Notes under the pieces: model-generated
The model's input: only the letters and a program-made list of their open reading frames with translations
What the model was told of the DNA's origin: nothing
Databases searched by the model: none
Source of the DNA: Escherichia phage OLB35
DNA length: 64,000 nt
Strand: one strand, 5' to 3'
Sequence record: MH992122.1
Shown here: piece after piece, positions 1 through 64,000 of the stretch
Numbering within the stretch: the stretch's first letter is position 1
Layout of the letters: the number at the start of each line of letters is the position of its first letter
Translations under genes and position numbers: made by a program

Positions 1-761
1 GTTTCCATGTATTTTTTGTTGATGACGAAGAAAAATACCGTCATGGCGTATTTGATATGCGTGGTTCTAATGTATTTGCTGTAACAAGAATTATAAGAAC
101 AAACGTTGGCTCTATTACTTCAATGGATGGTAACGCAACTTATCCATGGTTCACCGATTTCCTTTTAGGAATGGCTGGTGTTTCAGGTGGTATGGGCAGT
201 AATTGTGGTAAATTCTACGGCCCGAACGCTTTTGGCGCTGACCTCGGATATTATTCTCAATTAGTATCTTATATGGGTATGCTTCAAGATATGATTGCTC
301 CTCTTCCGGATTTTTGGTTTAACTCTGCAAACGAGCAATTAAAAGTAATGGGTAACTTTAGACAGAAAGATGTCATTATCGTTGAATCGTATGTTCGCTC
401 TTATATCGAGACCCATAAGATGGTAGGAAATACAGTAGGGTACGGTCAGGTCGGTCCTCGTGATTCATGGTCTATTTCTGAACGTTATGATAATCCAGAC
501 CATAATTTGGTAGGACGTCGAGTTGGTGAAGATCCTGCAACTAAACAAGGCGCATATAACAACCGCTGGGTTAAAGATTATGCAACTGCATTAGCTAAAG
601 AGCTTAATGGACAAATTCTTGCTAAACATCAAGGTATGATGTTACCTGGTGGTGTCACTGTTGATGGTGTTCGATTAATTGAAGAGGCTCGTTTAGAGAA
701 AGAAGCTTTACGAGAAGAGTTATATTTACTGGACCCTCCTGCAGGTATTTTGGTAGGTTAA
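1..761 (+). CDS. 13: Neck protein gp13, C-terminal part (5-prime end lies outside the window)
   Basis: Frame is open from the window edge to the stop at 761 and ends 2 nt before gp14; assignment is by conserved T4 order 13-14-15. Confidence 0.75.
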
Positions 762-762
762 T

Positions 763-1527
763 ATGGCAACTTATGATAAAAATCTTTTCGCCAAACTAGA
801 AAATCGTGGTGGCTATTCTAAAACTAATGAAACCGAGATTTTAAACAAATACGTGAACTTCAACAAATACGAAAATAGTCAAACCCTAGCTGATGTGTTA
901 GTAGCAGAAAGCATACAGATGCGCGGTATTGAATGTTTTTATGTTCCACGTGAATATGTTGCCGTGGACCTTATCTTTGGTGAGGACCTTAAAAATAAAT
1001 TTACTAAAGCATGGAAATTTGCTGCATATCTGAACTCTTTTGAAGGTTATGAAGGAGCGAAATCATTCTTCAGTAACTTCGGAATGCAAGTTCAAGACGA
1101 AGTTACATTATCTATTAACCCAGGTCTTTTTAAACACCAGGTCAACAATCAGGAGCCTAAGGAAGGTGATTTAATATACTTCCCAATGGACAACAGTTTG
1201 TTTGAGATTAACTGGGTTGAACCATATGACCCGTTCTATCAAGTAGGTAAAAATGCGATTCGTAAAATTACTGCAGGCAAGTTTATTTACTCTGGCGAAG
1301 AAATCAATCCGGTGCTTCAGAAAAATGAAGGTATCAATATACCTGAATTTAGTGACTTGGAACTTAACCCTGTTAGAAATCTTGACGGTATCCATGACAT
1401 TAATATCGATGAATATTCTGAAGTTGAGCAAATCAATTCAGAGGCAAGTGAATACGTTGAACCATATGTAGTAGTTAACAACCGTGGTAGACAAAATTCA
1501 CCATTTGACGATGGGTTTATGAATTAA
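763..1527 (+). CDS. 14: Neck protein gp14
   Basis: 254 aa (T4 gp14 about 256 aa); position between 13 and 15. Confidence 0.85.
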
Positions 1528-1579
1528 TAAATAGATAAGATAAAGCAAACACCGGTCGAAAGGCCGGTTAGGAGAAATG

Positions 1580-2401
1580 ATGTTTGGTTATTTTTACAAC
1601 TCGTCGTTCAGGCGATATATCACAATGATGGGCGATTTGTTTTCAAATATCCAAGTTAACCGTCAATTGACTACAGGCAATAAATTAATTAGAGTTCCTA
1701 TTACGTATGCATCTAAAGAGCACTTTATGATGAAACTTAATAAATGGACCTCTATAAACTCACAAGAAGATGTGGCTAAAGTCGAAACTATTCTACCACG
1801 TATAAATCTCCAAATGGTAGATTTCGTTTATAACCCAACGTTTAAAACGAATATATTGAATAACTCTCTTTTGAGTAAATCGACTAAGGATATTGTAGAC
1901 CAATACAACCCATCACCAATTAAAATGATTTTTGAACTGAGCATCTTTACTCGTTATGAAGATGATATGTTCCAAATCGTTGAGCAAATTATTCCATATT
2001 TTCAGCCGCATTTTAATACGACTATGATTGAGCAGTATGGACAGGATATTCCATTTGAAAGGGATATTAAAGTCGTATGGATGGCAGCAGCAATGGATGA
2101 ACAAATAGACGGTGATAATTTATCCCGTCGACGTTTAGAGTGGTCATTAACATTTGAAGTAAATGGATGGATGTATCCTCCGGTAGGCGCAGCTGAAGGC
2201 CTTATTAAAACGACTTATCTTGATTTTCATGCTAATGAACGAGACCTTCAAACAGCCGCCAGCGTTTTTGAATCAGTTGATACAGAAATTAAACCGAGAG
2301 ACGTTGAAGCACAAGATTGGAATGGTGAAGTTGAACAAACTTATACTCATGATATTCCAATCCCGACTCCACCAACCCCTCCTGGTCCTAGAAAACAATA
2401 A
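1580..2401 (+). CDS. 15: Tail sheath stabiliser / tail completion protein gp15
   Basis: Start placed at the second Met (MFGYFYNSSFRRY...), which matches the recalled T4 gp15 N-terminus; 273 aa. Confidence 0.85.
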   Translation: MFGYFYNSSFRRYITMMGDLFSNIQVNRQLTTGNKLIRVPITYASKEHFMMKLNKWTSINSQEDVAKVETILPRINLQMVDFVYNPTFKTNILNNSLLSKSTKDIVDQYNPSPIKMIFELSIFTRYEDDMFQIVEQIIPYFQPHFNTTMIEQYGQDIPFERDIKVVWMAAAMDEQIDGDNLSRRRLEWSLTFEVNGWMYPPVGAAEGLIKTTYLDFHANERDLQTAASVFESVDTEIKPRDVEAQDWNGEVEQTYTHDIPIPTPPTPPGPRKQ

Positions 2402-4727
<2,326 letters not shown>

Positions 4728-4754
4728 AAATAAAGCAAATTAAGAGGAATTAAA

Positions 4755-6737
4755 ATGGCACTTCTCTCTCCGGGCGTTGAGCTCAAAGAAACTACCGTAC
4801 AGAGTACTGTAGTTAATAACTCCACTGGTACTGCTGCTCTGGCTGGAAAATTCCAATGGGGCCCTGCATTCCAGATTAAACAAATCACTGATGAAGTTGC
4901 ATTGGTTGATATGTTTGGTACTCCTAATACGGATACAGCAGATTATTTCATGTCTGCTATGAACTTCCTTCAATACGGTAATGACCTTCGTGTTGTACGC
5001 GCAGTTGATCGTGATACTGCTAAGAACTCATCTCCTGTAGCAGGCAATATCGAATTCACAATCTCAGCTGCAGGTAGTAACTATGCGGTTGGTGATAAAA
5101 TTATCGTTAAGTATTTGTCCGAAACTGTTGAAGCAGATGGTTATGTCACTTCAGTTGATGTCGATGGTAAAATCCTTAACATTTATATCCCAACCGGTAA
5201 AATTATTGCTCGTGCAAAAGAAATTAATGAATATCCGGCATTAGGTTCTAACTGGACCGCCGAAGTTGCCGGTTCTTCTTCTGGACTCTCTGGCGTTATT
5301 ACAATTGGTTCTATCGTAACCGATTCAGGTATTCTGTTGACTGAAGTTGAAACTTCAGAAGAAGCTATTACTTCTCTAACTTTCCAAGAATCTATTAAAA
5401 AATATGGTGTCCCAGGCGTAGTTGCTCTTTATCCTGGTGAACTTGGCGACCGGCTCGAAATTGAAATCGTATCTAAAGCAGACTATGACAAAGGTGCTTC
5501 AGCCCAGTTAAAAATTTATCCTGATGGTGGTACTCGCGCATCTACTGCTAAAGCAATCTTTGGGTATGGCCCACAAACTGATGACCAATATGCGATTATC
5601 GTTCGTCGTAACGATGCTGTAGTCCAGAGTGTAGTTCTTTCTACTAAACGCGGTGAACGCGATATTTATGGTAGTAATATCTTTATTGATGATTTCTTTG
5701 CTAAAGGCGCAAGCAATTATATTTTCGCTACTGCACAAGGTTGGCCAAAAGGTTTCTCTGGTGTAATCAAACTGAGTGGTGGCTTATCATCTAATGAAAC
5801 GGTTGACGCTGGTGATTTAATGGAAGCTTGGGATTTGTTTGCGGACCGCGAATCTGTTAATGCGCAGTTGTTTATTGCCGGTTCTTGTGCAGGTGAATCT
5901 TTAGAAGTTGCTTCTACAGTTCAGAAACATGTTGTAGCAATTGGTGATTCTCGACAAGATTGCTTGGTTCTTTGCTCACCACCACGTGCAACTATAGTCG
6001 GTATTCCTGTTAATCGTGCAGTTGATAATCTGGTTGATTGGCGTACTGCATCAGGATCTTACACTGATAATAACTTTAATGTAAGTTCTACTTATGCTGC
6101 TATTGACGGTAACTATAAATATCAATACGACAAATATAACGATGTGAATCGTTGGGTTCCGTTAGCTGCTGATATTGCCGGTCTTTGTGCTCGCACAGAC
6201 AATATTTCTCAGCCTTGGATGTCTCCGGCCGGTTATAACCGCGGACAAATTCTTAACGTTATTAAGCTTGCAATTGAAACTCGTCAACCACAACGTGATC
6301 GTTTGTATCAGGAAGCTATTAACCCTGTTACTGGTACCGGTGGTGACGGATATGTTCTGTACGGCGATAAAACTGCCACTTCCGTTCCTTCACCATTTGA
6401 CCGTATTAACGTTCGTCGTTTGTTCAATATGGTTAAAACGAACATTGGTTCAGCATCTAAATATCGCCTGTTTGAATTGAACAACGCATTTACCCGTTCT
6501 TCTTTCCGTACAGAGACTTCTCAATATCTACAGGGTATTAAAGCTCTCGGTGGTGTATATAACTTTAAAGTTGTTTGTGATACTACCAATAACACCCCAG
6601 CAGTTATCGACCGTAATGAATTTGTAGCTACTTTCTACTTACAACCTGCCCGCTCGATAAATTATATTACGTTGAACTTTGTAGCAACAGCAACTGGTGC
6701 CGATTTCGACGAACTGATTGGTGCTGTAGGTGGTTAA
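4755..6737 (+). CDS. 18: Tail sheath protein gp18
   Basis: 660 aa (T4 659); TATAAATA late promoter at 4720 upstream. Confidence 0.95.
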   Translation: MALLSPGVELKETTVQSTVVNNSTGTAALAGKFQWGPAFQIKQITDEVALVDMFGTPNTDTADYFMSAMNFLQYGNDLRVVRAVDRDTAKNSSPVAGNIEFTISAAGSNYAVGDKIIVKYLSETVEADGYVTSVDVDGKILNIYIPTGKIIARAKEINEYPALGSNWTAEVAGSSSGLSGVITIGSIVTDSGILLTEVETSEEAITSLTFQESIKKYGVPGVVALYPGELGDRLEIEIVSKADYDKGASAQLKIYPDGGTRASTAKAIFGYGPQTDDQYAIIVRRNDAVVQSVVLSTKRGERDIYGSNIFIDDFFAKGASNYIFATAQGWPKGFSGVIKLSGGLSSNETVDAGDLMEAWDLFADRESVNAQLFIAGSCAGESLEVASTVQKHVVAIGDSRQDCLVLCSPPRATIVGIPVNRAVDNLVDWRTASGSYTDNNFNVSSTYAAIDGNYKYQYDKYNDVNRWVPLAADIAGLCARTDNISQPWMSPAGYNRGQILNVIKLAIETRQPQRDRLYQEAINPVTGTGGDGYVLYGDKTATSVPSPFDRINVRRLFNMVKTNIGSASKYRLFELNNAFTRSSFRTETSQYLQGIKALGGVYNFKVVCDTTNNTPAVIDRNEFVATFYLQPARSINYITLNFVATATGADFDELIGAVGG

Positions 6738-6750
6738 TAAGACGCCTGAT

Positions 6751-6768
6751 GGGCTATTTCGGTAGCCC
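6751..6768 (+). terminator. Hairpin GGGCUA-UUUCGG-UAGCCC downstream of gp18
   Basis: 6-bp stem seen directly; followed immediately by the gene 19 late promoter, no long U-tract. Confidence 0.45.
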
Positions 6769-6769
6769 A

Positions 6770-6777
6770 TATAAATA
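6770..6777 (+). promoter_or_regulatory. Late promoter TATAAATA (gene 19)
   Basis: Exact TATAAATA directly after the gp18 terminator hairpin. Confidence 0.7.
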
Positions 6778-6849
6778 TACTATATCGTTTAAAAATTAAT
6801 TCTATGGGCATCTGGTTAATCCTAAGCCCATATTACTACAGAGGCTAAT

Positions 6850-7341
6850 ATGTTTGTAGATGATGTAACTCGCGCCTTCGAATCTGGTGATTTCGCTCGC
6901 CCTAACCTGTTCGAAGTAGAAATCTCTTATCTTGGGCAAAACTTTAGCTTCCAGTGTCGTGCTACGGCTCTTCCTGCTGCAATTGTTGAAAAGGTTCCTG
7001 TTTCTTATATGAACCGTAAAATTAACGTGGCCGGTGATCGTACATTCGATGATTGGACTATTACAGTAATGAACGACGATGCTCATAGTATTCGTCAGAA
7101 ATTTGTTGATTGGCAAGGTATTGCAGCAGGTCAAGGTAATGAAATTACCGGTGGTAAACCTGCTGAATATAAAAAGACTGCTATCGTTCGTCAATTTGCT
7201 CGTGATGCTAAAACGGTCACTAAAGAAGTTGAAATTGTTGGCTTGTGGCCTACTAACGTTGGTGAAGTATCTCTTGACTGGGATTCGAATAACGAGATTG
7301 AAACGTTCGAAGTAACTCTTGCTCTTGATTGGTGGGAATAA
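6850..7341 (+). CDS. 19: Tail tube protein gp19
   Basis: 163 aa as in T4; late promoter at 6770. Confidence 0.95.
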   Translation: MFVDDVTRAFESGDFARPNLFEVEISYLGQNFSFQCRATALPAAIVEKVPVSYMNRKINVAGDRTFDDWTITVMNDDAHSIRQKFVDWQGIAAGQGNEITGGKPAEYKKTAIVRQFARDAKTVTKEVEIVGLWPTNVGEVSLDWDSNNEIETFEVTLALDWWE

Positions 7342-7389
7342 TCTGGTTGGGGAGAAATCCCCAGCTTCCCGTGATGACGGAGAAGTCCA

Positions 7390-7397
7390 TATAAATA
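7390..7397 (+). promoter_or_regulatory. Late promoter TATAAATA (gene 20)
   Basis: Exact TATAAATA about 30 nt upstream of the gp20 ATG. Confidence 0.7.
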
Positions 7398-7425
7398 TAA
7401 CTATAATTCCCATTCGGAGAATACA

Positions 7426-8997
7426 ATGAAATTTAATATCTTAAGTTTGTTTGCTCCATGGGCAAAAATGGACGAACGTGATTACAAAGACCAAGAAAAA
7501 GAAAATTTAGAATCGATCACCACACCAAAATTGGACGACGGTGCGAAAGAATACGAAGTATCTGAAAATGAAGCACAGCAAACATATAATGCTATGTTTC
7601 AGAGAATGTTCGGTAGCCAAGAACCTGGGCTCAAATCAACCCGTGAATTAATCGATACGTATCGAAATTTGATGACGAACTATGAAGTGGATAATGCAGT
7701 CTCTGAAATAGTTTCCGATGCTATCGTATATGAAGATGATACAGAAGTCGTTTCTATAAATTTAGACAACACAAAATTTAGCCCAAATATCAAATCAATG
7801 ATGTTGGATGAATTTAACGAAGTGTTAAATCATTTATCTTTCCAACGTAAAGGTTCAGACCATTTTAGACGTTGGTATGTGGATTCTCGAATTTTCTTCC
7901 ATAAAATTATTGACCCTAAACGCCCTAAAGAAGGTATTAAAGAGCTTCGTCGTTTAGACCCACGTCAAGTTCAATATGTCCGTGAAGTTATTACAACCAC
8001 TGAAGCCGGTGTTAAAATAGTCAAGGGTTATAAAGAATATTTCATTTATGACACATCACACGAATCTTATGCTTGTGATGGTCGCATATATGAAGCTGGC
8101 ACAAAAATAAAAATCCCTAAAGCCGCGATTGTTTATGCCCATTCTGGTTTAGTTGATTGCTGTGGTAAAAATATCATTGGTTATTTGCATCGGGCTATTA
8201 AGCCGGCGAACCAATTAAAACTTCTTGAAGATGCCGTCGTAATTTATCGTATTACTCGTGCTCCAGATCGTCGTGTATGGTACGTTGATACAGGTAATAT
8301 GCCTTCAAGAAAAGCAGCAGAACATATGCAACATGTTATGAATACGATGAAAAACCGTATTGCATATGATGCTACTACAGGCAAGATTAAAAACCAGCAG
8401 CATATTATGTCGATGACCGAAGATTATTGGTTACAACGACGTGATGGTAAAGCAGTAACAGAAGTTGATACATTACCGGGTGCAGATAATACCGGAAATA
8501 TGGAAGATGTACGTTGGTTCCGTAATGCGCTTTATATGGCTTTACGTATTCCTATTACCCGTATTCCAAGCGACCAAGGTGGTATACAGTTTGATGCTGG
8601 TACTTCTATTACACGAGATGAATTGTCATTTGGTAAATTTATTCGTGAGCTGCAACATAAATTTGAAGAGATATTCCTAGACCCGCTTAAAACTAATTTA
8701 ATTCTTAAAGGAATTATTACAGAAGATGAGTGGAATGATGAAATAAATAATATTAAGATAAAATTTCATCGGGATAGTTATTTCTCGGAATTAAAGGATG
8801 CTGAGATTCTGGAGCGTCGCATTAATATGCTTCAGATGGCCGAACCATTTATTGGTAAATATATTTCTCACAGAACAGCTATGAAAGATATTCTTCAGAT
8901 GTCTGACGAGGAAATTGAACAAGAGGCTAAGCAAATTGAAGAAGAGTCGAAAGAGGCTCGTTTCCAAGACCCCGACCAAGAACAAGAGGATTTTTAA
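7426..8997 (+). CDS. 20: Portal vertex protein gp20
   Basis: 523 aa (T4 524); late promoter at 7390. Confidence 0.95.
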
Positions 8998-9236
8998 TGG
9001 ACGATTTAATTCAAGCTATTAAATCAAACGACCTCGTTGCTACTCGAAAGTTTTTTGAAAGTGCAATGGCAGAAAAAACGGTTCGTTTGATTGAAGCACG
9101 CAAAGCAGAAATCGCTTCTCAATTTTTGATTGAAGGCGAAGAACCTGAAGAAGAAGAAAAGAAAGCTAAAGCTTCGGAAGACGACGCTGATGAAGGCGAT
9201 GACGACGAAGACGAAGATGATGAGGACGATGAATAA
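8997..9236 (+). CDS. 67: Prohead core protein gp67 (acidic C-terminal tail)
   Basis: 79 aa with a poly-D/E tail; position between 20 and 68 as in T4. Confidence 0.8.
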
Positions 9237-9661
9237 TGTATCTTATCCCTGAATCTTATGAATTGGTACTCGAAAATGTCGAAGCACTTATTCCTGAAGC
9301 ACAGGGCCGAATCGATGCATTGTCTTCTGCTCTCGATATTGACGATATAAATACTATTATCGAGAACATGCTTGAAACTGAAACGGATTTAGCTGTTGCA
9401 ATGGCTTCCATTATTAATGAAGAGCAGTTAAATGAGTTTATCGTTAAACATGTTTCTTCTCGTGGTGAAGTCACCCGCACTAAAGACCGTAAAACTCGTG
9501 AACGTAACGCGTTCCAAACAACCGGTCTTTCTAAAGCAAAACGTAGACAAATCGCTCGTAAGGTCGTTAAAGCTAAAAAAGCTAACCCTTCAGGCCAAGT
9601 TAAAGGCATGCGTAAGCGTAAAAAAGCTCTTAAACGTCGTAAAGCATTAGGATTAAGCTAA
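9236..9661 (+). CDS. 68: Prohead core protein gp68
   Basis: 141 aa as in T4; ATGA-type overlap with neighbours. Confidence 0.8.
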
Positions 9662-10302
9662 TGAATAAACCCGAGTTACTTATTGAAACTTGGGGTCAAC
9701 CCGGTGAGATTATTGATGGCGTTCCAATGTTGGAATCTCATGATGGAAAAGATTCTGGCTTAAAACCAGGGCTTTATATAGAAGGTATTTTTCTTCAGGC
9801 AGAGGTTGTTAACCGAAATAAACGTTTATATCCTAAACGTGTTTTGGAAAAAGCCGTAAGCGACTATATTAAAGAACAAGTCGCAACCAAACAAGCCCTT
9901 GGAGAATTAAATCATCCACCTCGTGCAAATGTTGACCCTATGCAAGCCGCTATCATTATTGAAGATATGTGGTGGAAAGGAAACGATGTATATGGACGTG
10001 CTAGAATTATTGAAGGTGACCATGGTCCCGGCGATAAATTAGCTGCTAATATACGAGCTGGTTGGATTCCAGGTGTTTCCTCTCGTGGTCTTGGTTCTTT
10101 AACCGACACCAATAAAGGGTACCATATCGTGAACGAAGGATTTAAATTAACCGTCGGTGTAGATGCCGTATGGGGTCCTTCTGCTCCAGATGCTTGGGTT
10201 ACTCCTAAACAAATATCAGAATCAGAAAATTCGGTGGAAATCACCAAAAACAGTGCTGATGAAGCATTTAAAGCTCTCGCAGAGAGTTTAAAAGCATTAT
10301 AA
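9661..10302 (+). CDS. 21: Prohead core protease gp21
   Basis: 213 aa (T4 212); synteny. Confidence 0.9.
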   Translation: MNKPELLIETWGQPGEIIDGVPMLESHDGKDSGLKPGLYIEGIFLQAEVVNRNKRLYPKRVLEKAVSDYIKEQVATKQALGELNHPPRANVDPMQAAIIIEDMWWKGNDVYGRARIIEGDHGPGDKLAANIRAGWIPGVSSRGLGSLTDTNKGYHIVNEGFKLTVGVDAVWGPSAPDAWVTPKQISESENSVEITKNSADEAFKALAESLKAL

Positions 10303-10335
10303 ATAATAATGTAATCTAAACCACAGGACACTAAA

Positions 10336-11148
10336 ATGATCAAAGAACAACTTTTGAAAGAAGCTCAGAATATCGAGACTTCAGTTGCTCTTAATAGTGT
10401 TTTCGAATCAGTAGAACTGTCTCCGGACGTTAAAGCTAATTTCAGCACTGTATTCGAAGCCACCGTTAAGCAGGAAGCAGTCAAACTAGCTGAATCTCAT
10501 ATCAAAGCTATCGCCGAAAAAGCCGAAGAAGAAGTTGAAAAGGCTAAAGAAGATGCTGAAGAGAAAGCTGATAAAAAATTGGCTGAACAAGCTTCTAAAT
10601 TCCTGGACCATCTTGCAAAAGAATGGCTCGCAGAAAACCAAATCGCAGTTGATAAAGGCATTAAAGCTGATTTGTTCGAATCCATGCTTGGTGGTCTGAA
10701 AGAACTGTTTGTTGAACATAACGTTGTTGTTCCAGAAGAATCTGTAGATGTTGTAGCAGAAATGGAAGAAGAGCTGGCCGAACATAAAGAAGAAACCGCT
10801 CGTTTGTTCGAAGAAGTTACCAAACGTGATGCATATATCAATTACGTTCAGCGTGAAACCGCTATTAATGAAAGCGTAAAAGACCTGACTGAATCTCAGA
10901 AAGAAAAAGTTATTGGCCTGGTTGAAGGTATGGATTATTCTGACGCATTTGGTACTAAGTTAACTGCTATTGTAGAAATGGTTAAAGGTTCTACTAAAGA
11001 AGAAGCCGCTATTACCGAAAGTATAAATACAGTTGACAATGACGCTGCCGGTCTTAATTTTGTTGCCGAAGCAGTTGACACTACCACAACTCAGGTAGAA
11101 CAGAATTCTAATGTAAGTTTATATGCGAAAGTCGCATCTCGTTTCTAA
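10336..11148 (+). CDS. 22: Prohead core scaffold protein gp22
   Basis: 270 aa, E/K-rich coiled-coil-like sequence; T4 gp22 is 269 aa. Confidence 0.9.
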   Translation: MIKEQLLKEAQNIETSVALNSVFESVELSPDVKANFSTVFEATVKQEAVKLAESHIKAIAEKAEEEVEKAKEDAEEKADKKLAEQASKFLDHLAKEWLAENQIAVDKGIKADLFESMLGGLKELFVEHNVVVPEESVDVVAEMEEELAEHKEETARLFEEVTKRDAYINYVQRETAINESVKDLTESQKEKVIGLVEGMDYSDAFGTKLTAIVEMVKGSTKEEAAITESINTVDNDAAGLNFVAEAVDTTTTQVEQNSNVSLYAKVASRF

Positions 11149-11165
11149 TTTAAAGGTTAACACAA

Positions 11166-12734
11166 ATGACTACTATCAAAACTAAAGCTCAGCTCGTAGA
11201 CAAATGGAAAGAACTGCTGGAAGGTGAAGGCCTGCCGGAAATCGCTAATAGCAAGCAGGCTATTATCGCTAAAATCTTCGAAAACCAGGAAAAAGATTTC
11301 GAAGTATCCCCTGAATATAAAGACGAGAAAATCGCTCAGGCATTTGGTTCTTTCTTGACCGAAGCTGAAATTGGTGGTGACCATGGTTATAATGCTCAGA
11401 ACATCGCAGCAGGTCAAACCTCTGGTGCAGTAACCCAAATTGGGCCGGCAGTTATGGGTATGGTTCGTCGTGCTATTCCTAATCTGATCGCTTTTGATAT
11501 TTGTGGTGTTCAGCCTATGAACAGCCCGACCGGTCAGGTATTTGCTCTCCGTGCAGTATATGGTAAAGACCCTATCGCTGCTGGCGCTAAAGAAGCTTTC
11601 CATCCGATGTATGCCCCAGACGCGATGTTCTCTGGTCAGGGTGCTGCTAAGAAATTCCCAGCTCTGGCTGCTGACACTACTACTGTTGTAGGTGATATCT
11701 ATACTCACTTCTTCCAAGAAACTGGTACTGTATATCTGCAAGCTTCTGCTGTCGTAACACTTGATTCTGGTGCAACTGATGCAGCTAAATTAGATGCAGA
11801 AGTTAAGAAACAAATGGAAGCTGGTGCACTGGTAGAAATCGCTGAAGGTATGGCTACTTCTATCGCTGAACTCCAGGAAGGTTTCAACGGTTCTACCGAT
11901 AACCCATGGAATGAAATGGGCTTCCGTATCGATAAACAAGTTATCGAAGCTAAATCTCGCCAGCTGAAAGCTGCTTACTCTATCGAATTAGCACAAGACC
12001 TCCGTGCAGTACACGGTATGGATGCTGATGCTGAACTGAGCGGTATTCTGGCTACAGAAATTATGCTAGAAATCAACCGTGAAGTTGTTGATTGGATTAA
12101 CTACTCAGCACAGGTCGGTAAATCTGGTATGACCCTGACTCCTGGTTCTAAAGCTGGTGTATTTGACTTCCAGGACCCGATTGATATCCGTGGTGCTCGT
12201 TGGGCCGGTGAAAGCTTTAAATCTCTGTTGTTCCAGATTGATAAAGAAGCAGTTGAAATTGCTCGTCAAACCGGTCGTGGTGAAGGTAACTTCATTATCG
12301 CTTCCCGTAACGTAGTTAACGTACTGGCTTCAGTTGATACTGGTATTTCTTACGCTGCACAGGGTCTGGCTTCTGGTTTTAATACCGACACTACTAAGTC
12401 TGTATTTGCCGGTGTACTTGGTGGTAAATACCGCGTATACATCGACCAGTATGCTAAACAGGATTACTTCACCGTTGGTTACAAAGGCGCTAACGAAATG
12501 GATGCAGGTATCTACTATGCTCCTTACGTTGCACTTACCCCACTGCGTGGTTCCGATCCTAAGAACTTCCAGCCGGTAATGGGCTTTAAAACTCGTTACG
12601 GTATCGGTGTTAACCCGTTTGCTGAAAGTTCCCTGCAGGCTCCAGGTGCTCGCATCCAGTCCGGTATGCCGTCTATCCTGAACAGCCTTGGTAAGAACGC
12701 TTACTTCCGCCGTGTATATGTAAAAGGCATCTAA
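11166..12734 (+). CDS. 23: Major capsid protein gp23
   Basis: 522 aa; N-terminus and long internal stretches match recalled T4 gp23 (LLEGEGLPEIANSKQAIIAKIFENQEKDF...). Confidence 0.97.
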   Translation: MTTIKTKAQLVDKWKELLEGEGLPEIANSKQAIIAKIFENQEKDFEVSPEYKDEKIAQAFGSFLTEAEIGGDHGYNAQNIAAGQTSGAVTQIGPAVMGMVRRAIPNLIAFDICGVQPMNSPTGQVFALRAVYGKDPIAAGAKEAFHPMYAPDAMFSGQGAAKKFPALAADTTTVVGDIYTHFFQETGTVYLQASAVVTLDSGATDAAKLDAEVKKQMEAGALVEIAEGMATSIAELQEGFNGSTDNPWNEMGFRIDKQVIEAKSRQLKAAYSIELAQDLRAVHGMDADAELSGILATEIMLEINREVVDWINYSAQVGKSGMTLTPGSKAGVFDFQDPIDIRGARWAGESFKSLLFQIDKEAVEIARQTGRGEGNFIIASRNVVNVLASVDTGISYAAQGLASGFNTDTTKSVFAGVLGGKYRVYIDQYAKQDYFTVGYKGANEMDAGIYYAPYVALTPLRGSDPKNFQPVMGFKTRYGIGVNPFAESSLQAPGARIQSGMPSILNSLGKNAYFRRVYVKGI

Positions 12735-12758
12735 TCTTAATTGATTAAATCTTATTTT

Positions 12759-12776
12759 GGGAGACTTCGGTCTCCC
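12759..12776 (+). terminator. Intrinsic terminator GGGAGAC-UUCG-GUCUCCC plus U-tract after gene 23
   Basis: Perfect 7-bp stem with UUCG tetraloop followed by AUUUUUGGUUUU. Confidence 0.8.
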
Positions 12777-12786
12777 ATTTTTGGTT

Positions 12787-13056
12787 TTATTTCTGTGCAA
12801 TTTCGATGTAAGTTTTCAAAATATTTTGCCAATTAGGCATACCTTCTTGGACATATGCTGGAGAACCGTCTTTGTTTTTGAATGATGCAAGTTTATCAGT
12901 GGCCCAATAGCCTTTAGCTCGAGCTTCAGAATCAACTTTCATCCATACTTTGTTGAAGGCATTACCATTAACTTTTGCACCATATTTTTCTACTAACTTA
13001 ACTGCTTCAGCTTCCAGAACTTTTAAAGTATCTCGTAAGAAACGTGCTTTAGTCAT
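12787..13056 (-). CDS. Hypothetical 89-aa protein on the opposite strand between genes 23 and 24
   Basis: ORF with a GAGGA Shine-Dalgarno about 9 nt upstream and its own early-type promoter (13087-13116); no recognisable motif. Confidence 0.55.
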   Translation of the reverse strand: MTKARFLRDTLKVLEAEAVKLVEKYGAKVNGNAFNKVWMKVDSEARAKGYWATDKLASFKNKDGSPAYVQEGMPNWQNILKTYIEIAQK

Positions 13057-13086
13057 TTTGTTTACTCCTCTGTAGTTGATAAGTCT

Positions 13087-13116
13087 ATAGTATCACATAC
13101 CAAATACGTTGTAAAC
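13087..13116 (-). promoter_or_regulatory. Early-type promoter (GTTTAC -35, 18-nt spacer, TACTAT -10) for the 89-aa minus-strand ORF
   Basis: Minus strand reads GTTTACAACGTATTTGGTATGTGATACTAT; same cassette as the other early promoters in the window. Confidence 0.6.
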
Positions 13117-13122
13117 AATCTT

Positions 13123-13130
13123 TATAAATA
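13123..13130 (+). promoter_or_regulatory. Late promoter TATAAATA (gene 24)
   Basis: Exact TATAAATA about 27 nt upstream of the gp24 ATG. Confidence 0.7.
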
Positions 13131-13156
13131 ATCTATATCACATAAGGAAAAATGCA

Positions 13157-14440
13157 ATGAGTAAAATCCAAAAATTATTGCGTGAATCTACAACGTCTAC
13201 TAGCAACTCAATTGGTCGCCCAAATCTCGTTGCTTTGACTCGCGCTACGACTAAATTAATATATTCTGACATTGTAGCAACACAAAGAACTAATCAACCT
13301 GTTGCTGCTTTTTATGGTATTAAATATCTTAACCCAGACAACGAATTAACGTTTAAAACTGGTGCTACTTATGCAGGTGAAGCTGGATATGTAGACCGAG
13401 AAAAAATTACCGAGCTCACAGAAGAATCAAAAGCCACACTAAATAAAGGTGATTTTTTCAAATATAATAATATCGTTTATAAAGTGTTAGAAGATACACC
13501 ATTTGCAGATATTCAGGAAAGTGATCTAGAATTAGCTCTTCAGATTGCGGTCGTTCATTTAAAGGTACGGCTATTTTCAGATGCAGCGGTAACAAGCAAA
13601 TTTGAAAGCTCTGGTAGCGAAATTTCTGATGCAAGATTCCAGATTAATAAATGGCAAACTTCAGTCAAATCTCGTAAACTTAAAACTGGCCTCACGGTTG
13701 AATTAGCGCAAGATTTAGAAGCGAATGGATTTGATGCCCCTAACTTCTTAGAAGATTTGCTTGCTACTGAAATGGCTGATGAAATTAATAAAGATATTCT
13801 TCAGTCTTTAATTACTGTATCGAAACGTTATAAAGTTACTGGAATTACTGACACCGGATTTATTGACTTGAGCTATGCTTCCGCTCCAGAAGCAGGTCGT
13901 TCGTTATATCGAATGGTGTGTGAAATGGTATCACACATTCAAAAAGAGTCAACTTATACTGCAACGTTTTGCGTAGCTTCAGCTCGTGCAGCTGCTATTC
14001 TTGCTGCTTCAGGTTGGTTAAAACATAAACCAGAAGATGATAAGTATCTTTCACAAAATGCTTATGGATTCTTGGCAAATGGATTACCTCTTTACTGCGA
14101 TACTAACAGTCCATTAGATTATGTGATCGTTGGCGTAGTAGAAAATATCGGCGAAAAAGAGATTGTAGGGTCCATCTTTTATGCTCCATACACTGAAGGA
14201 ATGGATTTAGACGACCCGGAACATGTCGGTGCATTTAAAGTTGTAGTTGATCCGGAAAGCTTACAACCGTCTATAGGTTTATTGGTTAGATATGCTTTAT
14301 CAGCAAATCCTTACACAGTAGCAAAAGATGAAAAAGAAGCGAGAGTAATTGATGGCGGGGACATGGATAAAATGGCAGGACGTTCAGACTTGTCTGTTTT
14401 ACTCGGTGTTAAATTGCCTAAAATTATTATAGATGAATAA
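13157..14440 (+). CDS. 24: Capsid vertex protein gp24
   Basis: 427 aa as in T4; late promoter TATAAATA at 13123. Confidence 0.95.
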   Translation: MSKIQKLLRESTTSTSNSIGRPNLVALTRATTKLIYSDIVATQRTNQPVAAFYGIKYLNPDNELTFKTGATYAGEAGYVDREKITELTEESKATLNKGDFFKYNNIVYKVLEDTPFADIQESDLELALQIAVVHLKVRLFSDAAVTSKFESSGSEISDARFQINKWQTSVKSRKLKTGLTVELAQDLEANGFDAPNFLEDLLATEMADEINKDILQSLITVSKRYKVTGITDTGFIDLSYASAPEAGRSLYRMVCEMVSHIQKESTYTATFCVASARAAAILAASGWLKHKPEDDKYLSQNAYGFLANGLPLYCDTNSPLDYVIVGVVENIGEKEIVGSIFYAPYTEGMDLDDPEHVGAFKVVVDPESLQPSIGLLVRYALSANPYTVAKDEKEARVIDGGDMDKMAGRSDLSVLLGVKLPKIIIDE

Positions 14441-14448
14441 ACGAAAAA

Positions 14449-14466
14449 GGGACCTTACGGTCCCTT
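14449..14466. terminator. Bidirectional terminator GGGACC-UUAC-GGUCCC flanked by A5 and T5 (gp24 / rnlB convergence)
   Basis: Hairpin between convergent genes with A-run upstream and T-run downstream. Confidence 0.75.
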
Positions 14467-14471
14467 TTTCG

Positions 14472-15479
14472 TTATGATACTAATTCAATCCATGCAGGAC
14501 GCAGAACATCTTGCACCATTCGGACTAATTCTTTCTTAACAAGATTCGGATTATCAGATGATGTTAATACAATACCTTCACGAGAAGTTTCTTCCAGAAT
14601 ATCTTGAACAGTCAATCCCATCACTTTGCCAAAATCTTTTGGCGTTACAGCCCCAATCTTAGAAATCACATTGTTAACACGATTTAATGTAACATAACAA
14701 GCTAGAACATCAAGCAAGTTTTTGTCAATTTCGGTTAATGGAACCTGAGTTTTAATAGGCTTATCAGACTTTTTCTTTTCACTGAATTTAGAGTTCTTGC
14801 ACTTAATAGCTACACGAGTACCGTTTGGCAGCCATTTAGGGAAACAAGGCTTCAGAACATAACCTTCTGCAGTATTATCACCAATAACATTAGCATCAAA
14901 TACACAATTATTTGCTTCGACAAGGTCTTCCGATGCCGTAGTGTTATAAGCGGCTAAGACGGAATCAAGGTCATTTGGAATCATGATAAGAGAATCAAAT
15001 GTTCCACGACCAAGCATTGGTGCCATTTTAAAACCGAATTCATTACAGAAATCTTGCATTTCGTAATCACTCATGTAATAAGTATCACCGCTTTCCGTGT
15101 TTATGATGATATCGAATACATAGAAATCTTTTTCACCGTAGTCAACACCTTTCTGAATTCCACCACCAGCGAATTCACCAAAGATTTGATATGTCACTGG
15201 CACTGAAGTTGAAATACTGCCCATGACTTCTTGAACACCTTTAATAGCCTTATCATACTTCTTGAGTACGATTTCATAACCATAAAAATCTTCTGCTGGA
15301 AGAATAGGGCCTGTGCGCTTGGCGCATGTGACGTTGTCACGTTCAATTATTAACGAGAAGTTAGTCCCATGGATTTTCTCACGTGCTACCCAAACACCAG
15401 TAGTCAAACCATTAGTGTAGAGTTTTTCAATAAACTTAGAGTTGTAGTGGTTTTCAAGACTGCTGTATTTCTTAAACAT
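14472..15479 (-). CDS. rnlB: RNA ligase 2 (Rnl2)
   Basis: 335 aa; N-terminus [21 protein letters not shown] and the nucleotidyltransferase lysine motif KIHGTN match T4 Rnl2. Confidence 0.95.
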
Positions 15480-15598
15480 AAATCACCATTATAAATAATA
15501 ATATCAAAATAATTAGCAGAGACTCTATCTCCGACCCGATGTTTAATTTGAATGGATAGAACCTAGATTCATTATACCATCAAAAAATGTAAAGCATA

Positions 15599-15850
15599 TT
15601 AGAACTTGATTTCTATCCAATGTCCATCACGTTGGTCATGATTAATTTTGTACTGAAAGCCGTTATCACGAAGCCATTGACCGACTTGCTCGGTGATAGT
15701 TAAATCATTCTTTGATGGATAGTACGTGAATTGTGTCTGGCCTTTGTCAGCGGCTTTCTCTGCCATCACAGAGAAGTTAGTAATAAAATCACTCAACAAA
15801 TTGGCTTTAGTGGCCAGAGCCCTTTCTCTTAATTCCTGTGCAAAACTCAT
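15599..15850 (-). CDS. Hypothetical protein (T4 24.2/24.3 position)
   Basis: 83-aa ORF between rnlB and hoc. Confidence 0.5.
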   Translation of the reverse strand: MSFAQELRERALATKANLLSDFITNFSVMAEKAADKGQTQFTYYPSKNDLTITEQVGQWLRDNGFQYKINHDQRDGHWIEIKF

Positions 15851-16047
15851 TTCTTCACCTTTTTGTTAATCAAACGTTTACGGTATACAACTTTTTCTTT
15901 TGCTTTAAACTTTGACCGAGCTGTCTCGGCTTTAGTCCATAGTAATCCAACTTCTTTAGGTTGTAAACCAATTTTTTGAGAAATTTCTACGAATGAAAAT
16001 CCCGCCTCATGTAATGTATAAACTTCAACTTCAGCTCTCATAATCAA
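15847..16047 (-). CDS. Hypothetical small protein with helix-turn-helix-like segment
   Basis: 66 aa; segment LHEAGFSFVEISQKIGLQPKEV resembles an HTH; basic C-terminus. Confidence 0.5.
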   Translation of the reverse strand: MIMRAEVEVYTLHEAGFSFVEISQKIGLQPKEVGLLWTKAETARSKFKAKEKVVYRKRLINKKVKK

Positions 16048-16122
16048 TCCCGTATTATTTGGTTTGTGCCATTATATACATCAATCTCAAGTTGTGTTTT
16101 GTATGCTTTAAAAACGAAGAAA

Positions 16123-16136
16123 GGGGCCGAAGCCCC
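16123..16136 (-). terminator. Terminator hairpin GGGGC-UUCG-GCCCC downstream of hoc
   Basis: On the minus strand the hairpin is followed by UUUCUUCGUUUUU. Confidence 0.65.
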
Positions 16137-16142
16137 TTACGA

Positions 16143-17273
16143 TTATGGATATGTATAGATGATACCAGTTTCCAAAGCAGTTTTATGGATGATGTATCCA
16201 TTACGTGATTCTTGAACATCAACTTCTGGATAGTCTTTCATCATCTTCTGAAGAGTGTAACGATCCAGGTAGTATTTACTATCTGGATCTTCAGTTTTCC
16301 AATCTTTACCTTCTTCAGTCATTTTTTGGATTTCATCCATAACCCACCAACCGCACCAGATGTAAGCTGAAGTACGATGTGGAAGAGGATGAACATAAGG
16401 TAATTCACCTTCTGGTTCAATTGGAGTCCGTTCAGCAATAACAACTTCAGCGGTTGAACTAATTGTCTTTGAAGTATAATTATCTTTAGTTAATACTGCT
16501 TCAACTTTAATTGTATGAGTACCCGCTGAGGAGGTATCAATACTGTAAGTATCGGTAGAATTACTTTCTGCTACGTTGTCTTTCTTCCAAGTATAAACAA
16601 TAGCAGTACCACTAGGTTGACTGCTTACAGATGCTGTTAAAGTTGTTGCTGTTCAATAATGTTGCCGCCGGAGAAGCCGGAGTAACAGCGATGGTAGAAT
16701 TATTGTCTTCTTATTAACAGTGATAGTTGTTGACGCTTCAGCTATTTCTGGATTTCCTGCGGAAAGTGCCGTAATTTGGGCAACACATTTAATTTTTTTA
16801 ACTCCGCTTGTGGTAGGAGTGTAATTGAATGTAGCAGAAGTTGCTTCGCTCACAGGAGAACCGTCAACGTGCCATTGATACGTAGCAGATGCGCCTGACG
16901 GTTGAGAAGCTAAAGCCGCAGTAAATTTAACAGCTGTTCCGATTACTCCAGCAGCAGGGCTATCAGGAGTTATAGCCAGAGTAGTTGTCTGAGTTTTATT
17001 TTTAACTGTGATAGTTGCAGTAGTTTCTGCTGTTTCAGCTTCAGCTTCTGGAACTGTATTTGTTGCAACTACTTTAATAGTCTTTTGACCGGCAGGTCCT
17101 TTTAGAGTATAATCCATTGTAGCAGCCGTAGAATCCTGCGCTATACCATCCAAAGTCCAGACGTTAGTAATAGTACCATCTGGAGTTTCACCTGCAGGTG
17201 TAGCAGTGAATGTTTGTGAACCTCCAATAACCCCTGTAGGAGTTAAAGGAGATAACGTGACAGTGAACGCCAT
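16143..17273 (-). pseudogene. hoc: hoc (highly immunogenic outer capsid protein) interrupted by two compensating frameshifts
   Basis: Total span is 1131 nt, equal to T4 hoc. The N-terminal 189 codons are Hoc-like (Ig-like repeats). About 17 codons then read out of frame and end at an in-frame TGA (16653-16655). The original frame is Hoc-like again from 16652 through the conserved C-terminus (ELPYVHPLPHR..WCGWWVMDEIQKMTEEGKDW...). Confidence 0.8.
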
Positions 17274-17282
17274 AAGTTATCC

Positions 17283-17951
17283 TTATTTTAATGTTACGAA
17301 AGAAGAATTACGAGTTTCACGAATTAGAACTGATCCATCGCGATTAATATAATAAATTAAGCTAAATAATGTTTGGTGGGCAGAAGCGTGCACAAAACTA
17401 GTTGGGCGAGATTTCCAATCTGGGGTTTCGGCTATCCATTGATAAATCCACCAAGGAACAGTAACATACCCTGGGCCTTTGCCTAATTTAATGAGTGTAG
17501 GACTAAAATTTTCAGGCAGAACAAATTTTACTTCTTTATTTACCTCTGACTCAGGCTCTTTTTCAGATTCAACAACCTGAGTAATTGCTTCTTCGAATTT
17601 ATCATGGTCGAATTCTTTTTCTTGTTCGACAACTTCTAATACTTCAACTTGGTCTGTTGGAGAATCAAACAACAGAATAGCTTCTTCTTTAACTTCTTCG
17701 TTGGTGAAATTAACACCGTCCACATCATCTGCGGCAGTAATTAAATCGGTGATAGATAATCCATCAGTTTCAGGTAACGGTTCATCAGCCAGTGCGTTAA
17801 GAGCTTCTTCGATATCAATAACAATATTATCGAATGATTTTGTTTTCTTAACACTAATGCCAAATTGTTCCGCATATTCAAACAGTTTAGCTTTGGCTTC
17901 CTTTTTATCAGAAAGAGCACGTAACTCTTCAATATAGTCTTTATCGATCAT
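17283..17951 (-). CDS. inh: Inhibitor of prohead protease (Inh)
   Basis: 222 aa (T4 about 226), acidic; position between hoc and uvsW. Confidence 0.8.
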   Translation of the reverse strand: MIDKDYIEELRALSDKKEAKAKLFEYAEQFGISVKKTKSFDNIVIDIEEALNALADEPLPETDGLSITDLITAADDVDGVNFTNEEVKEEAILLFDSPTDQVEVLEVVEQEKEFDHDKFEEAITQVVESEKEPESEVNKEVKFVLPENFSPTLIKLGKGPGYVTVPWWIYQWIAETPDWKSRPTSFVHASAHQTLFSLIYYINRDGSVLIRETRNSSFVTLK

Positions 17952-17964
17952 GGTATTTCCTCAT

Positions 17965-17972
17965 TATAAATA
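17965..17972 (+). promoter_or_regulatory. Late promoter TATAAATA (uvsW)
   Basis: Exact TATAAATA about 30 nt upstream of the uvsW ATG. Confidence 0.65.
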
Positions 17973-18001
17973 TAACTATATTTATTACATGGTAATTTGA
18001 C

Positions 18002-19516
18002 ATGACTGACATTAAAGTACATTTTTATGATTTTAGTCACGTGCGCATTGAATGCGACGAAAGCGTGTTCTATGAATTACGCGACTTTTTTAGCTTTGAA
18101 GCCGATGGGTACAAATTCAACCCGCGTTACAAATATGGGAACTGGGATGGTAGAATTCGACTTTTAGATTACAATCGTTTGTTACCATATGGACTTGTAG
18201 GACAAATAAAAAAGTTCTGTAACAATATGAGTTATTCTGTATGGATTGACCCTAAAATCTTTGAGACCGAAGACCTTACCAGGGAAGATTTTGACGCATG
18301 GCTTTCTAAACAAGAAATTTATTCAGGCAACGCCAAAATCGAACCACATTGGTATCAAAAAGATGCAGTATATGAAGGTCTAGTTAATCGTCGTCGAATT
18401 TTAAACCTTCCGACATCAGCAGGTAAATCACTAATCCAAGCACTTTTAGCTCGATATTATCTAGAGAACTATGAAGGTAAAATTCTCATTATCGTCCCTA
18501 CAACAGCATTGACAACCCAGATGGCTAATGATTTTGTTGATTATCGCTTGTTTAGTCATTCGATGATTAAGAAAATTGGCGGTGGTGCCGATAAAGCGGA
18601 CAAATCTAAAAACGACGCTCCAATTATTGTTGGCACATGGCAAACGGTAGTTAAGCAGCCTAAAGAATGGTTCTCTCAGTTCGGTATGATGATGAACGAT
18701 GAATGCCACTTAGCAACAGGCAAAAGTATTTCTTCAATCATCTCAGGATTAAATAATTGTATGTTTAAATTCGGTTTATCCGGCTCATTAAGAGACGGAA
18801 AAGCCAATGTAATGCAGTACGTAGGTATGTTCGGCGAAATCTTCCGTCCTGTTAGCACGTCTAAATTAATGGAAGACGGACAGGTAACTGAGCTTAAGAT
18901 TAATAGTATTTTCCTTCGTTATCCGGACGAATTCGCCACTAAATTAAAAGGTAAAACATACCAAGAAGAAGTTAAAATTATTACCGGACTAAAACGACGT
19001 ACAAAGTGGATTGCCCAACTTTCAGTCAAATTGGCCAAGAAAGACGAGAACGCCTTTGTAATGTTTAAACACGTTACACACGGTAAAGAAATATTTGAAG
19101 CTATTAAAGAGCTTGGATACGAAAAAGTTTATTACGTATCAGGTGAAGTTGATACTGAAACACGTAACGCGCTTAAAGTCATGGCAGAAAATGGTAAAGG
19201 CATTATTATTGTCGCATCATATGGAGTATTCTCTACTGGTATTTCAGTCAAGAATCTTCATCATGTTATTTTTGCCCATGGTGTTAAATCAAAAATTATC
19301 GTACTTCAAACAGTAGGTCGTGTGCTTCGTAAGCATGGTTCTAAAGCTGTTGCTACAGTTTGGGATCTCATCGATGACGCAGGTGTAAAACCTAAATCAT
19401 TAAATACTAAAAAGAAGTATACTCATCTTAATTACTTGTTAAAACACGGTATTGATCGTATCCAACGTTACGCTGATGAGAAATTTAACTATGTAATGAA
19501 AACAATTAATTTATAA
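18002..19516 (+). CDS. uvsW: UvsW RNA-DNA / DNA-DNA helicase
   Basis: 504 aa; Walker A (PTSAGKS) and DECH box (MMNDECHLATG); T4 UvsW is 503 aa. Confidence 0.95.
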   Translation: MTDIKVHFYDFSHVRIECDESVFYELRDFFSFEADGYKFNPRYKYGNWDGRIRLLDYNRLLPYGLVGQIKKFCNNMSYSVWIDPKIFETEDLTREDFDAWLSKQEIYSGNAKIEPHWYQKDAVYEGLVNRRRILNLPTSAGKSLIQALLARYYLENYEGKILIIVPTTALTTQMANDFVDYRLFSHSMIKKIGGGADKADKSKNDAPIIVGTWQTVVKQPKEWFSQFGMMMNDECHLATGKSISSIISGLNNCMFKFGLSGSLRDGKANVMQYVGMFGEIFRPVSTSKLMEDGQVTELKINSIFLRYPDEFATKLKGKTYQEEVKIITGLKRRTKWIAQLSVKLAKKDENAFVMFKHVTHGKEIFEAIKELGYEKVYYVSGEVDTETRNALKVMAENGKGIIIVASYGVFSTGISVKNLHHVIFAHGVKSKIIVLQTVGRVLRKHGSKAVATVWDLIDDAGVKPKSLNTKKKYTHLNYLLKHGIDRIQRYADEKFNYVMKTINL

Positions 19517-19530
19517 GGGCTTCGGCCCTT
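19515..19530 (+). terminator. Hairpin AAGGGC-UUCG-GCCCUU between uvsW and uvsW.1 (no U-tract)
   Basis: UUCG-tetraloop hairpin followed directly by the SD of uvsW.1. Confidence 0.4.
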
Positions 19531-19541
19531 AGGAGATAAAA

Positions 19542-19775
19542 ATGGTACTTGAATTTAAACAATTTTTATACGAAGCATCTATTGACGAATTCATGGGTAA
19601 AATTGCTAGTTGTCATACCTTAGAAGGGCTTGAAGAATTGGAAGCTTATTATAAGAAACGTATAAAAGAAACGGAATTAAAAGATACAGACGATATTTCT
19701 GTCAGGGATGCCTTAGCAGGTAAGCGTGTCGAACTTGAAGGCGACAATGATGAGGATGAGGAAGAAGACTTCTAA
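19542..19775 (+). CDS. uvsW.1: UvsW.1 small acidic protein
   Basis: 77 aa directly downstream of uvsW, as in T4 (76 aa). Confidence 0.75.
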   Translation: MVLEFKQFLYEASIDEFMGKIASCHTLEGLEELEAYYKKRIKETELKDTDDISVRDALAGKRVELEGDNDEDEEEDF

Positions 19776-20033
19776 TTAAAAAAAGGCCCGACCTTTTTGG
19801 AAGGGCCAAAAACCATAGGCAAAAAAGGTAACACTATAGTAAAAGTTGGGTTTCGTTCAATTGCTCTTCTGAACTTTCTGAAACCGGCAATTGTTGTACA
19901 TAATTATAACAAGGACCAGGATGTGCTGGACCTTTGTCTGTTTCAACAACCAATGCAGAATCGATTGGAGTTTTACAGACAACACAAATCTTATCTGACA
20001 TGATTGCCTCCTAAGTTGAAATTACATATCTAT

Positions 20034-20258
20034 TTATACTACTCGCATGCACATATCAATACCCATATCTTTTGTATAAAAATACTCGTCGATGTACCCG
20101 GCAAACTTCCCTTTAATATAAAGGACGTCTTCACCACAAGGGTGGTCTGCCAGGATACGAATATCCTGACGTCGTAGACGATACTTTTCCATTAAGAATT
20201 TAATTTCTGTTTCAAATTCTTCATCATTATTAAAGGCATCTTCAATTGAATAACGCAT
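20034..20258 (-). CDS. Hypothetical protein UvsY.-1
   Basis: 74 aa; position immediately downstream of uvsY as in T4. Confidence 0.7.
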   Translation of the reverse strand: MRYSIEDAFNNDEEFETEIKFLMEKYRLRRQDIRILADHPCGEDVLYIKGKFAGYIDEYFYTKDMGIDMCMRVV

Positions 20259-20671
20259 TATTGCCCCGCTTCAAATTCTCGCATATCTTGGATATGTTTA
20301 AGTGCAAAACTACGAGACTTGACTGCATCAAGTGCACCACTACAGAACTCAAGTAAAATTCCCCAGTATTGTAAAGTAGTCTCTATTTTAAGCACATCTT
20401 TATCTGCAGCCAGGACAGTTTTCATTTCAGATTTCTCATATCGGTCCATACTGAATTCATCACCGTCACCTCGTCCCGAGTAGTAGTCTAATCTTGCTTT
20501 TAGAGCAGTTTTCTTCTGAGTCTCTATACGCAACATTTCTTTACGAATAAATGAGTGTTTACGCAGCCATTTGCTGTATAACTTAACATTATTCGCCGTC
20601 TCATATTGCAACTTTGTCGTATCAATAGCTAAGTCTGCGTCTAACTCTTCCTGTAAATCTTCCAGCTTCAT
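20258..20671 (-). CDS. uvsY: UvsY recombination mediator
   Basis: Start placed at the internal Met (MKLEDLQEEL...), giving 137 aa as in T4 UvsY; the longer 164-aa ORF has a non-conserved N-extension. Confidence 0.9.
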   Translation of the reverse strand: MKLEDLQEELDADLAIDTTKLQYETANNVKLYSKWLRKHSFIRKEMLRIETQKKTALKARLDYYSGRGDGDEFSMDRYEKSEMKTVLAADKDVLKIETTLQYWGILLEFCSGALDAVKSRSFALKHIQDMREFEAGQ

Positions 20672-20751
20672 AATGTTCTCTCTTTTAACTAATAATCTCC
20701 CGGCTGTATCGGAAGGACCTAAAACCATTATACATAGGTTGCCTTGAAGCA

Positions 20752-21150
20752 TTACACTCTATTGCTTGATGCTAACTGAAGTTTGATTTGTTCGATATCA
20801 TCAGGGTTATCTACGACCGAAAATCTAATCTCTACTATAACCGTATAGTCATCATATACTGGCGTTACACTTACAGAAAGTTTGTCGATGCGTGGCTCAT
20901 AGTTACGGACGGCTGCTTGGATATTACGCTCAATAGTATCGGCTGTAAGTGGTGTCATGTTCTCGAAAAGTTCATCAACCAAATCGCATCCAAATTCAGG
21001 GTCGAAGGGGCGTGAGCCTTTTCTAGTTGTCACTATGCCAAGAAGACTATTTTTAATAGAACGAAGTCCTACAGAACGAGCAACGTCCTTGTTCCAATCC
21101 ATACGCATTTCTGGGTCGATATCTGAATAAAGTTTATTGATATTAGACAT
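20752..21150 (-). CDS. 25: Baseplate wedge subunit gp25
   Basis: 132 aa as in T4; synteny. Confidence 0.95.
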   Translation of the reverse strand: MSNINKLYSDIDPEMRMDWNKDVARSVGLRSIKNSLLGIVTTRKGSRPFDPEFGCDLVDELFENMTPLTADTIERNIQAAVRNYEPRIDKLSVSVTPVYDDYTVIVEIRFSVVDNPDDIEQIKLQLASSNRV

Positions 21151-21776
21151 TATAGTAACTCAAAGAATTCTTTGAGGCCTCGTATTGTGTGAACGTGTGA
21201 CGCCCCACATTTGGGACATTTAATAGGGGTTGCCAGATAAATTGATGGCGACACCAAAAGATTTTTAATATTGATCATGTCATCTTCTGTTATAAGGCCG
21301 TAAAGGTCGTTTATTTCTGCTTCAGTTAAATCTTCAACAGGGATGGACTCTCCATTGACAAAAACAGCCTCAATACATGAAGCAATCATTAATGCGATAT
21401 TTTTATCATCAAATAATTTAGGTTGACGGAACTTAATTTTAATACCGCTGAACGAATACCAGGGATCGGCCTGTTCATCTAATTGAGTGTGCAATAAATT
21501 CATATAGACTTGAAATGAATGCCCACAGGAACAATTCCAGGTGTGTTCTTGATTCACTTCACCTAATGAATGCGCCCAAAGATTTACCAACAATAGCTCG
21601 GCTTCTTGTTTAGACAAGTTTTTAGCATTAGAGCAATTAGTGATAATATTGTTCACTGCTGATTCAATAGTACCAGTAGCCCGAGCACCTATGAGCCCTA
21701 AATATTCTTTTAAAGTAAAGGCCCTACAATTCACTTCTTTATCACCTAAACGTACGGTAAACGTATATTTGTACAT
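21150..21776 (-). CDS. 26: Baseplate hub subunit gp26
   Basis: 208 aa as in T4. Confidence 0.9.
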   Translation of the reverse strand: MYKYTFTVRLGDKEVNCRAFTLKEYLGLIGARATGTIESAVNNIITNCSNAKNLSKQEAELLLVNLWAHSLGEVNQEHTWNCSCGHSFQVYMNLLHTQLDEQADPWYSFSGIKIKFRQPKLFDDKNIALMIASCIEAVFVNGESIPVEDLTEAEINDLYGLITEDDMINIKNLLVSPSIYLATPIKCPKCGASHVHTIRGLKEFFELL

Positions 21777-21794
21777 GTTAACTCCTTTATTGTG

Positions 21795-21802
21795 TATTTA
21801 TA
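21795..21802 (-). promoter_or_regulatory. Late promoter TATAAATA on the minus strand (gene 26)
   Basis: Forward TATTTATA is TATAAATA on the minus strand, upstream of the gp26 start at 21776. Confidence 0.6.
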
Positions 21803-21806
21803 AATA
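21799..21806 (+). promoter_or_regulatory. Late promoter TATAAATA (gene 51)
   Basis: Exact TATAAATA; part of the palindromic TATTTATAAATA shared with the divergent gene 26. Confidence 0.7.
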
Positions 21807-21823
21807 ATAGAAAAGGAGTAATT

Positions 21824-22576
21824 ATGGCTAATATAATTCGTTGTAAATTACCGGATGGTGTTCATCGTTTTAAGCCGTTCACTGTGGCGGATTATAGAGA
21901 CTTTTTACTAGTTAGAAATGATATCGAACATCGTTCGCCGCAAGAACAAAAAGAAATAATTGCCGATCTGATTGATGATTATTTTGGCGAGTACCCTAAA
22001 ACATGGCAACCATTTATATTCCTGCAAGTTTTTGCAGGATCTATAGGCAAAACAAAAGTTCCCGTTATTTTCACTTGCCCTAAATGCTCTAAAGAAAAAA
22101 CTGCACCATTTGAGATATATCAAAAAGAACTAGTCGAACCTGAACTTGATGTTGCTGGTATAAAAATACGTTTTTCTTTCCCTGAAAAGTTTTATGACAA
22201 TAAAGCATTAATGATAAGTGAAAACATAAAAGAAATATATTATAATGATGAATGGTACCCATGGAATGATTTGACTGAAGAGAACCAAATCCAAGTAATA
22301 GAAGCAATAGACATTGACTCTCTCGAGAAGGTTATTGCTTCTATGAACCCTATTAATTTGACCCTTAGATTAGGTTGTTGTGAACGCCATGTTAAAACAT
22401 ATACTGATATCTTAGAGGTTTTTAAATTGTTAGTTAACCCTGATGAGATTTTTACATTCTATCAGATAAACCATTCACTAGTAAAGAGTCAATACACATT
22501 GGATTCTATTATGCAAATGATTCCTGTTGAACGTGGTATTGCTTTAACATTAGTAGAAAAGGACCATAAAAAATGA
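21824..22576 (+). CDS. 51: Baseplate hub assembly catalyst gp51
   Basis: 250 aa (T4 249); divergent from gene 26 with shared late-promoter region. Confidence 0.9.
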
Positions 22577-23745
22577 CAGTATTCCAACGTCCAGGATATC
22601 CTAACTTAAGCGTTAAATTATATCAAGATTATTCGGCTTGGCAAGAAAATAGATACGTTGAACTCGCGGCAACAATAACAACTTTAACCATGCGAGATTC
22701 ACTATATGGAAGAAATGAAGGGATTCTTCAATTTTATGACACTAAAAACATCCACACTAAAATGGATGGTAGACAGATAGTCCAAATCTCTGTTTCAAAT
22801 TCAAACACACCTCTCCAAGTTAGAACTCGAATTTACGGATGTAGACATTATTCTGTGTCTGTGGACTCAAAAGGTGACAATATTATTGCAATTGAGCTTG
22901 GAACAATACATTCTATAGAGAACCTTAAATTTGGGCGACCATTCTTCCCAGACGCAGGCGAATCTATACGTGAAATGCTAGGTGTCATATACAAAGACCG
23001 TACGTTAATTACTCCGCCAATAAACACTATTAATGCTTATGTTCCTGATATTCCTTGGACAAGCACATTTGATGATTATTTGGCATATGTCAGAGAATTA
23101 GGACTTGCTACAGCGAGTGATAAGTTCGTATTCGTATGGCAAGATATTTTAGGCGTAAACATGATTGACTATGATACTCTTATTGGTCAGGAAGGCATTA
23201 AGATGATTGTAGGTGAGCCAAATACCGTAGGTCAGTATATTCAAGAGCTTGAGTATCCATTAGTATGGGATTTTACCTGGATGACTAAAGCCAACCAATT
23301 TACAAGAGACCCTATTAAAAACGCCACAATATTCGCCCATTCATTTTTAGATACATCTATTCCGGTTATTGTTACAGGTGATGGTGATAATGCTATTCTT
23401 GTGTCAAGATCTGGTGGATATTCTGAAATGACCTATCGTAATGGATTTGAAGAAGCAAGTCGTCTTCAGACAATGGCTCAATACGACGGTTATGCTAAAT
23501 GCACTACTACAGGCAATTTTAACATAACGCCTGCTACTAAAATTATATTTGTTGACCAAAAGAACCAATTCAAATCCGAATTTTACGTGGATGAAGTTAT
23601 TCATGAGTTATCAAATAACAACTCACAAACTCATCTGTACATGTTTACCAACTCAATGGTGTTAGAACCTGTTAACCCAGTTAAGGTTAAAAATGAACTT
23701 AAATCTGATTCTACCTCTAAAGAAAATAATTCTACCACAGTCTAA
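22573..23745 (+). CDS. 27: Baseplate hub subunit gp27
   Basis: 390 aa (T4 391). Confidence 0.9.
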
Positions 23746-24226
23746 TAAAAAGGTAATGATTCCCAAATTAGGGCTCAAACATTATAATCTTTTAAAGGAC
23801 GTTAAAGGCCCTGATGAAAACATGAAAATCTTAGCTGATTCTATTTGTAAAAATATGAGTCCTGCTGATTTTGATTTTGCATGTCTACATATATTGGAAT
23901 TTAATAACAAACTTAAGTCTGAAGTTGAAAAAGACGGATTCATATATAAGCTAGATGACGTCTATGTATGCCAACGAACAGAATTCCAATTCCAAGGCAA
24001 TACTTTTTATTTTAGACCTCCAGGCAAATTTGAACAATTCGCTACAATCAGTGAAATGTTATCAAATTGCTTAATAAAAGTTAATGACGAAGAGAAAGAA
24101 ATTTCTTTCCTTGAGATGCCTGCTTTTGTAATCAAATGGGCAGAAGACCTTTCGACAACTATTGCTATTCCAGGCCCTAATGGTCCTATTAAGGGTATAG
24201 CAGAAATTATTGGATTGCTTGAATGA
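23693..24226 (+). CDS. 28: Baseplate hub distal subunit gp28
   Basis: 177 aa as in T4; overlaps the gp27 3-prime end. Confidence 0.85.
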
Positions 24227-25998
24227 AACCTGAAGAAATGAAATCCATGCGTAGAAATAAGGTCATTGCCGATAATAAACCACAAAAAGTAGCTGCATCA
24301 GCAGCTACCGATTCATTAGAAGCATTGAATGACATTTCATCAAAACTAGACGATGTCCAAGCCGCGTCTGAACTCACATCACAAAGTGTAGAAGATAAAG
24401 GCAATGGAATTATTGAATCAATTGGAGACTTAAAGAATTCGACAGATAATACTGCTGAAGGCACAGAGCTTATCGCAGAAGTTATTGAAAAACAAACTGA
24501 AGTCACTAAAAGTATAAACGAAGTTTCTAGTGCAATAAGCTCTAAGTTAGACCGATTAGCTACATTATTAGAGCAAAAATTACAAACATCTACCGCTATT
24601 CAAAATACAGGAGGCACCTCTCTTGAAGTAATTGAGAACGCAATACCTGTTAAAGTGGTTGAGAATGAAACTTCTGATGAGTTGTTTAAAGCATTCCCTA
24701 CACCTGAAAAGATTGATAATAAGCCAGACGAAGATTTCTTCCCGGCTCCGGTTCAAGAAAGTGCTAATTCTACTTCTTCTGATTCTAAAGGTGGAATTAG
24801 CTTTAAATTGAGCGATAAAATTGCAATGCTCACCAAAACAGTTCAAACCGGGTTTAATAAATCAATATCAATTTCAGACAGAATTGCTGGAATGCTTTTC
24901 AAATACACTATAACGGCTGCTATTGAAGCAGCAAAAATGGCCGCACTTATTCTTGGTATTGTTATCGGTATTGATTTATTGATAGTCCATTTCAAATATT
25001 GGACAGACAAATTCACTTCTGCCTGGGATTTATTTGATGAAAACTTTACTAAATTCTCCGATGAAGCTAAAGAGTGGGGTAAATTCTTAAGTGATATATT
25101 CACTTCTATTGACTCGATAAAACAATTGTGGGAAGCTGGAGACTGGGGTGGTTTAACCGTTGCTATTGTCAAAGGTGTAGGAACAGCATTAATGAACTTA
25201 GGTGAACTAATTCAATTAGGAATGGCTAAACTCTCCGCGTCTATATTGCGTGCTATAGGTTTTGGTGATACCGCGGACGAAATAGAAGGACGTGCTTTGG
25301 AAGGATTCCAAGAAACTACTGGGAACAAATTAAAGAAAGAAGACCAAGAGAAAGTCGCTAAATATCAAATGAAGCGTGACGATGGGGAATTAGGAACCGT
25401 TTCTAAAGGTCTTGATATGTTACAACGCGGCAAAACATTCGTTACTAACTGGGTTCGTGGTAATGACAATAAAGAAGAGTTTAGTACAAGCGATGAGCGT
25501 GCTGCGGAATCAGCAAAATTAAAAGAGCTACCTGAAGAGGAGCGTAAAGAGGCATATATAAAAGCTAATGAAACTCGTGCGGCACTGGTTAGATTTGAGG
25601 ATTATATCGATAAAATCGATATGACTAATCCAGAAAATGCTAAAAACGTCGAGAAGTCTTATGCTGATTTAAGTAAACTTATTAAAGACCCTGAACTTAA
25701 TAAAACTCCTGTTGTTAAAAAGGAAATAGATGCTAGATTTGAAAAGCTAAATAATAAAATGGCTGAAGCCAAAAAGGCTCAGACAACAGTTAAGCCTGAA
25801 TCTTCAACTAAATCTCCGGAAGCAAAACAAGTTCAGTCAATAGAGAAAGGACGTGCTTCTGAATCTAAACAACAGCAACCGGTAGCGGCTATTAGTAACA
25901 CAAATAATGTCGTCAAAAAGAATACCGTAGTCCAGAATATGACCCCTGTAACAAGTACAACGGCTCCTGGAATTTTCCATGCCACCGGTGTTAATTAA
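24223..25998 (+). CDS. 29: Baseplate hub subunit / tail length determinant gp29
   Basis: 591 aa (T4 590). Confidence 0.9.
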   Translation: MKPEEMKSMRRNKVIADNKPQKVAASAATDSLEALNDISSKLDDVQAASELTSQSVEDKGNGIIESIGDLKNSTDNTAEGTELIAEVIEKQTEVTKSINEVSSAISSKLDRLATLLEQKLQTSTAIQNTGGTSLEVIENAIPVKVVENETSDELFKAFPTPEKIDNKPDEDFFPAPVQESANSTSSDSKGGISFKLSDKIAMLTKTVQTGFNKSISISDRIAGMLFKYTITAAIEAAKMAALILGIVIGIDLLIVHFKYWTDKFTSAWDLFDENFTKFSDEAKEWGKFLSDIFTSIDSIKQLWEAGDWGGLTVAIVKGVGTALMNLGELIQLGMAKLSASILRAIGFGDTADEIEGRALEGFQETTGNKLKKEDQEKVAKYQMKRDDGELGTVSKGLDMLQRGKTFVTNWVRGNDNKEEFSTSDERAAESAKLKELPEEERKEAYIKANETRAALVRFEDYIDKIDMTNPENAKNVEKSYADLSKLIKDPELNKTPVVKKEIDARFEKLNNKMAEAKKAQTTVKPESSTKSPEAKQVQSIEKGRASESKQQQPVAAISNTNNVVKKNTVVQNMTPVTSTTAPGIFHATGVN

Positions 25999-26006
25999 GG
26001 ATTATT

Positions 26007-27116
26007 ATGATTAGTGTAAAAGAAATAGTAGTAGATGCAAAGGATTTAAATAAAGCAATCCCAGTCTCAGAAAGTGCTGGGCAAAGCACTAAAACCGAAA
26101 CAACTACTAAAACTTATGTTGCTCAATTTCCTACAGGAAGAGCAGCCGGAAATGACTCCACAGGAGACTTCCAGGTAACAGACCTTTATAAGAATGGATT
26201 ATTATTTACCGCGTACAATATGTCTGCACGCGATTCAGGATCCCTCAGGAATTTACGTCCGGCATACGCTGGTACTTCATCTAATGGTATCATATCAGAT
26301 TTAACTGATAATGTGAAAGATGCAGTGACTAAATTCTCTAATGGGTTGCTTCCTGCCGGAGCTAATAAATCTACTATAAATAAAACTCCTGTTGCTAATA
26401 TACTTTTGCCACGTTCCAAATCTGACGTTGATACAACTTCACATCGTTTTAATGATATCGGTGATAGCCTTATTACTAAAGGTGGAGGTACTGCTACAGG
26501 TGTTTTAAGTAACATTGCTTCTACTGCAGTTTTTGGTGCATTAGATTCTATTACTCAAGGGCTTATGGCTGATAATAACGAGCAGATTTATACGACTTCT
26601 CGTAGTATGTATGGTGGTGCCGAGAACCGTACTAAAGTCTTTACATGGGATTTAACTCCACGTTCAACTGAAGACCTTATGGCTATTATAAACATTTACC
26701 AGTATTTTAACTATTTCTCATATGGTGAGACCGGTAAATCACAGTACGCCCAAGAGATTAAAAGTTATTTAGACGAATGGTATCGTTCAACGTTTATTGA
26801 GCCTATGACGCCAGATGATGCAGTAAAAAATAAGACATTGTTTGAAAAGATTACTGCGTCATTAACAAATGTATTAGTTGTAAGCAACCCTACAATTTGG
26901 ATGGTTAAAAACTTTGGTTATACGTCTAAATTTGATGGATTAACTGACGTATTTGGCCCGTGTCAAATTCAAAGCGTACGTTTTGATAAAACTCCAAATG
27001 GACAATTTAATGGTCTCGCTGTTGCTCCTAACTTACCATCAACATTTACGTTAGAGATAACAATGCGAGAAATTATTACATTAAACCGTTCTTCACTTTA
27101 TGCGGGGACTTTCTAA
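26007..27116 (+). CDS. 48: Baseplate tail-tube cap gp48
   Basis: 369 aa (T4 364). Confidence 0.9.
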   Translation: MISVKEIVVDAKDLNKAIPVSESAGQSTKTETTTKTYVAQFPTGRAAGNDSTGDFQVTDLYKNGLLFTAYNMSARDSGSLRNLRPAYAGTSSNGIISDLTDNVKDAVTKFSNGLLPAGANKSTINKTPVANILLPRSKSDVDTTSHRFNDIGDSLITKGGGTATGVLSNIASTAVFGALDSITQGLMADNNEQIYTTSRSMYGGAENRTKVFTWDLTPRSTEDLMAIINIYQYFNYFSYGETGKSQYAQEIKSYLDEWYRSTFIEPMTPDDAVKNKTLFEKITASLTNVLVVSNPTIWMVKNFGYTSKFDGLTDVFGPCQIQSVRFDKTPNGQFNGLAVAPNLPSTFTLEITMREIITLNRSSLYAGTF

Positions 27117-28078
27117 TGTACTCTTTAGAAGAATTTAATAACCAAGCTATAAATGCAGATTTCCAACGAAACAATATGTTTAGTTGTGTATTTGCTACTA
27201 CGCCATCGACCAAATCGTCTTCACTAATTTCGTCAATTGGTAGTTTTGCTTATAATAACTTAGGGTTGGATTCCGATTGGCTAGGATTGTCTCAAGGTGA
27301 TATCAATCAGGGCGTAACAACCCTGATTACAGCAGGAACACAGAAATTAATTCGAAAATCAGGTATAAGTAAATATCTGATTGGAGCAATGAGTCAACGT
27401 ACGGTACAAAGCTTGTTAGGTGAGTTCACAGTAGGAGCTTATCTGATAGACTTCTTCAATATGGCATATAATAATACAGGTTTAATGATTTATTCTGTAA
27501 AAATGCCTGAGAACCGATTATCTTATGAAACGGATTTCAACTATAACTCCCCGAACATCAGAATTACCGGCCGTGAAATGGACCCGTTAGTAATAAGCTT
27601 TAGAATGGATTCCGAAGCATCTAACTTTAGAGCAATGCAAGACTGGGTAAACTCGGTCCAAGACCCTGTAACAGGTCTTCGCGCTTTACCACAAGACGTC
27701 GAAGCAGATATTCAGGTTAATTTACATGCACGAAATGGTTTACCACATACCGCCGTCATGTTCACTGGATGTATTCCTGTTAGTGTCTCTTCTCCTGAGT
27801 TAACGTATGATGGTGATAATCAGATAACAGTTTTTGACGTAACATTTGCTTATCGCGTTATGCAATCAGGTGCTGTAAATAGACAGGCTGCTTTAGAATG
27901 GCTGGAATCAGGACTTATTAGTAGTGTTTCAGGAATGTTTGGAAATAATCAAAATGATTCTGGGCTAGGAAGTGCAGTATCAAGACTTTCTAGATTAGGT
28001 GGGACTGCTGGAGGTGTGTCTAATATAAACACATTGACAGGTGTGGTGAATTCTGCATCAAGAGTTTTAGGTCTATAA
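27116..28078 (+). CDS. 54: Baseplate tail-tube initiator gp54
   Basis: 320 aa as in T4. Confidence 0.9.
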   Translation: MYSLEEFNNQAINADFQRNNMFSCVFATTPSTKSSSLISSIGSFAYNNLGLDSDWLGLSQGDINQGVTTLITAGTQKLIRKSGISKYLIGAMSQRTVQSLLGEFTVGAYLIDFFNMAYNNTGLMIYSVKMPENRLSYETDFNYNSPNIRITGREMDPLVISFRMDSEASNFRAMQDWVNSVQDPVTGLRALPQDVEADIQVNLHARNGLPHTAVMFTGCIPVSVSSPELTYDGDNQITVFDVTFAYRVMQSGAVNRQAALEWLESGLISSVSGMFGNNQNDSGLGSAVSRLSRLGGTAGGVSNINTLTGVVNSASRVLGL

Positions 28079-28086
28079 GAAAAAAA

Positions 28087-28103
28087 GGGAGACGTTGTCT
28101 CCC
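28087..28103 (+). terminator. Terminator hairpin GGGAGAC-GUU-GUCUCCC after gp54
   Basis: 7-bp stem preceded by A6 and followed by UUUAGGGGUUUAUUU. Confidence 0.65.
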
Positions 28104-28112
28104 TTTAGGGGT

Positions 28113-28406
28113 TTATTTACGGAATGAAAGGAATGCTGGTGCTCGGAATGGAGTATCATCTTTAGAGTATTTAACTAATACGACCATTGGTACCTCTGTT
28201 TCTAAATGACCTGTCAGTACACCGATAAAAATTTGATCAGTGTGCTCAGGGTCACGAAAGTTTTTAAGAGGTTCCATAGCAATATGGAATGCACCTGGGA
28301 ATACTCGATTCAATTCGTCAATCACAGCTTCGTTAAAAACATCATCCGCTGGGATAGCATCTTCAACTACTAGTTCTTGACCATTAAAGCGAAGCATAGA
28401 TTTCAT
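28113..28406 (-). CDS. Hypothetical protein downstream of alt (alt.-1-like position)
   Basis: Start placed at the internal Met preceded by GAGGA; the longer ORF (to 28478) would contain the early-promoter motif at 28436-28465, so the short form is preferred. Uncertain. Confidence 0.5.
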   Translation of the reverse strand: MKSMLRFNGQELVVEDAIPADDVFNEAVIDELNRVFPGAFHIAMEPLKNFRDPEHTDQIFIGVLTGHLETEVPMVVLVKYSKDDTPFRAPAFLSFRK

Positions 28407-28435
28407 AACGTTTTCCTCATGTTGTTGATGGGATG

Positions 28436-28465
28436 ATAGTATCACACATCCATGTGCTTGTAAAC
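28436..28465 (-). promoter_or_regulatory. Early-type promoter (GTTTAC / TACTAT) at the alt 3-prime end
   Basis: Minus strand GTTTAC, 18-nt spacer, TACTAT, then leader CAACAACATGAGGAAAACGTT-ATG. Confidence 0.55.
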
Positions 28466-30552
28466 TATCCTTGAACAAATTTAAATGGAACCGATTCCAA
28501 ATCCATTAAAGATGCTAACAGTTTCAATCCTTTAGGAGCACTAGTTTTTTCTACAAATGTGGAGAACGATACCGGCTCATCTGATTCGATTTCACCAGTC
28601 ATAGCAACCACCTCGCCTGTTTCCATGAGAACATCGCCATCGTAAATGACTGCTTCATCCAACTGGTCCGAGGACATGACTTCAGCTTGAATAAATTTAA
28701 GGTTGGATTCTAAACCTGCACCGGTGTCAGATGACGCATCTGTAATTTTATTTATCTGCAAGAGAATGCCTCTAGGCAAAATAATTTCTTGCTCATTAGG
28801 GTGATTACTCAACTGTCCTGGATAAATCACGTTAACTTTATGAGCGCCATCAATAGCCCATCCAACGTTAACACGGATTTGTTCTGGTGCATGCATAGCT
28901 GTTCTTACTTGACTAGGAGAAATAGTAACACCTTCGTCATTATTGTCAATGCTAAGCTCTTTGCGAACTTCTTCAGGAGCAAGTCCAAGGGCAACGTTCT
29001 CTTTAAACCCGCCGAAAATAATAGGAGCTAGTGAAGTAGAAACATAGTTTCTGAAGTAGAATACCTTATTTTTAACCATTGCTTCGTAAATAGGCATTCT
29101 GATAGACTGAGCTCTATACAACGTTAGTCCTTCAGGTAAACGGTCTCCATTTAAAAACGCCGAATCAAGACCATCAATAGCGCGTTTAACTTCATCTTCA
29201 TCTGCAACATCATAAAAATCCGGTTTATAACGTCCTAACAACATATTATTGATATCGGTATACGCAGAAGAGGCATATTCACGAATAGCTCGTTTTTCAG
29301 CAACAGAGTATTGTTTAGGGTCACGATTCATTGTTATATTAAAGGTGCCTCTAGCCGATTCTCGTGCATAAGTATACATCACATTAGACAAGAACGCTGA
29401 TTTACGTTGTTTCCAAGTTTTTTCAGATACTTCAGCTAAAACGTCGTCAGCCAGTTGGAAATTATCTCGTCTAAAATCTTCAAACCATTCGTCTCTAATA
29501 GAGTCTGCAATTTCGTTTGCAGCTTCAACAAAAGCAGCTAATGCTTTAACAGATGTTGTTTTTTCAGTTTTAATTTTCTTAGCAAACTTTTCTAAAGTCG
29601 GCTTAATAACACTACCATAAGAAACTTCATCAGCAAATCTAAAGGATTCATCAATACGATTATAAATCTTATTTTCGATATCAGCAACTAAAGTGCCTTT
29701 TGCTGTAGACGATGCTTGGGCTAGTACGATTTCATATGCTTCAGGAAGTAATTCAGCTGTAGCTGGGCCACTAACTTCTTTAGCAGAATTTTCGTATTTC
29801 TGGAATAGCTCACCTTCTTGGCGGTCAGCTTCTAAAGATTGACTTGCTGCAATAGCGCGACGAGAAATTTTAGTACGAGCAATAACAGGCTTATCTTTAC
29901 GTTTTTCTTCTACAGCAGCAATAGAACCAGCGATAGCCGTTTCTTTGGTGACTTTTTCGCCAGTCTTTTTACTCACATAAACTTCACCAACATCAGAATC
30001 TACTTTCGTGTACAACTCTGTGTTAATGTTAGGGATGCCTTTAATATCTTCAATGTTGGCATTTTTACGAACCATCATCACATATGTGTGTTTACCTGTG
30101 AATTGATACATTGCAGACAATACTTTAAAACGACCACCGGTTTTAGTAGAAACTAAACGAGCAAGAAGAGTTTGAAGTTGTTGTCCACGTCCTTTCAATT
30201 TCTTGGTAGGGAATCGGAACAAAACTGCATCCATACGAAGAGCTTTAACCTGTTCATACACTGTATTGAAAATGGTGTTGATTGCATCAATAGGAGCAGG
30301 ACCAAGACCATTTTTCAATTCAGCGAGATTACCCTTTTCAGAAAGACTCATAATAACGACATGAGCGTATTTGTCACCAAGTTTAACTTGTTTTACAGCA
30401 TCGCCTTCGGAAAGGTAAGAGAATAAACGAACTACGATGTTTGTATCGATATCACCAATTTTCCAGACTTGTGGAACTTTGGCTTTAGGGTTCAAATTGA
30501 CGACAGGAAGACTGCCTTCAGATTCAAACACTTCATTTAATTGTTCAGACAT
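28465..30552 (-). CDS. alt: Alt ADP-ribosyltransferase (head-packaged)
   Basis: 695 aa (T4 Alt 682); position between 54 and DNA ligase. Confidence 0.9.
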   Translation of the reverse strand: MSEQLNEVFESEGSLPVVNLNPKAKVPQVWKIGDIDTNIVVRLFSYLSEGDAVKQVKLGDKYAHVVIMSLSEKGNLAELKNGLGPAPIDAINTIFNTVYEQVKALRMDAVLFRFPTKKLKGRGQQLQTLLARLVSTKTGGRFKVLSAMYQFTGKHTYVMMVRKNANIEDIKGIPNINTELYTKVDSDVGEVYVSKKTGEKVTKETAIAGSIAAVEEKRKDKPVIARTKISRRAIAASQSLEADRQEGELFQKYENSAKEVSGPATAELLPEAYEIVLAQASSTAKGTLVADIENKIYNRIDESFRFADEVSYGSVIKPTLEKFAKKIKTEKTTSVKALAAFVEAANEIADSIRDEWFEDFRRDNFQLADDVLAEVSEKTWKQRKSAFLSNVMYTYARESARGTFNITMNRDPKQYSVAEKRAIREYASSAYTDINNMLLGRYKPDFYDVADEDEVKRAIDGLDSAFLNGDRLPEGLTLYRAQSIRMPIYEAMVKNKVFYFRNYVSTSLAPIIFGGFKENVALGLAPEEVRKELSIDNNDEGVTISPSQVRTAMHAPEQIRVNVGWAIDGAHKVNVIYPGQLSNHPNEQEIILPRGILLQINKITDASSDTGAGLESNLKFIQAEVMSSDQLDEAVIYDGDVLMETGEVVAMTGEIESDEPVSFSTFVEKTSAPKGLKLLASLMDLESVPFKFVQG

Positions 30553-30592
30553 AGTGTTTTCCTTTTAGTAATAATTTATATTTATGCCAAAA

Positions 30593-30608
30593 AGAGCCCG
30601 AAGGCTCT
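30593..30608 (-). terminator. Terminator hairpin AGAGCC-UUCG-GGCUCU upstream of alt
   Basis: On the minus strand followed by UUUUUGG. Confidence 0.6.
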
Positions 30609-30796
30609 TAATCCACAATCGGAAGCAAAGTACGATAAACTTCAAAATTAGGGCCTTTTTCGTACTTATCAAAATTGTCCATAAAAATATTATAGGAATC
30701 GTTATTAGGAAAATCTAATACAATTTGGGAACAAGAGGTGGAAACATCACCACCATCTTTATTAGCGACAACTACTGTTTCTAAATAAGCTTTCAT
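30608..30796 (-). CDS. Hypothetical small protein between ligase and alt
   Basis: Start placed at the Met whose ATG overlaps the ligase stop (TAATG); the 69-aa alternative starts at 30817. Confidence 0.5.
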   Translation of the reverse strand: MKAYLETVVVANKDGGDVSTSCSQIVLDFPNNDSYNIFMDNFDKYEKGPNFEVYRTLLPIVD

Positions 30797-32289
30797 TATA
30801 AACCTGTCTGGGACCAAGGTCCAAATACGTCTTCAAATGAATCCGCTTCTGTTTTATCAAAACGGAACCCTTTAATAATTGGAAGGAAAATACCTACAGT
30901 ACCTTCACGGCCTTTAGAATGAACCCAACCATTACATTCGCAATCAGCAATACGTCCAATCAATTTACCTTCACGAGCTTCAGCCATTAATCGTTCACGG
31001 TCTAAATCATGACGCTCATCTAAAGGAATAAGAACCTTTACACCGTCAACTGTTTTATGAGTTGTATCTTTAAACCCTGAACCACAATCGGTTGTAATAC
31101 GACGACAACGTGATACAAGTTCGACACCACCTAATTTGTTAGGGTCTTTAGAGTGTTCATAGTATCCTACAACTTCTAAAGCGATATCAATAACTTCTTT
31201 AAATTTAATTAGGTTCTTAGAGCGTTTGTTTTCCCAATATGAATCACGGTTTTTAAGGATAATACCTTCAAGACCTTGGTCAACATATTTTTTATAAACC
31301 ACTTTAGCTTCGTCAAGATTACGAACTAACTGATTTTCAATTGGCTCAATTCGCTTAAAGCCTTCAGCCATATTTTCAAGAGCAGCAAAACGAACATCGT
31401 ATTTCTGACCTTTAATTTTGCCATCAGAATAGACTTCATCTAAAGGAACATAGTCCCAGGCTTGAAGAACCATACCTTCAGCTTCTTTAGGAGAAATAGT
31501 CCCTTGAAGAGATTTATTTGCTAAACCGTTTGAAGTGCTACGGTCTGCAACTTGTACTTCTTCGGATTCTTCATTATCGCCAAATAAGAACGACAGGTCA
31601 TTTCCTGAGCTCACAGCCTTTTTAATATCAAATGAATGATAAACTAATTCGCCGTCGATTAAAACCCCATTAGGGTGTCTTTCACGGGCTTCTTTAGTCA
31701 TTTCCATTAGTTCATCTGCTAATAGGGTAAGACCATGGTATTCGTTACCGGCACGAGAAAAGAATTGAACACCGTCATCACGAACTTCAGCGAAACAACG
31801 AGCACCATCTGCTTTTAATTGAGCAAATGCAGGCCATTTAATATTTTTAGTAATCAATTTCTCGTCATATGCAGATGCTAACATCTGCGGTTGCAATTGA
31901 ATAAGTCCAGGCCATACCTTATTCGCGATAGACACTGAAGCACCTACTTCAAGGTCTCGCATCATTACACGGCGTAGTACTTCAACATCATCAGGTTTAC
32001 CGTCGGCGATATAACCCATGAGCTCTTTAATTGCTGCATTACCAGTGAGTTTACGAGTGGCCAATGTGAACTCAATAAAATCCAACATGTCATCTAATTC
32101 AAGAAGACCATACGCTTGAGACCTTTCACCTGGTCCTGGCCATTTCTTAATATAATACTGGATACCACGTGCATATGTTAAACGATACACACGTTCAAGT
32201 AATTTGTTGTCCTTATTTTTCTTAAGGATTTCCTGTTTTGTTTTAGTAGAACCGATCGCAGCTATTTGGTTTAAAATATCTAAAATCAT
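30796..32289 (-). CDS. 30: ATP-dependent DNA ligase gp30
   Basis: 497 aa; adenylation motif AQLKADGARC (KxDG); T4 ligase is 487 aa. Confidence 0.95.
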   Translation of the reverse strand: MILDILNQIAAIGSTKTKQEILKKNKDNKLLERVYRLTYARGIQYYIKKWPGPGERSQAYGLLELDDMLDFIEFTLATRKLTGNAAIKELMGYIADGKPDDVEVLRRVMMRDLEVGASVSIANKVWPGLIQLQPQMLASAYDEKLITKNIKWPAFAQLKADGARCFAEVRDDGVQFFSRAGNEYHGLTLLADELMEMTKEARERHPNGVLIDGELVYHSFDIKKAVSSGNDLSFLFGDNEESEEVQVADRSTSNGLANKSLQGTISPKEAEGMVLQAWDYVPLDEVYSDGKIKGQKYDVRFAALENMAEGFKRIEPIENQLVRNLDEAKVVYKKYVDQGLEGIILKNRDSYWENKRSKNLIKFKEVIDIALEVVGYYEHSKDPNKLGGVELVSRCRRITTDCGSGFKDTTHKTVDGVKVLIPLDERHDLDRERLMAEAREGKLIGRIADCECNGWVHSKGREGTVGIFLPIIKGFRFDKTEADSFEDVFGPWSQTGL

Positions 32290-32555
32290 TTGATATCCTC
32301 GATTTTGGTTACGGTTCTATTATAAGCCACTTCATCTAGAAGCGATTTCAGCGTTTTCTGATAAGTGGTAATCCGTTTACCGAGTCCTTCAACATAGTAT
32401 TCTGAAATGTAGATGAACCCTTGTTCAACGCACTCTTTAAATATTTCTGCGTCTTTTACTGAACGAAACAACGGCCAGTCTCGAAAGAACATGTTAACAT
32501 GACCGTAGTCGCGTGTGGTGTTTTTGCCATCTGTAATATCATGAACTACAAACAT
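32286..32555 (-). CDS. Hypothetical protein (30.1-like position)
   Basis: 89-aa ORF with ATGA-type overlap with ligase. Confidence 0.6.
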   Translation of the reverse strand: MFVVHDITDGKNTTRDYGHVNMFFRDWPLFRSVKDAEIFKECVEQGFIYISEYYVEGLGKRITTYQKTLKSLLDEVAYNRTVTKIEDIK

Positions 32556-32564
32556 AATTAACCC

Positions 32565-33389
32565 TTAACAATTTTTAGACCAAGTCCATTTAGACGAATC
32601 TAAAGGAAAGTTTTGAATCGTCCACCATGGCTGCATATCGGTTGGTCCTGGGGTTCGCCAGGTATATGGAGTACGTGTTGTCGAGGGGCCACCAATTTGA
32701 TTAGGCCATGCGCCTGGACTTGTTGCACCAGATTCTTTAAGCAAATCGGCCAATCGTTTTAAAAGGTCTTCACGATCTGAATTTGAATTATGCTCGGGTG
32801 GAACCAATCGAGATTCAATATCATCCCACGTGTGTACACGTTGTGCAGTGCGAGGAATATCATCACGTTCACCACGAGCCAACCAATAAATCGGTACATT
32901 AAGAATTTCTGCCGCATGGTCACAGTGATGAGCTAAATCGTCAACGTAACAAATCACGTTATATTTTGTTTTAGCTAGTTCGAATAATTGTTCCTTTGAA
33001 GAATCATGACCACACATCATTACTTCAGAGAAAGCGCCTGGGAACAAAGCGTTCAAATTAAATTGTCTATTCAATCGAGCATCAATTGAATCACCTAGCG
33101 CCGTCACGGCTACAAAATTATAGTCTTCTTTTAGTTTATTGATAACTCGAAGAGCATCCGAATAAGGCGCTAAGTAACGAATAAAATCAGAGCGATTATA
33201 TTTTTCTATTAATTGTTTACCGAGGTTATCGTCGGTATTGAATAGTTTACCAGGAGAAATAAATTTTTCGTCCTGAATCATTTTTAAAATATGTTCTAAT
33301 GGAAGATTATATTTTTGGGCAAAATAAGGAAGTCCGGATTGCCAACTTAAACATACACCATCAATATCAGTCAAAATAGTAGGCTTCAT
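32565..33389 (-). CDS. HAD-superfamily hydrolase-like protein (30.2-like position)
   Basis: N-terminal DIDGV (HAD motif I, DxDG) and later YVDD; Trp/Pro-rich C-terminal tail. Confidence 0.7.
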   Translation of the reverse strand: MKPTILTDIDGVCLSWQSGLPYFAQKYNLPLEHILKMIQDEKFISPGKLFNTDDNLGKQLIEKYNRSDFIRYLAPYSDALRVINKLKEDYNFVAVTALGDSIDARLNRQFNLNALFPGAFSEVMMCGHDSSKEQLFELAKTKYNVICYVDDLAHHCDHAAEILNVPIYWLARGERDDIPRTAQRVHTWDDIESRLVPPEHNSNSDREDLLKRLADLLKESGATSPGAWPNQIGGPSTTRTPYTWRTPGPTDMQPWWTIQNFPLDSSKWTWSKNC

Positions 33390-33853
33390 AAAGAGTCTCT
33401 TAATAGGTTTAACACATCAATAAATTCAGCTTCAGTTAGTATTGTATCATCTTTTGTTAGGTGGCTAGCCATGCTGTGCTTCAAAATTTTTCCTTTAGAG
33501 GCTTGTAAGGCATCACGAAACCCCTTATTTTGGATCGCGGCTTCAAAATATGCATTTGTGTATAATTCTTTCCACGCTTCGGAGTATCTTGAAAACGGAA
33601 CTCCTAACCAGAAGAGAGTTCCATGGTCCTGGGCTCTTGCATAAGACCTTCCAGCTTGCTGTGCAGCCAATCCAGACAACCCAAATATACGTCTTTGTTG
33701 TTCAACATTTTTCACCTTACATCCTTGGAGAAATCCTTCAAGACCTCCGAATTGAATACCATCCATAACAAAAGGCCATTGAGCAAAGTTACTTAATGCA
33801 CATGACGGCCACTTGAAATTACTTCTTATTTCTAATTCAGACATCTTTAACAC
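33386..33853 (-). CDS. NADAR / YbiA-like domain protein (30.3-like position)
   Basis: LSNFAQWPFVMDGIQFGGLEGFLQGCKV aligns with the YbiA core FSNFAAWP..DG...SEHYFQAQKF recalled from E. coli; ATGA overlap with the downstream HAD-like gene. Confidence 0.65.
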   Translation of the reverse strand: MLKMSELEIRSNFKWPSCALSNFAQWPFVMDGIQFGGLEGFLQGCKVKNVEQQRRIFGLSGLAAQQAGRSYARAQDHGTLFWLGVPFSRYSEAWKELYTNAYFEAAIQNKGFRDALQASKGKILKHSMASHLTKDDTILTEAEFIDVLNLLRDSL

Positions 33854-34049
33854 TTATAATTTCAACATCAGCCCAATGGCCGTAACTAGGCAGACGGTCT
33901 TCAATAGATAAACCACCGTCATTTTTAAGCATTTTAATTGTCTTGATAAATGGTTCATCCTGTGGATGAATAGGCGAGCAGTCAGTTACACGATAAGTAA
34001 CTTCGATCATTTCTGTACCAAACAATTTCTGGATTAGTTTTTTAAGCAT
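33837..34049 (-). CDS. Hypothetical protein
   Basis: 70-aa ORF in the early 30.x cluster. Confidence 0.5.
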   Translation of the reverse strand: MLKKLIQKLFGTEMIEVTYRVTDCSPIHPQDEPFIKTIKMLKNDGGLSIEDRLPSYGHWADVEIISVKDV

Positions 34050-34053
34050 TTTA

Positions 34054-34341
34054 TTAGAACCTCATCTGAAAGCCATGTGATTTAACATTACCGCCGCCAA
34101 TATCAGAAATGTTAATTTCACTTGCAATCGAAGGATCGATGTCAATTTCACGATTAAGTTTAGTGATAGCTAAAGTATCATGCCCATTTACTGTACGAAA
34201 CTCCAAAGGACATACTACGTTGACATAGTGTTTAATTGACTCGCTAGTAGGTTGCAAATGGACCGGAAGGTCTTTAGGTGCTTTAGAGAAAACAACTTCA
34301 CAAAAGTTTTTGCGGGTATCAAAATAAGTGGTCATAAACAT
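34054..34341 (-). CDS. Hypothetical protein
   Basis: 95-aa ORF in the early 30.x cluster. Confidence 0.5.
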   Translation of the reverse strand: MFMTTYFDTRKNFCEVVFSKAPKDLPVHLQPTSESIKHYVNVVCPLEFRTVNGHDTLAITKLNREIDIDPSIASEINISDIGGGNVKSHGFQMRF

Positions 34342-34357
34342 AATATTTTCCTCAATT

Positions 34358-34373
34358 GGGAGCCGAAGCTCCC
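34358..34373 (-). terminator. Hairpin GGGAGC-UUCG-GCUCCC within the early 30.x cluster
   Basis: 6-bp stem with tetraloop in an intergenic gap. Confidence 0.5.
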
Positions 34374-34380
34374 AGTTAAA

Positions 34381-34746
34381 TTAGATATCGAATTCATTAA
34401 GAACTACATCAAAGATTGCTTCGAGATGTTCAGGTTTAGCTCGGTTACTCAGGATATGACGAATCCAAGTTTTAACCAAAAGTTTACGATTAACACCGTT
34501 CCAGCAAGGATGAGTACCTAAATCACGCTGACGGAAATCATCATCTAATGCAATTTTAAAATTTGAACCTTCCATCGTGATTGAAACCGTGATGCCATTT
34601 TCAAATCGCATATAAACGTAATTAGGAGTCATGCACTGTTCGATTTCACAAACTGTACCGTTTTTGTGTTTCCATAAGCAAATAACTTCAGAAGAACCAG
34701 CGATACCGTTAGAAACATATTTACGTTCGAAGTTGATGTAGTTCAT
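34381..34746 (-). CDS. Hypothetical protein
   Basis: 121-aa ORF preceded by the early promoter motif at 34788-34816. Confidence 0.55.
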   Translation of the reverse strand: MNYINFERKYVSNGIAGSSEVICLWKHKNGTVCEIEQCMTPNYVYMRFENGITVSITMEGSNFKIALDDDFRQRDLGTHPCWNGVNRKLLVKTWIRHILSNRAKPEHLEAIFDVVLNEFDI

Positions 34747-34787
34747 TTTATTCTCCAGATGTTTAAGTTGTTTGTTAGTACAGGTCT

Positions 34788-34816
34788 ATAATAACATAAC
34801 CTGTACCAAAGTAAAC
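34788..34816 (-). promoter_or_regulatory. Early-type promoter (GTTTAC / TATTAT)
   Basis: GTTTAC, 17-nt spacer, TATTAT upstream of the ORF starting at 34746. Confidence 0.55.
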
Positions 34817-34820
34817 TGTT

Positions 34821-35189
34821 TTATGCAACTTTAATCCAATTGTCTAAATTTAAAACACCTTTGGCTTTCATTTTTTCGATCAGGTTATCTGCTGTAATGC
34901 GTCCATTTTGATACCATGTAACATCTTCAGAGTAACCAGTTTCTTCGTCAACATATGTTTCTGAACGAATTTTACCTGTAATAATAGTTTTTAATTCGTA
35001 TGTGTCACCTGTGAAAAAGTTTGCTAACACAATTTTCCAAGAGAAATCATTTGAAGGACCTTCAGGAGTTGTACAACCTACGATCTCAAATTGCTCTTTG
35101 TATAACATCCACTGGAATTCTTTAATTTCGATAGCTTTATAACCGTCGTGGTCTTTACATTTGATGTATGAGTTCAGGTTGATTTTCAT
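34821..35189 (-). CDS. Hypothetical protein
   Basis: 122-aa ORF preceded by the early promoter motif at 35232-35260. Confidence 0.55.
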   Translation of the reverse strand: MKINLNSYIKCKDHDGYKAIEIKEFQWMLYKEQFEIVGCTTPEGPSNDFSWKIVLANFFTGDTYELKTIITGKIRSETYVDEETGYSEDVTWYQNGRITADNLIEKMKAKGVLNLDNWIKVA

Positions 35190-35231
35190 TTTGTTCTCCA
35201 GTTTGTTTTATTGATTAGGTGGTACAAGTCT

Positions 35232-35260
35232 ATAGTAACACATCCTACAGGAGAGTAAAC
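35232..35260 (-). promoter_or_regulatory. Early-type promoter (GTTTAC / TACTAT)
   Basis: GTTTAC, 17-nt spacer, TACTAT upstream of the ORF starting at 35189. Confidence 0.55.
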
Positions 35261-35296
35261 ATTTTTTTAAACTTTTTCTGCCCTAAACGCACAAAA

Positions 35297-35314
35297 GGGA
35301 GACCGAAGTCTCCC
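35297..35314 (-). terminator. Terminator GGGAGAC-UUCG-GUCUCCC after the small basic ORF
   Basis: Minus-strand hairpin followed by UUUUGUGCGUUU. Confidence 0.7.
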
Positions 35315-35319
35315 TAAAA

Positions 35320-35496
35320 TTATGCAACAACCTTTCCAAAACGAGAAGCATCATCTCGAAGAACTGCACGTGCTCTGCGCATGATCTTCTCAACTGTTTG
35401 ATTAATACGAGAGTTCGACCCACGCTTGTATCCAGCGCGTTTAGAATCACCGACTTTCTTTTCAACTGCTTTCTTTGCTTTAGTTTGTTTTGCCAT
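35320..35496 (-). CDS. Hypothetical small basic protein (58 aa; below the 60-aa cut-off of the ORF track)
   Basis: Hand-translated: MAKQTKAKKAVEKKVGDSKRAGYKRGSNSRINQTVEKIMRRARAVLRDDASRFGKVVA; AAAGAG SD-like upstream; followed by terminator hairpin 35297-35314. Confidence 0.45.
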   Translation of the reverse strand: MAKQTKAKKAVEKKVGDSKRAGYKRGSNSRINQTVEKIMRRARAVLRDDASRFGKVVA

Positions 35497-35713
35497 TATA
35501 AATTCTCTTTAAATGAAAATGCAGGACTTATTGACATTGCCTGCTCAAGCCCTCAAGGGGAACATAGGTTTTGGATATTTAACGACAGGATAACCATAAA
35601 CCCGTCATCATACCATATAGCTCTTATCTGTTGGGGGTAGCATGCACTTACCGCTATAAGAACAACATTCAAGAGGTACACCGTAAAACTGCCGGGGTCT
35701 TATTCTAAAATAT

Positions 35714-35731
35714 AATGATTCGCAAATCATT
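35714..35731 (-). terminator. Terminator hairpin AAUGAUU-UGCG-AAUCAUU plus U-tract after rIII
   Basis: 7-bp stem followed on the minus strand by AUAUUUUAG. Confidence 0.6.
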
Positions 35732-35763
35732 AATCAGACAATTCGACGGCTCCTCGATTTAAC

Positions 35764-36012
35764 TTACTTCAGGGTAATAACAAAATGACGTACTGCTTTA
35801 CGAGCTGCTGAAGCCAAAGGCTTAGCATATTTCAGTTCATCTTTTGCTTCCAGTTCAGCAGCCAGAGTAGCCTGAGCAGGATTCAGATGTTTGAAATACT
35901 GTAAGATTTCCAGTGCTTCGGCTTCAACATCAATTGAAGCGCCGTAGTTTTCGTGACCGTTATTCCATGCGTTGCGTTGCAGATCAAGAGCGTGTTGTAG
36001 TTGTTTAATCAT
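35764..36012 (-). CDS. rIII: rIII lysis-inhibition accessory protein
   Basis: 82 aa as in T4; adjacent to gene 31. Confidence 0.85.
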   Translation of the reverse strand: MIKQLQHALDLQRNAWNNGHENYGASIDVEAEALEILQYFKHLNPAQATLAAELEAKDELKYAKPLASAARKAVRHFVITLK

Positions 36013-36136
36013 TTTAAATTCTCAATTCGAGATAATATTTAGTAGCCACGTTCGTCTGAATTTCACCTTCTTTCGACAAGTCTCTCAGTTGTAGGCTACC
36101 GCTTAGAAGAGTGTTCTCTTCATATAGTTATTTATA

Positions 36137-36469
36137 TCACTTATAAAGACACGGAATAGCTTTATAGTGGCATGTTACGAATTTCTGTTTAATTTCTTTA
36201 GGTTGTTTAAGTCCCAAAGCCACAAATGGATGTGGAACATTTCGAATTTGTCCAACTGGTAGTGGAGTCAAATCACCGACTTCAACAAAACCTTCAGGAA
36301 CATCAGGACCTACAGAATGAACTACACATAGTTCAGGAACTTCACCTTGAACACGTTTACCAATCACAAGTCCTGATTCGGTAACTTCTTCATCACCTGC
36401 TTGAGCGGGTTCAGAAACCAGAATGACATATTCACCAACAGCACGAATTGGGAGTTGTACTTCAGACAT
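36137..36469 (-). CDS. 31: Co-chaperonin gp31 (GroES analogue)
   Basis: 110 aa (T4 111); position between rIII and cd. Confidence 0.9.
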
Positions 36470-36526
36470 CTTATTTCCTTGTTGTTTGACGATAGATTAA
36501 TAATACCATACTATTCGTAAAGCATA

Positions 36527-36835
36527 TTACATAAGAAGCAAACGTTCGACCGGAGTACCATCAACCGAAATTACTTTATCAAGGCGGAAAGAACGCCACT
36601 GACCTAACTTGGTATCGAATGCTCGAACTGATTCACGAGGTTCAGAACGAACTTCTGTTGATGGGTTACTATTTTCATATTTGACTTCAAGTTCATCGCG
36701 CGAAGCAAACATCGTACGAACATCACCGTTAGCCTTTTCAAATACAACACAATGAACGCCTACAGACAGAATAGTTTTAATACGTTCACGAAGAACCATA
36801 GTTTCTTGTTCAGTTAAAATCATATTATTCACCAC
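36527..36835 (-). CDS. Hypothetical protein (31.1-like position)
   Basis: 102-aa ORF between cd and 31. Confidence 0.6.
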   Translation of the reverse strand: MVNNMILTEQETMVLRERIKTILSVGVHCVVFEKANGDVRTMFASRDELEVKYENSNPSTEVRSEPRESVRAFDTKLGQWRSFRLDKVISVDGTPVERLLLM

Positions 36836-37406
36836 AAAAGTTTCGGATTTGTTCCCAATTCAGAGAACGAAGATTATTACGAGAGTACTGAATTACTTCA
36901 ATACCAGCTTGTTTTAGAATATCTGCCCAATTTTCAGGAGATCGGTCGTATAATTCTGCGTATACGACCTTTTTAATACCTGACTGCGTAATAGCTTTAG
37001 TACAATCAGGACATGGAGAAAGCGTCGTATATAACGTAGCACCTTCAATAGAATTACCTTTACGAGCGGCAAACAAAATTGCATTCAATTCTGCATGGAT
37101 TTCATTATTAGCAGACCATGCACTATGAGCAGCTCGATGTTCTTTGGCTAAAACAAAATTATCTACCCGTCCAAATGCTGTAGTGCCTTCTTTATGTCCA
37201 GCAACGATGACCGGACTTGGTTTATTCTTCAACCAACCATTTTCAGATGCATGTTCGCAACAGTTAACGCCACCTGCAGGTGAACCGTTATATCCAGTAG
37301 AGATAATGCGTCCATCTTTTTCAATGACGGCACCAACTTTCCATGAACAACATTTTGATTCTTGAGAAATCAGATATGCAATCTGAAGGTATGTGCTAGC
37401 TTTCAT
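36825..37406 (-). CDS. cd: dCMP deaminase
   Basis: 193 aa as in T4; zinc-binding deaminase motifs HAE and PCPDC. Confidence 0.95.
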   Translation of the reverse strand: MKASTYLQIAYLISQESKCCSWKVGAVIEKDGRIISTGYNGSPAGGVNCCEHASENGWLKNKPSPVIVAGHKEGTTAFGRVDNFVLAKEHRAAHSAWSANNEIHAELNAILFAARKGNSIEGATLYTTLSPCPDCTKAITQSGIKKVVYAELYDRSPENWADILKQAGIEVIQYSRNNLRSLNWEQIRNFCGE

Positions 37407-38398
37407 TATTGAACCTTATTAATATAAGTTAACAGCTCTTTAGTTTGTTCCCAACTGATGCACGCATCGGTAACGGAAACGCCATAGGACATATTATTAG
37501 AAATTTTTTGATTTCCTTCATGTAGGAACGATTCTATCATAATTCCTTTGACCAAATCATTAGCTGCTAAATTTTTACCAATACCAATTTGATTGCTATA
37601 ATGCCCATCAGCGTTTGCATGGCTACAGTCAACCATTACATAATGATTCAGACCTACTGCCCTTGCTTTGTTAGAAGCTTCTTGAATATCAGAAGAATGA
37701 TAGTTCGGGCCGTTGGTCCCGCCACGCAATACGATATGCGTATTCTGATTACCTTCAGCTTCAACAATGCCTACAGTACCATCGACGTCCATACCCATAT
37801 ACCGATGAGGCCAGGCGGCACTATACATCGCGTCTGTAGCTACTTTAATAGAACCATTGGTTGCGTTCTTGAAGCCTACGCACATCGGTAGACCCGAAGC
37901 AATTTCACGATGTGTCTGACTTTCAGTCGTACGGGCGCCAATAGCAACCCATGAGAAAATACCAGAAAGATACTTAATCGTGAATGGGTCTAATACTTCA
38001 GTTGCTAATGGAAGTCCCATACGTAGAAGTTTACGACACAATGTTCGTGCAACTATAAGACCGTGGTTCATATCAAAACTTCCGTCAAGATATGGATCAT
38101 TTACAAGACCTTTCCAACCTACGGTAGTTCGAGGCTTTTCAAAATAAACGCGCATCACTAACAGAACATTAGGAAGACGAGTTTGAAGTTCAGCCAGACG
38201 TTTGCCGTATTCAACCGCAGCAATAGGGTCATGAATTGAACAAGGACCTACAACAATAAGTTTGCGTGGGTCTTCACCGTTCATAATCGAATTAACTTGT
38301 TCGCGATGAGAAGCCACTTGTGATGCGTAAGCTTCCGACAAAGGAATAATCTCAGCCAGTTCTTTTGGAGAAATAAGTTTTCCGACGACAGGTAACAT
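37406..38398 (-). CDS. 3-deoxy-7-phosphoheptulonate (DAHP) synthase, class I (AroG/AroF-like)
   Basis: 330 aa; long collinear blocks match E. coli AroG as recalled: LIVVGPCSIHDP, VMRVYFEKPRTTVGWKGL, AIGARTTESQTHRE, VGFKN.T.G.IKVA, ILRGG..PNY, and the C-terminal HEGNQ...SITDACI.WE.T; stop overlaps the cd start (TAATG). Confidence 0.9.
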   Translation of the reverse strand: MLPVVGKLISPKELAEIIPLSEAYASQVASHREQVNSIMNGEDPRKLIVVGPCSIHDPIAAVEYGKRLAELQTRLPNVLLVMRVYFEKPRTTVGWKGLVNDPYLDGSFDMNHGLIVARTLCRKLLRMGLPLATEVLDPFTIKYLSGIFSWVAIGARTTESQTHREIASGLPMCVGFKNATNGSIKVATDAMYSAAWPHRYMGMDVDGTVGIVEAEGNQNTHIVLRGGTNGPNYHSSDIQEASNKARAVGLNHYVMVDCSHANADGHYSNQIGIGKNLAANDLVKGIMIESFLHEGNQKISNNMSYGVSVTDACISWEQTKELLTYINKVQ

Positions 38399-38518
38399 AA
38401 CAATCCTTAGGAGATATAAACAGATTCTGATTCAACAATACCTTTAACCGGATTAGACAGGCTAAGTTGGTAGTGCTCAGATTTATGACCATTCTCGATA
38501 GTAATGAGATAGCTCTCA

Positions 38519-38755
38519 TTATAGTGTTCCATATACTCGAGTTGCTTCAACAAGACCATCACTGCCTAATTTAAGATTAGTAATTTGGTCACCATCTTTA
38601 GGATTAACGATTATGAGAAAAGAACGTGGAGATTCTTGAATAACTCGTAATGTTGCATCCTGGAAACGTTCAGACACTTTATTGATGAGTGCTTGAGCAA
38701 ATTCTTTTACTTTAATCTGAAATTCGTGTACTGTAATTGGATTTTCACTTAGCAT
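38519..38755 (-). CDS. Hypothetical protein (cd.x-like island)
   Basis: 78-aa ORF; early promoter motif 38773-38802 upstream. Confidence 0.5.
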   Translation of the reverse strand: MLSENPITVHEFQIKVKEFAQALINKVSERFQDATLRVIQESPRSFLIIVNPKDGDQITNLKLGSDGLVEATRVYGTL

Positions 38756-38772
38756 TTCAATTTCCTCATTGT

Positions 38773-38802
38773 TGGTAGAGTCATCATATCACAACTCTAC
38801 GG
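38773..38802 (-). promoter_or_regulatory. Early-type promoter (GTTTAC / TATGAT)
   Basis: GTTTAC, 18-nt spacer, TATGAT upstream of the ORF starting at 38755. Confidence 0.5.
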
Positions 38803-38812
38803 TGTTGTAAAC

Positions 38813-39088
38813 TTAAATTGCAAAACATTTAATTTCTTGTGAATCGAAATCAACTTCACACTGAATTACTAGTTCAGCATCAAGACCAAACACAACAATC
38901 ACATGAGCCGAGCTGGGCAACAATGTAACAGACACAGAATCCACTTGGTCAGGCACCAGAGTATTCAAAACGTAGAGTAGTTCAGAGTGGACCTTAAGCT
39001 CGGTAGCAGTATCCAGCTTATCAAAGAAATGATTTGCGATAATCTGACTAAAAACGACCTTTACAATTTCAGAATATTTAGGGAACAT
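38813..39088 (-). CDS. Hypothetical protein (cd.x-like island)
   Basis: 91-aa ORF. Confidence 0.5.
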   Translation of the reverse strand: MFPKYSEIVKVVFSQIIANHFFDKLDTATELKVHSELLYVLNTLVPDQVDSVSVTLLPSSAHVIVVFGLDAELVIQCEVDFDSQEIKCFAI

Positions 39089-39095
39089 AATTACC

Positions 39096-39320
39096 TCAGT
39101 GTACAGTATTTACTTTAACTCTAACGACAAATTGCTCGGTCGGTTCGCCTACAGGAACAAACTCTACATGATATTCGCCTTTGTAACGAGTATTCAGGTC
39201 GTTACGAATTTCGGTAAGCTTGTTGATTAATGTAGAACTCATATTAAGTCCTACTAATTTACGAAGCATTTTGTATGCTTCATCTTCGATTTCATGATGT
39301 TTATCGTACATAATTTTCAT
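39096..39320 (-). CDS. Hypothetical protein (cd.x-like island)
   Basis: 74-aa ORF. Confidence 0.5.
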   Translation of the reverse strand: MKIMYDKHHEIEDEAYKMLRKLVGLNMSSTLINKLTEIRNDLNTRYKGEYHVEFVPVGEPTEQFVVRVKVNTVH

Positions 39321-39491
39321 TTAACCATTCAATTGCCTGGTCGACGTTATCAAATATACCACCGTCCAAACGTTCTTCATGCTCATAGTCCAGCACATCA
39401 ATACCGAACTGTCCATTTACTAAAGGCCAGGCTACAAACAAATATTCTTTATGCTGTTCGATGGCCTCAATCACTTCATATAATCGTTTCA

Positions 39492-39492
<1 letters not shown>
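39301..39492 (-). CDS. Hypothetical protein (cd.x-like island)
   Basis: 63-aa acidic ORF immediately downstream of pseT. Confidence 0.5.
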
Positions 39493-40578
<1,086 letters not shown>

Positions 40579-40579
<1 letters not shown>

Positions 40580-40878
40580 TATTTTATTCCTAAGAAAGTT
40601 TCAAGAATACGAATGTTATGCTCGCGTCGGTCTTTATTAATTTCAGCAACGTTTTTATTAATTGACGTACTTCTAACGTTTGAAGAAATAAATTTAATCA
40701 TATGACTTTTGAGTTGTTGCAAATCCAACCCTTTTTCTTTAGCAGCTTTACGAAGAGCTTTACCTGCTTCATCTAGTGCCTTTGCAGCATCTTTGTCATA
40801 ATTGTCAAGTGACGTTCCACGGCAGATATCAATATACTCATCAGACCGTTTTATGTAATTCTCTAGTAATGTTTTCAT
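40579..40878 (-). CDS. Hypothetical protein
   Basis: 99-aa ORF; consensus early promoter 40907-40936 upstream. Confidence 0.5.
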
Positions 40879-40906
40879 TTAGATTTCCTCAATTATCCAT
40901 AGGAGC

Positions 40907-40936
40907 ATTATACTCTGCTCCCGAGAGTTTGTAAAC
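40907..40936 (-). promoter_or_regulatory. Early-type promoter (GTTTAC / TATAAT)
   Basis: GTTTAC, 18-nt spacer, consensus TATAAT upstream of the ORF starting at 40878. Confidence 0.6.
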
Positions 40937-41160
40937 TATTTTACTAAAGATTCGATATACTCATGAAGAGCTTTAGTCGCTACTGCCCACTTGTTCTGAT
41001 ATTCATTTTTCAGATTAGCACGAGACTGAACTAACAAGCGGTCATTAGTCGGAGGCAAAGATTCTAATCGTTGAATCTGGCGCCCATAAATCATAGCCGC
41101 CATTTCAGATTCATAGATAAGCCCTTTAATGTATTCATGCTGTTCTTTAGTCATTGGCAT
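40936..41160 (-). CDS. Hypothetical protein
   Basis: 74-aa ORF. Confidence 0.5.
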   Translation of the reverse strand: MPMTKEQHEYIKGLIYESEMAAMIYGRQIQRLESLPPTNDRLLVQSRANLKNEYQNKWAVATKALHEYIESLVK

Positions 41161-41441
41161 TTTTCCTCTTTTAAACCACTACGATAATAACATAACATAG
41201 TCTTCTGGTCATGTACATATCTTTTTACGTCGTTTAACCAGATACGAAATTCTTGAGAGTCTTCAAATGGCATTCCAACCCATGGATTACCATCAATAAC
41301 CTTTACTTGCCATTTCTGGTTATATTCAACAATAGATTCAGGCCATTGCGGATGTAAAGTTTCTTTAGGGCTTAAGGGCACATCCTGGGCACATCCAGCC
41401 AAAATACCAATAGATAATACAACTGCGGCTAATTTAATCAT
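41151..41441 (-). CDS. Outer-membrane spanin (o-spanin, Rz1-like lipoprotein)
   Basis: Signal peptide with lipobox LAGC at residues 15-18 (MIKLAAVVLSIGILAGCAQ); overlaps the upstream i-spanin gene. Confidence 0.7.
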   Translation of the reverse strand: MIKLAAVVLSIGILAGCAQDVPLSPKETLHPQWPESIVEYNQKWQVKVIDGNPWVGMPFEDSQEFRIWLNDVKRYVHDQKTMLCYYRSGLKEEKCQ

Positions 41442-41794
41442 TCTGAGAGCTTCCTGAGGTCTTCTGCAAAGGAATCGAAGGACCTGTTGATTTGTTTTTC
41501 GACCAATCCTGGCTTACTTGCCACCACGTTCTTCTTCTTCGAATCCTTACGGAGCTTTTCATTTTCAGCCTTAAGTTGGTCAACTAAAACACGGTTCTTA
41601 TAAGTCATTTCTTCGATTGACTGATATTGAACTTTGAAGTCGTCTAATACTTTAGCATTGTTTTTAGCAGCCTCTTTAACAGAGGCTAATTCAGTATTCA
41701 ACGAATCAACTTTGTTGTTTAAGACAACTATTGTTACCGTAGAAACTAGAGCAAAAGCTGCTACTATAGCATAAATCGGATTTACTTTAAGCAT
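41438..41794 (-). CDS. Inner-membrane spanin (i-spanin, Rz-like)
   Basis: N-terminal transmembrane helix (IYAIVAAFALVSTVTIVVL) followed by a charged coiled-coil-like periplasmic region; adjacent lipoprotein partner. Confidence 0.7.
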   Translation of the reverse strand: MLKVNPIYAIVAAFALVSTVTIVVLNNKVDSLNTELASVKEAAKNNAKVLDDFKVQYQSIEEMTYKNRVLVDQLKAENEKLRKDSKKKNVVASKPGLVEKQINRSFDSFAEDLRKLSE

Positions 41795-42282
41795 GTTTTA
41801 ATAATCTCAATGATTTCATCTCGGGATAATCCATTGATAAGAACGGTTTTCAAACCATCACACTGGATTTTGTACGATTCAAACATTACACACAACTCTT
41901 CTGCTGTATGATACGGGCTTGAAATTCCGAGACGGTTGAATTTGTCGGTAAGAGGGTCGCAAATGATGTAGAATTTTATACCTGCGATATGTACGTTTGG
42001 TTGACTAATATTAATGAACACATTAGCGTCATATTTAGTCAAATTGTTTTGAAGAAATTCAACCATGGCATTAACCGCTTCCGGCATTGCTTCACGTTTT
42101 TCTTCAGCGTATCGAGTAGAATACTCTTTTTGTTTTACTTTCTTTTTAAGATTTTTGGCCAGTGTAACACGGAGGTCAGTAAGATAACCAACCGGACGTC
42201 CTTTCTTAAAGACTCGGATTCCGTCAGTTGTGTCTCCAAAAGCGGTTACGACCATATCGTTAGTAATCAATTGCATATTCAT
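41782..42282 (-). CDS. alc: Alc (inhibitor of host transcription on cytosine-containing DNA)
   Basis: Start placed at the internal Met (MNMQLITND...), giving 167 aa as in T4 Alc; lies between rnlA and the spanins. Confidence 0.85.
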   Translation of the reverse strand: MNMQLITNDMVVTAFGDTTDGIRVFKKGRPVGYLTDLRVTLAKNLKKKVKQKEYSTRYAEEKREAMPEAVNAMVEFLQNNLTKYDANVFINISQPNVHIAGIKFYIICDPLTDKFNRLGISSPYHTAEELCVMFESYKIQCDGLKTVLINGLSRDEIIEIIKTCLK

Positions 42283-42312
42283 AATTTTCTCCTCGTGTTG
42301 TTGATAAAAGCC

Positions 42313-42342
42313 ATAGTAACACCATCCTTGGTGTTTGTAAAC
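42313..42342 (-). promoter_or_regulatory. Early-type promoter (GTTTAC / TACTAT) for alc
   Basis: Lies across the rnlA stop, upstream of the alc start at 42282. Confidence 0.55.
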
Positions 42343-42344
42343 CA

Positions 42345-43478
<1,134 letters not shown>

Positions 43479-43495
43479 TCAGTTAGTTTTTTTAA

Positions 43496-43525
43496 ATTGT
43501 ACCACAATCCTTGTGGTATGTAAAC
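43496..43525 (-). promoter_or_regulatory. Early-type promoter (GTTTAC / TACAAT) for rnlA
   Basis: GTTTAC overlaps the denA stop codon; 18-nt spacer; TACAAT. Confidence 0.55.
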
Positions 43526-43935
43526 TACTTTTTCTTATGTTGGATATTCCAAGGCGGGTTGAACTTTTTGATAAAAAGCGGTTCTTCAAGGTCCATTGTT
43601 GCGATGGTCATTGAACCAAGTTCGTTGGTGACTGAAAGGTCAAAACATTGGCGGGCCCAGAATTCAACCTTTTTGCCTTGCATTAAGGCATCCAAAATCA
43701 TAAGTGATTTTCTTGAATCTGAAGTCTGGTCTTTTCGATTTATGGCTGTTCGATAATAGTTAATGCGTTTCTTTAAATTCTTGGTTTTACCAATATACAC
43801 AAGTTCGTCATCTATAGCAATAGCGTATATGACATTTTTCTTATTAGGGGCATCAATGGTTTTAATTGTTGCATCTTCTAATAGCTCCAATTCTATATAT
43901 TTAATAAAGGAATATTCGGCGGCAATATCTTTCAT
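43525..43935 (-). CDS. denA: Endonuclease II (DenA)
   Basis: 136 aa as in T4; GIY-YIG-like segment VYIGKT. Confidence 0.9.
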   Translation of the reverse strand: MKDIAAEYSFIKYIELELLEDATIKTIDAPNKKNVIYAIAIDDELVYIGKTKNLKKRINYYRTAINRKDQTSDSRKSLMILDALMQGKKVEFWARQCFDLSVTNELGSMTIATMDLEEPLFIKKFNPPWNIQHKKK

Positions 43936-43943
43936 AATAAAGT

Positions 43944-43957
43944 GGGACCGAAGTCCC
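43944..43957 (-). terminator. Hairpin GGGAC-UUCG-GUCCC between nrdB and denA
   Basis: 5-bp stem with tetraloop in the 26-nt intergenic gap. Confidence 0.45.
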
Positions 43958-43961
43958 GTCC

Positions 43962-45140
43962 TTAGAAATATTTTTTGTATGAATTGATTACATTTTGGTC
44001 TACATCATTATCAATTTGTGCGACAAGATAAGAACTGATTTCAACTTCCTGAGGAGCTGCTTGAACTAAATCGGAGTTCAGATATTCACGAATCCAAGGA
44101 TAAGGATGTTTGGTCGGAGCATCAGTAATTGGACACGGCAAACCACACTGTTTCATACGAGACACAGTCAAGTAATCAACAAAAGCACACATACTCTGTG
44201 TATTGATACCTGGACATGTACCGTCTTTAAAGAGGTGTGCAGCCCATTCCTTCTCTTGACTATTTACTTCCATAAAAATGTCAACTGCTTCTTGTTCACA
44301 TTCTTTAGCAATTTGAACCCACTCATCGCCATCAGTACCAGATTGAAGTTGACGGATAATGTATTGAGTACCCTTGAGATGGAGTTGTTCGTCACGAGCA
44401 ATGAACTTCATAATCTTTGCATTGCCTTCCATAATTTCCATATTTTTATGGAAGTTGAAAGTACATGCGAAAGATACATAAAAACGAATAGCTTCCAAGG
44501 CGTTGATAACATGCAAACAGAGATAAAGAGACTTCATTAGGTCATGTTTACATTCTTCCATGTGCATAAGACTATTTGAATATGCATCTAAATCATATTC
44601 GTTTTCGGAAAAACACTTAAAAATTTCTTTAGCATTTTCCCATTCACGGGTTTTAATCAGAACGTCATCATAATAACGTCCAATGGATTCAGCTCGTTTC
44701 ATAATAGCTTCATCTAATACAATTTCATCAAATACCTTCGATGGATCGGTATAAAGATTTCGCATAATATGAGTATACGAACGAGAGTGAATAGTTTCAC
44801 TGAATGTCCATGTTGCGACCCATGTATCTAATGAAGGGTCAGAAATAAGTGCCATAAGTACCGCAGATGGGGCCCTGCCTTGGATAGAATCTAATAATGA
44901 TTGATACTTAAGATTGTTTGTAAAGATGTCCTGTTGGAACTGAGGAAGCTTATTGAACTGCGCAGAGTCCAACATCAAGTTTACCTCTTCTGGGCGCCAG
45001 AAAAATGACAAGGATTTTTCTATAAGTTCTTCGAAAACTTTATGACGCTGAATATCATATCGTGCGAGGCCAAGACCAGAACCAAAGAACATCGGTTCAT
45101 TCAAAACATCGACTTGTTGCGTGTTAAAAACTGTACTCAT
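43962..45140 (-). CDS. nrdB: Ribonucleotide reductase small subunit NrdB (uninterrupted)
   Basis: 392 aa continuous ORF (T4 NrdB 388 aa). Confidence 0.95.
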   Translation of the reverse strand: MSTVFNTQQVDVLNEPMFFGSGLGLARYDIQRHKVFEELIEKSLSFFWRPEEVNLMLDSAQFNKLPQFQQDIFTNNLKYQSLLDSIQGRAPSAVLMALISDPSLDTWVATWTFSETIHSRSYTHIMRNLYTDPSKVFDEIVLDEAIMKRAESIGRYYDDVLIKTREWENAKEIFKCFSENEYDLDAYSNSLMHMEECKHDLMKSLYLCLHVINALEAIRFYVSFACTFNFHKNMEIMEGNAKIMKFIARDEQLHLKGTQYIIRQLQSGTDGDEWVQIAKECEQEAVDIFMEVNSQEKEWAAHLFKDGTCPGINTQSMCAFVDYLTVSRMKQCGLPCPITDAPTKHPYPWIREYLNSDLVQAAPQEVEISSYLVAQIDNDVDQNVINSYKKYF

Positions 45141-45194
45141 TATATTTTCTCACTTAGTTATAACTCATCCATGAGTAAATTATAATCAAAAGTC

Positions 45195-47450
45195 TTAAAG
45201 CTTACAAGCAGAACAATCTTCAGCTTTAGGTGTTTCTAATTCATAGTCATCTGTACCTGACCCATCACGAGTGTTATGATAGTAGAGGTTTTTTCCGCCA
45301 AAGTACCAGAAGTAAAGCAGATCGTCAAGCATTACTGACATTGGCACTTTACCTTTCTCAAATACTGCAGGGTCATAGTAAGTATTAGCAGAAGCAGATT
45401 GGCACACCCATTTCAACATGATAGCAACTTGGGTCAAATAAGGTTTATTACCTTTCTTAGCAAGTTTCCACGCATAGTCGTAAAGACTCATGTTATGTTC
45501 GATATTAGGAACAACCTGTCGGAAGTTGCCTTCTTTAGATTCTTTAATACTTACTGGACCGCGTGGTGGCTCTATACCGTTTGTGCTATTTGAGACTTGA
45601 CTGCTTGACTCACAAGGCATGAGTGCAGACAACGTTGAGTTACGAATTCCGTGTTCTTTGAGTTCAGCTCGAAGTTCTTCCCAGTCGCAGACGTAGTTCG
45701 GGGCTGCGATTTGGTCAATCTTTTTATTGTACCAGTCGATAGGTAATTCGCCTCTAGACCATTTAGTGTCTGAATAATACTCACAACGTCCTTTTTCTTT
45801 GGCGAGTTTGATTGATGCTTTGATAAGGCCATATTGCAATCTCTCGAACAATTCATGAGTCAAATCGTTAGCGTCTTCATATGAAGCAAAGTTAGAAGCT
45901 AACCATGCAGCATAGTTCGTCACACCGACACCGAGATTTCGACGTTTTTTAGCTTTTAAAGCTTCTGGGACCGGATAATCTTGATAGTCTAACAGGTTAT
46001 CAAGTGCACGTACTTGTACTTCGGCCAGTTCATTAATTTTATCTTGGTCTTGCCAATCAAATTTATCTAATACAAAAGCGGATAACGTGCATAAACCAAT
46101 TTCAGCATCAGGGCCATTCACATCATTAGTTGGAATAGCGATTTCACAACATAAGTTACTCTGACGAATTGGAGCTTTTTCACGAATAAATGGAGTGTAG
46201 TTATTCGTGTTATCAACAAACTGTGGATAAATTCGAGCAGTACCAGAACGTTCAGTCATGAACAATTCAAAGAGTTCTAGTGCTTTGATTCTTTTCTTTC
46301 TGATTGTTGGGTCTTTTTCAGCTTTCTCATAAAGCTCACGGAATTTATCTTGATCTTCAAAGAACGAGTAATATAGTTCGCCTGACATTTCGTGAGGGCT
46401 AAATAAAGTAATATAATCATTTTTGCCAAGGCGTTCCATCATGAGGTCATTAATCTGAATTCCATAGTCCATATGTCGAATACGGTTTTCATCCACGCCT
46501 TTGTTATTTTTCAGAACTAATAGGTTCTCTACTTCTAAGTGCCACATCGGATAATACGCTGTAGCAGCACCACCACGAATACCGCCTTGAGAACAAGATT
46601 TTACTGCAGTTTGGAAATGCTTCCAGAATGGAATAACACCCGTATGTCGAACTTCACCCATACCGATCTTAGAACCTTCTGCACGAAGCATACCAACGTT
46701 GATACCGATACCAGCTCGTTTAGAAATATATTCAATAATTGATGCCGAAGTTTTGTTAATAGATTTTAACGAATCGCCGGCTTCAATAACTACACAACTA
46801 GAGAACTGGCGAGTTGGAGTACGAGCACCTGCCATAATTGGAGTAGGCAATGAAACTTGATGAGTAGAAACGGCATCATAAAAACGAATAATATGTTTCA
46901 AACGGTCATGAGTTTCGTCTTGATGTAAGGCCATACCGATAGCCATGATAGCAAACTGTGGAGTTTCATAAATCTTCCCAGTTGTTTTATCTTTAACCAG
47001 GTATTTTTCTTTAAGCTGCATAGCACCAGCATAAGTCAGATCAAAATCTCGCTCATGTTTAATCCGAGAATCAAGATAAATGATTTCTTCTGCAGAATAT
47101 CTAGATAACAACTCAGGATCATATTTGCCTTCATTAACACAATACGAGATATGGTCGATAAAAGCAGGAGGTTCAAACTGACCATACACATCTTTACGAA
47201 GTGCAAACATTAATCCTTTAGCGGCAACATATTGATAATCAGGTTCTTCAACAGAAATCGAGTTAGCTGCAACTTTAATACAAATCTTCTGAATATCTTT
47301 GGTGCTCATCCCGTCAACAAGATGGGTCTTAATTTCTTCGTATAATTCATATGGGTCGATTTGTGTTCCTTCACACTGCCAAGTTAAGACTTGAATAATT
47401 TTCTGTGCATCAAAATTTTGGGATACACCACTGCTCTTAGTTACTTGCAT
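45195..47450 (-). CDS. nrdA: Ribonucleotide reductase large subunit NrdA
   Basis: 751 aa (T4 754). Confidence 0.95.
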   Translation of the reverse strand: MQVTKSSGVSQNFDAQKIIQVLTWQCEGTQIDPYELYEEIKTHLVDGMSTKDIQKICIKVAANSISVEEPDYQYVAAKGLMFALRKDVYGQFEPPAFIDHISYCVNEGKYDPELLSRYSAEEIIYLDSRIKHERDFDLTYAGAMQLKEKYLVKDKTTGKIYETPQFAIMAIGMALHQDETHDRLKHIIRFYDAVSTHQVSLPTPIMAGARTPTRQFSSCVVIEAGDSLKSINKTSASIIEYISKRAGIGINVGMLRAEGSKIGMGEVRHTGVIPFWKHFQTAVKSCSQGGIRGGAATAYYPMWHLEVENLLVLKNNKGVDENRIRHMDYGIQINDLMMERLGKNDYITLFSPHEMSGELYYSFFEDQDKFRELYEKAEKDPTIRKKRIKALELFELFMTERSGTARIYPQFVDNTNNYTPFIREKAPIRQSNLCCEIAIPTNDVNGPDAEIGLCTLSAFVLDKFDWQDQDKINELAEVQVRALDNLLDYQDYPVPEALKAKKRRNLGVGVTNYAAWLASNFASYEDANDLTHELFERLQYGLIKASIKLAKEKGRCEYYSDTKWSRGELPIDWYNKKIDQIAAPNYVCDWEELRAELKEHGIRNSTLSALMPCESSSQVSNSTNGIEPPRGPVSIKESKEGNFRQVVPNIEHNMSLYDYAWKLAKKGNKPYLTQVAIMLKWVCQSASANTYYDPAVFEKGKVPMSVMLDDLLYFWYFGGKNLYYHNTRDGSGTDDYELETPKAEDCSACKL

Positions 47451-47537
47451 ATATTCCTCAGTATAGGTTGATAGACATTACTCCAAACGGGATAGTATTT
47501 ATCCCGTTAATTTATTATACACTTTTAAACTGAAGCG

Positions 47538-47792
47538 TTAATTATTCTTAGCAATAATTTCTTTGTATTCTTTAGGTGTCAAGACTGTGATATCGAAATA
47601 AACCAATGGTTCTTTTTCCATACCGTAACCACCACAAAATTCACGATATTCATAAATTCGTTCATGTGAATAACAAATGAATCGTTCACCTTTAACTGTG
47701 ATTTCACTATTCGGTGAAGGGATATCTAGTTCGGTAGGATTTTTCATTTCAAAAATTGTGGTACCATATGAATTAATAAAACGTAAAATCAT
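47538..47792 (-). CDS. Hypothetical protein (nrdA.x-like)
   Basis: 84-aa ORF between td and nrdA. Confidence 0.5.
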   Translation of the reverse strand: MILRFINSYGTTIFEMKNPTELDIPSPNSEITVKGERFICYSHERIYEYREFCGGYGMEKEPLVYFDITVLTPKEYKEIIAKNN

Positions 47793-48653
47793 TTATACCG
47801 CCATTTTAGCTTTGATAGTTGGATGAGATTCGTAATTTTTAAGAACGAAATCAGAATGTGTCATCGTTCCAGTAACCCAGTCCATTTGGATTTTTGTAGG
47901 CCAATTCTCAAAATTACTAGGCCAATTAATTTCAAGAGAACACAACTCTTTAGGTTCACGACGAAGAACTTCTTTGCATTGTTCTACATGATTGCTGTAG
48001 ATATGCGTGTTGCCGCCTGAGAACACTAAATCACCTGGGATAAGGTTACACATCTTCGCTACAATATGCGTCAAGGCAGCGTATGAGGCAATGTTGAACG
48101 GCAGGCCCAAGAAAACATCTACACTGCGTTGATACCATTGTAAATCAAGATGCCCATTACGCACATTGAACTGATAGAACATGTGGCAAGGAGGAAGAGC
48201 CATTTGATTTATTTCGGCCGGATTCCAGGCAGAAACAATTTGACGACGATCAGTTGGTAATTTTTTAATACTGTTGATTGTTTCAACTAATTGGTCCACA
48301 CCACCGAAATCACGCCATTGTTTACCATATATAGGACCAAGTTCGCCGCTATGATATCCAAGGTCTTTTGCCTGATTTTCATAGTTGTCGTCCCAAATAG
48401 TTTTACCTTCAATTAGACTACCATGAGTACGAAGACGTAATTCATTAACATTAGTAGAACCGGACATGAACCACAATAACTCGGCAATACAAGCTTTCCA
48501 TGCTAATTTCTTAGTTGTTACTGCAGGGAATCCTTTAGTCAGGTCCCAACGTAATTTAGTTCCGAACAGAGCAATTGTTCCTGTGCCTGTACGGTCGTCT
48601 GTTTCGTAACCGTTTTCAAGGATATTTTTAATTAAATCTTGGTATTGTTTCAT
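47793..48653 (-). CDS. td: Thymidylate synthase (uninterrupted)
   Basis: 286 aa, the same length as spliced T4 Td; continuous ORF. Confidence 0.95.
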   Translation of the reverse strand: MKQYQDLIKNILENGYETDDRTGTGTIALFGTKLRWDLTKGFPAVTTKKLAWKACIAELLWFMSGSTNVNELRLRTHGSLIEGKTIWDDNYENQAKDLGYHSGELGPIYGKQWRDFGGVDQLVETINSIKKLPTDRRQIVSAWNPAEINQMALPPCHMFYQFNVRNGHLDLQWYQRSVDVFLGLPFNIASYAALTHIVAKMCNLIPGDLVFSGGNTHIYSNHVEQCKEVLRREPKELCSLEINWPSNFENWPTKIQMDWVTGTMTHSDFVLKNYESHPTIKAKMAV

Positions 48654-48666
48654 TTAGCACCTATAA

Positions 48667-49880
<1,214 letters not shown>

Positions 49881-49908
<28 letters not shown>

Positions 49909-50123
49909 TCAGCTTTAAACGATTCAACATCAGAGTGGTAAATCCAGAATCCTGCACTTTCACCATCTTCATAGAGTGGACATCCATCGCATTCATCTTC
50001 CCAACCCATATCGCGTAAAAGATGTTCAGCTTTTTCAACAAGTTCAGCGTCTTTACCGACGATGTTGAAGTACCATTTACCTCTAACTTCAGAATCTTTG
50101 ATGCTCTGGCGTTGCAATCTCAT
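49881..50123 (-). CDS. Hypothetical protein (frd.2-like)
   Basis: 80-aa ORF. Confidence 0.5.
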
Positions 50124-50186
50124 TTTATTCTCCTCTTCACTTTTATTTGATAGGGCTACTATAACATAACCCTATCTTGTTATAAA

Positions 50187-50579
50187 CTACTTTTTAAAAG
50201 TTTTTTGCAAAAGTTTGATGATTTCGTCGACGTTGGTTTCATCTACGATACAATGGATTTTTGTTACACCTAAAGTTATACCTTCGTTAGTAGGTTGAGG
50301 CTTTACTAAATCTACCTCAATAAAGTATTTGAACTCGTCAGGATAAATCTCAAAATAAGTTTCAATTTCACCACCGGCAGAACATACAGTACCATCTTCC
50401 ATAGTTACACTTACTACGTTTGACGTATCGCTATCATAATCAGGTTCCATTCCGTTTACAACAAAACTAGGCCCGTGGAGTTCAATTAATTTTAACATCT
50501 TAGCGTTATTGTGTGGTGCTTCTTGAACAAAGTCGTCTTTAAATAAAGGGTTAATGATATAAGATTTTCCGATTTCCAT
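50187..50579 (-). CDS. Hypothetical protein (frd.3-like)
   Basis: 130-aa ORF preceded by early promoter 50609-50637 and a GAGGA SD. Confidence 0.55.
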   Translation of the reverse strand: MEIGKSYIINPLFKDDFVQEAPHNNAKMLKLIELHGPSFVVNGMEPDYDSDTSNVVSVTMEDGTVCSAGGEIETYFEIYPDEFKYFIEVDLVKPQPTNEGITLGVTKIHCIVDETNVDEIIKLLQKTFKK

Positions 50580-50608
50580 TTTGATTTCCTCATGTTGTTG
50601 ATAAGTCT

Positions 50609-50637
50609 ATACTAACACATCCAGGGAAGAAGTAAAC
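50609..50637 (-). promoter_or_regulatory. Early-type promoter (GTTTAC / TAGTAT) for the frd.3-like unit
   Basis: GTTTAC, 17-nt spacer, TAGTAT, followed by leader with GAGGA SD. Confidence 0.55.
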
Positions 50638-50668
50638 AACTTTTTCGGCAATTTACAGATACTCAAAA

Positions 50669-50686
50669 GGGAGACCGAAGTCTCCC
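50669..50686 (-). terminator. Terminator GGGAGAC-UUCG-GUCUCCC after gene 32
   Basis: Minus-strand hairpin followed by UUUUGAGUAU. Confidence 0.7.
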
Positions 50687-50692
50687 AATTTA

Positions 50693-51592
50693 TTATAGAC
50701 CAGCTAACAGGTCATCAAGGTCGCCATCATCAGAAGACGAGGAACTCATGAAGTCATCTTCAGTTTTTGCAGAACTAAAGGCTTCCATGTCTTTATCAAA
50801 ATCGTCAAGGTCAGAAGCAACTTTATCTGCAACAGAAGCTGCTGCGGCTGCTGCACCACCAAGAGCGGCAGTACCAAGAACCTTAGCGAAAGATTCATTT
50901 AATTTTTCAAAGGATTTGAACTGGTCTTTAGCCGTCAAAGTAGTAAGGTCTACCATCTGGTCGTATAGTTCTTTCTGGAATGCTTCGTCATTAATACGAG
51001 GAATTTCAGATTGACCCAAGAATTTAGATTCGTCATAGTTGCTAAAACCAGAAACCTGCTTAGCTTTCAGAACGAAGTTAGCACCTTCAAACGGACAAGT
51101 AACATCAACTGGAGTTTCACCCATTTCGGTATCAACTGCAATCATTGCATTGATTTTGTCCCAAATCTTTTTACCGAAACGATATTTAAATACTTTACCT
51201 TCGTTATCTGGAGCTTGAGGGTCTTTAACAACCAGAATATTAGCCCAATAAGAAGTTTTACGTTTCAGTTGAGAATATTCAGTTTTGTTGGTATTGTACA
51301 GGTCATTTTTACTAATGTACTGACATACAGGACAAGAGTCGTAATCACCATGTGTAGAAGAGCAATTTTCAATATACCATTTACCATTTTTCTTGAAACC
51401 GTGGTTAACAAGAATTGCAAATGGTAGTGCATCATCAGTTTTTGCTGGCAAGAAACGAATTACCGCTTGACCATTACCTGATGCATCTAGCTTCAGCTTC
51501 CATTCGCCTTTATCTTCTGAAGAGAAACCTTTGTTACCGTTCAGTTTAGCCATTTGAGCAGCGAGGTCAGCAGTAGATTTACGTTTAAACAT
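50693..51592 (-). CDS. 32: Single-stranded DNA-binding protein gp32
   Basis: 299 aa (T4 301); acidic C-terminal tail; structured AU-rich leader upstream. Confidence 0.95.
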
Positions 51593-51663
51593 GGATTATT
51601 ACCTTTTATTTAGATTATTTAATTTATTTACAGTTGGTTGCTACGACACTTATACCTCGTAGC
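51593..51663 (-). promoter_or_regulatory. Gene 32 mRNA leader: hairpin plus AU-rich (U)UAAA-repeat tract, candidate autogenous translational operator
   Basis: 6-bp stem GCUACG/CGUAGC (51640-51645 with 51658-51663); then about 45 nt of AU-rich leader CUGUAAAUAAAUUAAAUAAUCUAAAUAAAAGGUAAU before the ATG. Confidence 0.55.
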
Positions 51664-51710
51664 TGGTATGATTTATTTATAAAGTAATTTTAACACACAA
51701 GAAATAAAGC

Positions 51711-52364
51711 TTAATACTTACATGATTTGATTGTTTCTATGAACAATTTCTTAGCAGCATTTCCATCGATTTGGAGTATTTTTCGATATGCCTTTAATTT
51801 GGTAGAATAATTTTGCCAGACTAAATTGTCAGTAAGTTCGTCATGCTTATCTATAATATTCAAGAATGAATCCAACAACAAGAAGGTTTCAAATGAAATT
51901 ATATTGCTTTGTAGCAATTTAAATATGTAGCTCGACTGAACTTTATTATTATAATCAAATATCTCTTGAAGCGCACTAACTTCCACTTTCTTACTGAAAT
52001 AGTAGATGTTACGTACATCTTCAGCAAACGTCTCCTTGGCTTGTTTGAGACGTCCAATATATTCCCTATAGAAAACTAATGCATCAGCGTCTGAGATCTC
52101 ACCAATCCATGCATCTTGGTTAGCAACTAAGTTACTGATGAATATCAAAGTGAGTTCCTTTAACTTATATTTCTCTGCTAGTTTCTCAAAGAAATATTTA
52201 TCTCGGCGTTTTTGATACGCATTATCCGAAACACGCATGCACCAGTTATATTTGATTACGTCATACCGACCACCAAAATGGTTTTTGCACATCAAGTATA
52301 GTTTATATACCGATTTTCCGTTAATATAACGTTCTCCATCAGGAGGCATGCGTATTTTAATCAT
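51711..52364 (-). CDS. 59: Helicase loader gp59
   Basis: 217 aa as in T4; close match to recalled T4 gp59 (MIK.RMP..GERYI.GKSVYKLYLM...). Confidence 0.9.
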   Translation of the reverse strand: MIKIRMPPDGERYINGKSVYKLYLMCKNHFGGRYDVIKYNWCMRVSDNAYQKRRDKYFFEKLAEKYKLKELTLIFISNLVANQDAWIGEISDADALVFYREYIGRLKQAKETFAEDVRNIYYFSKKVEVSALQEIFDYNNKVQSSYIFKLLQSNIISFETFLLLDSFLNIIDKHDELTDNLVWQNYSTKLKAYRKILQIDGNAAKKLFIETIKSCKY

Positions 52365-53040
52365 ATTTCCATCCGGGCCATTTTGAAGATTTAAGTCTAT
52401 ATGTAACTAAAGACGCAGAAATATTAAAAACATTTGAAACTTCTTTACACGAGGCGTATTTTATACCATCAATAATTATAGGTTTTTGTTTTTTAATAGT
52501 TCTTTCTTTAGAATGCGGCTTTGAATTTGCTATTCTAAGAGCTTCTTTGGTTGAATCAGGCATCGGCTTATTCGTTTTTCGCCCTTTTCGGACTTTACTC
52601 AAGGCCAATTTGTGAGCTTCAGATAGTTTCTTACCCTTATTAGGTGACGGTATTTTTCTTTCTAGTCTTGTTTTAGATACTTTAGCCTTAGTCTCTTCAG
52701 ATCTAGGTTTACCTAATTTAGAAAGTGAAATAGACCTTTTAGCTTCATCACTTTGTTTTTTACCAGGACCACCTTTACCACCGGGAACTAAGTTATAAGT
52801 ATCATCTCGCAAAACAAAATCTTCGTTAACCAATTCTGCTTCTTTTTTATAGGCGTCCTTGTCATTATCATATTCATAAAGAATTTCGGTATAAAAATTT
52901 TTTAGTCCATATTTAGCTTTGGCCGCTAATATAGCGCGGCCTGATCCAATATACCAATCTTTCTCTTTATGTTTTTTGTGTACGCCTATATAAATTTTAC
53001 CATTTATTTTATTGGTAGTTTTATACACAACGTATTTCAT
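52357..53040 (-). CDS. GIY-YIG homing endonuclease (Seg-like, free-standing)
   Basis: 227 aa; N-terminal GIY-YIG module (GKIYIGV ... WYIGSG ... R ... E ... N) and lysine-rich C-terminal repeats typical of Seg/I-TevI DNA-binding regions. Confidence 0.85.
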   Translation of the reverse strand: MKYVVYKTTNKINGKIYIGVHKKHKEKDWYIGSGRAILAAKAKYGLKNFYTEILYEYDNDKDAYKKEAELVNEDFVLRDDTYNLVPGGKGGPGKKQSDEAKRSISLSKLGKPRSEETKAKVSKTRLERKIPSPNKGKKLSEAHKLALSKVRKGRKTNKPMPDSTKEALRIANSKPHSKERTIKKQKPIIIDGIKYASCKEVSNVFNISASLVTYRLKSSKWPGWKYD

Positions 53041-53375
53041 AATAAGAAATCTAACGTATTAGTTTTTTCACCACGAGCAACTGATGGGCGAAGCATGTTT
53101 TCGTCAATTGCTTCGCTTGTAATTTTTTCAACAATTCCTGTAGGAATAAATTTAGCAAATTGTGTTTCTGGAATAGAATTTTCTTCCAAGAAAGCAGTTG
53201 TTGCTTCTAAATAAGACATACCAAATTGTTCAACCATGGATTCGATAATGAATCCGTTTTCTTGACGGTCAAGCAATTTAGCGATATCATCTTTATCGTG
53301 TTTTACTGCTAATTCTTGTTCAGATAAACCGGTCTCATCAACCGGTTTAATATCACTTAGTGAAAACTGTGTCAT
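53037..53375 (-). CDS. 33: Late transcription accessory protein gp33
   Basis: 112 aa as in T4; position between dsbA and 59. Confidence 0.9.
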   Translation of the reverse strand: MTQFSLSDIKPVDETGLSEQELAVKHDKDDIAKLLDRQENGFIIESMVEQFGMSYLEATTAFLEENSIPETQFAKFIPTGIVEKITSEAIDENMLRPSVARGEKTNTLDFLL

Positions 53376-53622
53376 AAAGCTCGACTACCTCTTCGTTTTC
53401 AGCTTCAAATTGGTCACGAGCATCTTTATGATAAAGAGCTAACAAACGATTAAACATTTTTCCATCGACGCCAAGCTCTTCTTTAGCACGAGTACGAATG
53501 TCTTTAATCAGTTCATTATAACCAGAAATTTTAAGTTTGTTATCGGAAGCTTCCTTGACTAGTTTAGCCAGTTCTTCACCATGCACATCTTGATTAAATT
53601 CAACTGCTTCTTTCTTAGCCAT
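53353..53622 (-). CDS. dsbA: DsbA double-stranded DNA-binding protein
   Basis: 89 aa as in T4. Confidence 0.85.
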   Translation of the reverse strand: MAKKEAVEFNQDVHGEELAKLVKEASDNKLKISGYNELIKDIRTRAKEELGVDGKMFNRLLALYHKDARDQFEAENEEVVELYDTVFTK

Positions 53623-53629
53623 GTTTACC

Positions 53630-54547
53630 TCAGAATTCGTTAATTACACTTGTTAATTTAGAAAGACCAGATTTTACAAAGTATGAATAAATCTTGCCTT
53701 TAGGTTGTGGTTGATATGAGTTATAATACTCTATAATGGTTGAAGCAATATTATCAGGAATATAATCAAAATCAATTAGAACTAAATTTTCCTGATACCG
53801 TTTATATTCTTCTGCACTTAATAATACTTCAGCTTGAGAACGGTCATTGGCAATTGCTTCAATAATCGTTGTTTTCATGCTTGGAGTTCGTTCGCCTTCA
53901 ACTCGAGTAAACCAGAAGTCACCACGAACTCGAACAGACGCAACACCATCTTTACGGTCGCCTTTAAGAATTTTAGTCATGCAATCAATTTCAGCAGAAC
54001 CATTCTTAATTTTAACCCATTTTTTCTGCGGTGGCGACCACTGTTTAACGTTAGGGTACTTGTGTAATTGTGTAAAGTCACCATCTGATGCAACAATACA
54101 CACCTTATGACCAGCTAATGACAAATATTTAGTTAATACACCGATATGGTCATCCGCTTCGTATTTGTCAATATCCATTACAACGTATGGCATATATTTC
54201 TTAATCTCATCAACAACTTGATGAAGTGCAGTAAAATATCCTTCCCAATCCCACTTTGAAGCTTCACGATCGGTTTTACGATTTTTCTTATAATAGTAAG
54301 CAAAGTCACGACGCCAATATCCAGAAGTAGCGTTATCCATGCACAATACAAATTTTGTATAACCTTGCTTACGGAACATCACTACGTTTTTACGAATTGA
54401 ATTCAAGACTACATGGCGAACCATCGGAACAGTAATTTTATCACCGTCTTCAAAGTTGTTTAATGCAGCTGCCAATGCAATGTTACTAAAGTCGGCAAGT
54501 GCAATACCTTCTTTGTAATCTTCATTCAACATCATTTCTAAATCCAT
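53630..54547 (-). CDS. rnh: RNase H (5-prime to 3-prime exonuclease, FEN family)
   Basis: 305 aa as in T4; N-terminus MDLEMMLNEDYKEG matches T4 RNase H. Confidence 0.95.
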   Translation of the reverse strand: MDLEMMLNEDYKEGIALADFSNIALAAALNNFEDGDKITVPMVRHVVLNSIRKNVVMFRKQGYTKFVLCMDNATSGYWRRDFAYYYKKNRKTDREASKWDWEGYFTALHQVVDEIKKYMPYVVMDIDKYEADDHIGVLTKYLSLAGHKVCIVASDGDFTQLHKYPNVKQWSPPQKKWVKIKNGSAEIDCMTKILKGDRKDGVASVRVRGDFWFTRVEGERTPSMKTTIIEAIANDRSQAEVLLSAEEYKRYQENLVLIDFDYIPDNIASTIIEYYNSYQPQPKGKIYSYFVKSGLSKLTSVINEF

Positions 54548-54625
54548 ATGAACCTCTTGTTCAGTTAGTCAACTTGGACTATAGTAACATACTAGTTCGA
54601 AAGCGTAAATAGTCTTTTACTCATT

Positions 54626-54633
54626 TATAAATA
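54626..54633 (+). promoter_or_regulatory. Late promoter TATAAATA (gene 34)
   Basis: Exact TATAAATA about 35 nt upstream of the gp34 ATG. Confidence 0.7.
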
Positions 54634-54667
54634 GTAAAATAGAACACATAATGATAAGAGGACTACC

Positions 54668-57600
54668 ATGGTTGACATCAAACGTAAGTTCAGGGCCGAA
54701 GATGGTCTTGACGCAGGCGGTGATAAGATAGTTAACGTTGCGCTTGCTGACCGCACAGTTGGCACCGATGGCGTGAACGTTGACTTTTTGGTGCAAGAAA
54801 ACACCGTACAGAATTATGACGATACGCGCGCGTATACAAAAGATTTTATTGTTCTTTATGATAATCGTTTTTATCAAGCTTTAAACGATATTCCAGCTCC
54901 GGCAGGCCCTTTCTCTTTGGCTAAATGGAAGGCAACTCGTACAGATGCAGAATGGATTACAGTTCAAGGCGGAGATTTCCAATTATCAGTAGGTAACTCT
55001 ATCGCGGTTGATACTTCAGCTGGCACTGATATTAATTTCACTTTGCCTCAAAATCCTTTAGATGGCGATACAGTTATTTTGTCTGATATTGGCGGTAGAG
55101 TAGGCTATGTAAAAGTTCAAATTACTGCAGCGGCTCAAAGTATTGTAAACTTTAGAGGACAACAGGTTCGTTCAGTTTTAATGACGCACCCAAAATCTAA
55201 AATGGTCTTCATTTTTAGCAACCGCCTATGGCAAATGTATGTTTCTGATTACGAACGTAATGCAGTCACAGTAACTCCTGCTAAGCCATATCAGGCGCAA
55301 CCTAATGATTTTATCATTCGACGTTTTACATCAGCCGCTCCTATTAATATTACATTGCCTCGTAATGCTAATAATGGCGATATTATTAATTTAGTTGATT
55401 TAGACAAATTAAACCCATTATATCACACAATTGTCAAAACTTACGATGATACAACTTCTATACGAGAAGCTGGTGTTCATGTAGCAGAAGGACGTAATAC
55501 TGCGGAAGCATTCTTTGTTTATGATTCTGCTAATAGCTTATGGCGTGTTTGGGAAGGTGACCAGAAATCTCGTTTACGTATAGTTCGTAATGATACTGAT
55601 TTACGCCCTAATGAAGAAGTTCTTGTTTTTGGAACTAATAATGATACAATCTCGACGGTAAATCTTACTTTGCCTACAGATATTTTGTCTGGTGATACTG
55701 TTAAAATATCGTTGAATTATATGCGTAAAGGGCAAACTGTAAAAATTAAAGCTGCTGAAGGCGATACAATTGCTAGCAGTATTTCTTTATTACAGTTCCC
55801 AAAACGTTCAGAGTATCCACCTGATGCACAATGGGTTTCTGTTAGTGAGCTGGAATTTAATGGCGATACTTCGTATGTACCTGTACTTGAGTTAGCTTAT
55901 ATAGAAGATTATTCATCTGAAACAAAATATTGGGTAGTTCAACAAAACACTGTAACCGTCGAACGAGTCGATGCATCGAGCAATACAACTCGAGCTCGTT
56001 TAGGTGTTATTGCTCTTGCTTCTCAAGCGCAAGCAAATGTCGATTTAGAAAATGCTCCTGGTAAAGAACTGGCTATTACTCCGGAAACATTAGCAAATCG
56101 TACAGCAACTGAAACTCGTCGTGGTATTGCTCGTATTGCAACAACTGCACAAGTTAACCAGAATACCGATTTTGCATTCCAAGACGACTTGATTATTTCT
56201 CCTAAGAAATTGAACGAACGTACAGCAACTGAAACCCGTAGAGGTGTTGCTGAAGTTGCAACTCAGGCTGAAACTAATGCTGGCACAGATGATACCACTA
56301 TTATTACTCCTAAGAAATTGGATGCCCGTCAAGGTTCTGAAGTTTTATCTGGTATTGTAAAATACACATCTACGACTGGTACTACAGCGGCTACTGTTCG
56401 TGGTAATGCTGGGACTAACGTTTATAACAAAGCCGTAGATAATTTAACTATTTCTCCAAAGGCTCTTGACCAGTATAAAGCTACCCCTACTCAACAGGGC
56501 GCAGTAATTCTTGCTATTGAAAGTGAAGTTATCGCTGGTGAATCACAAGCCGGTTGGGCTAATGCTGTAGTGACCCCTGAAACACTACATAAGAAAACTT
56601 CTACTGATGGACGTATTGGTTTAATTGAAATTGCTACGCAAGCAGAAACTAACACTGGAACTGATTATACTAGAGCAGTAACGCCTAAGACGTTAAATGA
56701 TAGGAAAGCTACGGAAGGATTATCCGGCATAGCCGAAATTGCTACGCAAGTTGAATTTGATACTGGAACTGACGATACTCGTATCTCGTCTCCACTGAAA
56801 ATTAAAACTCATTTTGATTCTTCTGACCGTACCAGTGTTAATTCTGATTCCGGACTTATTGAAGAAGGAACCTTGTGGAACCATTATACTCTTGATATTT
56901 CTAAAGCAAATGAAACACAACGTGGTACACTTCGCGTAGCGACTCAGGCAGAATCTAATGCCGGAACTTTAGATGATGTTCTTATTACTCCTAAAAAACT
57001 TTTAGGGACTAAGTCCACTGAAACGTCTGAAGGTGTGATTAAGGTTGCTACTCAAGATGAAACTGTAACGGGAACTTCCACTAATACCGCTGTATCACCT
57101 AAGAATTTAAAATGGATTGTCCAGGATGAACCAACATGGGCTGCTACTACGGCAATTCGTGGATTCGTTAAAACTTCATCCGGTTCTATTACATTCGTTG
57201 GTGACGATACTCAAGGTAGTACCCAGGATCTGAATCTTTACGAGAAAAATAGTTATGCTATTTCTCCATATGAATTAAACCGTGTACTTGCTAACTATTT
57301 GCCATTGAAAGCTAAAGCCGTAGATAGTAATCTGTTAGATGGTCTAGATTCTCTCCAGTTCATCCGTAGAGACATCGACCAGACGGTTAATGGTTCTTTA
57401 AGTCTTACTAAACAGACCAACCTGAGTGCTCCTTTAGTATCTACAAGCACTGCTTCTTTTGGATCTGAAGCATCTGTTACTCGTAGATTAACTCTTAATG
57501 ACTCTAGCGGTTCCGAAATAGTTTTCACTAAAGGAACCCAATCTCTTAGTAATAAAGAGAATTTCGTTGTTAGAGCATGGGGTAATAGCGCTACAGATGG

Positions 57601-58501
57601 TGCCCGTGATACAGTATTTGAAGCTGGTGACGAAACCGGATACCATTTCTATTCTCAGCGCGCTTCTGATAATAAAGTATCATTTAATATTAATGGAACA
57701 CTTTATTCAACAGGCATTGTTTCTACAAATGGATTAAATGTTACAGGTGTTTCTACCTTTACCGGGCCTATTAGTGCTACAGGCGAAATTGTTTCTAGTT
57801 CTCCTATTGCATTCAGAGCTATTAACGGTAACTATGGTGTTATGCTTTATAATGCTGGTAACAGTTCTTATATTGCATTAACTAACTCAGGTGACCAGAC
57901 CGGGACGTTTAATAACTTACGCCCGATTACGATTAACAATGCCACAGGATTGGTTCGTCTTGACAACGGTGTTCAAATCACAAGTGGCGCAACAATAACT
58001 ACCGGTGGGTTAACTGTAAATAACAGGATTATTTCTAACGGCGTTAAAACTGCTACGGTTTATACCGATAAACCAACAGCTTCTACTGTAGGTTTTTGGT
58101 CTATTGACATTAACGATTCTGCTGTATATAGCCAATTCCCTGGATACTGGACGCGTGATAACAAAGGTAACCGTGACCAAGAAATTAAATATCCTGGTAC
58201 TTTGACTCAATTTGGTAATAGCTTAGATTCGCTTTATCAGGATTGGATTTGTTATCCTACAGGTGCAAATGGTGGTAGTATTCGTTATACTCGTACCTGG
58301 CAGAAAAATAAAGATGCTTGGACTTCATTTGCAATGGTATTTGATAGTGGCAACCCACCTTCACCTAGCGATGTCGGTGCTATCCCATCTGATAATGCTG
58401 TTATTGGAAACCTTACTGTTCGAGACTTCTTACAATTAGGAAATGTGAGAATTGTTCCAGACCCGGTTAACAAAACCGTTAAATTTATATGGGTTGAATA
58501 A
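54668..58501 (+). CDS. 34: Long tail fibre proximal subunit gp34
   Basis: 1277 aa (T4 1289); internal tandem repeat motif; late promoter at 54626. Confidence 0.95.
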   Translation: MVDIKRKFRAEDGLDAGGDKIVNVALADRTVGTDGVNVDFLVQENTVQNYDDTRAYTKDFIVLYDNRFYQALNDIPAPAGPFSLAKWKATRTDAEWITVQGGDFQLSVGNSIAVDTSAGTDINFTLPQNPLDGDTVILSDIGGRVGYVKVQITAAAQSIVNFRGQQVRSVLMTHPKSKMVFIFSNRLWQMYVSDYERNAVTVTPAKPYQAQPNDFIIRRFTSAAPINITLPRNANNGDIINLVDLDKLNPLYHTIVKTYDDTTSIREAGVHVAEGRNTAEAFFVYDSANSLWRVWEGDQKSRLRIVRNDTDLRPNEEVLVFGTNNDTISTVNLTLPTDILSGDTVKISLNYMRKGQTVKIKAAEGDTIASSISLLQFPKRSEYPPDAQWVSVSELEFNGDTSYVPVLELAYIEDYSSETKYWVVQQNTVTVERVDASSNTTRARLGVIALASQAQANVDLENAPGKELAITPETLANRTATETRRGIARIATTAQVNQNTDFAFQDDLIISPKKLNERTATETRRGVAEVATQAETNAGTDDTTIITPKKLDARQGSEVLSGIVKYTSTTGTTAATVRGNAGTNVYNKAVDNLTISPKALDQYKATPTQQGAVILAIESEVIAGESQAGWANAVVTPETLHKKTSTDGRIGLIEIATQAETNTGTDYTRAVTPKTLNDRKATEGLSGIAEIATQVEFDTGTDDTRISSPLKIKTHFDSSDRTSVNSDSGLIEEGTLWNHYTLDISKANETQRGTLRVATQAESNAGTLDDVLITPKKLLGTKSTETSEGVIKVATQDETVTGTSTNTAVSPKNLKWIVQDEPTWAATTAIRGFVKTSSGSITFVGDDTQGSTQDLNLYEKNSYAISPYELNRVLANYLPLKAKAVDSNLLDGLDSLQFIRRDIDQTVNGSLSLTKQTNLSAPLVSTSTASFGSEASVTRRLTLNDSSGSEIVFTKGTQSLSNKENFVVRAWGNSATDGARDTVFEAGDETGYHFYSQRASDNKVSFNINGTLYSTGIVSTNGLNVTGVSTFTGPISATGEIVSSSPIAFRAINGNYGVMLYNAGNSSYIALTNSGDQTGTFNNLRPITINNATGLVRLDNGVQITSGATITTGGLTVNNRIISNGVKTATVYTDKPTASTVGFWSIDINDSAVYSQFPGYWTRDNKGNRDQEIKYPGTLTQFGNSLDSLYQDWICYPTGANGGSIRYTRTWQKNKDAWTSFAMVFDSGNPPSPSDVGAIPSDNAVIGNLTVRDFLQLGNVRIVPDPVNKTVKFIWVE
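56096..57120 (+). repeat. In-frame tandem repeats inside gene 34 (about 40-aa units)
   Basis: Near-identical 27-nt stretches (CGTACAGCAACTGAAAC(T/C)CGT(C/A)G(T/A)GGT) at 56098 and 56219; protein motif ATQAE.N.GTDDT.IITPKKL recurs at least five times. Confidence 0.7.
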
Positions 58502-58509
58502 GAGGTTAT

Positions 58510-59634
58510 ATGGAAAAATTTATGGCAAGGTTTGGACAGGGATACGTCCAAACGCCGTTTTTATCGGAAAGCAATTCAGTTAGATTTAAACTAAGTATAG
58601 CGGGTTCATGCCCGCTTTCAACAACTAATCCGTATATTTTGTTCCAAAATGAGCCTTTAGGGTTGCAGTCTTTTGGTATTGGACTAAATGTTAGGGTAAT
58701 AAATCCGGAAAATGGAACTATAGTTGATAGTAAATTATACAATTTTGCGCCTACAAATAATGCAACTTCGGCCGCGTTTATTTCGTTTGTTAATACATAC
58801 GCAGATAATTTCATTTTCGCATTTATTTCTAATAACAAATTTAATTTGCCGCCAGAAATAATTGAATGGTTTAAAGCTGCTGGGAGTTCAGTTATACCGT
58901 CAATTGAAGTTGCTAGTCTTGTTGATATTTCATATTCAGCGTTTTATGTTTCAGGTAAAAATACTATTGCATTAGAACACATAAAATACAGTAATAAGAA
59001 AACAATTTCTGATTACGCAACTCCATTAGATATTGTATATGACTCTATTGCTGATATAGGTGCTACCGGCTATCCTAGACGTACATATGAAGCTCTAGAA
59101 ACGTTTTTATCTCCTGTTGGAGGAACTAACAATGAAATAAAAAGGGTGCCTACATCATCCCTTGTTACTCCTATCGCAAACTATGGATTAAAGCCTACAG
59201 ATTTTCTTTATTTGAAATTTCAATTAATGGCTGATGAAGCATTACTAGAGGAAGGAACCACAAGACTTTCAATTCGTTTCTTTAAGACTCCATCTAGCTC
59301 TCCTATATTGTCTAAAGATATAAACTTTGACGGAACTGCTGGAGTGTGGAAGTTATACGAAGAATATGTTGAAATACCAGCCGAAGCCGATGGCTTTACA
59401 GTATATTGTTACCGTACGGCCCCAGTCGGTCAAGGTGGACTAAGAAATGTTATTTTCACTGAAGTATCATGTAACGGAAGTATAGCAAAACCTGCCGAGT
59501 TTGGCCTAAATGGTATTCGTGCTAATTACATCGATGAATCATTAATTGGTAATGATATAATGGACTTGCCTACCCAGTTATCTAACGACACGGGTAAGGT
59601 ATTTGGGCAAGAATTTAAAGAGTACACAGAATAA
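58510..59634 (+). CDS. 35: Long tail fibre hinge (knee) protein gp35
   Basis: 374 aa (T4 372). Confidence 0.9.
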   Translation: MEKFMARFGQGYVQTPFLSESNSVRFKLSIAGSCPLSTTNPYILFQNEPLGLQSFGIGLNVRVINPENGTIVDSKLYNFAPTNNATSAAFISFVNTYADNFIFAFISNNKFNLPPEIIEWFKAAGSSVIPSIEVASLVDISYSAFYVSGKNTIALEHIKYSNKKTISDYATPLDIVYDSIADIGATGYPRRTYEALETFLSPVGGTNNEIKRVPTSSLVTPIANYGLKPTDFLYLKFQLMADEALLEEGTTRLSIRFFKTPSSSPILSKDINFDGTAGVWKLYEEYVEIPAEADGFTVYCYRTAPVGQGGLRNVIFTEVSCNGSIAKPAEFGLNGIRANYIDESLIGNDIMDLPTQLSNDTGKVFGQEFKEYTE

Positions 59635-59635
59635 A

Positions 59636-59651
59636 GGAGACTTCGGTCTCC
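59636..59651 (+). terminator. Terminator hairpin GGAGAC-UUCG-GUCUCC plus U-tract after gp35
   Basis: Followed by UUUUCGCG, then the gene 36 late promoter. Confidence 0.7.
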
Positions 59652-59659
59652 TTTTCGCG

Positions 59660-59667
59660 TATAAATA
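59660..59667 (+). promoter_or_regulatory. Late promoter TATAAATA (gene 36)
   Basis: Exact TATAAATA directly after the gp35 terminator hairpin. Confidence 0.7.
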
Positions 59668-59693
59668 CTTTAATATTAATAAGGAGACACGAA

Positions 59694-60350
59694 ATGGCCG
59701 ATTTAAAAGCCGGAAGTACAGTTGGTGGTTCCGTCATATGGCATCAAGGCAATTTTCCTTTAATGCCAGCTGGCGATGACATCCTATATAAAACATTTAA
59801 ATTATACACCGAATATAACAAGCCAAAAGCGGCTGATAACGATTTCGTATCTAAAGCAAACGGCGGGACATATCTCAAAAAGGTAATCTTTAACGAAGGT
59901 GTTGCAGTCAAAACAGCTGATGACCAAACGAATGGTATTTTTTCTGGTGGTGGTGACGCCGCGACATTCGACCAAACAAACATGGATATTGTTTCATGGT
60001 ATGGTATTGGGTTTAAATCATCTCAAGGTACCGGTGAAAGAACTGTTGTAATTGATACTCGCACCGGTAATATAAGTTCTAAAGGCGTTATTGAAGCATC
60101 TCAATTCAGAGCCACAACGTTAGCACCTTTAAATAATTATGACCTTACTCGCAAAGATTATGTTGATAGTCAAATAAATACAGTTAATGCTAATGCAAAC
60201 AGTCGTGTACTCCGTTCAGGAGATACTATGACCGGGGCGCTAACCGCCCCAAACTTTTTCTCACAGAATCCTGCATCTCAACCCTCGCATGTTCCGCGAT
60301 TTGACCAAATTGTTATTAAGGATTCTGTTCAAGATTTCGGCTATTATTAA
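59694..60350 (+). CDS. 36: Long tail fibre distal connector gp36
   Basis: 218 aa (T4 221); late promoter at 59660. Confidence 0.9.
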   Translation: MADLKAGSTVGGSVIWHQGNFPLMPAGDDILYKTFKLYTEYNKPKAADNDFVSKANGGTYLKKVIFNEGVAVKTADDQTNGIFSGGGDAATFDQTNMDIVSWYGIGFKSSQGTGERTVVIDTRTGNISSKGVIEASQFRATTLAPLNNYDLTRKDYVDSQINTVNANANSRVLRSGDTMTGALTAPNFFSQNPASQPSHVPRFDQIVIKDSVQDFGYY

Positions 60351-60358
60351 GAGGACTT

Positions 60359-63300
60359 ATGGCTACTTTAAAACAAATACAATTTAAAAGAAGCAAAACT
60401 GCAGGAGCACGTCCTGCTGCTTCAGTATTAGCCGAAGGTGAATTGGCTATAAACTTAAAAGACCGTGTACTTTTTACTAAAGATGACCAAGGAAATATTA
60501 TTGATCTAGGTTTTGCTAAAGGTGGTAGTATTGACGGGAATGTTATTCATACTGGCAATTACAACCAAACTGGTGATTATACTTTAAATGGCGTCTTCAC
60601 ACAGACGGGTAATTTTAATTTAACTGGTATTGCTCGAGTAACTCGCGATATTATTGCCGCCGGGCAGATTATGACTGAAGGCGGTGAACTTATTACAAAA
60701 AGTTCAGGCACAGCACATGTTCGTTTTTTCGATAACAATAGTCGCGAACGCGGAATCATTTATGCCCCGGCTAATGATGGTTTAACTACACAAGTACTTA
60801 ATATCAGGGTTCAAGACTACGCCGCTGGTGATGAAAGCACCTATGCATTTTCGGGCAGCGGACTATTTACTTCACCTGAAGTATCAGCATGGAAATCTAT
60901 TTCGTCTCCACAAATTCTGACCAACAAAGTCATTACAAATGGGAAGAAGACCGGCGATTATGATATCTATTCATTATCAAATAACGTTCCATTGTCAGAA
61001 AGCGAAACGGCTATTAACCACCTCCGTGTCATGCGAAATGCTGTTGGTTCTGGTATTTTCCACGAAGTTAAAGTTAATGATGGAATAACCTGGTATAGCG
61101 GAGATGGATTAGACACTTATCTTTGGTCGTTTACCTGGAGCGGTGGAATTAAATCCAGTCACTCTATTTCTATCGGTTTACCAGGCGGTAATAAAGATTA
61201 TTCAATATTAGGACCATCTTCGATTGCTCTTGGCGATAATGACACCGGGTTAAAATGGCACCAGGATGGATATTTCCATACAGTAAACAATGGAACAAGA
61301 ACTTTCATCTACGGCCCTGCAGAAACACAAAGCCTTAGAAAAATGGTTATGGGTTATTCTCCAGATGGGCTTCTTATGACAACGCCACCGACAGAAAACT
61401 ATGCTTTGGCTACTGTTGTTACTTACCATGATAATAACGCATACGGTGACGGTCAAACTCTTTTAGGATATTATCAAGGCGGTAACTATCATCATTATTT
61501 TCGCGGTAAGGGTACTACAAACATTAATACTCACGGCGGTTTGTTAGTTACTCCAGGTAATATTGATGTTATTGGCGGTTCTGTTAATATAGATGGTAGA
61601 AATAATTCTTCTACACTAATGTTTAGAGGCAACACAACAGGATACAGCTCGGTTGATAATATGGATATTAAAGTTTGGGGTAATACGTTTGTTGATCCAA
61701 GCGGAGGTATCCGTAAAAACGTCATGGAAATTTCTGATGCAACTAGTTGGATGAGCTATATTCAAAGACTTACAACAGGTGAAGTAGAAATGAACGTTAA
61801 CGGTTCATTTGAATCATCTCGTGTTACTGCTGGAGATAGGGGAGTTTACACAACAGGCGAAATTTCATCTGGAGCAGTGAATGCGCTTCGTATTTGGAAC
61901 GCAGATTATGGAGCTATTTTTAGACGTTCAGAAGATAGTCTTCATATTATTCCAACTGCTTACGGTGAAGGTAAACACGGCGATATCGGTCCACTTCGCC
62001 CGTTTAGTATGGCTTTAGATACTGGTAAAGTTACTATTCCAGATTTACAATCAAAATACAATACGATCACTGCGAACGGCTATATTAAATTTGTTGGCCA
62101 TGGTGCAGGCGCTGGTGGTTATGATATTCAATATGCTCAAGCAGCTCCTGTTTTCCAGGAAATCGATGATGATGCTGTAAGCAAATATTATCCTATTGTT
62201 AAGCAGAAGTTTTTAAACGGTAAAGCAGTTTGGTCTTTAGGTACCGAAATTAATTCGGGTACATTCGTTATTCATCATCTGAAAGAAGATGGATCACAAG
62301 GCCATACATCTCGTTTTAATCAAGACGGCACAGTTAATTTCCCTGATAACGTTCTGGTCGGCGGCGGCGAAGCTGCTATTGCTCGTAATGGTAATATTTT
62401 CTCGGATATTTGGAAAACGTTTACTTCAGCAGGCGACGTAACTAATATTCGCGATGCAATAGCTACTCGTGTTGCTAAAGAAGGCGATACGATGACAGGC
62501 GCTCTTTGGATTAATAAAGATGCTGCTGGAATAGTTCTTAATCCTCCTTTGGCTAGTGATTCATCATTTATTCGTTCTGATACGGCCGGGGTCAATAATT
62601 GGTATATTGGTAAAGGCGGTGCCGACAATGGTCTAGGTTTTTACAGTTACATTACACAAGGCGGTGTATACATAACAAATACCGGTGAAATATCGCTTTC
62701 TCCTCAAGGACAAGGAACATTTAATTTTAATAGAGACCGCCTTTATATAAATGCTAGTCAATGGATTGCACATAAATCTGGCGCTTGGGGCGACCAATGG
62801 GGCTTAGAAGCTCCTGTATTTGTGGATTTTGGTAGCGTTGGTAATGATAGTTATTATCCTATTATCAAAGGAAAATCTGGTATTACTAATGAAGGTTATG
62901 TATCTGGTGTTGATTTCGGTATGCGACGCATTACTAATACATGGGCACAAGGTATTATCCGTGTAGGTAATCAGGAAAACGGTTCCGACCCACAAGCTAT
63001 CTATGAATTTCACCATAGCGGTACTTTTTACGCACCCGGTCTGCTTAAATCTAGTCGTGTTTCTGCGGGTGGTGGTGACCCTGCGTGGGGTAGTCCTTGT
63101 ATTGTATTAGGTGACAACGATACCGGATTTCTTTGGGAAGCAGATGGTATTTTCAACGCATATGCAAACGGCCAAGGCGTATTCAGTTTTAGAGCTGGTC
63201 TCGCACAAACGTTCGGTAACGTATCGTTAAACGTTAACGCAGGTATGTATGTTCGTGATAACATTGATGTTAACGATGTTTATATCCGTTCTGATATTCG

Positions 63301-63610
63301 TTGTAAGTCAGAAATTAAGCTTATTAAGAACGCTCAAGAGAAATCTAAACTCTTAGGCGGCTATACTTATCTGCTTAAAAACTCTGTTACAGACGAAGTT
63401 AAACCGTCTGCAGGTTTGATTGCTCAGGAAGTTCAAGAAGTATTGCCCGAACTTGTTTCTGAAGATAAAGAGACCGGACTGCTTCGTTTGAACTATAACG
63501 GTATTATCGGTTTAAATATTGCTACAATCAACGAGCATACTGACGAAATCAAGGAATTGAAATCCGAAATTGCTGAGTTGAAAGCATTAATTAAATCATT
63601 GATAAAATAA
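60359..63610 (+). CDS. 37: Long tail fibre distal subunit gp37 with C-terminal intramolecular chaperone domain
   Basis: 1083 aa; last ~106 aa (from SDIRCK...) carry the endosialidase-type chaperone signature [15 protein letters not shown]. Confidence 0.9.
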
Positions 63611-63641
63611 TAAAAGGGCCTTCGGGGCCCTGGAGGTTTAT

Positions 63642-64000
63642 ATGGCAGTAGTAGGAATTCCTGGTTGGATTGGGACTTCAGCCGTCGCTGAAACAGGCCA
63701 ACGTTGGATGACAGCAGCTTCTAGAGAATTGCGTCTTGGTAACCCGTCTTGGATGTCACAATTTGCTGGTAGGTCCCGTGAGATTATTCATACGCTTGGA
63801 GCTGACCATAACTTTAATGGTCAATGGTTCCGAGATAGATGTTTTGAGGCGGGTAGTGCGCCTATAGTGTTTAATATCACCGGAAATTTGGTATCATATT
63901 CTAAAGACGTTCCTTTATTCTTCATGTATGGTGATACACCAAATGAATATGTTACTTTGAATATTCATGGTGGAGTTCATATGTGGGGACGAGGTGGTAA
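63642..64000 (+). CDS. 38: gp38 receptor-recognising adhesin, T2/K3 type (3-prime end outside the window)
   Basis: N-terminus [22 protein letters not shown]....[43 protein letters not shown] matches the conserved N-terminal domain of T2-type gp38 adhesins, not T4 gp38. Confidence 0.85.

Follow-up and report, generated by a model that had tools for sequence, protein, structure and literature searches.

A close described counterpart of the locus analyzed here is the segD locus of phage T4, in which a homing endonuclease gene lies on the opposite strand between the major capsid gene 23 and the vertex gene 24, as the earlier note on this DNA states and as the T4 sequence bears out. In the supplement to a time-resolved omics study of T4, segD is classed as an early RNA and a middle protein, and the SegD protein was detected (PMC9697503); a segD-specific promoter is described as not identifiable in the review by Edgell et al., 2010 (PMC2988022). 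At the level of genome organization, the locus can also be compared with moron-like cassettes and with the plastic regions of T4-like phages, where a promoter-plus-gene unit of variable presence lies between core genes and is exchanged horizontally. At the level of the gene product, the relevant points of comparison are T4 Alc and Gp94/Emp of Mosigvirus AV110 (which binds MreB/C/D), as well as the DNA-mimic anti-restriction proteins Ocr and Arn.

Here, we analyze the junction between genes 23 and 24 in a stretch of 64,000 nucleotides from Escherichia phage OLB35 (MH992122.1; hereafter the window), where an 89-aa ORF on the minus strand is inserted between the two head genes just as the earlier note had described it (Table 1). 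Over the 501 bases around the ORF, the locus is closest to Mosigvirus, the RB69-like T-even coliphages, with CCU7, FP43, PhAPEC2, and APCEc01 at 99-99.8% identity. The ORF is 100% identical to proteins called “hypothetical” in many Mosigvirus records, a label that its family carries across >200 phage genomes, and its counterpart in the PhAPEC2 record is annotated as similar to RB69ORF188c. The PHROG 6003 profile, annotated as unknown function, matches the ORF over its full length (residues 1-89 against profile positions 1-90 of 90, E 2.1e-45), and the window ORF and RB69ORF188c / PHROG 6003 belong to the same family, with no difference found between them. A literature search on “RB69ORF188c” returned no papers, and in the transcriptome literature on Mosigvirus and RB69 we found no dataset covering the ORF. 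Taken alone, the ORF would be one more uncharacterized small early T-even gene, “hypothetical” in hundreds of genomes.

Table 1. Features of the junction between genes 23 and 24 and related elements. Positions are those of the window unless another record is named.
Feature	Position	Strand	Basis
Gene 23, major capsid	11166-12734	+	ORF list
Gene 23 intrinsic terminator hairpin, GGGAGAC-TTCG-GTCTCCC and T tract	12758-12777	+	Terminator scan
89-aa ORF, ATG start, RB69ORF188c / PHROG 6003 family, allele type A	12787-13056	-	ORF list, PHROG match
Swappable cassette segment, replaced in LF82-3	12790-13065		blastn breakpoints, junction sequences
Shine-Dalgarno GAGGAG, 8 nt before the ATG	13065-13070	-	Read from sequence
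Candidate early promoter, extended -10 element TGATACTAT	13087-13095	-	Consensus scan
Candidate early promoter, -35 element GTTTACA	13110-13116	-	Consensus scan, alignment
Gene 24 late promoter TATAAATA	13123-13130	+	Read from sequence
Gene 24, vertex	13157-14440	+	ORF list
rnlB	14472-15479	-	Local gene order
Seven further early-promoter motifs of the ORF class	28436-28465, 34788-34816, 35232-35260, 38783-38812, 42313-42342, 43496-43525, 50609-50637	-	Motif scan
T4 segD candidate promoter, TTTACA / TGATATTAT	3254-3282 of NC_000866 104000-108700	-	Consensus scan; aligns with the window ORF promoter

With the 89-aa ORF as a tblastn query, we recovered 239 phage records, ~120 of them at an identity of at least 80% and 119 at <60%. 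In Gaprivervirus VR20 and in the Dhakavirus phages WG01 and 04086, the ORF is found as a distant copy with an unchanged position and orientation between gp23 and gp24, and this holds for every placeable metagenomic member as well; the syntenic homologues from Mosigvirus, Gaprivervirus, Dhakavirus, and metagenomic lineages span 30-100% identity to the window ORF. A search of IMG/VR for the locus returned 9 Dhakavirus and Gaprivervirus isolates only, all of which were already among the carriers found. Inside allele classes, pairwise Nei-Gojobori estimates of dN/dS fall at 0.04-0.16, and the WG01/04086 pair, which is unsaturated, gives a dS of 0.32 and a dN of 0.043 by the same method. Given the synteny in relatives, the low dN/dS, and a confident AlphaFold2 fold, the 89-aa ORF is a genuine, conserved gene under purifying selection, which disposes of the concern that it might not be conserved in any relative.

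Natural disrupted copies occur as well. The ORF is frameshifted into two pieces in phage mogra (MN850579, 65653-65918) and truncated in 310Ecol104PP, and the metagenomic copies P0007, P0008, P0018, and P0019 are fragments of 51-64 aa, such that the split mogra copy and the fragments constitute ready-made null alleles. Because the ORF is split or truncated in some phages, and because many relatives have nothing in the slot between genes 23 and 24 (see below), the gene appears to be dispensable.

The gene is preceded by a putative promoter of its own. Our consensus scan returned TTTACA, 17 nt, and TACTAT with an upstream TG on the minus strand at 13115..13087, which is the same element that had been read from the letters as GTTTAC, 18 nt, and TACTAT at 13116..13087, and which can equally be laid out as GTTTACA, 14 nt, and then TGATACTAT. 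With its GTTTAC(A), its spacer of ~17 nt, its extended TGnTAnnAT, and its placement on the early-gene strand, this candidate has the features of a T4-type early (sigma-70) promoter, an assignment that we base on motif and homology, and transcription of the ORF is predicted to start near 13080 on the minus strand. The GAGGA Shine-Dalgarno proposed in the earlier note is present as GAGGAG at 13070..13065, and homologous leaders carry a purine-rich ribosome-binding site at the equivalent position. The motif GTTTAC-N14-15-TGnTAnnAT has 8 sites in the window, where shuffled sequence would yield 0.04, and 8/8 of them are on the minus strand; the suggestion that the same early promoter cassette is reused elsewhere in the window therefore holds, far beyond chance. 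When the window is related to the PhAPEC2 annotation by an approximate shift of coordinates, the remaining seven sites fall in the alt-30.x-cd-pseT-frd early-gene region. We note also a weaker variant of the motif without the TG at 15939-15968, which lies inside a 24.3-like ORF and upstream of a 24.2-like ORF.

The promoter can be followed across lineages. Among the 10 that were aligned, the -10 element is kept in 9, that upstream of T4 segD among them, with VR20 departing through a degenerate -10, and the -35 element is an exact GTTTACA in 8, the exceptions being a metagenomic lineage (L019) with GTGTACA and T4 with ATTTACA. The leaders of the occupied slots that were aligned have the same order throughout, T4 segD included, and read late promoter, GTTTACA, a TGnTAYTAT-like -10, ribosome-binding site, and AAAATG. 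The late promoter of gene 24, whose motif is kept in all aligned lineages, stands back to back with the early promoter of the ORF, 6 nt from its -35 element.

In T4, the scan upstream of segD gives TTTACA, 17 nt, and TGaTATTAT, with 10/12 consensus matches plus the TG, which points to a conserved early-type promoter for T4 segD. Taking the promoter motif of the ORF together with the early RNA kinetics of T4 segD behind a homologous promoter, we infer that the 89-aa ORF is likewise expressed early. The two loci are alike in their slot, in their strand, and in an apparently homologous early-type promoter and leader, which in both cases adjoins the gene 24 late promoter back to back, but they are unlike in their cargo, which is unrelated. 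The 89-aa ORF lacks the GIY-YIG motif (Pfam GIY-YIG gives no match), and in blastp against T4 SegD and the endonuclease of Escherichia phage 04086, its best match covers 17 residues at E 0.043.

At its 3' end, the ORF faces the terminator of gene 23. The earlier note had placed the gene next to a bidirectional region holding this terminator and the gene 24 late promoter; both elements are indeed present, but termination in both directions is not borne out. The hairpin scores on the plus strand only, the terminator scan predicts no minus-strand terminator at the locus, and on the minus strand, where the same hairpin would form the 3' hairpin of the ORF transcript (-13.5 kcal/mol), it is followed by AAAAUAAG and no U tract. 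The hairpin is present in all listed lineages except one, the stretch listed for 04086 running into the endonuclease gene, and is kept also where the slot is empty. Besides the copy at 12758-12777 (+), near-exact repeats of the hairpin sequence GGGAGACTTCGGTCTCCC occur in the window at 35297-35314 (-), 50669-50688 (-), and 59636-59651 (+), and each of the minus-strand copies has an early-promoter motif ~30-40 nt downstream of it (35260 and 50637, respectively). This suggests that hairpin and early promoter together form a reused terminator-promoter module.

There is an alternative in which the RNA is the relevant product, with early antisense transcription passing through the weak hairpin into gene 23 to damp premature capsid expression and with the ORF being incidental. 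The lack of a predicted minus-strand terminator, the AAAAUAAG in place of a U tract, and an orientation of the cassette that always points into gene 23 are all compatible with this alternative, which we nevertheless regard as very improbable: the amino-acid sequence is under strong purifying selection, the product has a confident, compact predicted fold and a good ribosome-binding site, family members in other phages lack a downstream capsid gene, and phages with empty slots manage without the cassette despite gp23 and gp24 that are 95% identical. The region is also without an Rfam match, with nothing near the gathering score over 12500-13400.

A survey of the 23-24 junction across T-even genomes, as proposed in the earlier note, revealed six states of the slot. 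It is empty, with ~83-100 bp that hold the terminator hairpin and the late promoter only, in RB51 and teqskov (Tequatrovirus), Karamvirus, Kagamiyamavirus, Jiaodavirus, and Acinetobacter phage ZZ1; it holds segD alone in T4 and T6, and a different large endonuclease in phiR1-RT. A type A ORF occupies it in the window, in most Mosigvirus, and in three metagenomic lineages, and a type B ORF in Dhakavirus, Gaprivervirus, and two metagenomic lineages. In the sixth state, the gene for a GIY-YIG endonuclease of 219-223 aa begins 3 nt past the type B ORF; this combination is found in 38 records, and 47 records match over the type B ORF only. The slot of Yersinia phage phiR1-RT (1-1418, minus strand) contains a ~500-aa gene annotated as a homing endonuclease with an apparent promoter of its own (TACTAT -10), and this endonuclease is a third independent type of occupant of the junction.

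The GTTTAC promoter is absent from the empty slots, such that relatives without an insert also lack the promoter, in line with the view that the gene is an insertion at a variable junction. Since the promoter is found only with cargo, and since the occupied slots share their architecture, the early promoter belongs to the cassette and not to the core genome, and the junction between genes 23 and 24 is a swappable cassette slot bounded by highly conserved genes. In common with moron-like cassettes, the unit has a putative promoter of its own, and close relatives may have it or lack it while their flanks are intact. It differs from them in that it has no terminator on its own strand, the only one being the plus-strand terminator of gene 23, and in that one promoter is common to alternative cargoes.

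The type of ORF allele does not track the distances between the flanking genes. The gp23 and gp24 of T4 are ~95% identical to those of the window, and the Dhakavirus and Gaprivervirus proteins are more distant (gp23 ~84%, gp24 67-71% identity to the window); lineages at ~70% gp24 identity carry either type A, at 61-71% to the window ORF, or type B, at 30-38%. The clearest case is Mosigvirus LF82-3, which is nearly the same phage as the window at this position (gp23 100%, gp24 99.5%, and flanking DNA 97.6-98% identical). Yet its ORF is of type B, with a nucleotide identity of 93.6% to that of Dhakavirus 04086, and is accompanied by a segD-like GIY-YIG endonuclease. Homology between LF82-3 and the window is lost within the ribosome-binding site (window position 13065), 9 nt before the start codon, and returns at 12790 by blastn, with the spacer just past the shared hairpin divergent again. 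LF82-3 represents a horizontal replacement of the cargo between genera. The endonuclease of 04086 is 57% identical to T4 SegD, and endonuclease-assisted co-conversion is a plausible driver of the exchange; a spread driven by the endonuclease is suggested by the linkage, and it counts against such a spread that most ORF copies have no adjoining endonuclease. We suggest a common landing pad at the 23-24 junction, used jointly by a homing endonuclease and a small passenger gene that move as a pair.

This linkage also permits a different reading of the ORF itself, namely that it is a functional part of a homing-endonuclease unit, whether as the locus of cleavage or immunity or through a product that aids or regulates homing, and is not directed at the host. 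In 38 records, the segD-like GIY-YIG gene begins 3 nt past the type B ORF, the replacement in LF82-3 starts 9 nt upstream of the start codon and spans the whole ORF, and T4 segD has a homologous promoter and leader in the same slot. We consider a role in homing unlikely, however, as ~120 type A and ~47 type B copies have no adjacent endonuclease, and purifying selection on the ORF continues in endonuclease-free lineages. Moreover, the ORF has no significant similarity to SegD, and around the rV5-like homologues no endonuclease family appears among the precomputed Pfam hits, most neighbors there being hitless.

These homologues lie outside the T4-like phages, and comprise 30-39%-identical members in Acinetobacter phage ABPH49 (Vequintavirinae, rV5-like) and on metagenomic contigs of 35.5, 62.6, and ~141 kb. 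Their surroundings are long arrays of small ORFs that run in one direction and of which almost none has a Pfam match, and such arrays are typical of early accessory regions. The occurrence of homologues in small-gene arrays of rV5-like phages argues against a function that is tied to gp23 or gp24. The position of the gene could otherwise be explained if the protein were an accessory factor of head morphogenesis that acts on gp23 or gp24, and the synteny with genes 23 and 24 is indeed strict in all T4-like carriers. We find such a factor hard to credit, given that the promoter is of the early and not the late class and lies on the opposite strand, that the ORF is absent from T4, T6, and RB51 even though their gp23 and gp24 are ~95% identical to those of the window, that a 31%-identical allele is interchangeable with it on a backbone with identical gp23, and that the rV5-like homologues are found outside capsid modules. 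The homing-unit, antisense, and head-assembly explanations are all weakened by the distribution of the gene, the pattern of selection on it, and its homologues in unrelated phages.

The structure prediction proposed in the earlier note yields a confident model but no informative fold match. The AlphaFold2 model of the 89-aa protein (pLDDT 93, pTM 0.79, from a 15-sequence alignment) has an alpha-alpha-beta-beta-alpha topology, with predicted helices at residues 3-25 and 31-48, strands at 52-60 and 66-70, and a final helix at 76-88. Foldseek against BFVD returned a single match, a 31%-identical type B-like member of the same family with the same fold (TM 0.85). Among 13 diverse members, M1, K3, F6, G31, N32, N35, and Q70 are the only invariant residues; none of them is Asp, Glu, His, Cys, or Ser, with S57 nearly invariant. 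The protein has a pI of ~9.6, and the family as a whole is hydrophilic and basic (pI 8.0-9.9, net charge +1 to +8). The impression that the protein has no recognizable catalytic motif is thus shared by the Pfam, invariant-residue, and composition checks. On the strength of these residues and of the basic pI, an enzyme seems unlikely, and a binding protein would be the parsimonious reading.

No relatives outside a small phage family were found by sequence or fold, using a PDB sequence search, a profile search, Foldseek, and PADLOC, and the family appears to be small, phage-restricted, and without known relatives. Neither type A nor type B nor the ABPH49 member matches a PADLOC model (E <= 1), although these models describe bacterial defence proteins and are uninformative on counter-defence. 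The profile search, run against 1.84 billion cluster representatives, returned 10 hits. Several candidate relatives were rejected upon inspection: matches to two large proteins, the Big_2- and LRR-rich P0022 and the filamin-like P0024, are spurious, as they amount to summed matches of <=12 bits in Ig-like repeats, and P0020 (160 aa, from a contig of 701 bp) resembles the family in no more than 33 residues close to its C-terminus and is probably an assembly chimera. The name “NADPH-dependent curcumin reductase CurA” on the 90-aa member P0006 (from lineage L019; JGI source) is an evident mis-annotation. Pfam DUF4859 scores 17.9 bits (E 0.0029) against a gathering threshold of 22.6 bits, with 3/15 family members matching at all, and the best PDB sequence match, the RFC1 BRCT domain at E 0.076, is attributable to chance.

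Taking these observations into account, we can outline how the cassette may work. An early-promoter unit would be placed between the terminator hairpin of gene 23 and the late promoter of gene 24, where host sigma-70 RNA polymerase would initiate at GTTTACA / TGATACTAT in the first minutes of infection. Transcription of the ORF would oppose the late head operon, and the 89-aa protein would be made from a good ribosome-binding site. It would be a soluble, basic domain of ~10 kDa with an alpha-alpha-beta-beta-alpha topology, in which catalytic or metal-binding residues are not conserved. Such a protein would most likely act stoichiometrically, by binding a host macromolecule, be it a protein with an acidic surface or a nucleic acid; candidate targets are a defence system, a housekeeping protein, or nucleic acid. 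Host binding would make the product one of the small “host-modulating” proteins that large lytic phages produce early. The slot itself would serve as a recombination site in which one promoter drives type A, type B, type B with a segD-like endonuclease, or segD alone, and whole cargoes would be exchanged between genera, probably via endonuclease co-conversion or else by plain homologous recombination in the flanks.

Both the non-enzymatic mode of binding and the role in host modulation are inferred. Overall, we lean toward the picture of an early protein that is dispensable and modulates a host component by binding and not by catalysis, which we hold to be somewhat better than an even proposition; any specific target is much less likely. 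The 89-aa protein resembles T4 Alc and AV110 Emp in its size, predicted early-strand expression, orphan fold, and apparent dispensability, with Emp likewise having no fold relative of known function. It differs from them in that there is no sequence relationship, and in that it stands alone inside the late head operon and not in an early cluster. With Ocr and Arn it would share the character of a small early phage protein acting by binding. These DNA mimics are strongly acidic, whereas the ORF family is basic, and Foldseek against Ocr gives no meaningful match (E 4.3, TM 0.29). The toxicity screen of early proteins of Mosigvirus AV110 took T4 homologues only, and the 89-aa ORF was left out of it.

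The proposal in the earlier note that small early genes at variable junctions may be host-takeover or anti-defence factors remains speculation for this gene. We note, in particular, that a rapid arms race would not be expected to leave the very low dN/dS seen inside allele classes, and this counts against a host-arms-race reading. In a more specific version, types A and B, which are 30-38% identical to each other, would be specificity variants of an early counter-defence protein or host-factor inhibitor, with the type B-linked endonuclease driving replacement in mixed infections and with T4 segD as a remnant that is minus its passenger. We give this version little credence, but if it were true, a selfish endonuclease would be spreading an adaptive host-range allele. 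Irrespective of which function applies, the gene offers a clean test case, being a single gene with its own putative promoter that is isolated in the head operon. The test material comprises natural null alleles, relatives with empty slots, and two divergent alleles on near-isogenic backbones. Type A is carried by AV110, AV111, and AV117, and type B with the endonuclease by AV114 and AV116 as well as by LF82-3, and this natural allele series therefore makes the contribution of the gene to host range and defence evasion directly measurable.

Finally, two sets of observations concern the genes next to the ORF homologues. In Escherichia phage 04086 (OR842557), the segD-like GIY-YIG gene at 2771-3442 is unannotated, and gp23 (3502-5061) is called short, with a spurious opposite-strand “hypothetical protein” placed over its 5' part. 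Two tandem gp24 paralogues, ~67-71% and 52-55% identical to the gp24 of the window, lie downstream of the ORF homologue in Gaprivervirus, some Dhakavirus, and two metagenomic lineages (L002, L003, L016, and L019), and a single gp24 is found in the window, T4, and 04086.

Follow-up and report, generated by a model that had tools for sequence, protein, structure and literature searches.

Organization of the hoc locus

The DNA analysed here (the window) is a stretch of 64,000 nucleotides from Escherichia phage OLB35 (MH992122.1), a phage of the species Mosigvirus utam. Over 20 kb the window is 97–98% identical to the genomes of phages CCU7, Mizar, and phiC120, and it represents a Mosigvirus (RB69-like) genome. 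Positions 16143–17273 of its minus strand hold hoc, a disrupted gene for the head decoration protein Hoc (highly immunogenic outer capsid protein), which runs for 1131 nt from ATG to TAA. Our reference system was Hoc of phages T4 and RB69, together with the protein family PHROG 1149 and the structures PDB 5VF3, 8T1X, and 8T9R. The gene order inh-hoc-24.3-24.2-rnlB is that of RB69, with inh upstream and 24.3, 24.2, and rnlB downstream, so that hoc of OLB35 occupies the same genomic slot as its T4 and RB69 counterparts. The gene begins directly after the stop codon of inh (17283–17951), and a Shine-Dalgarno sequence, AAGGA (17280–17284, minus strand), can be read upstream of its ATG, overlapping the inh stop codon. 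The translation-initiation signal of hoc, the ATG with its Shine-Dalgarno sequence, is intact. Just 3′ of the hoc stop codon lies a terminator-like hairpin, AAGGGGCTTCGGCCCCTT, with a T-rich tail (16110–16138, minus strand); phage NRG-P0074 has an annotated terminator in the corresponding position.

Both parts of the locus belong to the Hoc family. The 5′ open reading frame (ORF) matches PHROG 1149 with an E value of 1.5e-49 and the 3′ part with an E value of 9.5e-67, and a repaired translation aligns end to end (residues 1–377) with T4 Hoc chain 5vf3_Z (E 4e-154). The first 189 residues of the 5′ ORF align with Hoc of RB69, Mizar, and CCU7. They comprise Ig-like domain 1 (residues 1–93; 16995–17273, minus strand) and Ig-like domain 2 (residues 94–189; 16707–16994, minus strand), the latter including an intact A7 run at 16793–16799. 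The rest of Ig-like domain 3 (16434–16652, minus strand) regains the ATG frame but is untranslatable. It is followed by the region of the C-terminal domain (16146–16433, minus strand), which matches PHROG 1149 and is identical to relatives at no fewer than 29 of every 30 nt throughout. The capsid-binding C-terminal domain is still encoded in OLB35, and its conserved motifs are readable in the translation. Judged by homology, neighbourhood, and C-terminal domain, the locus at 16143–17273 is a T4-type hoc gene; it differs from hoc of T4 and RB69 in that its reading frame is broken after domain 2.

Reading frames and the two annotated pieces

Read from its ATG, hoc encodes MAFTV...TITVNKKT for 189–190 codons. 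There follow 16 out-of-frame codons, IILPSLLLRLLRRQHY (16656–16703, minus strand), and a TGA at 16653–16655. Past this TGA, the ATG frame again encodes Hoc (TATTLTASVSSQPSG..., EPEGELPYVHPLPHR...) from position 16652 to the conserved C-terminus, ending ...GIIYTYP before the TAA. These readings agree with the initial annotation, made from the sequence alone, which had described 189 Hoc-like codons, about 17 nonsense codons ending at the same TGA, and a Hoc-like continuation of the original frame. Its further proposal, that an alternative frame is Hoc-like across the garbled segment, also stands: the −1 frame over the gap reads NNSTIAVTPASPAA, which resembles RB69 Hoc. The −1 counterpart of the 16 codons is NNSTIAVTPASPAATL, and across the gap as a whole NNSTIAVTPASPAATLL agrees with RB69 Hoc NNSTVAVTPASPAA at 13 of 14 residues, a match too close for the Hoc-like reading to be due to chance.

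The 5′ ORF consists of 206 codons and the TGA (16653–17273, minus strand) and encodes Ig-like domains 1 and 2 plus the 16 out-of-frame residues. Its product is 100% identical to AYR04099.1, deposited as ‘large head outer capsid protein’ of Escherichia phage OLB35. A second ORF of 65 codons starts at an internal Met (MDEIQK...; 16143–16340, minus strand) and corresponds to AYR04098.1 of OLB35, ‘capsid and scaffold protein’; it matches PHROG 21694, a family of 66 positions, over residues 105–169 of the hoc 3′ part. The OLB35 record thus annotates the two pieces of hoc as separate CDSs of 206 and 65 amino acids. The first in-frame start codon 3′ of the TGA is that same Met (Met 312), 105 codons downstream. 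With the TGA at 16653–16655, OLB35 has no single continuous ORF that joins the Ig domains to the capsid-binding domain. Given the TGA at the junction and the lack of a start codon before Met 312, restoration of the frame does not rescue Hoc.

Anatomy of the lesions

To place the frame changes, we compared OLB35 with relatives covering at least 80% of a 136-nt query (n = 31, 30 of them listed) and examined in detail an alignment of eight sequences, seven of them intact Mosigvirus hoc genes. The affected segment measures 139 nt in all 31 relatives (30 listed) and 136 nt in OLB35. The difference is spread over two sites. At site 1 (16702–16710, minus strand), OLB35 shows a 1-nt loss and an A>C substitution: relatives have AATAAGAAAGAAAAT where OLB35 has AATAAG-AAGACAAT, and the core reads AAGAAAGAAAAT in the seven intact relatives versus AAG-AAGACAAT in OLB35. 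TH12 and MK047717 have exactly the resulting sequence as their T4-type linker, AAGAAGACAAT. We considered whether site 1 might be a recombination joint with this linker; the comparison offers two informative differences only, and such a joint is indistinguishable from a 1-nt loss with one substitution.

At site 2 (16653–16662, minus strand), OLB35 shows a 2-nt loss accompanied by at least four substitutions, with GCAGTAGAAATTGGAACA in relatives versus GCAACATTA--TTGAACA in OLB35. In its narrowest form, the difference is one of 10 nt (ACATTATTGA, with the in-frame TGA inside) versus 12 nt (GTAGAAATTGGA). A motif scan of the 120 Hoc proteins retrieved found SPxx, three residues, and Gly in every intact Ig domain matched; the spacing from SPxx to Gly needs 12 nt, and site 2 of OLB35 has 10. 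The TGA at 16653–16655 stands where relatives have the conserved Gly codon, and it may have arisen from GGA by G>T or as a by-product of the 2-nt loss, the two alignments being indistinguishable. Since an intact version of this exact allele is absent from the databases searched, the ancestral sequence of site 2 is one that we infer. Between the two lesions, the DNA of OLB35 is identical to that of phage UGJNEcP1.

The two shifts are, by this alignment, −1 and −2, net −3, about 50 nt apart. The initial annotation had pictured hoc as split by two compensating single-nucleotide frameshifts about 50 nt apart. The split and the spacing are borne out; the sizes must be corrected on the 31-relative comparison, and the compensation does not rescue the protein. 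The alignment with related hoc genes, which had been suggested as a means of pinpointing the indels, places them at 16702–16710 (−1) and 16653–16662 (−2). Only one of them lies at a short A run, where both had been expected: site 1 is AAA>AA, while site 2 is TTATT/GAAC, without an A run. The length of 1131 nt had also been equated with that of intact T4 hoc. The figure is right, but because the net loss is 3 nt, an intact OLB35 allele would measure 1134 nt, and the present agreement with T4 is coincidental.

Mosaic structure of the allele

We painted the OLB35 gene in 30-nt steps against its Mosigvirus relatives. Gene nt 1–170 are of RB69 type. The next segment (nt 170–498, beginning at about nt 170) is 100% identical to Mizar, FP43, TH12, and CCU7, and nt 499–612, which contain site 1, correspond to the end of RB69 domain 1 and the start of domain 2. 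In the protein, domain 2 is accordingly of Mizar type through KKIKCVAQ, after which it takes on the sequence that closes RB69 domain 1 (LSAGNPEIAEASTTITVNKK). In nt 613–690, with site 2 at the 5′ edge, the best agreement with anything known falls to 16–26 of 30 nt. Gene nt 691–870 resemble RB69 domain 4 or CCU7 domain 5, and nt 871–1131 encode the conserved C-terminal domain. The lesions flank the most divergent patch of the gene.

The divergent patch has a structure of its own. Gene nt 622–690 form a patchwork of RB69 domain-2-type and domain-4-type bases, giving way to pure domain-4 type from nt 691. In a three-way alignment, nearly every base 3′ of site 2 is that of RB69 domain 2 or domain 4, in alternation with at least three switches. 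Homeologous recombination between the paralogous domains, accompanied by patchy correction, would be expected to leave such alternating patches. The site-2 patch itself, ACATTATT (8–10 nt), matches neither domain 2 nor domain 4, and a search of RB69 domains 2, 3, and 4 for its donor turned up no convincing one.

The number of Ig domains varies among related genes. Hoc genes measure 1131 nt in TH12 (three domains, T4-type), 1416 nt in RB69, 1419 nt in Mizar and FP43, and 1704 nt in CCU7; the nearest relatives of the OLB35 gene span 1416–1704 nt, and shorter in-frame variants of 164 and 283 amino acids occur in complete genomes. A CCU7-like five-domain gene less two domain lengths would measure 1134 nt (1704 − 570), and hoc of OLB35 is a further 3 nt short. 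The combination in OLB35 of an RB69 N-terminus, a Mizar middle, the end of RB69 domain 1, and an RB69 domain 2/4 hybrid sets it apart from T4 and RB69 Hoc and was seen nowhere else. On this painting, hoc of OLB35 is a unique mosaic of modules with three Ig domains.

We searched widely for other copies of the allele. Pieces of hoc of 291, 136, 106, and 53 nt, compared by BLAST with a collection of 50,697 phage records that does not contain OLB35, retrieved no allele closer than 88.5% identity. The repaired Hoc protein, compared with 5.8 billion proteins, reached at best 73% full-length identity, and no intact version was among them. Allele-specific 23–38-mers were not found in exact-pattern scans of IMG/VR, nor was an allele-specific 31-mer in JGI metagenomes and GTDB genomes, and an exact look-up of the 206-residue product in a contig index gave no match. 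The only exact match to the allele was OLB35’s own 206-residue CDS, a single cluster member on a single contig, and contigs with an identical Inh protein carry other hoc alleles. A literature search for OLB35 found no paper. As only one assembly carries the allele, the lesions of OLB35 are unreplicated.

A real lesion or an artefact of the record

The initial annotation had left two readings side by side, a naturally Hoc-deficient phage and sequencing indels. The evidence now leans toward the first, albeit from a single assembly. When the 86 CDSs of Mizar were compared with the window by tblastn, hoc alone was split; the other 85 showed no frame split, and incomplete matches were confined to the window edge, to accessory genes differing in content, and to divergent tail-fibre genes. 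The other indels relative to Mizar and phiC120 whose length is not a multiple of three are all intergenic, at gene junctions, or in highly divergent stretches, and four of the eight indel sites that were re-checked match phiC120 exactly. Given that random indel error would mostly fall in coding sequence, this pattern suggests real variation filtered by selection. With the remaining CDSs unsplit and the indels non-coding or shared, general assembly quality does not explain the lesions in hoc. The flanks of the lesions are 97–100% identical to intact relatives and contain no further stop codons, which suggests that the lesion is recent. Overall, these comparisons indicate that OLB35 hoc probably carries a real loss-of-function lesion in a recently inactivated gene, and we infer that the lesions are present in the phage DNA and not just in the record.

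The two or three small losses fall within 58 nt of the least conserved, repeat-related part of the gene, the likeliest place for a local consensus or assembly error, and this clustering speaks against a real lesion. A local error of sequencing, polishing, or consensus, possibly from a mixed population or from mis-mapped reads of the Ig repeats, would mean that the real hoc is intact at 1134 nt. The single assembly suits such an error, as do the contraction of a short A run at site 1, the possible contraction of a G or T run at site 2, and the fact that most 1-nt differences between the window and Mizar are contractions. The lesions also lie at the edge of a 75-nt patch that alternates between domain-2 and domain-4 bases, which a consensus of mis-mapped repeats could mimic. 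Yet the other 85 Mizar CDSs are unsplit, even though most homopolymers lie in coding sequence (the intact A7 run of hoc is one), and half of the re-checked intergenic length variants are common to phiC120. A 2-nt loss with at least four neighbouring substitutions is atypical of a homopolymer miscall, and the junctions lack the overlaps of k-mer length that would yield de Bruijn graph chimeras. We therefore regard a local error as rather unlikely. A collapsed-repeat misassembly, in which the true gene has four or five Ig domains like RB69 or CCU7 and the hybrid domain 3 and its frameshifts are products of the assembler, would account for a length that is that of CCU7 hoc less exactly two domain lengths and 3 nt, and for the patchwork of domain-2- and domain-4-type bases in the fusion zone. 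However, in-frame Hoc variants of 164, 283, 376, 472, and 568 amino acids occur in many independent genomes, so that changes in domain number clearly occur in nature. The fusion zone offers an assembler no long stretch of exact identity between domains 2 and 4 to collapse, and the patch ACATTATT matches neither parental domain. Collapse is thus very improbable, and with this small share included, an artefact of the record of any kind is still the less probable case, if one of some weight.

We also considered whether a full-length Hoc might be made by recoding, either through read-through of the TGA or through two frame changes, a programmed −1 shift at site 1 and its reversal at site 2. In favour of recoding, a ribosome slipping by −1 after ACA would produce exactly KKT-NNSTIAV, the shifted segment stays open up to the TGA, and the 86-nt region has a slightly more favourable fold than shuffled sequence, if marginally so (z = −2.0). 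Set against this, site 1 (AAT AAG AAG ACA ATA) does not offer a slippery heptamer of the form X XXY YYZ at AAG AAG ACA ATA and does not permit tandem re-pairing. A TAA stands in the −1 frame just upstream of site 1, and the ribosome would have to shift again, in the opposite direction, 50 nt farther on. The two-frame arrangement is absent from relatives, all 31 of which (30 listed) keep a single frame and are 3 nt longer. Judged by the general leakiness of UGA in E. coli, read-through would account for no more than a few percent of protein, in which the first strand of domain 3 would be scrambled. We consequently rejected programmed frameshifting and read-through as extremely improbable.

Proposed origin and consequence for the virion

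Taking the lesion as real, we propose that recombination among Ig-domain modules built a mosaic allele with three Ig domains. This allele has lost 1 nt where its hybrid third domain begins and, about 50 nt downstream, 2 nt amid clustered substitutions. Ribosomes starting at the intact ATG would make two Ig domains and 16 wrong residues and terminate at the TGA. What remains of domain 3, like the capsid-binding C-terminal domain, is in frame but without a start and would not be made. Hoc attaches to the centre of gp23 hexamers through its C-terminal domain (residues 281–376 of T4 Hoc) and can be dispensed with in the laboratory (PMC10385173). As a product ending at residue 206 has no capsid-binding domain, OLB35 virions should carry no Hoc on their capsids, and the 206-residue stub, if stable, would lack an anchor and remain unattached, free in the lysate. 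The dispensability of Hoc for laboratory growth would explain why the lesion is tolerated. A real lesion would make OLB35 a Mosigvirus that naturally lacks Hoc, which is relevant to mucus adherence, immunogenicity, and particle dispersion in therapy or capsid display. The allele also illustrates how scars that are out of frame can result when Ig modules are shuffled within and between hoc alleles.

The two lesion sites are mutually complementary. On the gene strand they form a perfect 7-nt inverted repeat, CAATAAT (16699–16705) and ATTATTG (16654–16660), where intact relatives have 4 nt of complementarity at most in the same positions; among random pairs of 16-nt windows drawn from this genome at equal spacing, 0.9% attain 7 nt. 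Ripley and co-workers reportedly described frameshift and substitution mutations templated by quasipalindromes in T4 rIIB, and the paired lesions of OLB35 may likewise stem from one such event, which we take as a weak lead. A simple template switch accounts for the 7-nt complementarity and the A>C; it leaves the 1-nt loss at site 1 and the change GTAG>AC at site 2 unexplained. A hairpin of the two sites is absent from the predicted minimum-energy fold.

Disrupted hoc genes in other phages

Disrupted hoc is not rare in public records. In T6, hoc is 1132 nt long and has a single +1 near GTTAAAAAG in domain 2, after which the product ends ...SGVKKN. In T2/SV76, hoc is broken into pieces of 117 and 141 amino acids, and the 141-residue piece also ends before the usual Hoc C-terminus. 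Hoc of ACG-C40, UPWr_E2, and CE1 is truncated right after ...TSGVKK. PHROG 21694, whose 66-position profile covers the C-terminal fragment of Hoc, is a further precedent. As in OLB35, the gene disrupted in T6 and T2/SV76 is that of a dispensable decoration protein, the frameshifts are small, and the flanks are conserved. The lesions themselves differ, T6 having a single +1 in domain 2 and T2 several lesions, whereas OLB35 has a −1/−2 pair at the start of domain 3 and an intact A7 run. Closer parallels exist within the genus. In Mosigvirus a20, a change of A8>A7 is followed 395 nt downstream by A5>A6, so that the length stays at 1416 nt with stops between, a frame-restoring pair like that of OLB35; in NRG-P0074, the change is A8>A9. 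The lesions of a20 and NRG-P0074 are thus changes in the length of A5 and A8 tracts, while those of OLB35 affect a run of 2–3 nt and a non-repetitive site with clustered substitutions.

Set beside these cases, hoc of OLB35 probably represents ordinary decay, one more dispensable decoration gene knocked out by small frameshifts. By its sequence it is distinct in place and manner, with a −1/−2 pair at a recombination-scarred domain boundary and not at a long A tract. A bolder reading would make hoc of T-even-type phages a locus that is recurrently, possibly reversibly, switched off, with Hoc loss adaptive in some niches as opposed to neutral decay and OLB35 as one ‘off’ variant. Frameshifts may in that case cluster at A tracts (the A8 of RB69-type domain 1 and the A run of GVKK in domain 2) and at scars of Ig-module recombination. 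The lesions of OLB35 do not have the form of on/off switching at a homopolymer tract: they sit at AAA>AA and TTATT/GAAC, and the A7 run at 16793–16799 is intact. We consider recurrent switching improbable as an account of this allele, and ordinary decay remains our preferred reading. The case adds a data point to an under-remarked pattern; its practical value is modest, and it opens no long-standing question.

Records of such genes also differ in how they are annotated. The pieces of T6 and T2/SV76 hoc, like those of OLB35, appear as short CDSs or go unannotated. The T6 hoc sequence is identical in AP018814.1 and MH550421.1, so that its lesion, unlike that of OLB35, is replicated in two records; one of them annotates two CDSs and the other none. 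In OLB35, the 206- and 65-residue ‘capsid’ CDSs should be read as two pieces of one pseudogene.

Repeats at the hoc lesion sites

The two places at which the OLB35 hoc frame is broken are linked by a perfect 7-nt inverted repeat (CAATAAT/ATTATTG on the gene strand), with arms at window 16699-16705 and 16654-16660 that overlap the 1-nt loss of site 1 (16702-16710) and the 2-nt loss of site 2 (16653-16662), respectively. This repeat is absent from intact relatives, and when geometry was kept equal, only 0.9% of random window pairs reached 7 nt of complementarity. The pair may have been left behind by a mutation templated on a quasipalindrome. Site 1 also lies in a 19-nt direct repeat of 84% identity (window 16554-16572 and 16693-16711; GGTAGAATTACTTTCTGCT and GGTAGAATTATTGTCTTCT), through which its motif, AATTCTACC, has a copy 139 nt away within the part of OLB35 hoc that resembles RB69 Ig domain 4. 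Slipped or unequal recombination could act on this direct repeat.

Frame disruption in other hoc genes

In the classical phages T6 and T2 and in the isolates ACG-C40, UPWr_E2, CE1, and SV76, hoc is truncated at or just past the A-run (...TSGVKK) in Ig domain 2 (see also proteins P0147, P0146, P0143, P0148, P0159, and P0176). For T6 (hoc at 901-2032 of the retrieved locus in both cases), the same +1 change is found in two separate records, AP018814.1 and MH550421.1. The A-run looks like a frameshift hot spot. According to the literature, hoc is universally present.

Changes in A-tract length also occur in domain 1 of RB69-type hoc, where the A8 tract (RB69 hoc nt 181-189) is A7 in phage a20 (hoc at 220-1635 of its locus) and A9 in NRG-P0074 (hoc at 301-1717). 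The a20 gene carries a second change, A5 to A6, 395 nt downstream of the A8-tract site (RB69 hoc about nt 584), which returns the gene length to 1416 nt and leaves many stop codons between both changes. Either the tracts in these two phages have slipped in the phage itself, or their homopolymers were read wrongly in sequencing.

The Hoc tail and domain-number variation

A 65-aa minus-strand ORF at window 16143-16340 (AYR04098.1, annotated in OLB35 as 'capsid and scaffold protein') comprises merely the Hoc tail. It matches PHROG 21694 (E 7.3e-41), a family of 66 positions named 'Hoc-like head decoration' that appears to gather C-terminal Hoc fragments of this kind.

In-frame Hoc proteins vary in length by entire Ig-domain units of about 95 aa, ranging from one to five domains, as illustrated by P0172 (164 aa), P0124 (283 aa), P0041 (376 aa), P0010 (472 aa), and P0002 (568 aa). 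In CCU7 Hoc, Mizar-type domains 1-2 are cleanly fused to RB69-type domains 2-4. Hoc domain shuffling through unequal recombination appears to be common.

Differences from Mizar and phiC120 elsewhere in the window

Comparison with Mizar covered window 34052-34335 and 59000-64000. Several small Mizar accessory CDSs (34862-35059, 35114-35728, and 48728-49033 of the Mizar locus) have no match in the OLB35 window, nor do Mizar gp38, holin, and asiA within these 64 kb, and the OLB35 distal long-tail-fibre gene shares only about 35% identity with Mizar gp37. Such plasticity is usual for the host-range module. In the phiC120 RefSeq entry (NC_055718.1), N bases in the tail-length determinator gene region, around locus 26380, produce an apparent 1-nt indel relative to window 25771; the N bases are a quality flaw of that reference and not of the window.

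What the first reader, a model, noticed from the sequence alone, without database searches (positions are those of the whole stretch)
32565..33853. Translationally coupled NADAR-like / HAD-phosphatase-like gene pair downstream of DNA ligase
The 155-aa ORF (33386-33853) contains LSNFAQWPFVMDGIQFGGLEGFLQGCKV, which aligns with the YbiA/NADAR core (FSNFAAWP..DG...EHYFQAQKF). Its stop overlaps (ATGA) the start of a 274-aa ORF with HAD motif I (DIDGV) and a Trp/Pro-rich tail. NADAR domains are linked to ADP-ribose / NAD-derived metabolite processing and to reversing ADP-ribosylation of guanine. A coupled NADAR + phosphatase cassette in an early operon, about 3 kb from the Alt ADP-ribosyltransferase, could be an ADP-ribose-processing or counter-defence module; that is inference. 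T4 has 30.2/30.3 ORFs in this position, so the genes may be known as hypotheticals without an assigned function.
Basis: partly seen in the sequence, partly recalled or inferred. Interest (0 to 1): 0.5.

Follow-up and report, generated by a model that had tools for sequence, protein, structure and literature searches.

The report
Known anti-DarTG gene adfN plus phosphatase
These are the T4-type genes 30.3 and 30.2 of an RB69-like phage: 30.3 is an intact copy of AdfN, an enzyme already shown to strip toxic ADP-ribose from phage DNA, and 30.2 is a phosphatase of unknown role that published data show AdfN does not need.

Summary
Two minus-strand ORFs overlap by ATGA in an RB69-like T-even phage (Mosigvirus), downstream of 30.4 and upstream of 30.1 and DNA ligase.

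The upstream ORF is gene 30.3. Its true start is the ATG at 33844, giving 152 aa. It is 96% identical to T4 gp30.3, which is AdfN. [quoted passage not shown] The window copy keeps E36, K43, H123 and the C-terminal helix, and it lacks the frameshift that inactivates RB69's own allele.

The downstream ORF is gene 30.2. It has a confident capped HAD phosphatase fold with all four catalytic motifs. It is closest to 5'(3')-deoxyribonucleotidase-like enzymes and ends in a disordered Trp/Pro-rich tail.

The "coupled cassette" idea is not supported:
- In published T4 transposon data, 30.2 insertions are neutral on DarTG1 hosts, while 30.3 insertions are lost.
- Across phages, 30.2 stays next to DNA ligase and 30.3 is often about 55 kb away.
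- 4-8-nt overlaps join several neighbouring gene pairs here.

Verdict: 30.3 is already known. 30.2 has a known fold and an unknown substrate. Interest is low.

The parts
33386..33844 (-). Gene 30.3 = adfN. It encodes a 152-aa NADAR-family DNA ADP-ribosylglycohydrolase and is an intact allele. Catalytic codons: E36 at 33737-33739, K43 at 33716-33718, subfamily His H123 at 33476-33478.
   Evidence: Pfam PF08010 at E=4e-69. 96% identical to T4 gp30.3 over 152 aa. E36, K43 and H123 are invariant in 48 homologues. AlphaFold2 pLDDT 92.9, and the top PDB matches are YbiA, PnNADAR and G. lovleyi NADAR. Function was shown for the T4 protein in PMC11825919 and PMC11125620.
33845..33853 (-). In-frame GTG extension reported by the mechanical ORF list. 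It is probably not translated and is not part of the gene.
   Evidence: The annotated homologues in phage 348Ecol098PP and T4 are 459 nt (152 codons plus stop) and begin at the ATG. Residue numbering from the ATG reproduces the published E36 and K43.
33434..33435 (-). Site where RB69 carries an extra T (gene position 411). That T frameshifts its adfN and removes the last 15 residues. The window lacks it, so the C-terminal helix EAEFIDVLNLLRDSL is kept.
   Evidence: DNA alignment of the window against RB69, protein alignment, and the published description of the RB69 defect.
33386..33389 (-). ATGA overlap: the TGA stop of 30.3 and the ATG start of 30.2. Translational coupling is possible.
   Evidence: Read directly from the sequence. 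T4 has the same 4-nt overlap.
33837..33844 (-). ATGTCTGA overlap: the 30.3 start sits inside the end of 30.4.
32805..33389 (-). Gene 30.2, residues 1-195: a HAD-superfamily phosphatase domain with a helical C1 cap (about residues 12-86). Catalytic motifs: D8-x-D10-G-V, T96, K132, D150-D151.
32565..32804 (-). Gene 30.2, residues 196-274 plus the stop: one predicted helix (203-219) followed by a disordered Trp/Pro-rich tail. The tail varies in length and sequence between phages and is absent from many.
   Evidence: pLDDT below 50 for residues 228-274. The alignment shows a variable or missing tail. T4 and the window diverge here, with about 40% nucleotide identity.
33837..34049 (-). Gene 30.4 (70 aa, function unknown), immediately upstream of and overlapping adfN.
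   Evidence: phrog_2042 and the RB69/T4 annotation. In T4 transposon sequencing it is mildly depleted on DarTG1 (log2 -1.79, q=0.014).
32286..32555 (-). Gene 30.1 (DUF3045), between 30.2 and the ligase.
   Evidence: PF11243 at E=1e-26.
30796..32289 (-). Gene 30, ATP-dependent DNA ligase. It is the conserved neighbour of 30.2.
   Evidence: PF01068. Ligase lies within 4 kb of 30.2 in 72 of 78 related loci.

Best explanation
The two ORFs are genes 30.3 and 30.2 of an RB69-like T-even phage. They are adjacent members of a long, tightly packed run of co-directional genes, not a two-part machine.

**Gene 30.3 is adfN.** Its product is a stand-alone NADAR enzyme. It hydrolyses the N-glycosidic bond between ADP-ribose and guanine in DNA. 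This removes the replication-blocking marks that the host toxin DarT1 puts on phage DNA and lets the phage grow on hosts carrying DarTG1. The activity was shown experimentally for the 96%-identical T4 protein and is inferred here by orthology. All catalytic residues and the C-terminal helix are intact. This phage should therefore resist DarTG1, unlike RB69, whose allele is frameshifted.

**Gene 30.2 encodes a Mg-dependent HAD phosphatase.** It has a closed-cap (C1) design, which is typical of enzymes acting on small phosphorylated metabolites. Its nearest relatives are 5'(3')-deoxyribonucleotidase-like enzymes. The most likely activity is dephosphorylation of a (deoxy)nucleoside monophosphate or a similar small phospho-sugar. 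This is an inference; the substrate is unknown. The gene is dispensable in the laboratory and is not needed for AdfN to defeat DarTG1. Its disordered aromatic/proline-rich tail may tether it to a partner, but that is speculation.
For: **Identity of the locus**
- 98.9% DNA identity to Mosigvirus phages. RB69 and T4 have the same gene order.

**AdfN**
- PF08010 at 231 bits and 96% identity to T4 gp30.3.
- E36, K43 and H123 are invariant.
- NADAR fold with pLDDT 92.9; the three top PDB matches are NADARs. The family profile matches YbiA at E=9e-4.
- No RB69-type frameshift.
- Published genetics and biochemistry of T4 AdfN, plus an independent transposon confirmation.

**gp30.2**
- Motifs D8xD10, T96, K132 and D150-D151 sit at the ends of strands 4-7, 91-96 and 145-150, as expected for HAD enzymes.
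- NT5C is the commonest Pfam match among distant relatives (16 of 63, best E=2e-8). The best HAD match in the PDB sequence search is dNT-1 (2jao), though at E=0.63 and behind an unrelated amidase at E=0.28. Viral structural neighbours are labelled 5' nucleotidase.

**Independence of the two genes**
- T4 30.2 insertions are neutral on DarTG1 (log2 -0.12, p=0.61, 71 sites), against -7.25 for 30.3.
- Ligase lies within 4 kb of 30.2 in 72 of 78 loci, but 30.3 in only 37 of 78.
- Of the 60 loci seeded on 30.3 that lack 30.2, only 1 has ligase nearby.
- Ten long contigs, nine of them with database-genome-style IMG/VR identifiers, carry both genes about 50-60 kb apart.
Against: - No assay was done on this phage's proteins; AdfN function is transferred from T4 by 96% identity.
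- The T4 transposon data cover one host and one DarTG1 system and come from a preprint.
- AdfN-T4 needs an unidentified T-even factor for full activity. A redundant or subtle contribution from gp30.2 cannot be strictly excluded.
- Both genes occur in almost the same set of about 1,450-1,500 phage genomes, and where they are adjacent the order is always 30.3 then 30.2 on the same strand.
Confidence: 0.85

Rival explanations
1. Functional cassette. gp30.2 works with AdfN. It might dephosphorylate or clear the released ADP-ribose or its breakdown products, or it might be the unidentified T-even factor that AdfN-T4 needs for full activity.
For: - The ATGA overlap is conserved in T4.
- Where the genes are adjacent, the order is always 30.3 then 30.2 on the same strand (37 of 37 loci).
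- AdfN-T4 rescues RB69, which has an intact 30.2, but does not rescue uninfected E. coli and only weakly rescues T5 and Bas25, so a T-even-specific helper is postulated.
- Phosphatases are often coupled to ADP-ribose-removing enzymes in bacterial systems (PMC9503650).
Against: - T4 transposon sequencing shows 30.2 insertions are neutral on DarTG1 (log2 -0.12, p=0.61, 71 TA sites), while 30.3 insertions are lost.
- In parts 11-12 of that table the only other significant gene is 30.4.
- The genes are within 4 kb in only 37 of 78 and 20 of 80 related loci, and about 50-60 kb apart on ten long contigs.
- 30.2 tracks DNA ligase, not 30.3.
- Overlapping stops and starts are the local norm.
- Purified AdfN-T4 is active alone in vitro.
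Confidence: 0.07
2. gp30.2 is a nucleic-acid end-processing enzyme, a DNA or RNA 3'-phosphatase that prepares nicks for the neighbouring DNA ligase, rather than a small-molecule phosphatase.
For: - DNA ligase lies within 4 kb in 72 of 78 related loci.
- HAD phosphatase domains of polynucleotide kinase/phosphatases appear among the viral structural matches at E around 1e-6.
Against: - The model has a roughly 75-residue helical cap inserted right after motif I. That design encloses small substrates, whereas PNKP-type HAD phosphatases lack such a cap (general knowledge of HAD classification).
- T-even phages already encode PseT for 3'-phosphate removal.
- Gene order in T4-like replication regions is broadly conserved, so proximity to ligase is weak evidence.
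Confidence: 0.06
3. gp30.3 is a housekeeping YbiA-type N-glycosidase acting on riboflavin-pathway intermediates or soluble ADP-ribose derivatives, not on DNA.
For: - Its best solved-structure match is E. coli YbiA.
- A 2022 comparative study favoured soluble ADP-ribose derivatives as substrates for phage NADARs.
Against: - It carries the phage-subfamily His in place of the YbiA Glu in the last strand.
- The T4 protein removes guanine-linked ADP-ribose from DNA in vitro and is necessary and sufficient for DarTG1 resistance.
Confidence: 0.02

Closest known systems
T4 AdfN (gp30.3), anti-DarT factor NADAR (Johannesman et al. 2025, PMC11825919; Cihlova et al. 2024, PMC11125620)
   Same: 152 aa with 96% identity. 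It has the same E36, K43 and H123, the same C-terminal helix, the same position between 30.4 and 30.2, and the same ATGA overlap with 30.2.
   Different: Six substitutions. It sits in a Mosigvirus backbone, whose type phage RB69 carries a frameshifted, inactive allele. No experiment has been done on this allele.
DarG1, the NADAR antitoxin of DarT1-NADAR toxin-antitoxin systems (Geobacter lovleyi NADAR, PDB 8bat; Schuller et al. 2023)
   Same: NADAR fold (Foldseek hit 3). It has the same chemistry, removing ADP-ribose from guanine in DNA.
   Different: The phage protein is an orphan with no adjacent DarT. It lacks the N-terminal extension and has His where DarG1-type NADARs have Asp in the last strand. 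The T4 protein does not protect uninfected E. coli from DarT1.
E. coli YbiA (PDB 2b3w), a riboflavin-intermediate N-glycosidase
   Same: Best fold and profile match (TM 0.67, E=3.6e-5; profile E=9e-4).
   Different: 18% identity. It belongs to a different subfamily (Glu against His in the last strand) and has a housekeeping role.
5'(3')-deoxyribonucleotidases of the NT5C family (human cdN 6g2n, mouse dNT-1 2jao, S. epidermidis 3bwv)
   Different: The window protein itself does not match PF06941. Identity is 14-18%. gp30.2 has an extra 80-residue helix plus disordered tail. No substrate is known.
T4 gp30.2 (hypothetical protein T4p204)
   Same: Orthologue with 68% identity overall. It is nearly identical over the first ~120 residues and has the same position and overlap. 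It is non-essential in T4.
   Different: The C-terminal tails are essentially unrelated in sequence.

Membership tests
Phage gp30.3 / AdfN subfamily of the NADAR superfamily | Match to Pfam PF08010 (Phage_30_3) above the gathering score | tested here: met
   231.1 bits against a cut-off of 36, covering the whole profile.
Phage gp30.3 / AdfN subfamily of the NADAR superfamily | NADAR (YbiA) fold | tested here: met
   AlphaFold2 pLDDT 92.9. The three best PDB matches are the NADAR structures 2b3w, 8bau and 8bat, and nothing else scores below E=1.
Phage gp30.3 / AdfN subfamily of the NADAR superfamily | Catalytic Glu and Lys (E36 and K43 in T4 numbering) | tested here: met
   Both are present and invariant in 48 homologues. 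Their roles are given in PMC11825919.
Phage gp30.3 / AdfN subfamily of the NADAR superfamily | Histidine in the last beta-strand, where YbiA has Glu and DarG1-type NADARs have Asp | tested here: met
   H123 is invariant and lies in predicted strand 120-123. The criterion comes from PMC11125620.
Phage gp30.3 / AdfN subfamily of the NADAR superfamily | Intact C-terminal helix, which is needed for full activity and lost in RB69 | tested here: met
   Residues 138-152 are present and predicted helical, and there is no T insertion.
Phage gp30.3 / AdfN subfamily of the NADAR superfamily | Removes ADP-ribose from guanine in DNA and confers DarTG1 resistance | not testable with these tools
   Shown for the T4 protein only. 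Inferred here from 96% identity.
DarT-NADAR (DarTG1) toxin-antitoxin module | NADAR gene adjacent to a DarT ADP-ribosyltransferase toxin gene | tested here: not met
   The neighbours are 30.4 and 30.2. The nearest ADP-ribosyltransferase is Alt, a protein-modifying enzyme (PF03496) 2-3 kb away. The gene is an orphan antitoxin-like gene.
HAD (haloacid dehalogenase-like) phosphatase superfamily | Rossmann-like HAD core fold | tested here: met
HAD (haloacid dehalogenase-like) phosphatase superfamily | Four catalytic motifs: DxDx(T/V), S/T, K, and DD or DxxxD | tested here: met
   D8-I-D10-G-V12, T96, K132 and D150-D151 sit at the expected strand ends. D8, D10 and K132 are invariant even among relatives at 20-30% identity.
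HAD (haloacid dehalogenase-like) phosphatase superfamily | Match to a curated HAD sequence model at its threshold | tested here: not met
   HAD_2 scores 15.5 bits against 23.8, and TIGR01428 scores 12.7 against 125.4. Membership therefore rests on fold and motifs, not on curated sequence models.
NT5C 5'(3')-deoxyribonucleotidase family (PF06941) | Sequence match to PF06941 | tested here: inconclusive
   The window protein has no hit. Seven of 47 close relatives and 16 of 63 distant relatives match, with a best E=2.2e-8. The PDB profile search finds dNT-1 at only E=0.63.
NT5C 5'(3')-deoxyribonucleotidase family (PF06941) | Dephosphorylates deoxyribonucleoside monophosphates | not testable with these tools
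   No biochemical data exist for any gp30.2 homologue. No paper in the library contains 'gp30.2'.
   The genes are within 4 kb in 37 of 78 loci seeded on 30.2 and 20 of 80 seeded on 30.3. They are about 50-60 kb apart on ten long contigs.
   From published data read here: on DarTG1, 30.3 shows log2 -7.25 (q=0) and 30.2 shows log2 -0.12 (p=0.61).

The most novel reading that the evidence does not exclude
gp30.2 may be a conditionally important enzyme with a role nobody has tested. It is conserved in about 1,450 T4-like phage genomes, is almost always beside DNA ligase and Alt, and has no assigned function. It could destroy a phosphorylated nucleotide-derived immune signal or toxic metabolite. 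It could reshape dNMP pools against a nucleotide-targeting defence absent from E. coli K-12. Or its variable Trp/Pro tail could tether it to the replication or repair machinery. A subtle, redundant helper role for AdfN is also not strictly excluded.
Probability: 0.12. Interest if true: 0.55.

Novelty: already known. Interest (0 to 1): 0.15.

Why it matters
There is little new for the field. AdfN and its mechanism were published in 2024-2025. Some GenBank records already label this gene pair 'ybiA-like protein' and 'HAD-like protein'.

There are two practical points:
- This RB69-like phage carries the functional adfN allele, so it is predicted to resist DarTG1, unlike RB69 itself. That matters when predicting host range or choosing therapeutic phages.
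- gp30.2 remains one of the widely conserved T4-family enzymes with a clear catalytic fold and no known substrate. The comparative data here point investigators away from AdfN and towards the DNA-ligase and nucleotide-metabolism neighbourhood.

Tried and rejected
- **gp30.2 as the missing T-even factor for AdfN.** This was my working idea after reading PMC11825919. I rejected it after finding the HIDEN-SEQ DarTG1 table, where 30.2 is neutral, and after the synteny counts.
- **Recent horizontal transfer of adfN from T4.** The trigger was 96% amino-acid identity against 68% for gp30.2. The sliding nucleotide comparison shows about 85-92% across adfN, the start of 30.2, and also 30.6-30.7. That indicates strong conservation, not a sharp recombination tract, so I left it as a passing note.
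- **Promoter and terminator scan of 30500-36600.** It gave 16 promoter-like sites against 17.9 expected and 3 terminator-like sites against 4.4 expected. This is uninformative, so 'early operon' was neither confirmed nor refuted here.
- **Domain fusions of gp30.2 relatives** (P0261, P0303, P0250, P0206 and others). Their extra regions have no Pfam match, so they give no functional clue.
- **NCBIfam scan.** Nothing useful.
- **Foldseek against afdb50.** The library was unavailable, so I used BFVD instead.
- **Part 17 of the HIDEN-SEQ supplement.** I read it for other 30.2 phenotypes, but it did not contain the 30.2 row. Phenotypes of 30.2 in the other conditions were not checked.
- **Literature search for 'gp30.2'.** It returned nothing. 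The NARP3 paper is unrelated.
Full report
**1. What is in the sequence**

On the minus strand there is a run of co-directional genes:

| Coordinates | Gene | Notes |
|---|---|---|
| 33837-34049 | 30.4 | 70 aa |
| 33386-33853 | 30.3 | 155 aa from a GTG in the mechanical ORF list |
| 32565-33389 | 30.2 | 274 aa |
| 32286-32555 | 30.1 | DUF3045 |
| 30796-32289 | 30, DNA ligase | PF01068 |
| 28465-30552 | alt | PF03496 |

- The region is 98.9% identical in DNA to Escherichia phage CCU7 and about 95% identical to RB69, so the window comes from a Mosigvirus, an RB69-like T-even phage.
- The RB69 and T4 annotations give the same gene order and names.
- The stop of 30.3 and the start of 30.2 share ATGA at 33386-33389.
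- The true 30.3 start is the ATG at 33844, giving 152 aa beginning MSELEIR. It lies inside the end of 30.4 in the sequence ATGTCTGA. This start matches the annotated homologues and the published residue numbering.
- Such overlaps are the local rule and not a mark of this pair. 30.4/30.3 overlap by 8 nt, 30.3/30.2 by 4 nt and 30.1/ligase by 4 nt.

**2. Gene 30.3 is adfN, which is already characterised**

Evidence from the sequence and the predicted structure:
- The protein matches Pfam PF08010 (Phage_30_3) at 231 bits.
- The AlphaFold2 model has pLDDT 92.9. Its three best PDB matches are the NADAR structures YbiA (2b3w), Phytophthora NADAR with ADP-ribose (8bau) and Geobacter lovleyi NADAR (8bat). 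Nothing else scores below E=1.

Evidence from the literature:
- Iyer et al. 2022 noted NADAR genes expressed with ADP-ribosyltransferases in the early regions of T4-like phages (PMC9503650).
- Cihlova et al. 2024 showed that the phage NADAR gp30.3 hydrolyses guanine-linked ADP-ribose on DNA in vitro. They also showed that phage NADARs carry a His in the last strand where other NADARs have Glu or Asp (PMC11125620).
- Johannesman et al. 2025 renamed T4 gp30.3 as AdfN (PMC11825919). They showed it is necessary and sufficient for resistance of T-even phages to DarTG1 and that E36 and K43 matter. They also showed that RB69 is DarTG1-sensitive because a T insertion at gene position 411 truncates its AdfN by 15 residues.
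- A T4 transposon-sequencing preprint confirmed independently that 30.3 insertions are lost on DarTG1.

The window protein:
- It is 96% identical to T4 AdfN over all 152 residues.
- It keeps E36, K43 and H123, which are invariant in the family.
- It lacks the RB69 insertion. The site lies between window positions 33435 and 33434, so the C-terminal helix is intact.
- This phage is therefore predicted to resist DarTG1. That step is inference from orthology.

**3. Gene 30.2 is a capped HAD phosphatase of unknown substrate**

Sequence models alone are weak. HAD_2 scores E=0.02, below threshold, and NCBIfam gives nothing useful. The structural and motif evidence is strong:
- The AlphaFold2 model, built from 47 homologues, has pLDDT above 90 for residues 1-190.
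- The four HAD motifs are present at the expected strand ends: D8-x-D10-G-V, T96, K132 and D150-D151.
- D8, D10, R108 and K132 stay invariant in relatives at only 20-30% identity.
- The second Asp in motif I marks a phosphatase or phosphomutase, not a dehalogenase. This is general knowledge of the HAD family.
- A helical insert of about 75 residues directly after motif I forms a C1-type cap, which usually encloses small substrates.

Evidence on the subfamily:
- A full HMMER search of 1.84 billion representative proteins finds 1,081 relatives, mostly HAD-only proteins of about 200 aa.
- Among 63 distant relatives, the commonest Pfam match is NT5C, the 5'(3')-deoxyribonucleotidase family (16 members, best E=2e-8).
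- Viral structural neighbours are often labelled 5' nucleotidase.
- My best guess is therefore a (deoxy)nucleotide or similar small phospho-metabolite phosphatase. I hold this at only moderate confidence.

The C-terminal region:
- Residues 203-219 form a predicted helix, and residues 228-274 are disordered with pLDDT below 50.
- The region is rich in Trp and Pro.
- It differs almost completely from the T4 tail and is absent from many homologues.

**4. Do the two genes work together?**

After reading that AdfN-T4 needs an unknown T-even factor for full activity, I took gp30.2 as the obvious candidate. The evidence goes against it.

First, the HIDEN-SEQ supplementary table for control against DarTG1. 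The sheet header was confirmed as Data S6, and the rows were read.

| T4 gene | TA sites | log2 change | Significance |
|---|---|---|---|
| 30.3 | 28 | -7.25 | q=0 |
| 30.2 | 71 | -0.12 | p=0.61 |
| 30.4 | 21 | -1.79 | q=0.014 |

In the parts I read, covering genes from 26 to rnlA in the table's order, the only other significant gene is 30.4, directly upstream. A polar effect on adfN is the simplest reading of that result.

Second, comparative genomics in IMG/VR.

| Loci seeded on | 30.2 nearby | 30.3 nearby | Ligase nearby | Alt nearby |
|---|---|---|---|---|
| 30.2 (78 loci) | n/a | 37 | 72 | 56 |
| 30.3 (80 loci) | 20 | n/a | 19 | 13 |

- 'Nearby' means within 4 kb.
- Where 30.3 is near 30.2, it is always upstream on the same strand.
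- Of the 41 30.2 loci without 30.3 nearby, 36 still have ligase.
- Of the 60 30.3 loci without 30.2 nearby, only 1 has ligase.
- Ten long contigs, nine of them with database-genome-style IMG/VR identifiers, carry both genes about 50-60 kb apart. In one of them, the 167,773-bp contig, 30.2 sits directly upstream of ligase while the AdfN homologue lies elsewhere among small ORFs.
- So 30.2 travels with the ligase region and adfN is the mobile partner.

Both genes occur in almost the same set of phage genomes: 1,444 and 1,510 records with the same host spread. That reflects both being near-core genes of T4-like phages. Purified AdfN is also active alone in vitro.

**5. Comparison with the known, and novelty**

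- 30.3 meets every sequence and fold criterion for the AdfN/gp30.3 NADAR subfamily.
- It is an orphan with no DarT next to it, so it is not a toxin-antitoxin module.
- 30.2 meets the fold and motif criteria for the HAD superfamily but no curated sequence threshold. Its placement near NT5C is suggestive only.
- At least one GenBank record already labels the pair 'ybiA-like protein' and 'HAD-like protein'. Others.2 homologues '5' nucleotidase' or 'haloacid halogenase'.
- The finding is therefore already known for 30.3. For 30.2 the fold is known and the function is open.

**6. Verdict**

- The fold assignments and the anti-DarTG guess are right but already published.
- The cassette idea is not supported.
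- Interest is low (0.15).
- The remaining open question is what gp30.2 does. The data here suggest looking towards nucleotide or DNA metabolism around the ligase, not towards AdfN.

Noticed in passing
window 37406-38398 (-): A 330-aa class I DAHP synthase (PF00793, E=4e-75), the first enzyme of aromatic amino-acid synthesis, lies directly downstream of dCMP deaminase (cd, 36825-37406). RB69 has cd.2/cd.3 at this position instead. Relatives occur in 212 phage records, many of them annotated, so this is a known auxiliary gene of this phage group.
   Followed up: partly
window 33837-34049 (-), gene 30.4: In the published T4 transposon table, insertions in 30.4 are mildly but significantly depleted on DarTG1 (log2 -1.79, q=0.014). 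In the parts read, it is the only gene other than adfN that is. 30.4 overlaps the adfN start by 8 nt, so a polar effect is likely, but 30.4 is a better candidate than 30.2 for an AdfN helper.
   Followed up: partly
window 32200-34750 compared with T4 (L161): Conservation relative to T4 is uneven. adfN, the first ~100 nt of 30.2, and 30.6-30.7 are 81-92% identical in DNA. The ligase is 60-75% identical and the 30.2 tail about 40%. AdfN is 95-99% identical in protein in 510 phage records. This suggests strong purifying selection on adfN across Tequatrovirus and Mosigvirus.
   Followed up: partly
window 34045-34102, between 30.4 and 30.6: T4 has an extra small gene, 30.5, between 30.4 and 30.6. 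The window, like RB69, goes straight from 30.4 to 30.6, and the alignment with T4 breaks down here.
   Followed up: no
L154 4001-4939 and other 30.2 homologues (alignment A2): The C-terminal extensions of gp30.2 homologues range from none to more than 150 residues. Several share a short motif, G-x-G-(I/V)-E-Y-L-x-R-Q-P-T, that the window protein lacks. Its meaning is unknown.
   Followed up: no

Follow-up and report, generated by a model that had tools for sequence, protein, structure and literature searches.

The minus strand of Escherichia phage OLB35 (MH992122.1), of which a stretch of 64,000 nucleotides (the window) was analyzed, carries a gene for DAHP synthase (DAHPS), the entry enzyme of the shikimate pathway, between the T4-type genes cd.2 and cd. 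This raises the question of what such an enzyme does in a phage genome and how its gene came to be there. The reading frame of 330 codons described in the original prediction was recovered exactly; since reading frames were called from the earliest start codon that follows a stop, an in-frame start further upstream was ruled out. The genes and signals at the locus are the following:

36825 to 37406, minus strand: cd, dCMP deaminase of 193 amino acids, a resident RB69-type allele (95% amino acid and 94.7% nucleotide identity to RB69).
37406 to 38398, minus strand: DAHPS gene, 330 amino acids, class I-alpha, AroF-like, with an ATG start.
38404 to 38408, minus strand: putative Shine-Dalgarno sequence AAGGA, seen 5 nucleotides 5' of the DAHPS ATG.
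38519 to 38755, minus strand: resident cd.2 (DUF7320), with 94.5% nucleotide identity to RB69 cd.2.

The assignment to the class I DAHP synthases was confirmed by Pfam, by NCBIfam and by matches to solved structures. The search with the Pfam profile DAHP_synth_1 (PF00793), which had been proposed as a check, gave a strongly significant match far beyond chance, covering residues 36–323 (E = 4.2e-75; 252.6 bits, cutoff 25.5), and the protein scored 427.8 bits with the NCBIfam equivalog model for aroFGH (TIGR00034; cutoff 173.2). The motifs quoted beforehand are present apart from two one-residue slips, the protein reading HIVLRGG and not ILRGG, and SVTDACISWE and not SITDACI.WE. E. coli AroG had been named as the closest match, but according to the NCBIfam subfamily models the closest characterized isozyme is AroF, the tyrosine-sensitive type: the protein passed the AroF-like model NF009395 (455 bits, cutoff 343) and stayed under the cutoffs of the AroG-specific (363 vs. 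568 bits) and AroH-specific (386 vs. 463 bits) models. Also among the solved structures E. coli AroF (6AGM) was the best sequence match (E = 4e-105). [quoted passage not shown]

Structure prediction confirmed the fold. The AlphaFold model (pLDDT 91.6) gave TM scores of 0.93–0.95 to E. coli AroG, NmeDAH7PS and the DAHPS of F. tularensis; AroG (solved as PDB 1KFL and 1QR7) has the same fold, with a score of 0.95 for 1KFL. The predicted structure includes a (beta/alpha)8 barrel and the beta6a/beta6b hairpin, with strands at residues 198–203 and 209–214. Residues 1–10 were modelled as coil, and the N-terminal extension is 8–9 residues shorter according to the model and the alignment.

The active site, which the original prediction had singled out for checking, was found intact and not degenerate. 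Every full-length phage copy shares all 15 residues inspected (AroG numbering). The metal ligands Cys61, His268, Glu302 and Asp326 are invariant in the window protein and all its full-length phage homologues, and the same is true of the PEP/E4P residues Arg92, Lys97-Pro-Arg-Thr100, Glu143, Gly163-Ala-Arg165, Lys186 and Arg234. Across the phage clade, KPRT is conserved to 98%. With such an active site the enzyme would convert PEP and E4P into DAHP and Pi in a metal-dependent reaction.

The gene is kept under purifying selection, dN/dS being 0.14–0.20 across six genera; the unsaturated pair Entb_45/PEi26 gave an omega of 0.16 at a dS of 0.62. [quoted passage not shown] The codon usage is thus phage-like, as had been suggested, and argues against a recent host capture.

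The phage DAHPS gene as such was already known and is mostly annotated among the relatives. Whether close relatives carry and annotate it had been left open beforehand; full-length ORFs in 212 phage records, a protein family (PHROG 5045) and a published mention now show that they do. PHROG 5045 is the phage DAHPS family, and the window protein matches it over its full length (E = 6e-182). The window shares 99% identity with complete genomes of Mosigvirus, and 139 Mosigvirus records have the gene at an identity of at least 95%, most of them annotating it; the annotated "phospho-2-dehydro-3-deoxyheptonate aldolase" of several of these phages is 99.7% identical to the window protein. Five further T4-like genera of the Straboviridae (Kanagawavirus, Kagamiyamavirus, Marfavirus, Winklervirus and Bragavirus) have DAHPS in the same slot, pseT–cd.x–DAHPS–cd, with proteins 58–77% identical to that of the window. 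The members of PHROG 5045 are otherwise alike, but in Mosigvirus DAHPS directly abuts cd and follows a foreign cd.2 remnant, a feature specific to this genus. In a paper from 2025, DAHPS was flagged as an auxiliary metabolic gene (AMG) in the Klebsiella Kanagawavirus KLB31 (PMC11845039); a literature search for biochemical or genetic studies of phage DAHPS found none. The AMG interpretation agrees with the present data, the gene being of host type, flanked in a phage genome by cd, cd.2, pseT and gene 31, under selection, and phage-like in its codons. T4, RB69 and about ten other Mosigvirus records lack the gene, and therefore any benefit of it must be conditional. In the T4 record the position is taken by cd.1 to cd.5, as had been stated beforehand. 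What is added here to the known gene is a remodelled effector pocket in every phage copy and a cassette structure with the foreign cd.2 remnant.

The feedback-inhibition site was likewise among the proposed checks, and proved to be remodelled and accompanied by a short N-terminal arm. The pocket changes (AroG numbering) are P150 to I, Q151 to K, D155 to G, S180 to P and F209 to Y; K and P stand in the window protein for the effector-contacting Gln151 and Ser180, I and G for the supporting Pro150 and Asp155, and the canonical set is absent. D146 is unchanged, as are P147 and G211, which are of AroF type. At the N-terminus, the counterparts of AroF residues 2–10 are missing. Every phage-type sequence has K or R at 151, P at 180 and G or N at 155, whereas the 97 nearest bacterial hits all carry Q151 and, apart from one with T180, S180. 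Similarly, 48–52 residues precede Cys61 in the phage-type sequences and at least 58 in the nearest bacterial hits. Within the phage clade the pocket segment (AroG 144–159) is 97% conserved, compared to 75% for the whole protein.

Several of these positions are known from laboratory variants. P150L, S180F and changes at Q151 make AroG resistant to phenylalanine, and tyrosine-insensitive AroF has resulted from replacement of Gln152 or deletion of Ile11, the N-terminal arm of AroF contributing to feedback inhibition; AroG D146N and AroF P148L are also feedback-resistant. The phage enzyme is altered at 150, 151 and 180, and its N-terminal truncation covers the stretch preceding AroF Ile11. It differs from the laboratory variants in that these carry L, A/I and F where the phage enzyme has I, K and P, which together with D155G are fixed clade-wide. 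In AroF of C. glutamicum, the variants Q159A and S188F were not inhibited by 50 µM tyrosine; single pocket substitutions made this enzyme less stable or less active, and expression of D163A failed. The phage enzyme would therefore have to carry compensating changes.

A pocket unique to the phages was considered and rejected. In a 50%-identity representative library of 150 class I-alpha sequences non-canonical pockets were frequent, Q151 being present in 83, S or T180 in 100 and the combination of K/R151 with P180 in two. Such a pocket is therefore no proof of deregulation. Judged from the residues involved, the remodelled pocket together with the short N-terminus most likely makes the enzyme insensitive to tyrosine, phenylalanine and tryptophan. 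The hyper-conservation of the pocket and the retained regulatory hairpin fit a pocket that is in use, possibly with another ligand, and equally one that is locked open. There is a slim chance that the conserved pocket (VLDPFTIKYLSGIFSW, GLPM, with Lys for the effector-contacting Gln) is an allosteric site re-purposed for a non-aromatic ligand, which may be an anionic or a phage-specific metabolite; if so, entry into the shikimate pathway would be tied to some signal that reflects the state of the infected cell and not to the levels of aromatic amino acids.

Independent acquisitions of DAHPS by phages were mostly uninformative as a test of convergent pocket loss. In the contigs labelled "Acinetobacter phage MD-2021a" the neighbours are the bacterial genes cobS/cobT and clpS/clpA, and the "Bacteriophage sp." gut contigs are unverified and their neighbours bacterial-looking. 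The sole genuine case, Aeromonas phage HJ05, lacks Q151, D155 and S180, but has a long N-terminus.

The placement of the gene in a nucleotide-metabolism operon, as the original prediction had it, is loosely right. On the same strand, nrdAB, td and frd lie 5.5–11 kb upstream, td (47793–48653) and frd (49004–49621) about 9–11 kb, but the immediate neighbours are mixed: cd, cd.x genes of no known role, pseT (RNA repair) and gene 31 (co-chaperonin). Also the overlap with cd exists, the DAHPS stop TAA (37408–37406) and the cd ATG (37406–37404) having one base in common in TAATG. The link to dCMP deaminase that had been read from it did not hold, the overlap being generic T4-type packing: the cd.2/cd junction of RB69 has an identical TAATG, and T4 cd.1 overlaps cd by 4 nucleotides. 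DAHPS and cd are not adjacent in Winklervirus, Kagamiyamavirus and Bragavirus, where one or two small ORFs lie between them.

One candidate promoter was found between cd.3 and cd.2:

38783 to 38811, minus strand: sigma-70/T4-early-type promoter-like site, TTTACA and TATGAT separated by 17 nucleotides, with TG; a pattern match only.

The regional counts of sigma-70 promoters and terminators were not above those in shuffles, and the site carries weight only because the T4 record has an early promoter marked at the corresponding place. As far as the pattern can tell, the site is a likely driver of cd.2–DAHPS–cd transcription. The minus strand from 36137 to 51673 had no late-promoter motif, and the regional scan found no terminator-like site on that strand. 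DAHPS lies within the prereplicative early/middle block of the minus strand, and therefore is probably expressed early in infection.

As for the role of the gene, we infer that the phage DAHPS is probably, though by no means certainly, an active, early-made and feedback-insensitive entry enzyme that keeps the shikimate flux going in infection. [quoted passage not shown] A single phage gene would be enough, because the enzyme is flux-controlling and the remaining six shikimate enzymes would be supplied by the host. Transcribed by the phage, DAHPS would escape repression by TyrR and TrpR, and would keep or raise the chorismate flux after the shut-down of host gene expression, and with it the supply of aromatic amino acids and chorismate-derived cofactors.

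The enzyme could also be active and still under allosteric regulation, either through a modified binding of aromatics or by another metabolite of the pathway (chorismate or prephenate, for instance). The phage would then gain enzyme dose and freedom from TyrR and TrpR without feedback insensitivity. Such continued regulation is possible but rather unlikely. The strong conservation of the pocket segment, the retained hairpin and the kept D146, P147 and G211 are in line with it, as is the variation of the pocket residues in natural enzymes of class I-alpha, of which many are presumably under regulation; however, four positions have changed together at which one substitution alone weakens or abolishes inhibition of the E. 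coli or C. glutamicum enzymes, and the N-terminal arm is truncated. The selected product might alternatively be chorismate-derived cofactors, chiefly folate via p-aminobenzoate, and not aromatic amino acids. Folate would then supply the phage thymidylate synthase, dCMP-modifying enzyme and DHFR, and the adjacency of DAHPS and cd, with td and frd further upstream on the same strand, would be explained. We regard this as unlikely, even though chorismate does feed the folate branch: folates are catalytic cofactors of which small amounts suffice, unrelated small ORFs stand between DAHPS and cd in three genera, and the slot is a general insertion hotspot, with cd.1 in T4 and nothing in RB69. Because of the intervening ORFs and the hotspot, the adjacency of DAHPS and cd carries little functional information.

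A sink for PEP and E4P, or a shifted phospho-sugar specificity (e.g. for arabinose-5-phosphate in DNA sugar modification), is very improbable. PF00793 does include KDO8P synthases, which use arabinose-5-phosphate, and Mosigviruses do make arabinosylated DNA, but the residues binding E4P and PEP, including KPRT, are unchanged, and the aroFGH equivalog cutoff was passed. A role in arabinosyl DNA modification in particular was rejected, since RB69 has arabinosyl-modified DNA without a DAHPS gene and two papers on the modification pathway do not mention DAHPS. Hardly any credence is given to a functionless passenger or decaying remnant in a recombination hotspot. The gene is dispensable, as its absence from T4, RB69 and others shows, and it has a gene remnant as its neighbour in a mosaic region; against this stand the low dN/dS in six genera, the invariant catalytic residues, the full-length ORF in 212 records, the fully ameliorated codons and the confidently predicted fold.

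The gene itself is a routine annotation of modest importance. T4-like cyanophages carry single-enzyme AMGs, e.g. the transaldolase talC and psbA, which are copies of flux-limiting host enzymes. The concept is the same here, one host-derived control-point enzyme with the rest of the pathway left to the host, but here the enzyme opens the shikimate pathway and the hosts are Enterobacterales, and DAHPS makes a clean non-marine, enterobacterial T4-like example of a single enzyme at a flux-controlling biosynthetic step. If the feedback insensitivity is true, one phage protein would override both the transcriptional and the allosteric host control of aromatic biosynthesis. In that case the phage clade would also provide metabolic engineering with natural DAHP synthases that are both stable and feedback-resistant; such enzymes have long been sought, and laboratory mutants changed at a single site often suffer in stability or activity. 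The pairs of Mosigviruses with the RB69-type empty site and with DAHPS make the fitness effect directly testable.

The phage DAHPS clade was monophyletic in 200 of 200 neighbor-joining bootstraps. In the tree it stood beside Enterobacterales AroF, a placement found in only 30 of 200 bootstraps and thus unsupported, and the nearest bacterial proteins, from several phyla and including Enterobacterales AroF, were about 50–55% identical to it. The gene was probably captured anciently by a T4-like phage lineage and then transferred as a cassette among T4-like genera, the variable slot between cd.2 and cd serving as the landing place of this accessory cassette. In Mosigvirus the cassette is delimited by these features:

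38407 to 38532, minus strand: ORF of 41 amino acids, left over from the 3' half of a cd.2 gene of foreign (Kanagawavirus/Marfavirus-type) origin, identified by Pfam and BLASTP.
38504 to 38522, minus strand: left cassette junction, with the resident cd.2 stop TAA, then ATGAGAGCTA, then donor cd.2.
37391 to 37409, minus strand: right cassette junction, at which the stop codon of DAHPS and the start codon of cd overlap (TAATGAAAGCTAGCACAT).

The apparent spacer of 120 nucleotides 5' of DAHPS is filled by the foreign cd.2 remnant. The 41-residue ORF matched positions 44–76 of the 78 in the Pfam profile DUF7320 (28.8 bits, cutoff 27; E = 1.2e-6) and was identical to cd.2 of Entb_45 at 20 of 39 residues (BLASTP, E = 1e-7), but gave no alignment with the resident cd.2; the remnant region is identical in phiC120 at 136 of its 137 nucleotides. 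As the spacer derives from the 3' half of a cd.2 gene foreign to Mosigvirus, DAHPS came to this genus within a cassette whose source was a Kanagawavirus-like phage.

The two junctions form a direct repeat (38504–38522 and 37391–37409; 16 of 19 positions identical). Its spacing of 1113 nucleotides equals the size of the segment missing in RB69, and two-copy repeats of similar quality arise by chance in the region. The repeat was first taken for a plain duplication of cd resembling that of a target site, a view that was revised: ATGAGAGCTA at the left junction is a copy of the first ca. 10 nucleotides of cd, only this part is cd-like, and the rest belongs to the foreign cd.2 remnant. The 5' end of cd (first 46 codons) is identical at the protein level between Mosigvirus and Kanagawavirus, and is therefore a possible site of homologous crossover.

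Profile searches left no doubt about the family membership of the gene, and both the observation and the interpretation of the original prediction were upheld: the 330-aa minus-strand ORF is present, and it matched the Pfam profile DAHP_synth_1 (E=4.2e-75) and the NCBIfam aroFGH equivalog TIGR00034 (427.8 bits, cutoff 173.2), which identifies it as a class I DAHP synthase (DAHPS). The AroF-like subfamily model NF009395 was likewise exceeded (455 bits, cutoff 343), and the ORF stayed below the cutoffs of both the AroG-specific and the AroH-specific models. The closest solved structure was the Tyr-sensitive AroF of E. coli (6AGM; E=4e-105). The AlphaFold model, built with 43 homologues, was confident (pLDDT 91.6, pTM 0.91) and superposed on solved class I-alpha enzymes with TM 0.93-0.95 and an rmsd of ~1.9 A. 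The motifs quoted earlier are present apart from two single-residue slips, the actual sequences being HIVLRGG and SVTDACISWE.

37406..38398, minus strand: DAHPS gene, 330 aa, ATG start
5 nt upstream of the DAHPS ATG, minus strand: ribosome-binding motif AAGGA, from the sequence
36825..37406, downstream of DAHPS: cd, dCMP deaminase

The DAHPS stop and the cd ATG share one base, forming TAATG. This overlap is not evidence of functional coupling, since an identical TAATG is found at the cd.2/cd junction of RB69, cd.1 of T4 overlaps cd by 4 nt, and in three genera DAHPS and cd are separated by other ORFs.

DAHPS is part of a long minus-strand block; upstream of it lie alc, rnlA, denA, nrdB, nrdA, td and frd, while gene 31 and DNA ligase follow on its downstream side. 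Matches to the T4 late-promoter motif TATAAATA numbered 18 in the window, above the 7.7 expected; most are on the plus strand at 4.7-26 kb, and from 36137 to 51673 the minus strand has none. MotA-box-like middle-promoter patterns also exceeded expectation (18 against 6.5), 16 of them on the minus strand. Individual sites on the minus strand are the following.

38811-38783, minus strand: T4-early-type promoter-like site (TTTACA, 17 nt, TATGAT, with TG), between cd.3 and cd.2
39799-39775, minus strand: MotA-box-like pattern inside pseT
36524-36500, minus strand: MotA-box-like pattern just upstream of gene 31

For T4, the sequence record marks an early promoter where the first of these lies. Because the late motif is missing from this part of the minus strand, early-type and MotA-like sites are present, and a pattern scan found no terminator-like site on the minus strand, early or middle expression of DAHPS is likely. 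The window yielded no tRNA genes.

For the regulatory pocket (AroG numbering), the window protein was aligned to the three E. coli isozymes AroG, AroF and AroH, to sequences from seven phage genera and to the top 120 database hits. All 97 bacterial hits have Gln151 and Ser180 (Thr in one), and all but a few also Pro150 and Asp155. In the phage-type sequences, position 151 is Lys (once Arg), 155 is Gly (once Asn) and 150 is Ile with one exception, and every one has Pro at 180 and Tyr at 209. Their N-terminus is 8-9 residues shorter than in AroG and AroF, with 48-52 residues ahead of the metal-binding Cys compared to at least 58 in the bacterial hits. Phe-resistant AroG variants include P150L, S180F and changes of Gln151, and AroF becomes Tyr-insensitive through replacement of Gln152 or deletion of Ile11. 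In AroF of C. glutamicum, Q159A and S188F abolish inhibition at 50 uM Tyr, but at a cost in stability or activity, and expression of D163A was not achieved. Since the altered positions are sites at which single changes confer feedback resistance, we infer that phage DAHPS lacks the canonical response to Tyr, Phe or Trp.

In the wider family (150 representatives of 50% identity clusters), Gln151 was present in 83 and Ser or Thr180 in 100, and Lys or Arg151 was combined with Pro180 in two. Such non-canonical pockets rule out a pocket unique to phages, and for the same reason the pocket is no proof of deregulation. The top-scoring member of the representative library, P0121 (799 aa, 531.9 bits in total), contains two DAHPS-like stretches, which makes it a DAHPS tandem or fusion. 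The 79-kb Aeromonas phage HJ05, which is not T4-like, encodes a divergent DAHPS of 38% identity under a hypothetical annotation (OQ594355, 3899-5062). This protein retains the catalytic residues, again shows a non-canonical pocket (H151, P155, P180), and has a long N-terminal extension, with 79 residues before the metal-binding Cys.

The reading we find moderately probable is that the phage makes a catalytically intact DAHPS early, which would escape TyrR/TrpR repression and, probably, also aromatic amino-acid feedback. Because carbon flow into the pathway is set at the DAHPS step and the six host enzymes that follow it persist after infection, this gene alone would suffice to sustain chorismate and aromatic amino acids for phage protein synthesis. 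That the enzyme remains under regulation, whether by an aromatic amino acid or a different effector, is rather unlikely. The inferred loss of the canonical response is nevertheless tempered by the conservation of the altered segment (AroG 144-159), which reaches 97% in the phage clade compared to 75% over the full protein, and by the beta6a/beta6b hairpin, which the model retains; the pocket was remodelled and afterwards kept constant instead of decaying, which is equally compatible with a new ligand. Selection for chorismate-derived folate instead of amino acids is less probable still.

The active-site residues that had been proposed for checking are all intact: the 15 metal, PEP and E4P positions (C61, R92, K97, P98, R99, T100, E143, G163, A164, R165, K186, R234, H268, E302, D326; AroG numbering) are identical in the window protein and every full-length phage homologue, and we consider a carbon sink or an altered substrate very improbable. 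Eight pairwise comparisons gave dN/dS of 0.14-0.20, including the unsaturated pair Entb_45/PEi26 (dS 0.62, omega 0.16), and a functionless passenger is hardly credible.

Codon usage is phage-like, as predicted: GC3 is 0.305, compared to 0.294 +/- 0.054 in 48 window ORFs and 0.50-0.57 in E. coli aroF/G/H, and RSCU correlates at 0.87 with phage ORFs and 0.28 with the E. coli aro genes. The phage clade was monophyletic in 172 of 200 NJ bootstraps with the long-branch HJ05 and in all 200 without it. Its grouping with Enterobacterales AroF appeared in 30 of 200, and the top bacterial matches, from several phyla, reached only 50-55% identity. Phage DAHPS is an old capture, not a recent pick-up from the host.

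The original prediction left open whether relatives carry the gene. Among 50,697 phage records, tblastn located the protein in 212, most of them annotated (phospho-2-dehydro-3-deoxyheptonate aldolase, aroF or DAHP synthase I alpha); 139, at ≥95% identity, are Mosigvirus. The remaining examined records (58-77% identity) belong to five other genera: Kanagawavirus (Enterobacter, Edwardsiella), Kagamiyamavirus (EcS1), Marfavirus (Klebsiella), Winklervirus (Serratia, Erwinia) and Bragavirus (Proteus). Over the 3-kb region, many complete Mosigvirus genomes (among them CCU7, the LF82 series, phiC120, JS09 and APCEc01) match the window at 97-99% identity. Four records, two of 'Acinetobacter phage MD-2021a' (L013, L014; CAKLQH02) and two of 'Bacteriophage sp.' (L015, L016; MT837410, MT838377), have DAHPS among plainly bacterial neighbours (cobS/cobT, clpS/clpA, fadH, an AroD-like ORF); contamination with bacterial DNA or wrong binning probably accounts for these records, which inflate 'phage' DAHPS counts. 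The family corresponds to PHROG 5045 (E=6e-182), its domain is mentioned in the phiC120 genome paper, and the Kanagawavirus KLB31 homologue is listed as an amino-acid-related auxiliary metabolic gene, with a proposed role in supplying aromatic amino acids, in a 2025 paper (PMC11845039). The gene is thus already known, as an annotation and in the literature; no biochemical or genetic characterisation of a phage DAHPS was found there. The additions here, both modest, are the apparent clade-wide remodelling of the feedback pocket and a cassette fossil suggesting inter-genus transfer.

All six genera share the order pseT, cd.x ORFs, DAHPS, 0-2 small ORFs, cd, 31.x, gene 31, rIII. In T4 the slot is filled by cd.1, in agreement with the original prediction, which has only small cd.1-cd.5 ORFs here in T4, and in RB69, the type Mosigvirus, it is empty, cd.2 directly abutting cd, as in ~11 Mosigvirus-level records. 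Because the same slot holds DAHPS in six genera and other or no content in these genomes, DAHPS is a widespread but dispensable accessory gene.

From cd.2 to cd the window is 1113 bp longer than RB69; part of this is an apparent 120-nt spacer upstream of DAHPS that is filled by a small ORF.

38407-38532, minus strand: 41-aa ORF, remnant of a further cd.2 (3' half) of foreign, Kanagawavirus/Marfavirus-type origin

This ORF matched positions 44-76 of the 78 in Pfam DUF7320 (28.8 bits, cutoff 27) and the C-terminus of the cd.2 protein of Kanagawavirus Entb_45 (20/39 identical, E=1e-7), and gave no alignment with the window's own RB69-type cd.2. Its region is identical at 136 of 137 nt in phiC120, whose RefSeq record leaves it unannotated. 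On the left side, the stop codon of the resident cd.2 runs into ATGAGAGCTA, which copies the first ~10 nt of cd, and the donor cd.2 then starts at ~codon 45; AGCTA is common to the copy and the donor. The cd gene on the right side is the resident allele of RB69 type (94.7% nt); over its first 46 codons, Mosigvirus and Kanagawavirus agree fully in protein sequence. As the simplest reading, a cassette of the foreign cd.2 3' half and DAHPS would have entered an RB69-like genome, with a putative microhomology join on the left and, on the right, a putative homologous crossover at the conserved 5' end of cd. The sister position of Mosigvirus and Kanagawavirus DAHPS in the NJ tree fits this reading.

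Also cd.3 (38813-39088) departs from RB69, with 71% nt identity against ~95% in the flanking cd.2 (38519-38755) and cd (36825-37406), and the pseT-cd interval is a fine-scale mosaic even within the genus. In RB69 (NC_004928), cd at 13743-14252 encodes 169 aa, compared to 193 aa in the window, phiC120 and T4; a 1-nt indel near alignment position 495 produces the C-terminus ...ILKPSWY*, and this reflects either a genuine frameshift that truncates Cd in RB69 or a mistake in the sequencing behind the 2003 record. The minus-strand ORF at 36527-36835, downstream of cd and by position T4 31.1, encodes a WYL_2 / SH3 beta-barrel protein (PF10902, 1.9e-9; PHROG 1086). The label 'tail fiber protein' that several GenBank records give it seems to be a misannotation propagated from weak similarity to PHROG 10657.

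Follow-up and report, generated by a model that had tools for sequence, protein, structure and literature searches.

A Seg-like GIY-YIG homing endonuclease gene at the 33/59 junction of T4-related phages and the insert-linked substitutions in gene 59

Marker exclusion and mosaicism among T4-like phages are driven by free-standing homing endonucleases; these phages now serve widely as models and as components of therapy cocktails. The T4 td intron encodes I-TevI, in which an extended linker joins an N-terminal GIY-YIG domain to a C-terminal helix-turn-helix. SegH, a Seg-type GIY-YIG enzyme of RB3 (accession ABI48949) and related phages, was reportedly described by Sandegren et al. in 2005 as replacing mobC. 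The mobC gene itself lies between nrdG and nrdD (PMC2988022 Table 1). SegC, encoded in T4 between genes 5.1 and 5.3, is listed as an active site-specific endonuclease (PMC2988022 Table 1), and its gene, like the one described here, is a promoter-less cassette overlapping the upstream gene (PMC2988022). The gene of SegG lies between genes 59 and 32 of T4 (PMC2988022 Table 1), and the cut made by the enzyme falls at a remote position in gene 32 (PMC535899, PMC2988022).

We analysed a 64-kb window of Escherichia phage OLB35, a member of Mosigvirus (the RB69 group), in which a reading frame of 227 aa lies between the essential genes 33 and 59, on the same strand as both (Table 1). The frame and its ATG start were recovered from the list of open reading frames and the sequence as the original prediction had given them, and the naming of the flanking genes is borne out by Pfam matches, which for the gene 59 product are T4_Gp59_N (1.9e-49) and T4_Gp59_C (1.7e-44). 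Both overlaps claimed for the frame are likewise seen in the sequence. The start codon of the frame (ATG, 53040-53038) runs into the gp33 stop codon TGA, and its TAA (52359-52357), built from gp59 codons 2 and 3, falls within the first 8 nt of the gp59 frame, where the sequence reads ATGATTAA. The 3' end of the endonuclease gene (seg) also supplies a Shine-Dalgarno-like element, GGATGG (52369-52374), placed 4 nt upstream of the gp59 ATG. Loci of the Mosigvirus, Dhakavirus and Karamvirus types keep this element as GGATGGAA(A/T)TAT(C)ATGATTAA, and the LC53-like copy reads AATTGGAAATATT at the seg 3' end and gp59 start. A compositional signature of foreign DNA was rejected, as the insert has a GC content of 32.8% against 33-34% in the flanks. 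No further copies of the family were found by tblastn within the 64-kb window.

Table 1. Features of the 33/59 junction, in coordinates of the window
Feature	Coordinates	Strand	Evidence
Seg-like free-standing GIY-YIG homing endonuclease gene, 227 aa	52357..53040	minus	ORF list, sequence, PHROG 314, TIGR01453, annotation of relatives
GIY-YIG nuclease domain, aa 1-92	52765..53040	minus	36-sequence alignment, 1MK0 profile match, AlphaFold/Foldseek
Basic linker, aa 93-182, four NUMOD3-like helical repeats (S-x-E-x-K-x-x-I/L-S), no zinc finger	52495..52764	minus	Weak Pfam match, predicted helices, K+R content
I-TevI-type helix-turn-helix DNA-binding domain, aa 183-227	52360..52494	minus	PF20987, 1I3J, Foldseek
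Gene 33, late-transcription co-activator, upstream flank, 112-aa ORF	53037..53375	minus	Pfam Trans_coact 3.4e-26
Gene 59, helicase loader, downstream flank and predicted target gene, 217-aa ORF	51711..52364	minus	T4_Gp59_N/T4_Gp59_C, linked substitutions
ATGA overlap of gp33 stop and seg start	53037..53040	minus	Sequence; ATGA also joins gp33 and gp59 in empty genomes
seg 3' end with Shine-Dalgarno-like element and stop inside gp59 start	52357..52374	minus	Sequence
676-bp segment missing from empty-site relatives; boundaries ambiguous within 5-nt TATGA direct repeat	52361..53036	minus	Locus and p000v junction alignments
Insert-linked substitutions, predicted target/immunity patch	52273..52305	minus	Strongest occupancy-linked sites in gene 59

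By its sequence and predicted structure, the 227-aa protein is a two-domain enzyme of the I-TevI type, in which a GIY-YIG nuclease domain is followed by four NUMOD3-like repeats and a helix-turn-helix like that of I-TevI, and it is presumably active as a nuclease. It matches PHROG 314 'homing endonuclease' (3.2e-56), TIGR01453 (74.5 bits, cut-off 56) and the Pfam family I-TevI_DNA-bd (PF20987; 46.4 bits, cut-off 27, 3.5e-12), and the copies in relatives are already annotated as homing endonuclease or Seg-like. In an alignment of 36 homologues, the Tyr of the GIY motif (Y6), the YIG motif (Y17-I-G19), the metal-binding Glu (E67) and an Asn (N83) are invariant. The I-TevI structure 1MK0 is matched by profile at E=0.0099 and is also the top Foldseek match (TM 0.68, normalised to the target) of the AlphaFold model, which has a pLDDT of 87. 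The assignment to GIY-YIG endonucleases of the I-TevI/Seg type is one on which sequence families, the invariant Tyr, Tyr, Glu and Asn, profile and predicted fold agree. The description of the nuclease module as canonical holds for these four residues and is to be qualified in one respect: across the 36 homologues no invariant Arg aligns with I-TevI R27 or follows the YIG motif. The Pfam GIY-YIG match falls just under the cut-off. R27 of I-TevI lies in a helix; the model of the present protein shows a loop at this place, where H21 and Y30 are the invariant residues. T4 SegC, an enzyme listed as active (PMC2988022), has this motif too.

The lysine-rich repeats of the original prediction correspond to four NUMOD3-like repeats at aa ~95-175, with Lys and Arg making up 30% of aa 90-200. 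They are visible in the alignment and the model, although the Pfam NUMOD3 match is weak (18 bits against a cut-off of 20.4), and helices are predicted at aa 98-108, 115-128, 141-151 and 162-173. The C-terminal domain matches the structure 1I3J at 7e-4 as a single sequence and at 9e-7 as a profile, and Foldseek returns 1i3j_A with a probability of 1.00. The domain order is thus that of I-TevI; unlike I-TevI, the protein is encoded outside any intron, has a linker made of NUMOD3-like repeats and, with a single Cys in the whole sequence, has no zinc finger. The name given to TIGR01453 by NCBIfam suggests an endonuclease encoded in a group I intron. This reading was rejected on two grounds: positions 50500-54700 gave no Rfam match at E<=1, and the frame abuts or overlaps two complete protein genes. 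The gene is therefore free-standing, as proposed.

Among T4 proteins, SegC is the closest to the 33/59 endonuclease, with 33% identity over nearly the full length. The two share a C-terminal helix-turn-helix and the subfamily motif YxGVHK...D.Y.GSG...KYG..NF...EAE.V.E.F...TYN..GG.GG, and differ in insertion site, in target, in length (227 aa against 198 aa in SegC) and in the number of NUMOD3-like repeats, which is smaller in SegC. The 33/59 endonuclease is a paralogue, not an orthologue, of SegC. SegG resembles it in being a free-standing GIY-YIG enzyme encoded next to gene 59 in the same transcription unit, on the opposite side of that gene. The position of segG between 59 and 32, as given in the original prediction, is confirmed by the T4 locus, and the 33/59 insertion site is indeed a different one; orthology with SegG was rejected on this location and on the lack of significant similarity (best BLASTP E=1.1). 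A likeness to SegH is given in an annotation label, the orthologue of Shigella phage Shf125875 being called 'SegH; similar to RB3 segH', and the mobC locus is distinct from the 33/59 junction. We found no functional study of the 33/59 endonuclease (cleavage, homing or marker exclusion) in the literature searched. It is an ordinary, previously uncharacterised example of a well-understood class.

The insert is present in 28 of about 154 close Mosigvirus records (about one in five), while about 125 records, RB69 included, are empty with 95-99% identity in the flanks. Comparison with insert-free relatives thus shows empty sites to be abundant. When 10 Mosigvirus loci with the insert were aligned with 11 that are empty, and the junctions compared with those of phage p000v, the insert proved to be exactly 676 bp long and flanked by a 5-nt TATGA repeat. 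At the empty site, which is intact, gp33 and gp59 overlap by 4 nt, ATGA. Of the proposed insertion of a mobile endonuclease into an intergenic junction, the insertion stands and is precise; the junction is not really intergenic, because the two genes overlap in the empty allele.

Homologues with 47-58% identity occupy the same 33/59 junction in Dhakavirus, in Karamvirus and in a relative of Serratia phage LC53 (Winklervirus), and one more is found at this junction in an unassigned contig. The element is sporadic in every genus where it is present. Four Dhakavirus records are occupied against about 45 empty ones, and one of about 33 Karamvirus records is occupied, in addition to metagenome contigs. 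The LC53-type homologue sits at the 33/59 junction of contigs carrying a protein named by NCBI for this phage; phages LC53 and Kc304 are reported to have the LC53 gene and Virsaitis27 to lack it (PMC10132071). Nine of the ten copies fetched are intact and full length, with all the invariant catalytic residues. Decayed copies also occur: that of AV116 is frameshifted and that of KMB20 is truncated to 132 aa. Two endonuclease variants, L006 and L008, have identical nuclease domains and linkers and different helix-turn-helix domains; the swapped C-terminal domain indicates exchange between lineages.

The presence of the insert is associated with a particular form of the gene 59 5' end. In a 5.2-kb alignment of Mosigvirus genomes, only 5 of the 817 variable sites strongly track occupancy, and all five fall between nt 60 and nt 92 of gene 59: a silent change at nt 60 (Y20, TAC to TAT), Q28N through nt 82 and 84, and N31G through nt 91 and 92. 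Four of the five alter amino acids. The alignment is a sample of 21 genomes and overstated the association relative to a database-wide check, in which all 28 occupied Mosigvirus records carry the linked allele and the alternative allele never occurs with the insert (Fisher p ~7e-15, in a test that ignores kinship among the phages). About 30 empty records, among them 13 LF82-series phages, AV111, F2 and G2285, also carry the occupied-type 56-nt allele, and immunity may therefore not be what underlies the association, which could stem from linkage or a founder effect.

In Karamvirus, occupied and empty loci differ by 20 mismatches in gene 59 nt 24-84, and nt 85-176 are free of mismatches; over about 1 kb on either side, a 50-nt stretch usually has 0-2 mismatches and never more than 4-5. 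Almost every third base differs within nt 39-84 of the carrier tract, and the flanks are otherwise 97-99% identical, which points to import of the tract from a diverged donor. The Karamvirus replacements are L26I and N28Q. Dhakavirus displays nine linked sites at gene 59 nt 15-78, including M25Q; for this genus, as for Karamvirus, the comparison is made with two near-identical occupied genomes. In all three genera the densest insert-linked changes lie in gene 59 nt 15-92, the tracts end at nt 78-92, and amino acid replacements fall at codons 25-31. The tracts are one-sided, the 3' end of gene 33 being nearly free of linked change. This clustering of insert-linked substitutions in the gene 59 5' end is new here. 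We predict from it a target within gene 59, around nt 45-95 (codons ~15-31).

The protein's identity and domain architecture, the presence or absence of its gene at one exact site, the same-site homologues in four genera, the decayed copies and the clustered substitutions are best explained, with good confidence, by a free-standing Seg-type GIY-YIG homing endonuclease whose lineage is specific to the 33/59 junction of T4-related phages and which would spread by a predicted cut in gene 59. We infer its nuclease activity, cut position, mode of expression and the immunity of carriers as follows. The promoterless gene would be transcribed as part of the rnh-dsbA-33-59-32 unit, and coupling to the gp33 stop (ATGA) would give low-level translation; ribosomes for gene 59 would bind in the 3' end of the endonuclease gene. 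When a carrier and an insert-free phage infect the same cell, the enzyme would bind through its helix-turn-helix and NUMOD3 repeats and cut gene 59 of the sensitive type within its first ~100 nt. Repair off the carrier genome would copy the endonuclease gene together with the adjoining gene 59 5' end, so that intronless homing would bring co-conversion and exclude markers locally. Carriers would be protected by the patch substitutions (silent Y20, Q28N and N31G in OLB35). Cleavage, marker exclusion and gene conversion by this enzyme are likewise inferred.

The expression signals of the region are compatible with such an arrangement. No late promoter, terminator or intron was found inside the element, the sole nearby late-promoter consensus (51674-51681) lies upstream of gene 32, and sigma-70-like promoter matches are not clearly above those in shuffled sequences. 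No Shine-Dalgarno is seen upstream of the seg start, and translation is therefore probably coupled to gp33. An RNA hairpin hiding the seg or the gp59 start is not supported (z-scores of -0.65 and +0.58); the empty-site junction folds slightly better (z -1.9), which is not convincing.

A real homing endonuclease might also merely carry the gene 59 allele along, a reading that we hold possible and on balance improbable. The element would have entered Mosigvirus in a genome that already had N28 and G31, and the allele would have stayed linked because it lies only 60-90 bp from the element; the cut would fall at the 33/59 junction, which the insertion destroys, or within gene 33, or, as with SegF and SegG, at a distance of hundreds of bp. 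In T4, the cuts of free-standing endonucleases do lie hundreds to thousands of bp away from the genes that encode them (PMC2988022). The empty-site records sharing the 56-nt allele agree with hitch-hiking, as do LF82-1, which is a recombinant within the patch, and the L006 and L008 variants, whose DNA-binding domains differ while the adjoining gene 59 5' allele is nearly the same. Hitch-hiking sits less easily with the recurrence of the densest linked changes in one segment of gene 59 next to endonucleases that are only 48-57% identical, with replacements in a conserved essential protein at the same codons in all three genera, and with tracts that are one-sided and share their end points. Among the Mosigvirus carriers, moreover, nt 27, 45, 48 and 54, which lie between the insert and nt 60, are polymorphic, whereas nt 60-92 are not.

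It is unlikely that the element is no longer active as a mobile element and persists as a decaying or domesticated resident, kept for the ribosome-binding site and start context of gene 59, for repression through DNA binding or for competition between phages. I-TevI also acts as a DNA-binding repressor. The GGATGG element and the overlap with the gp59 start would suit such a role, as would the persistence of the frameshifted and truncated copies and the failure to find an Arg equivalent to I-TevI R27; constraint is also weaker than on the neighbours, the variable codons being 26 silent to 14 replacement in the endonuclease against 38 to 6 in gp59. Against this, nearly all the copies fetched are intact, gene 59 is expressed in empty genomes without the element, and the patchiness over four genera together with the donor-like Karamvirus tract points to repeated recent transfer. 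Least of all do we favour an ancestral gene lost many times by deletion, since, although the between-genus identity of the endonucleases (47-58%) is similar to that of gp33 (54-61%) and long vertical residence is therefore not dismissible on divergence alone, the identical ATGA overlap at all empty sites examined (Mosigvirus, Dhakavirus, Karamvirus, T4 and T4-like contigs) would require repeated independent deletions to restore it exactly, and the imported Karamvirus tract and the swapped C-terminal domain indicate exchange between lineages.

Two simple relations between the homing endonuclease and its predicted gene 59 target were considered and rejected. No consistent pattern emerges for a CNNNG motif that sensitive alleles would contain and carriers would lack: carriers of two genera retain CAACG (gene 59 nt 90-94), and in Mosigvirus alone the patch alters the pentamer, from TAATG to TGGTG. 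Joint travel of a helix-turn-helix module with an adjoining 'immune' gene 59 allele is contradicted by L008, which has a Dhakavirus-like helix-turn-helix yet a gene 59 5' end like that of Karamvirus carriers. The L006/L008 pattern fits poorly with a simple picture of one domain and one immune allele. More speculatively, the 33/59 junction may host an old endonuclease lineage, shared by several genera, in an arms race with the helicase loader. Each variant would target codons ~15-31, force replacements (Q28N/N31G, M25Q in Dhakavirus, L26I/N28Q in Karamvirus) in the conserved gp59 N-terminal domain, and re-target by swapping DNA-binding modules, as in L008 and L006. Such a race would be a natural case of protein evolution driven by a selfish element in a core replication gene.

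The 33/59 endonuclease is absent from T4. If the predicted target is true, crosses between carrier Mosigvirus and RB69-type phages would be biased around genes 33, 59 and 32, and the element would impose amino acid changes on the helicase loader. The small protein, the predicted target of ~40-50 bp and the natural sensitive and resistant alleles make a testable system for the study of site choice by NUMOD3-bearing Seg-type enzymes and of the way in which carriers acquire immunity. RB69 and p000v have an empty site with the sensitive-type allele, and phage 55 and AV110 are among the carriers. The DNA of these phages contains modified cytosines.

The Dhakavirus phages IME540 and AnYang have elements on both sides of gene 59, the 33/59 endonuclease on one and a SegG-type gene on the other; the Dhakavirus ORF at the 59/32 junction shares 58% identity with SegG.

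The seg ORF, a putative homing endonuclease gene, lies between the gp33 and gp59 genes in the local order rnh, dsbA, 33, seg, 59, 32, which matches annotated relatives. At its upstream junction (minus strand, ...GAT TTC TTA TTATGA AAT ACG...) the TGA of the gp33 ORF shares the last two bases of the seg ATG, and at the downstream junction (minus strand, ...TGG AAA TAT GAT TAA AAT ACG C...) the seg stop codon falls inside the first 8 nt of the gp59 ORF, reading ATGATTAA. The original prediction had described this ORF, the gp33 ATGA and the 8-nt overlap with gp59, and the window sequence contains all three as claimed; its observation was right and its interpretation essentially right.

Coordinates of the element, its neighbours and the compared features (unprefixed positions refer to the window, L-numbers to compared loci)
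Feature	Position	Strand	Remarks
seg ORF	53040 to 52357	minus	227 aa, ATG start (ORF list)
gp33 ORF, upstream	53037..53375		112 aa; Pfam Trans_coact 3.4e-26
gp59 ORF, downstream	51711..52364		217 aa; Pfam T4_Gp59_N 1.9e-49, T4_Gp59_C 1.7e-44
Occupied/empty difference	52361..53036		676 bp
seg stop codon	52359-52357		TAA
GGATGG	52369-52374		seg 3' end
Linked site, Mosigvirus	gene 59 nt 60		carriers TAT, empties TAC; silent, Y20
Linked sites, Mosigvirus	gene 59 nt 82 and 84		carriers AAC, empties CAA; Q28N
Linked sites, Mosigvirus	gene 59 nt 91 and 92		carriers GGT, empties AAT; N31G
Frameshifted seg, AV116	L004:1501-2185		Mosigvirus
Endonuclease P0012	L006:3001-3600
Endonuclease P0004	L008:3001-3696
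Dhakavirus SegG orthologues	L003:3845-4462 (IME540); L049:2397-3014; L050:1700-2335; L051:1718-2335
Gene 59 frame break	L024:2501-2640		IMG/VR contig 2700989062_000001, Karamvirus-like
RB69 gene 59 as annotated	L043:1710-2237		RefSeq NC_004928
TATAAATA match	51674-51681	minus	upstream of gene 32
TATAAATA matches, examples	4720, 6114, 6770, 7390, 9346, 10298, 11022, 13123, 15490, 17965	plus

The window belongs to Mosigvirus (RB69 group), and its segment 51500-53700 is matched best by Escherichia phage 55 (99.2%). This query is covered whole in 28 of 183 matching phage records; about 125 others, RB69 among them, match at 95-99% identity in two pieces covering 70% of it, and therefore lack the ORF. 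The empty-site Mosigvirus p000v has gp33 ending and gp59 beginning within a shared ATGA, the same as in T4. Alignment of 10 occupied and 11 empty loci reveals a clean 676-bp difference bounded by a 5-nt TATGA repeat. The predicted mobile insert is supported by the occupied and empty counts and the exactness of the difference, and relatives do provide the empty 33|59 junctions by which it was to be checked. The element therefore uses for its own start the context in which gene 59 begins in empty genomes, and supplies gene 59 with a replacement from its own 3' end, which carries GGATGG 4 nt before the gp59 ATG.

Nine of the ten Mosigvirus seg copies compared are intact and differ by at most 38 nt, with 26 silent-only and 14 replacement codons among the variable ones; the silent to replacement counts in the same genomes are 38:6 for gp59 and 10:2 for gp33. 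The copy in AV116 is frameshifted by a 1-nt insertion, with stops from codon 108, and only its 3' part is annotated, as a hypothetical protein. A homing-endonuclease life cycle would be expected to leave this combination of patchy presence, intact and moderately constrained copies, and decay in a few cases.

The encoded protein matches PHROGs family 314 'homing endonuclease' over its full length (3.2e-56), NCBIfam TIGR01453 at residues 4-225 (74.5 bits, cut-off 56) and the Pfam I-TevI DNA-binding domain at residues 183-226 (46.4 bits, cut-off 27); the Pfam SegE-type GIY-YIG domain (22.4 bits, cut-off 25) and NUMOD3 (18 bits, cut-off 20.4) score just below threshold. The GIY-YIG module that had been predicted is recovered in the residues invariant among 36 aligned homologues: Y6 (the Tyr of 'GIY', here VVY), Y17 and G19 of 'YIG', E67 and N83, and likewise H21 and Y30. 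Against PDB, the 36-homologue profile finds the I-TevI DNA-binding domain 1I3J (9e-7) and catalytic domain 1MK0 (0.0099), and an AlphaFold model built on the homologue alignment (mean pLDDT 87) is matched best in Foldseek by 1MK0 (TM 0.68, normalised to target), 1I3J, 1LN0 and then I-HmuI. The predicted lysine-rich repeats correspond to four inter-domain helices (98-108, 115-128, 141-151 and 162-173), NUMOD3-like in that they repeat an S-x-E-x-K-x-x-(I/L)-S pattern; Lys and Arg make up 30% of residues 90-200. Unlike I-TevI, the protein has no zinc finger, since it contains a single Cys, and the region of I-TevI R27 is modelled as a loop rather than a helix, with no invariant equivalent Arg in the 36-homologue alignment. 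It shares a common variant motif with T4 SegC, to which it is 33% identical over nearly its full length. As SegC is listed among the active site-specific endonucleases (PMC2988022, Table 1), the variant motif is no argument against activity.

The closest homologues outside Mosigvirus are 47-58% identical over their full length, and every one looked up lies between gp33 and gp59 and overlaps the gp33 stop by 4 nt; most overlap gp59 by 8 nt as well. They occur in the Dhakavirus phages IME540 and AnYang, in contigs with the protein named by NCBI for Serratia phage LC53, a phage placed in Winklervirus (PMC10132071), in Karamvirus-like metagenome contigs and in one further unassigned contig. A whole lineage of such endonuclease genes thus holds the 33|59 junction in at least four genera, with a scattered distribution inside each of them. 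Occupied Dhakavirus records are limited to IME540, AnYang (two records) and LQ5, against about 45 empty relatives; in Karamvirus, one of about 33 records is occupied, Enterobacter phage KMB20, whose truncated copy (P0038) is annotated as a 132-aa fragment; in Winklervirus, LC53 and Kc304 have gp244, adjoining Gp33 (gp245), and Virsaitis27 lacks it (PMC10132071). At the 33|59 junction of two of the compared loci, L006 and L008, the endonucleases match at 100% across the nuclease domain and the linker they share, and at only 42% over their final 48 aa; the C-terminus of L008 has an extra repeat and is 75% identical to the Dhakavirus protein. The DNA-binding module seems to have been swapped here naturally.

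Free-standing endonucleases cut some distance from their own gene, and the stretch from cut to gene is necessarily co-converted (PMC2988022); we therefore searched for occupancy-linked substitutions. In a 5.2-kb Mosigvirus alignment, 5 of 817 variable sites are strongly linked to occupancy, all in gene 59; nt 27, 45, 48 and 54, between the insert and nt 60, vary among carriers, and the gene 33 3' end is almost invariant. In the Karamvirus and Dhakavirus comparisons, each with two near-identical carriers, linked differences are similarly placed. Comparison of the Karamvirus carrier L006 with the empty L014 and L016 gives 20 changes packed in gene 59 nt 24-84, spaced through nt 39-84 at nearly every third base, with none in nt 85-176 or the last 40 nt of gene 33; for about 1 kb either side the background is usually 0-2 per 50 nt and never above 4-5. 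The tract looks like an import from a diverged donor. In Dhakavirus, nt 15, 33, 57, 63, 64, 73-75 (M25Q) and 78 separate two carriers from three empties, and no linked site lies beyond. Tracts are thus one-sided and end at gene 59 nt 78-92 in three genera whose endonucleases are only 48-57% identical mutually, and each holds amino acid changes in codons 25-31 of gp59, a conserved essential protein. We read this pattern as placing the target, binding region and cut together, at about nt 45-95 of gene 59, where carriers would hold resistant alleles. This prediction, within the first ~100 nt of gene 59, is concrete and testable, with natural sensitive and resistant alleles named.

Several observations limit the target prediction. 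Database-wide, the 56-nt carrier-type allele occurs in all 28 carrier records (98-100% identity) and also in about 30 empty ones (96-100%), including 13 LF82-series phages, AV111, F2, G2285, PNJ-9, sutha, JQD51 and KAW3E185; about 96 empties hold the other allele, and no record combines that allele with the insert (Fisher p ~7e-15, uncorrected for relatedness). AV111, F2, G2285, PNJ-9, sutha and JQD51 combine an empty site with the complete carrier-type allele. Such empties could descend from loss of the element by recombination or could be pre-existing variants, in which case the allele association may be simple linkage to a founder. The empty-site LF82-1 (L040) pairs the empty-type base at nt 60 with the carrier-type changes at nt 82-92; it either recombined inside the patch, within a 22-nt interval, or arose through loss of the endonuclease. 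A pentamer at gene 59 nt 90-94 (CAACG, of the I-TevI cleavage motif type) sits at the distal end of the tracts; carriers of two genera keep it, and it is altered in Mosigvirus alone (TAATG to TGGTG). The L006 and L008 endonucleases adjoin nearly the same gene 59 5' allele, so that their different C-termini fit poorly with a one-to-one match of helix-turn-helix and immune allele. Separately, in L024 an apparent 1-nt insertion at about nt 57 breaks the gene 59 frame inside the predicted target patch; the lesion may be genuine or an artefact of sequencing.

In T4 nothing separates 33 from 59, and segG lies between 59 and 32; SegG targets gene 32 (PMC535899; PMC2988022 Table 1). The prediction that the present site differs from that of segG agrees with both the T4 comparison and the published table, and sequence comparison finds no significant similarity between the seg protein and SegG. 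The element is absent from T4 and distinct from SegG. Annotators of Shf125875 labelled the seg orthologue 'SegH-like'. Sandegren et al. in 2005 are said to have described SegH as replacing mobC. Since mobC lies between nrdG and nrdD (PMC2988022 Table 1), this comparison of loci would set SegH apart from 33|59. The literature searched includes no work on the function of the 33|59 element, which is a new member of a well-known class that databases already call 'homing endonuclease'. Many Dhakavirus genomes carry a SegG orthologue (58% identical to T4 SegG) between 59 and 32, so in IME540 and AnYang two different GIY-YIG endonuclease genes bracket gene 59 as a small 'endonuclease island'. Gene 59 of RB69 is annotated at only 528 nt (175 aa), and the other Mosigvirus records compared have the full 654-nt ORF annotated, which overlaps the gp33 stop; the RB69 start is probably mis-annotated.

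Scans of the seg element for the late promoter consensus (TATAAATA), for terminators and for RNA families were all negative; the seg ATG is not preceded by a Shine-Dalgarno sequence, and neither the seg nor the gp59 start shows significant RNA folding. The gene is most likely co-transcribed with its neighbours, with low-level translation coupled to gp33 termination, a pattern described for several promoter-less seg and mob cassettes in T4 (PMC2988022). The T4 late-promoter consensus itself has 18 matches in the window where shuffles would give 7.7; most are on the plus strand of the first 27 kb, a clustering that fits a late-gene block there.
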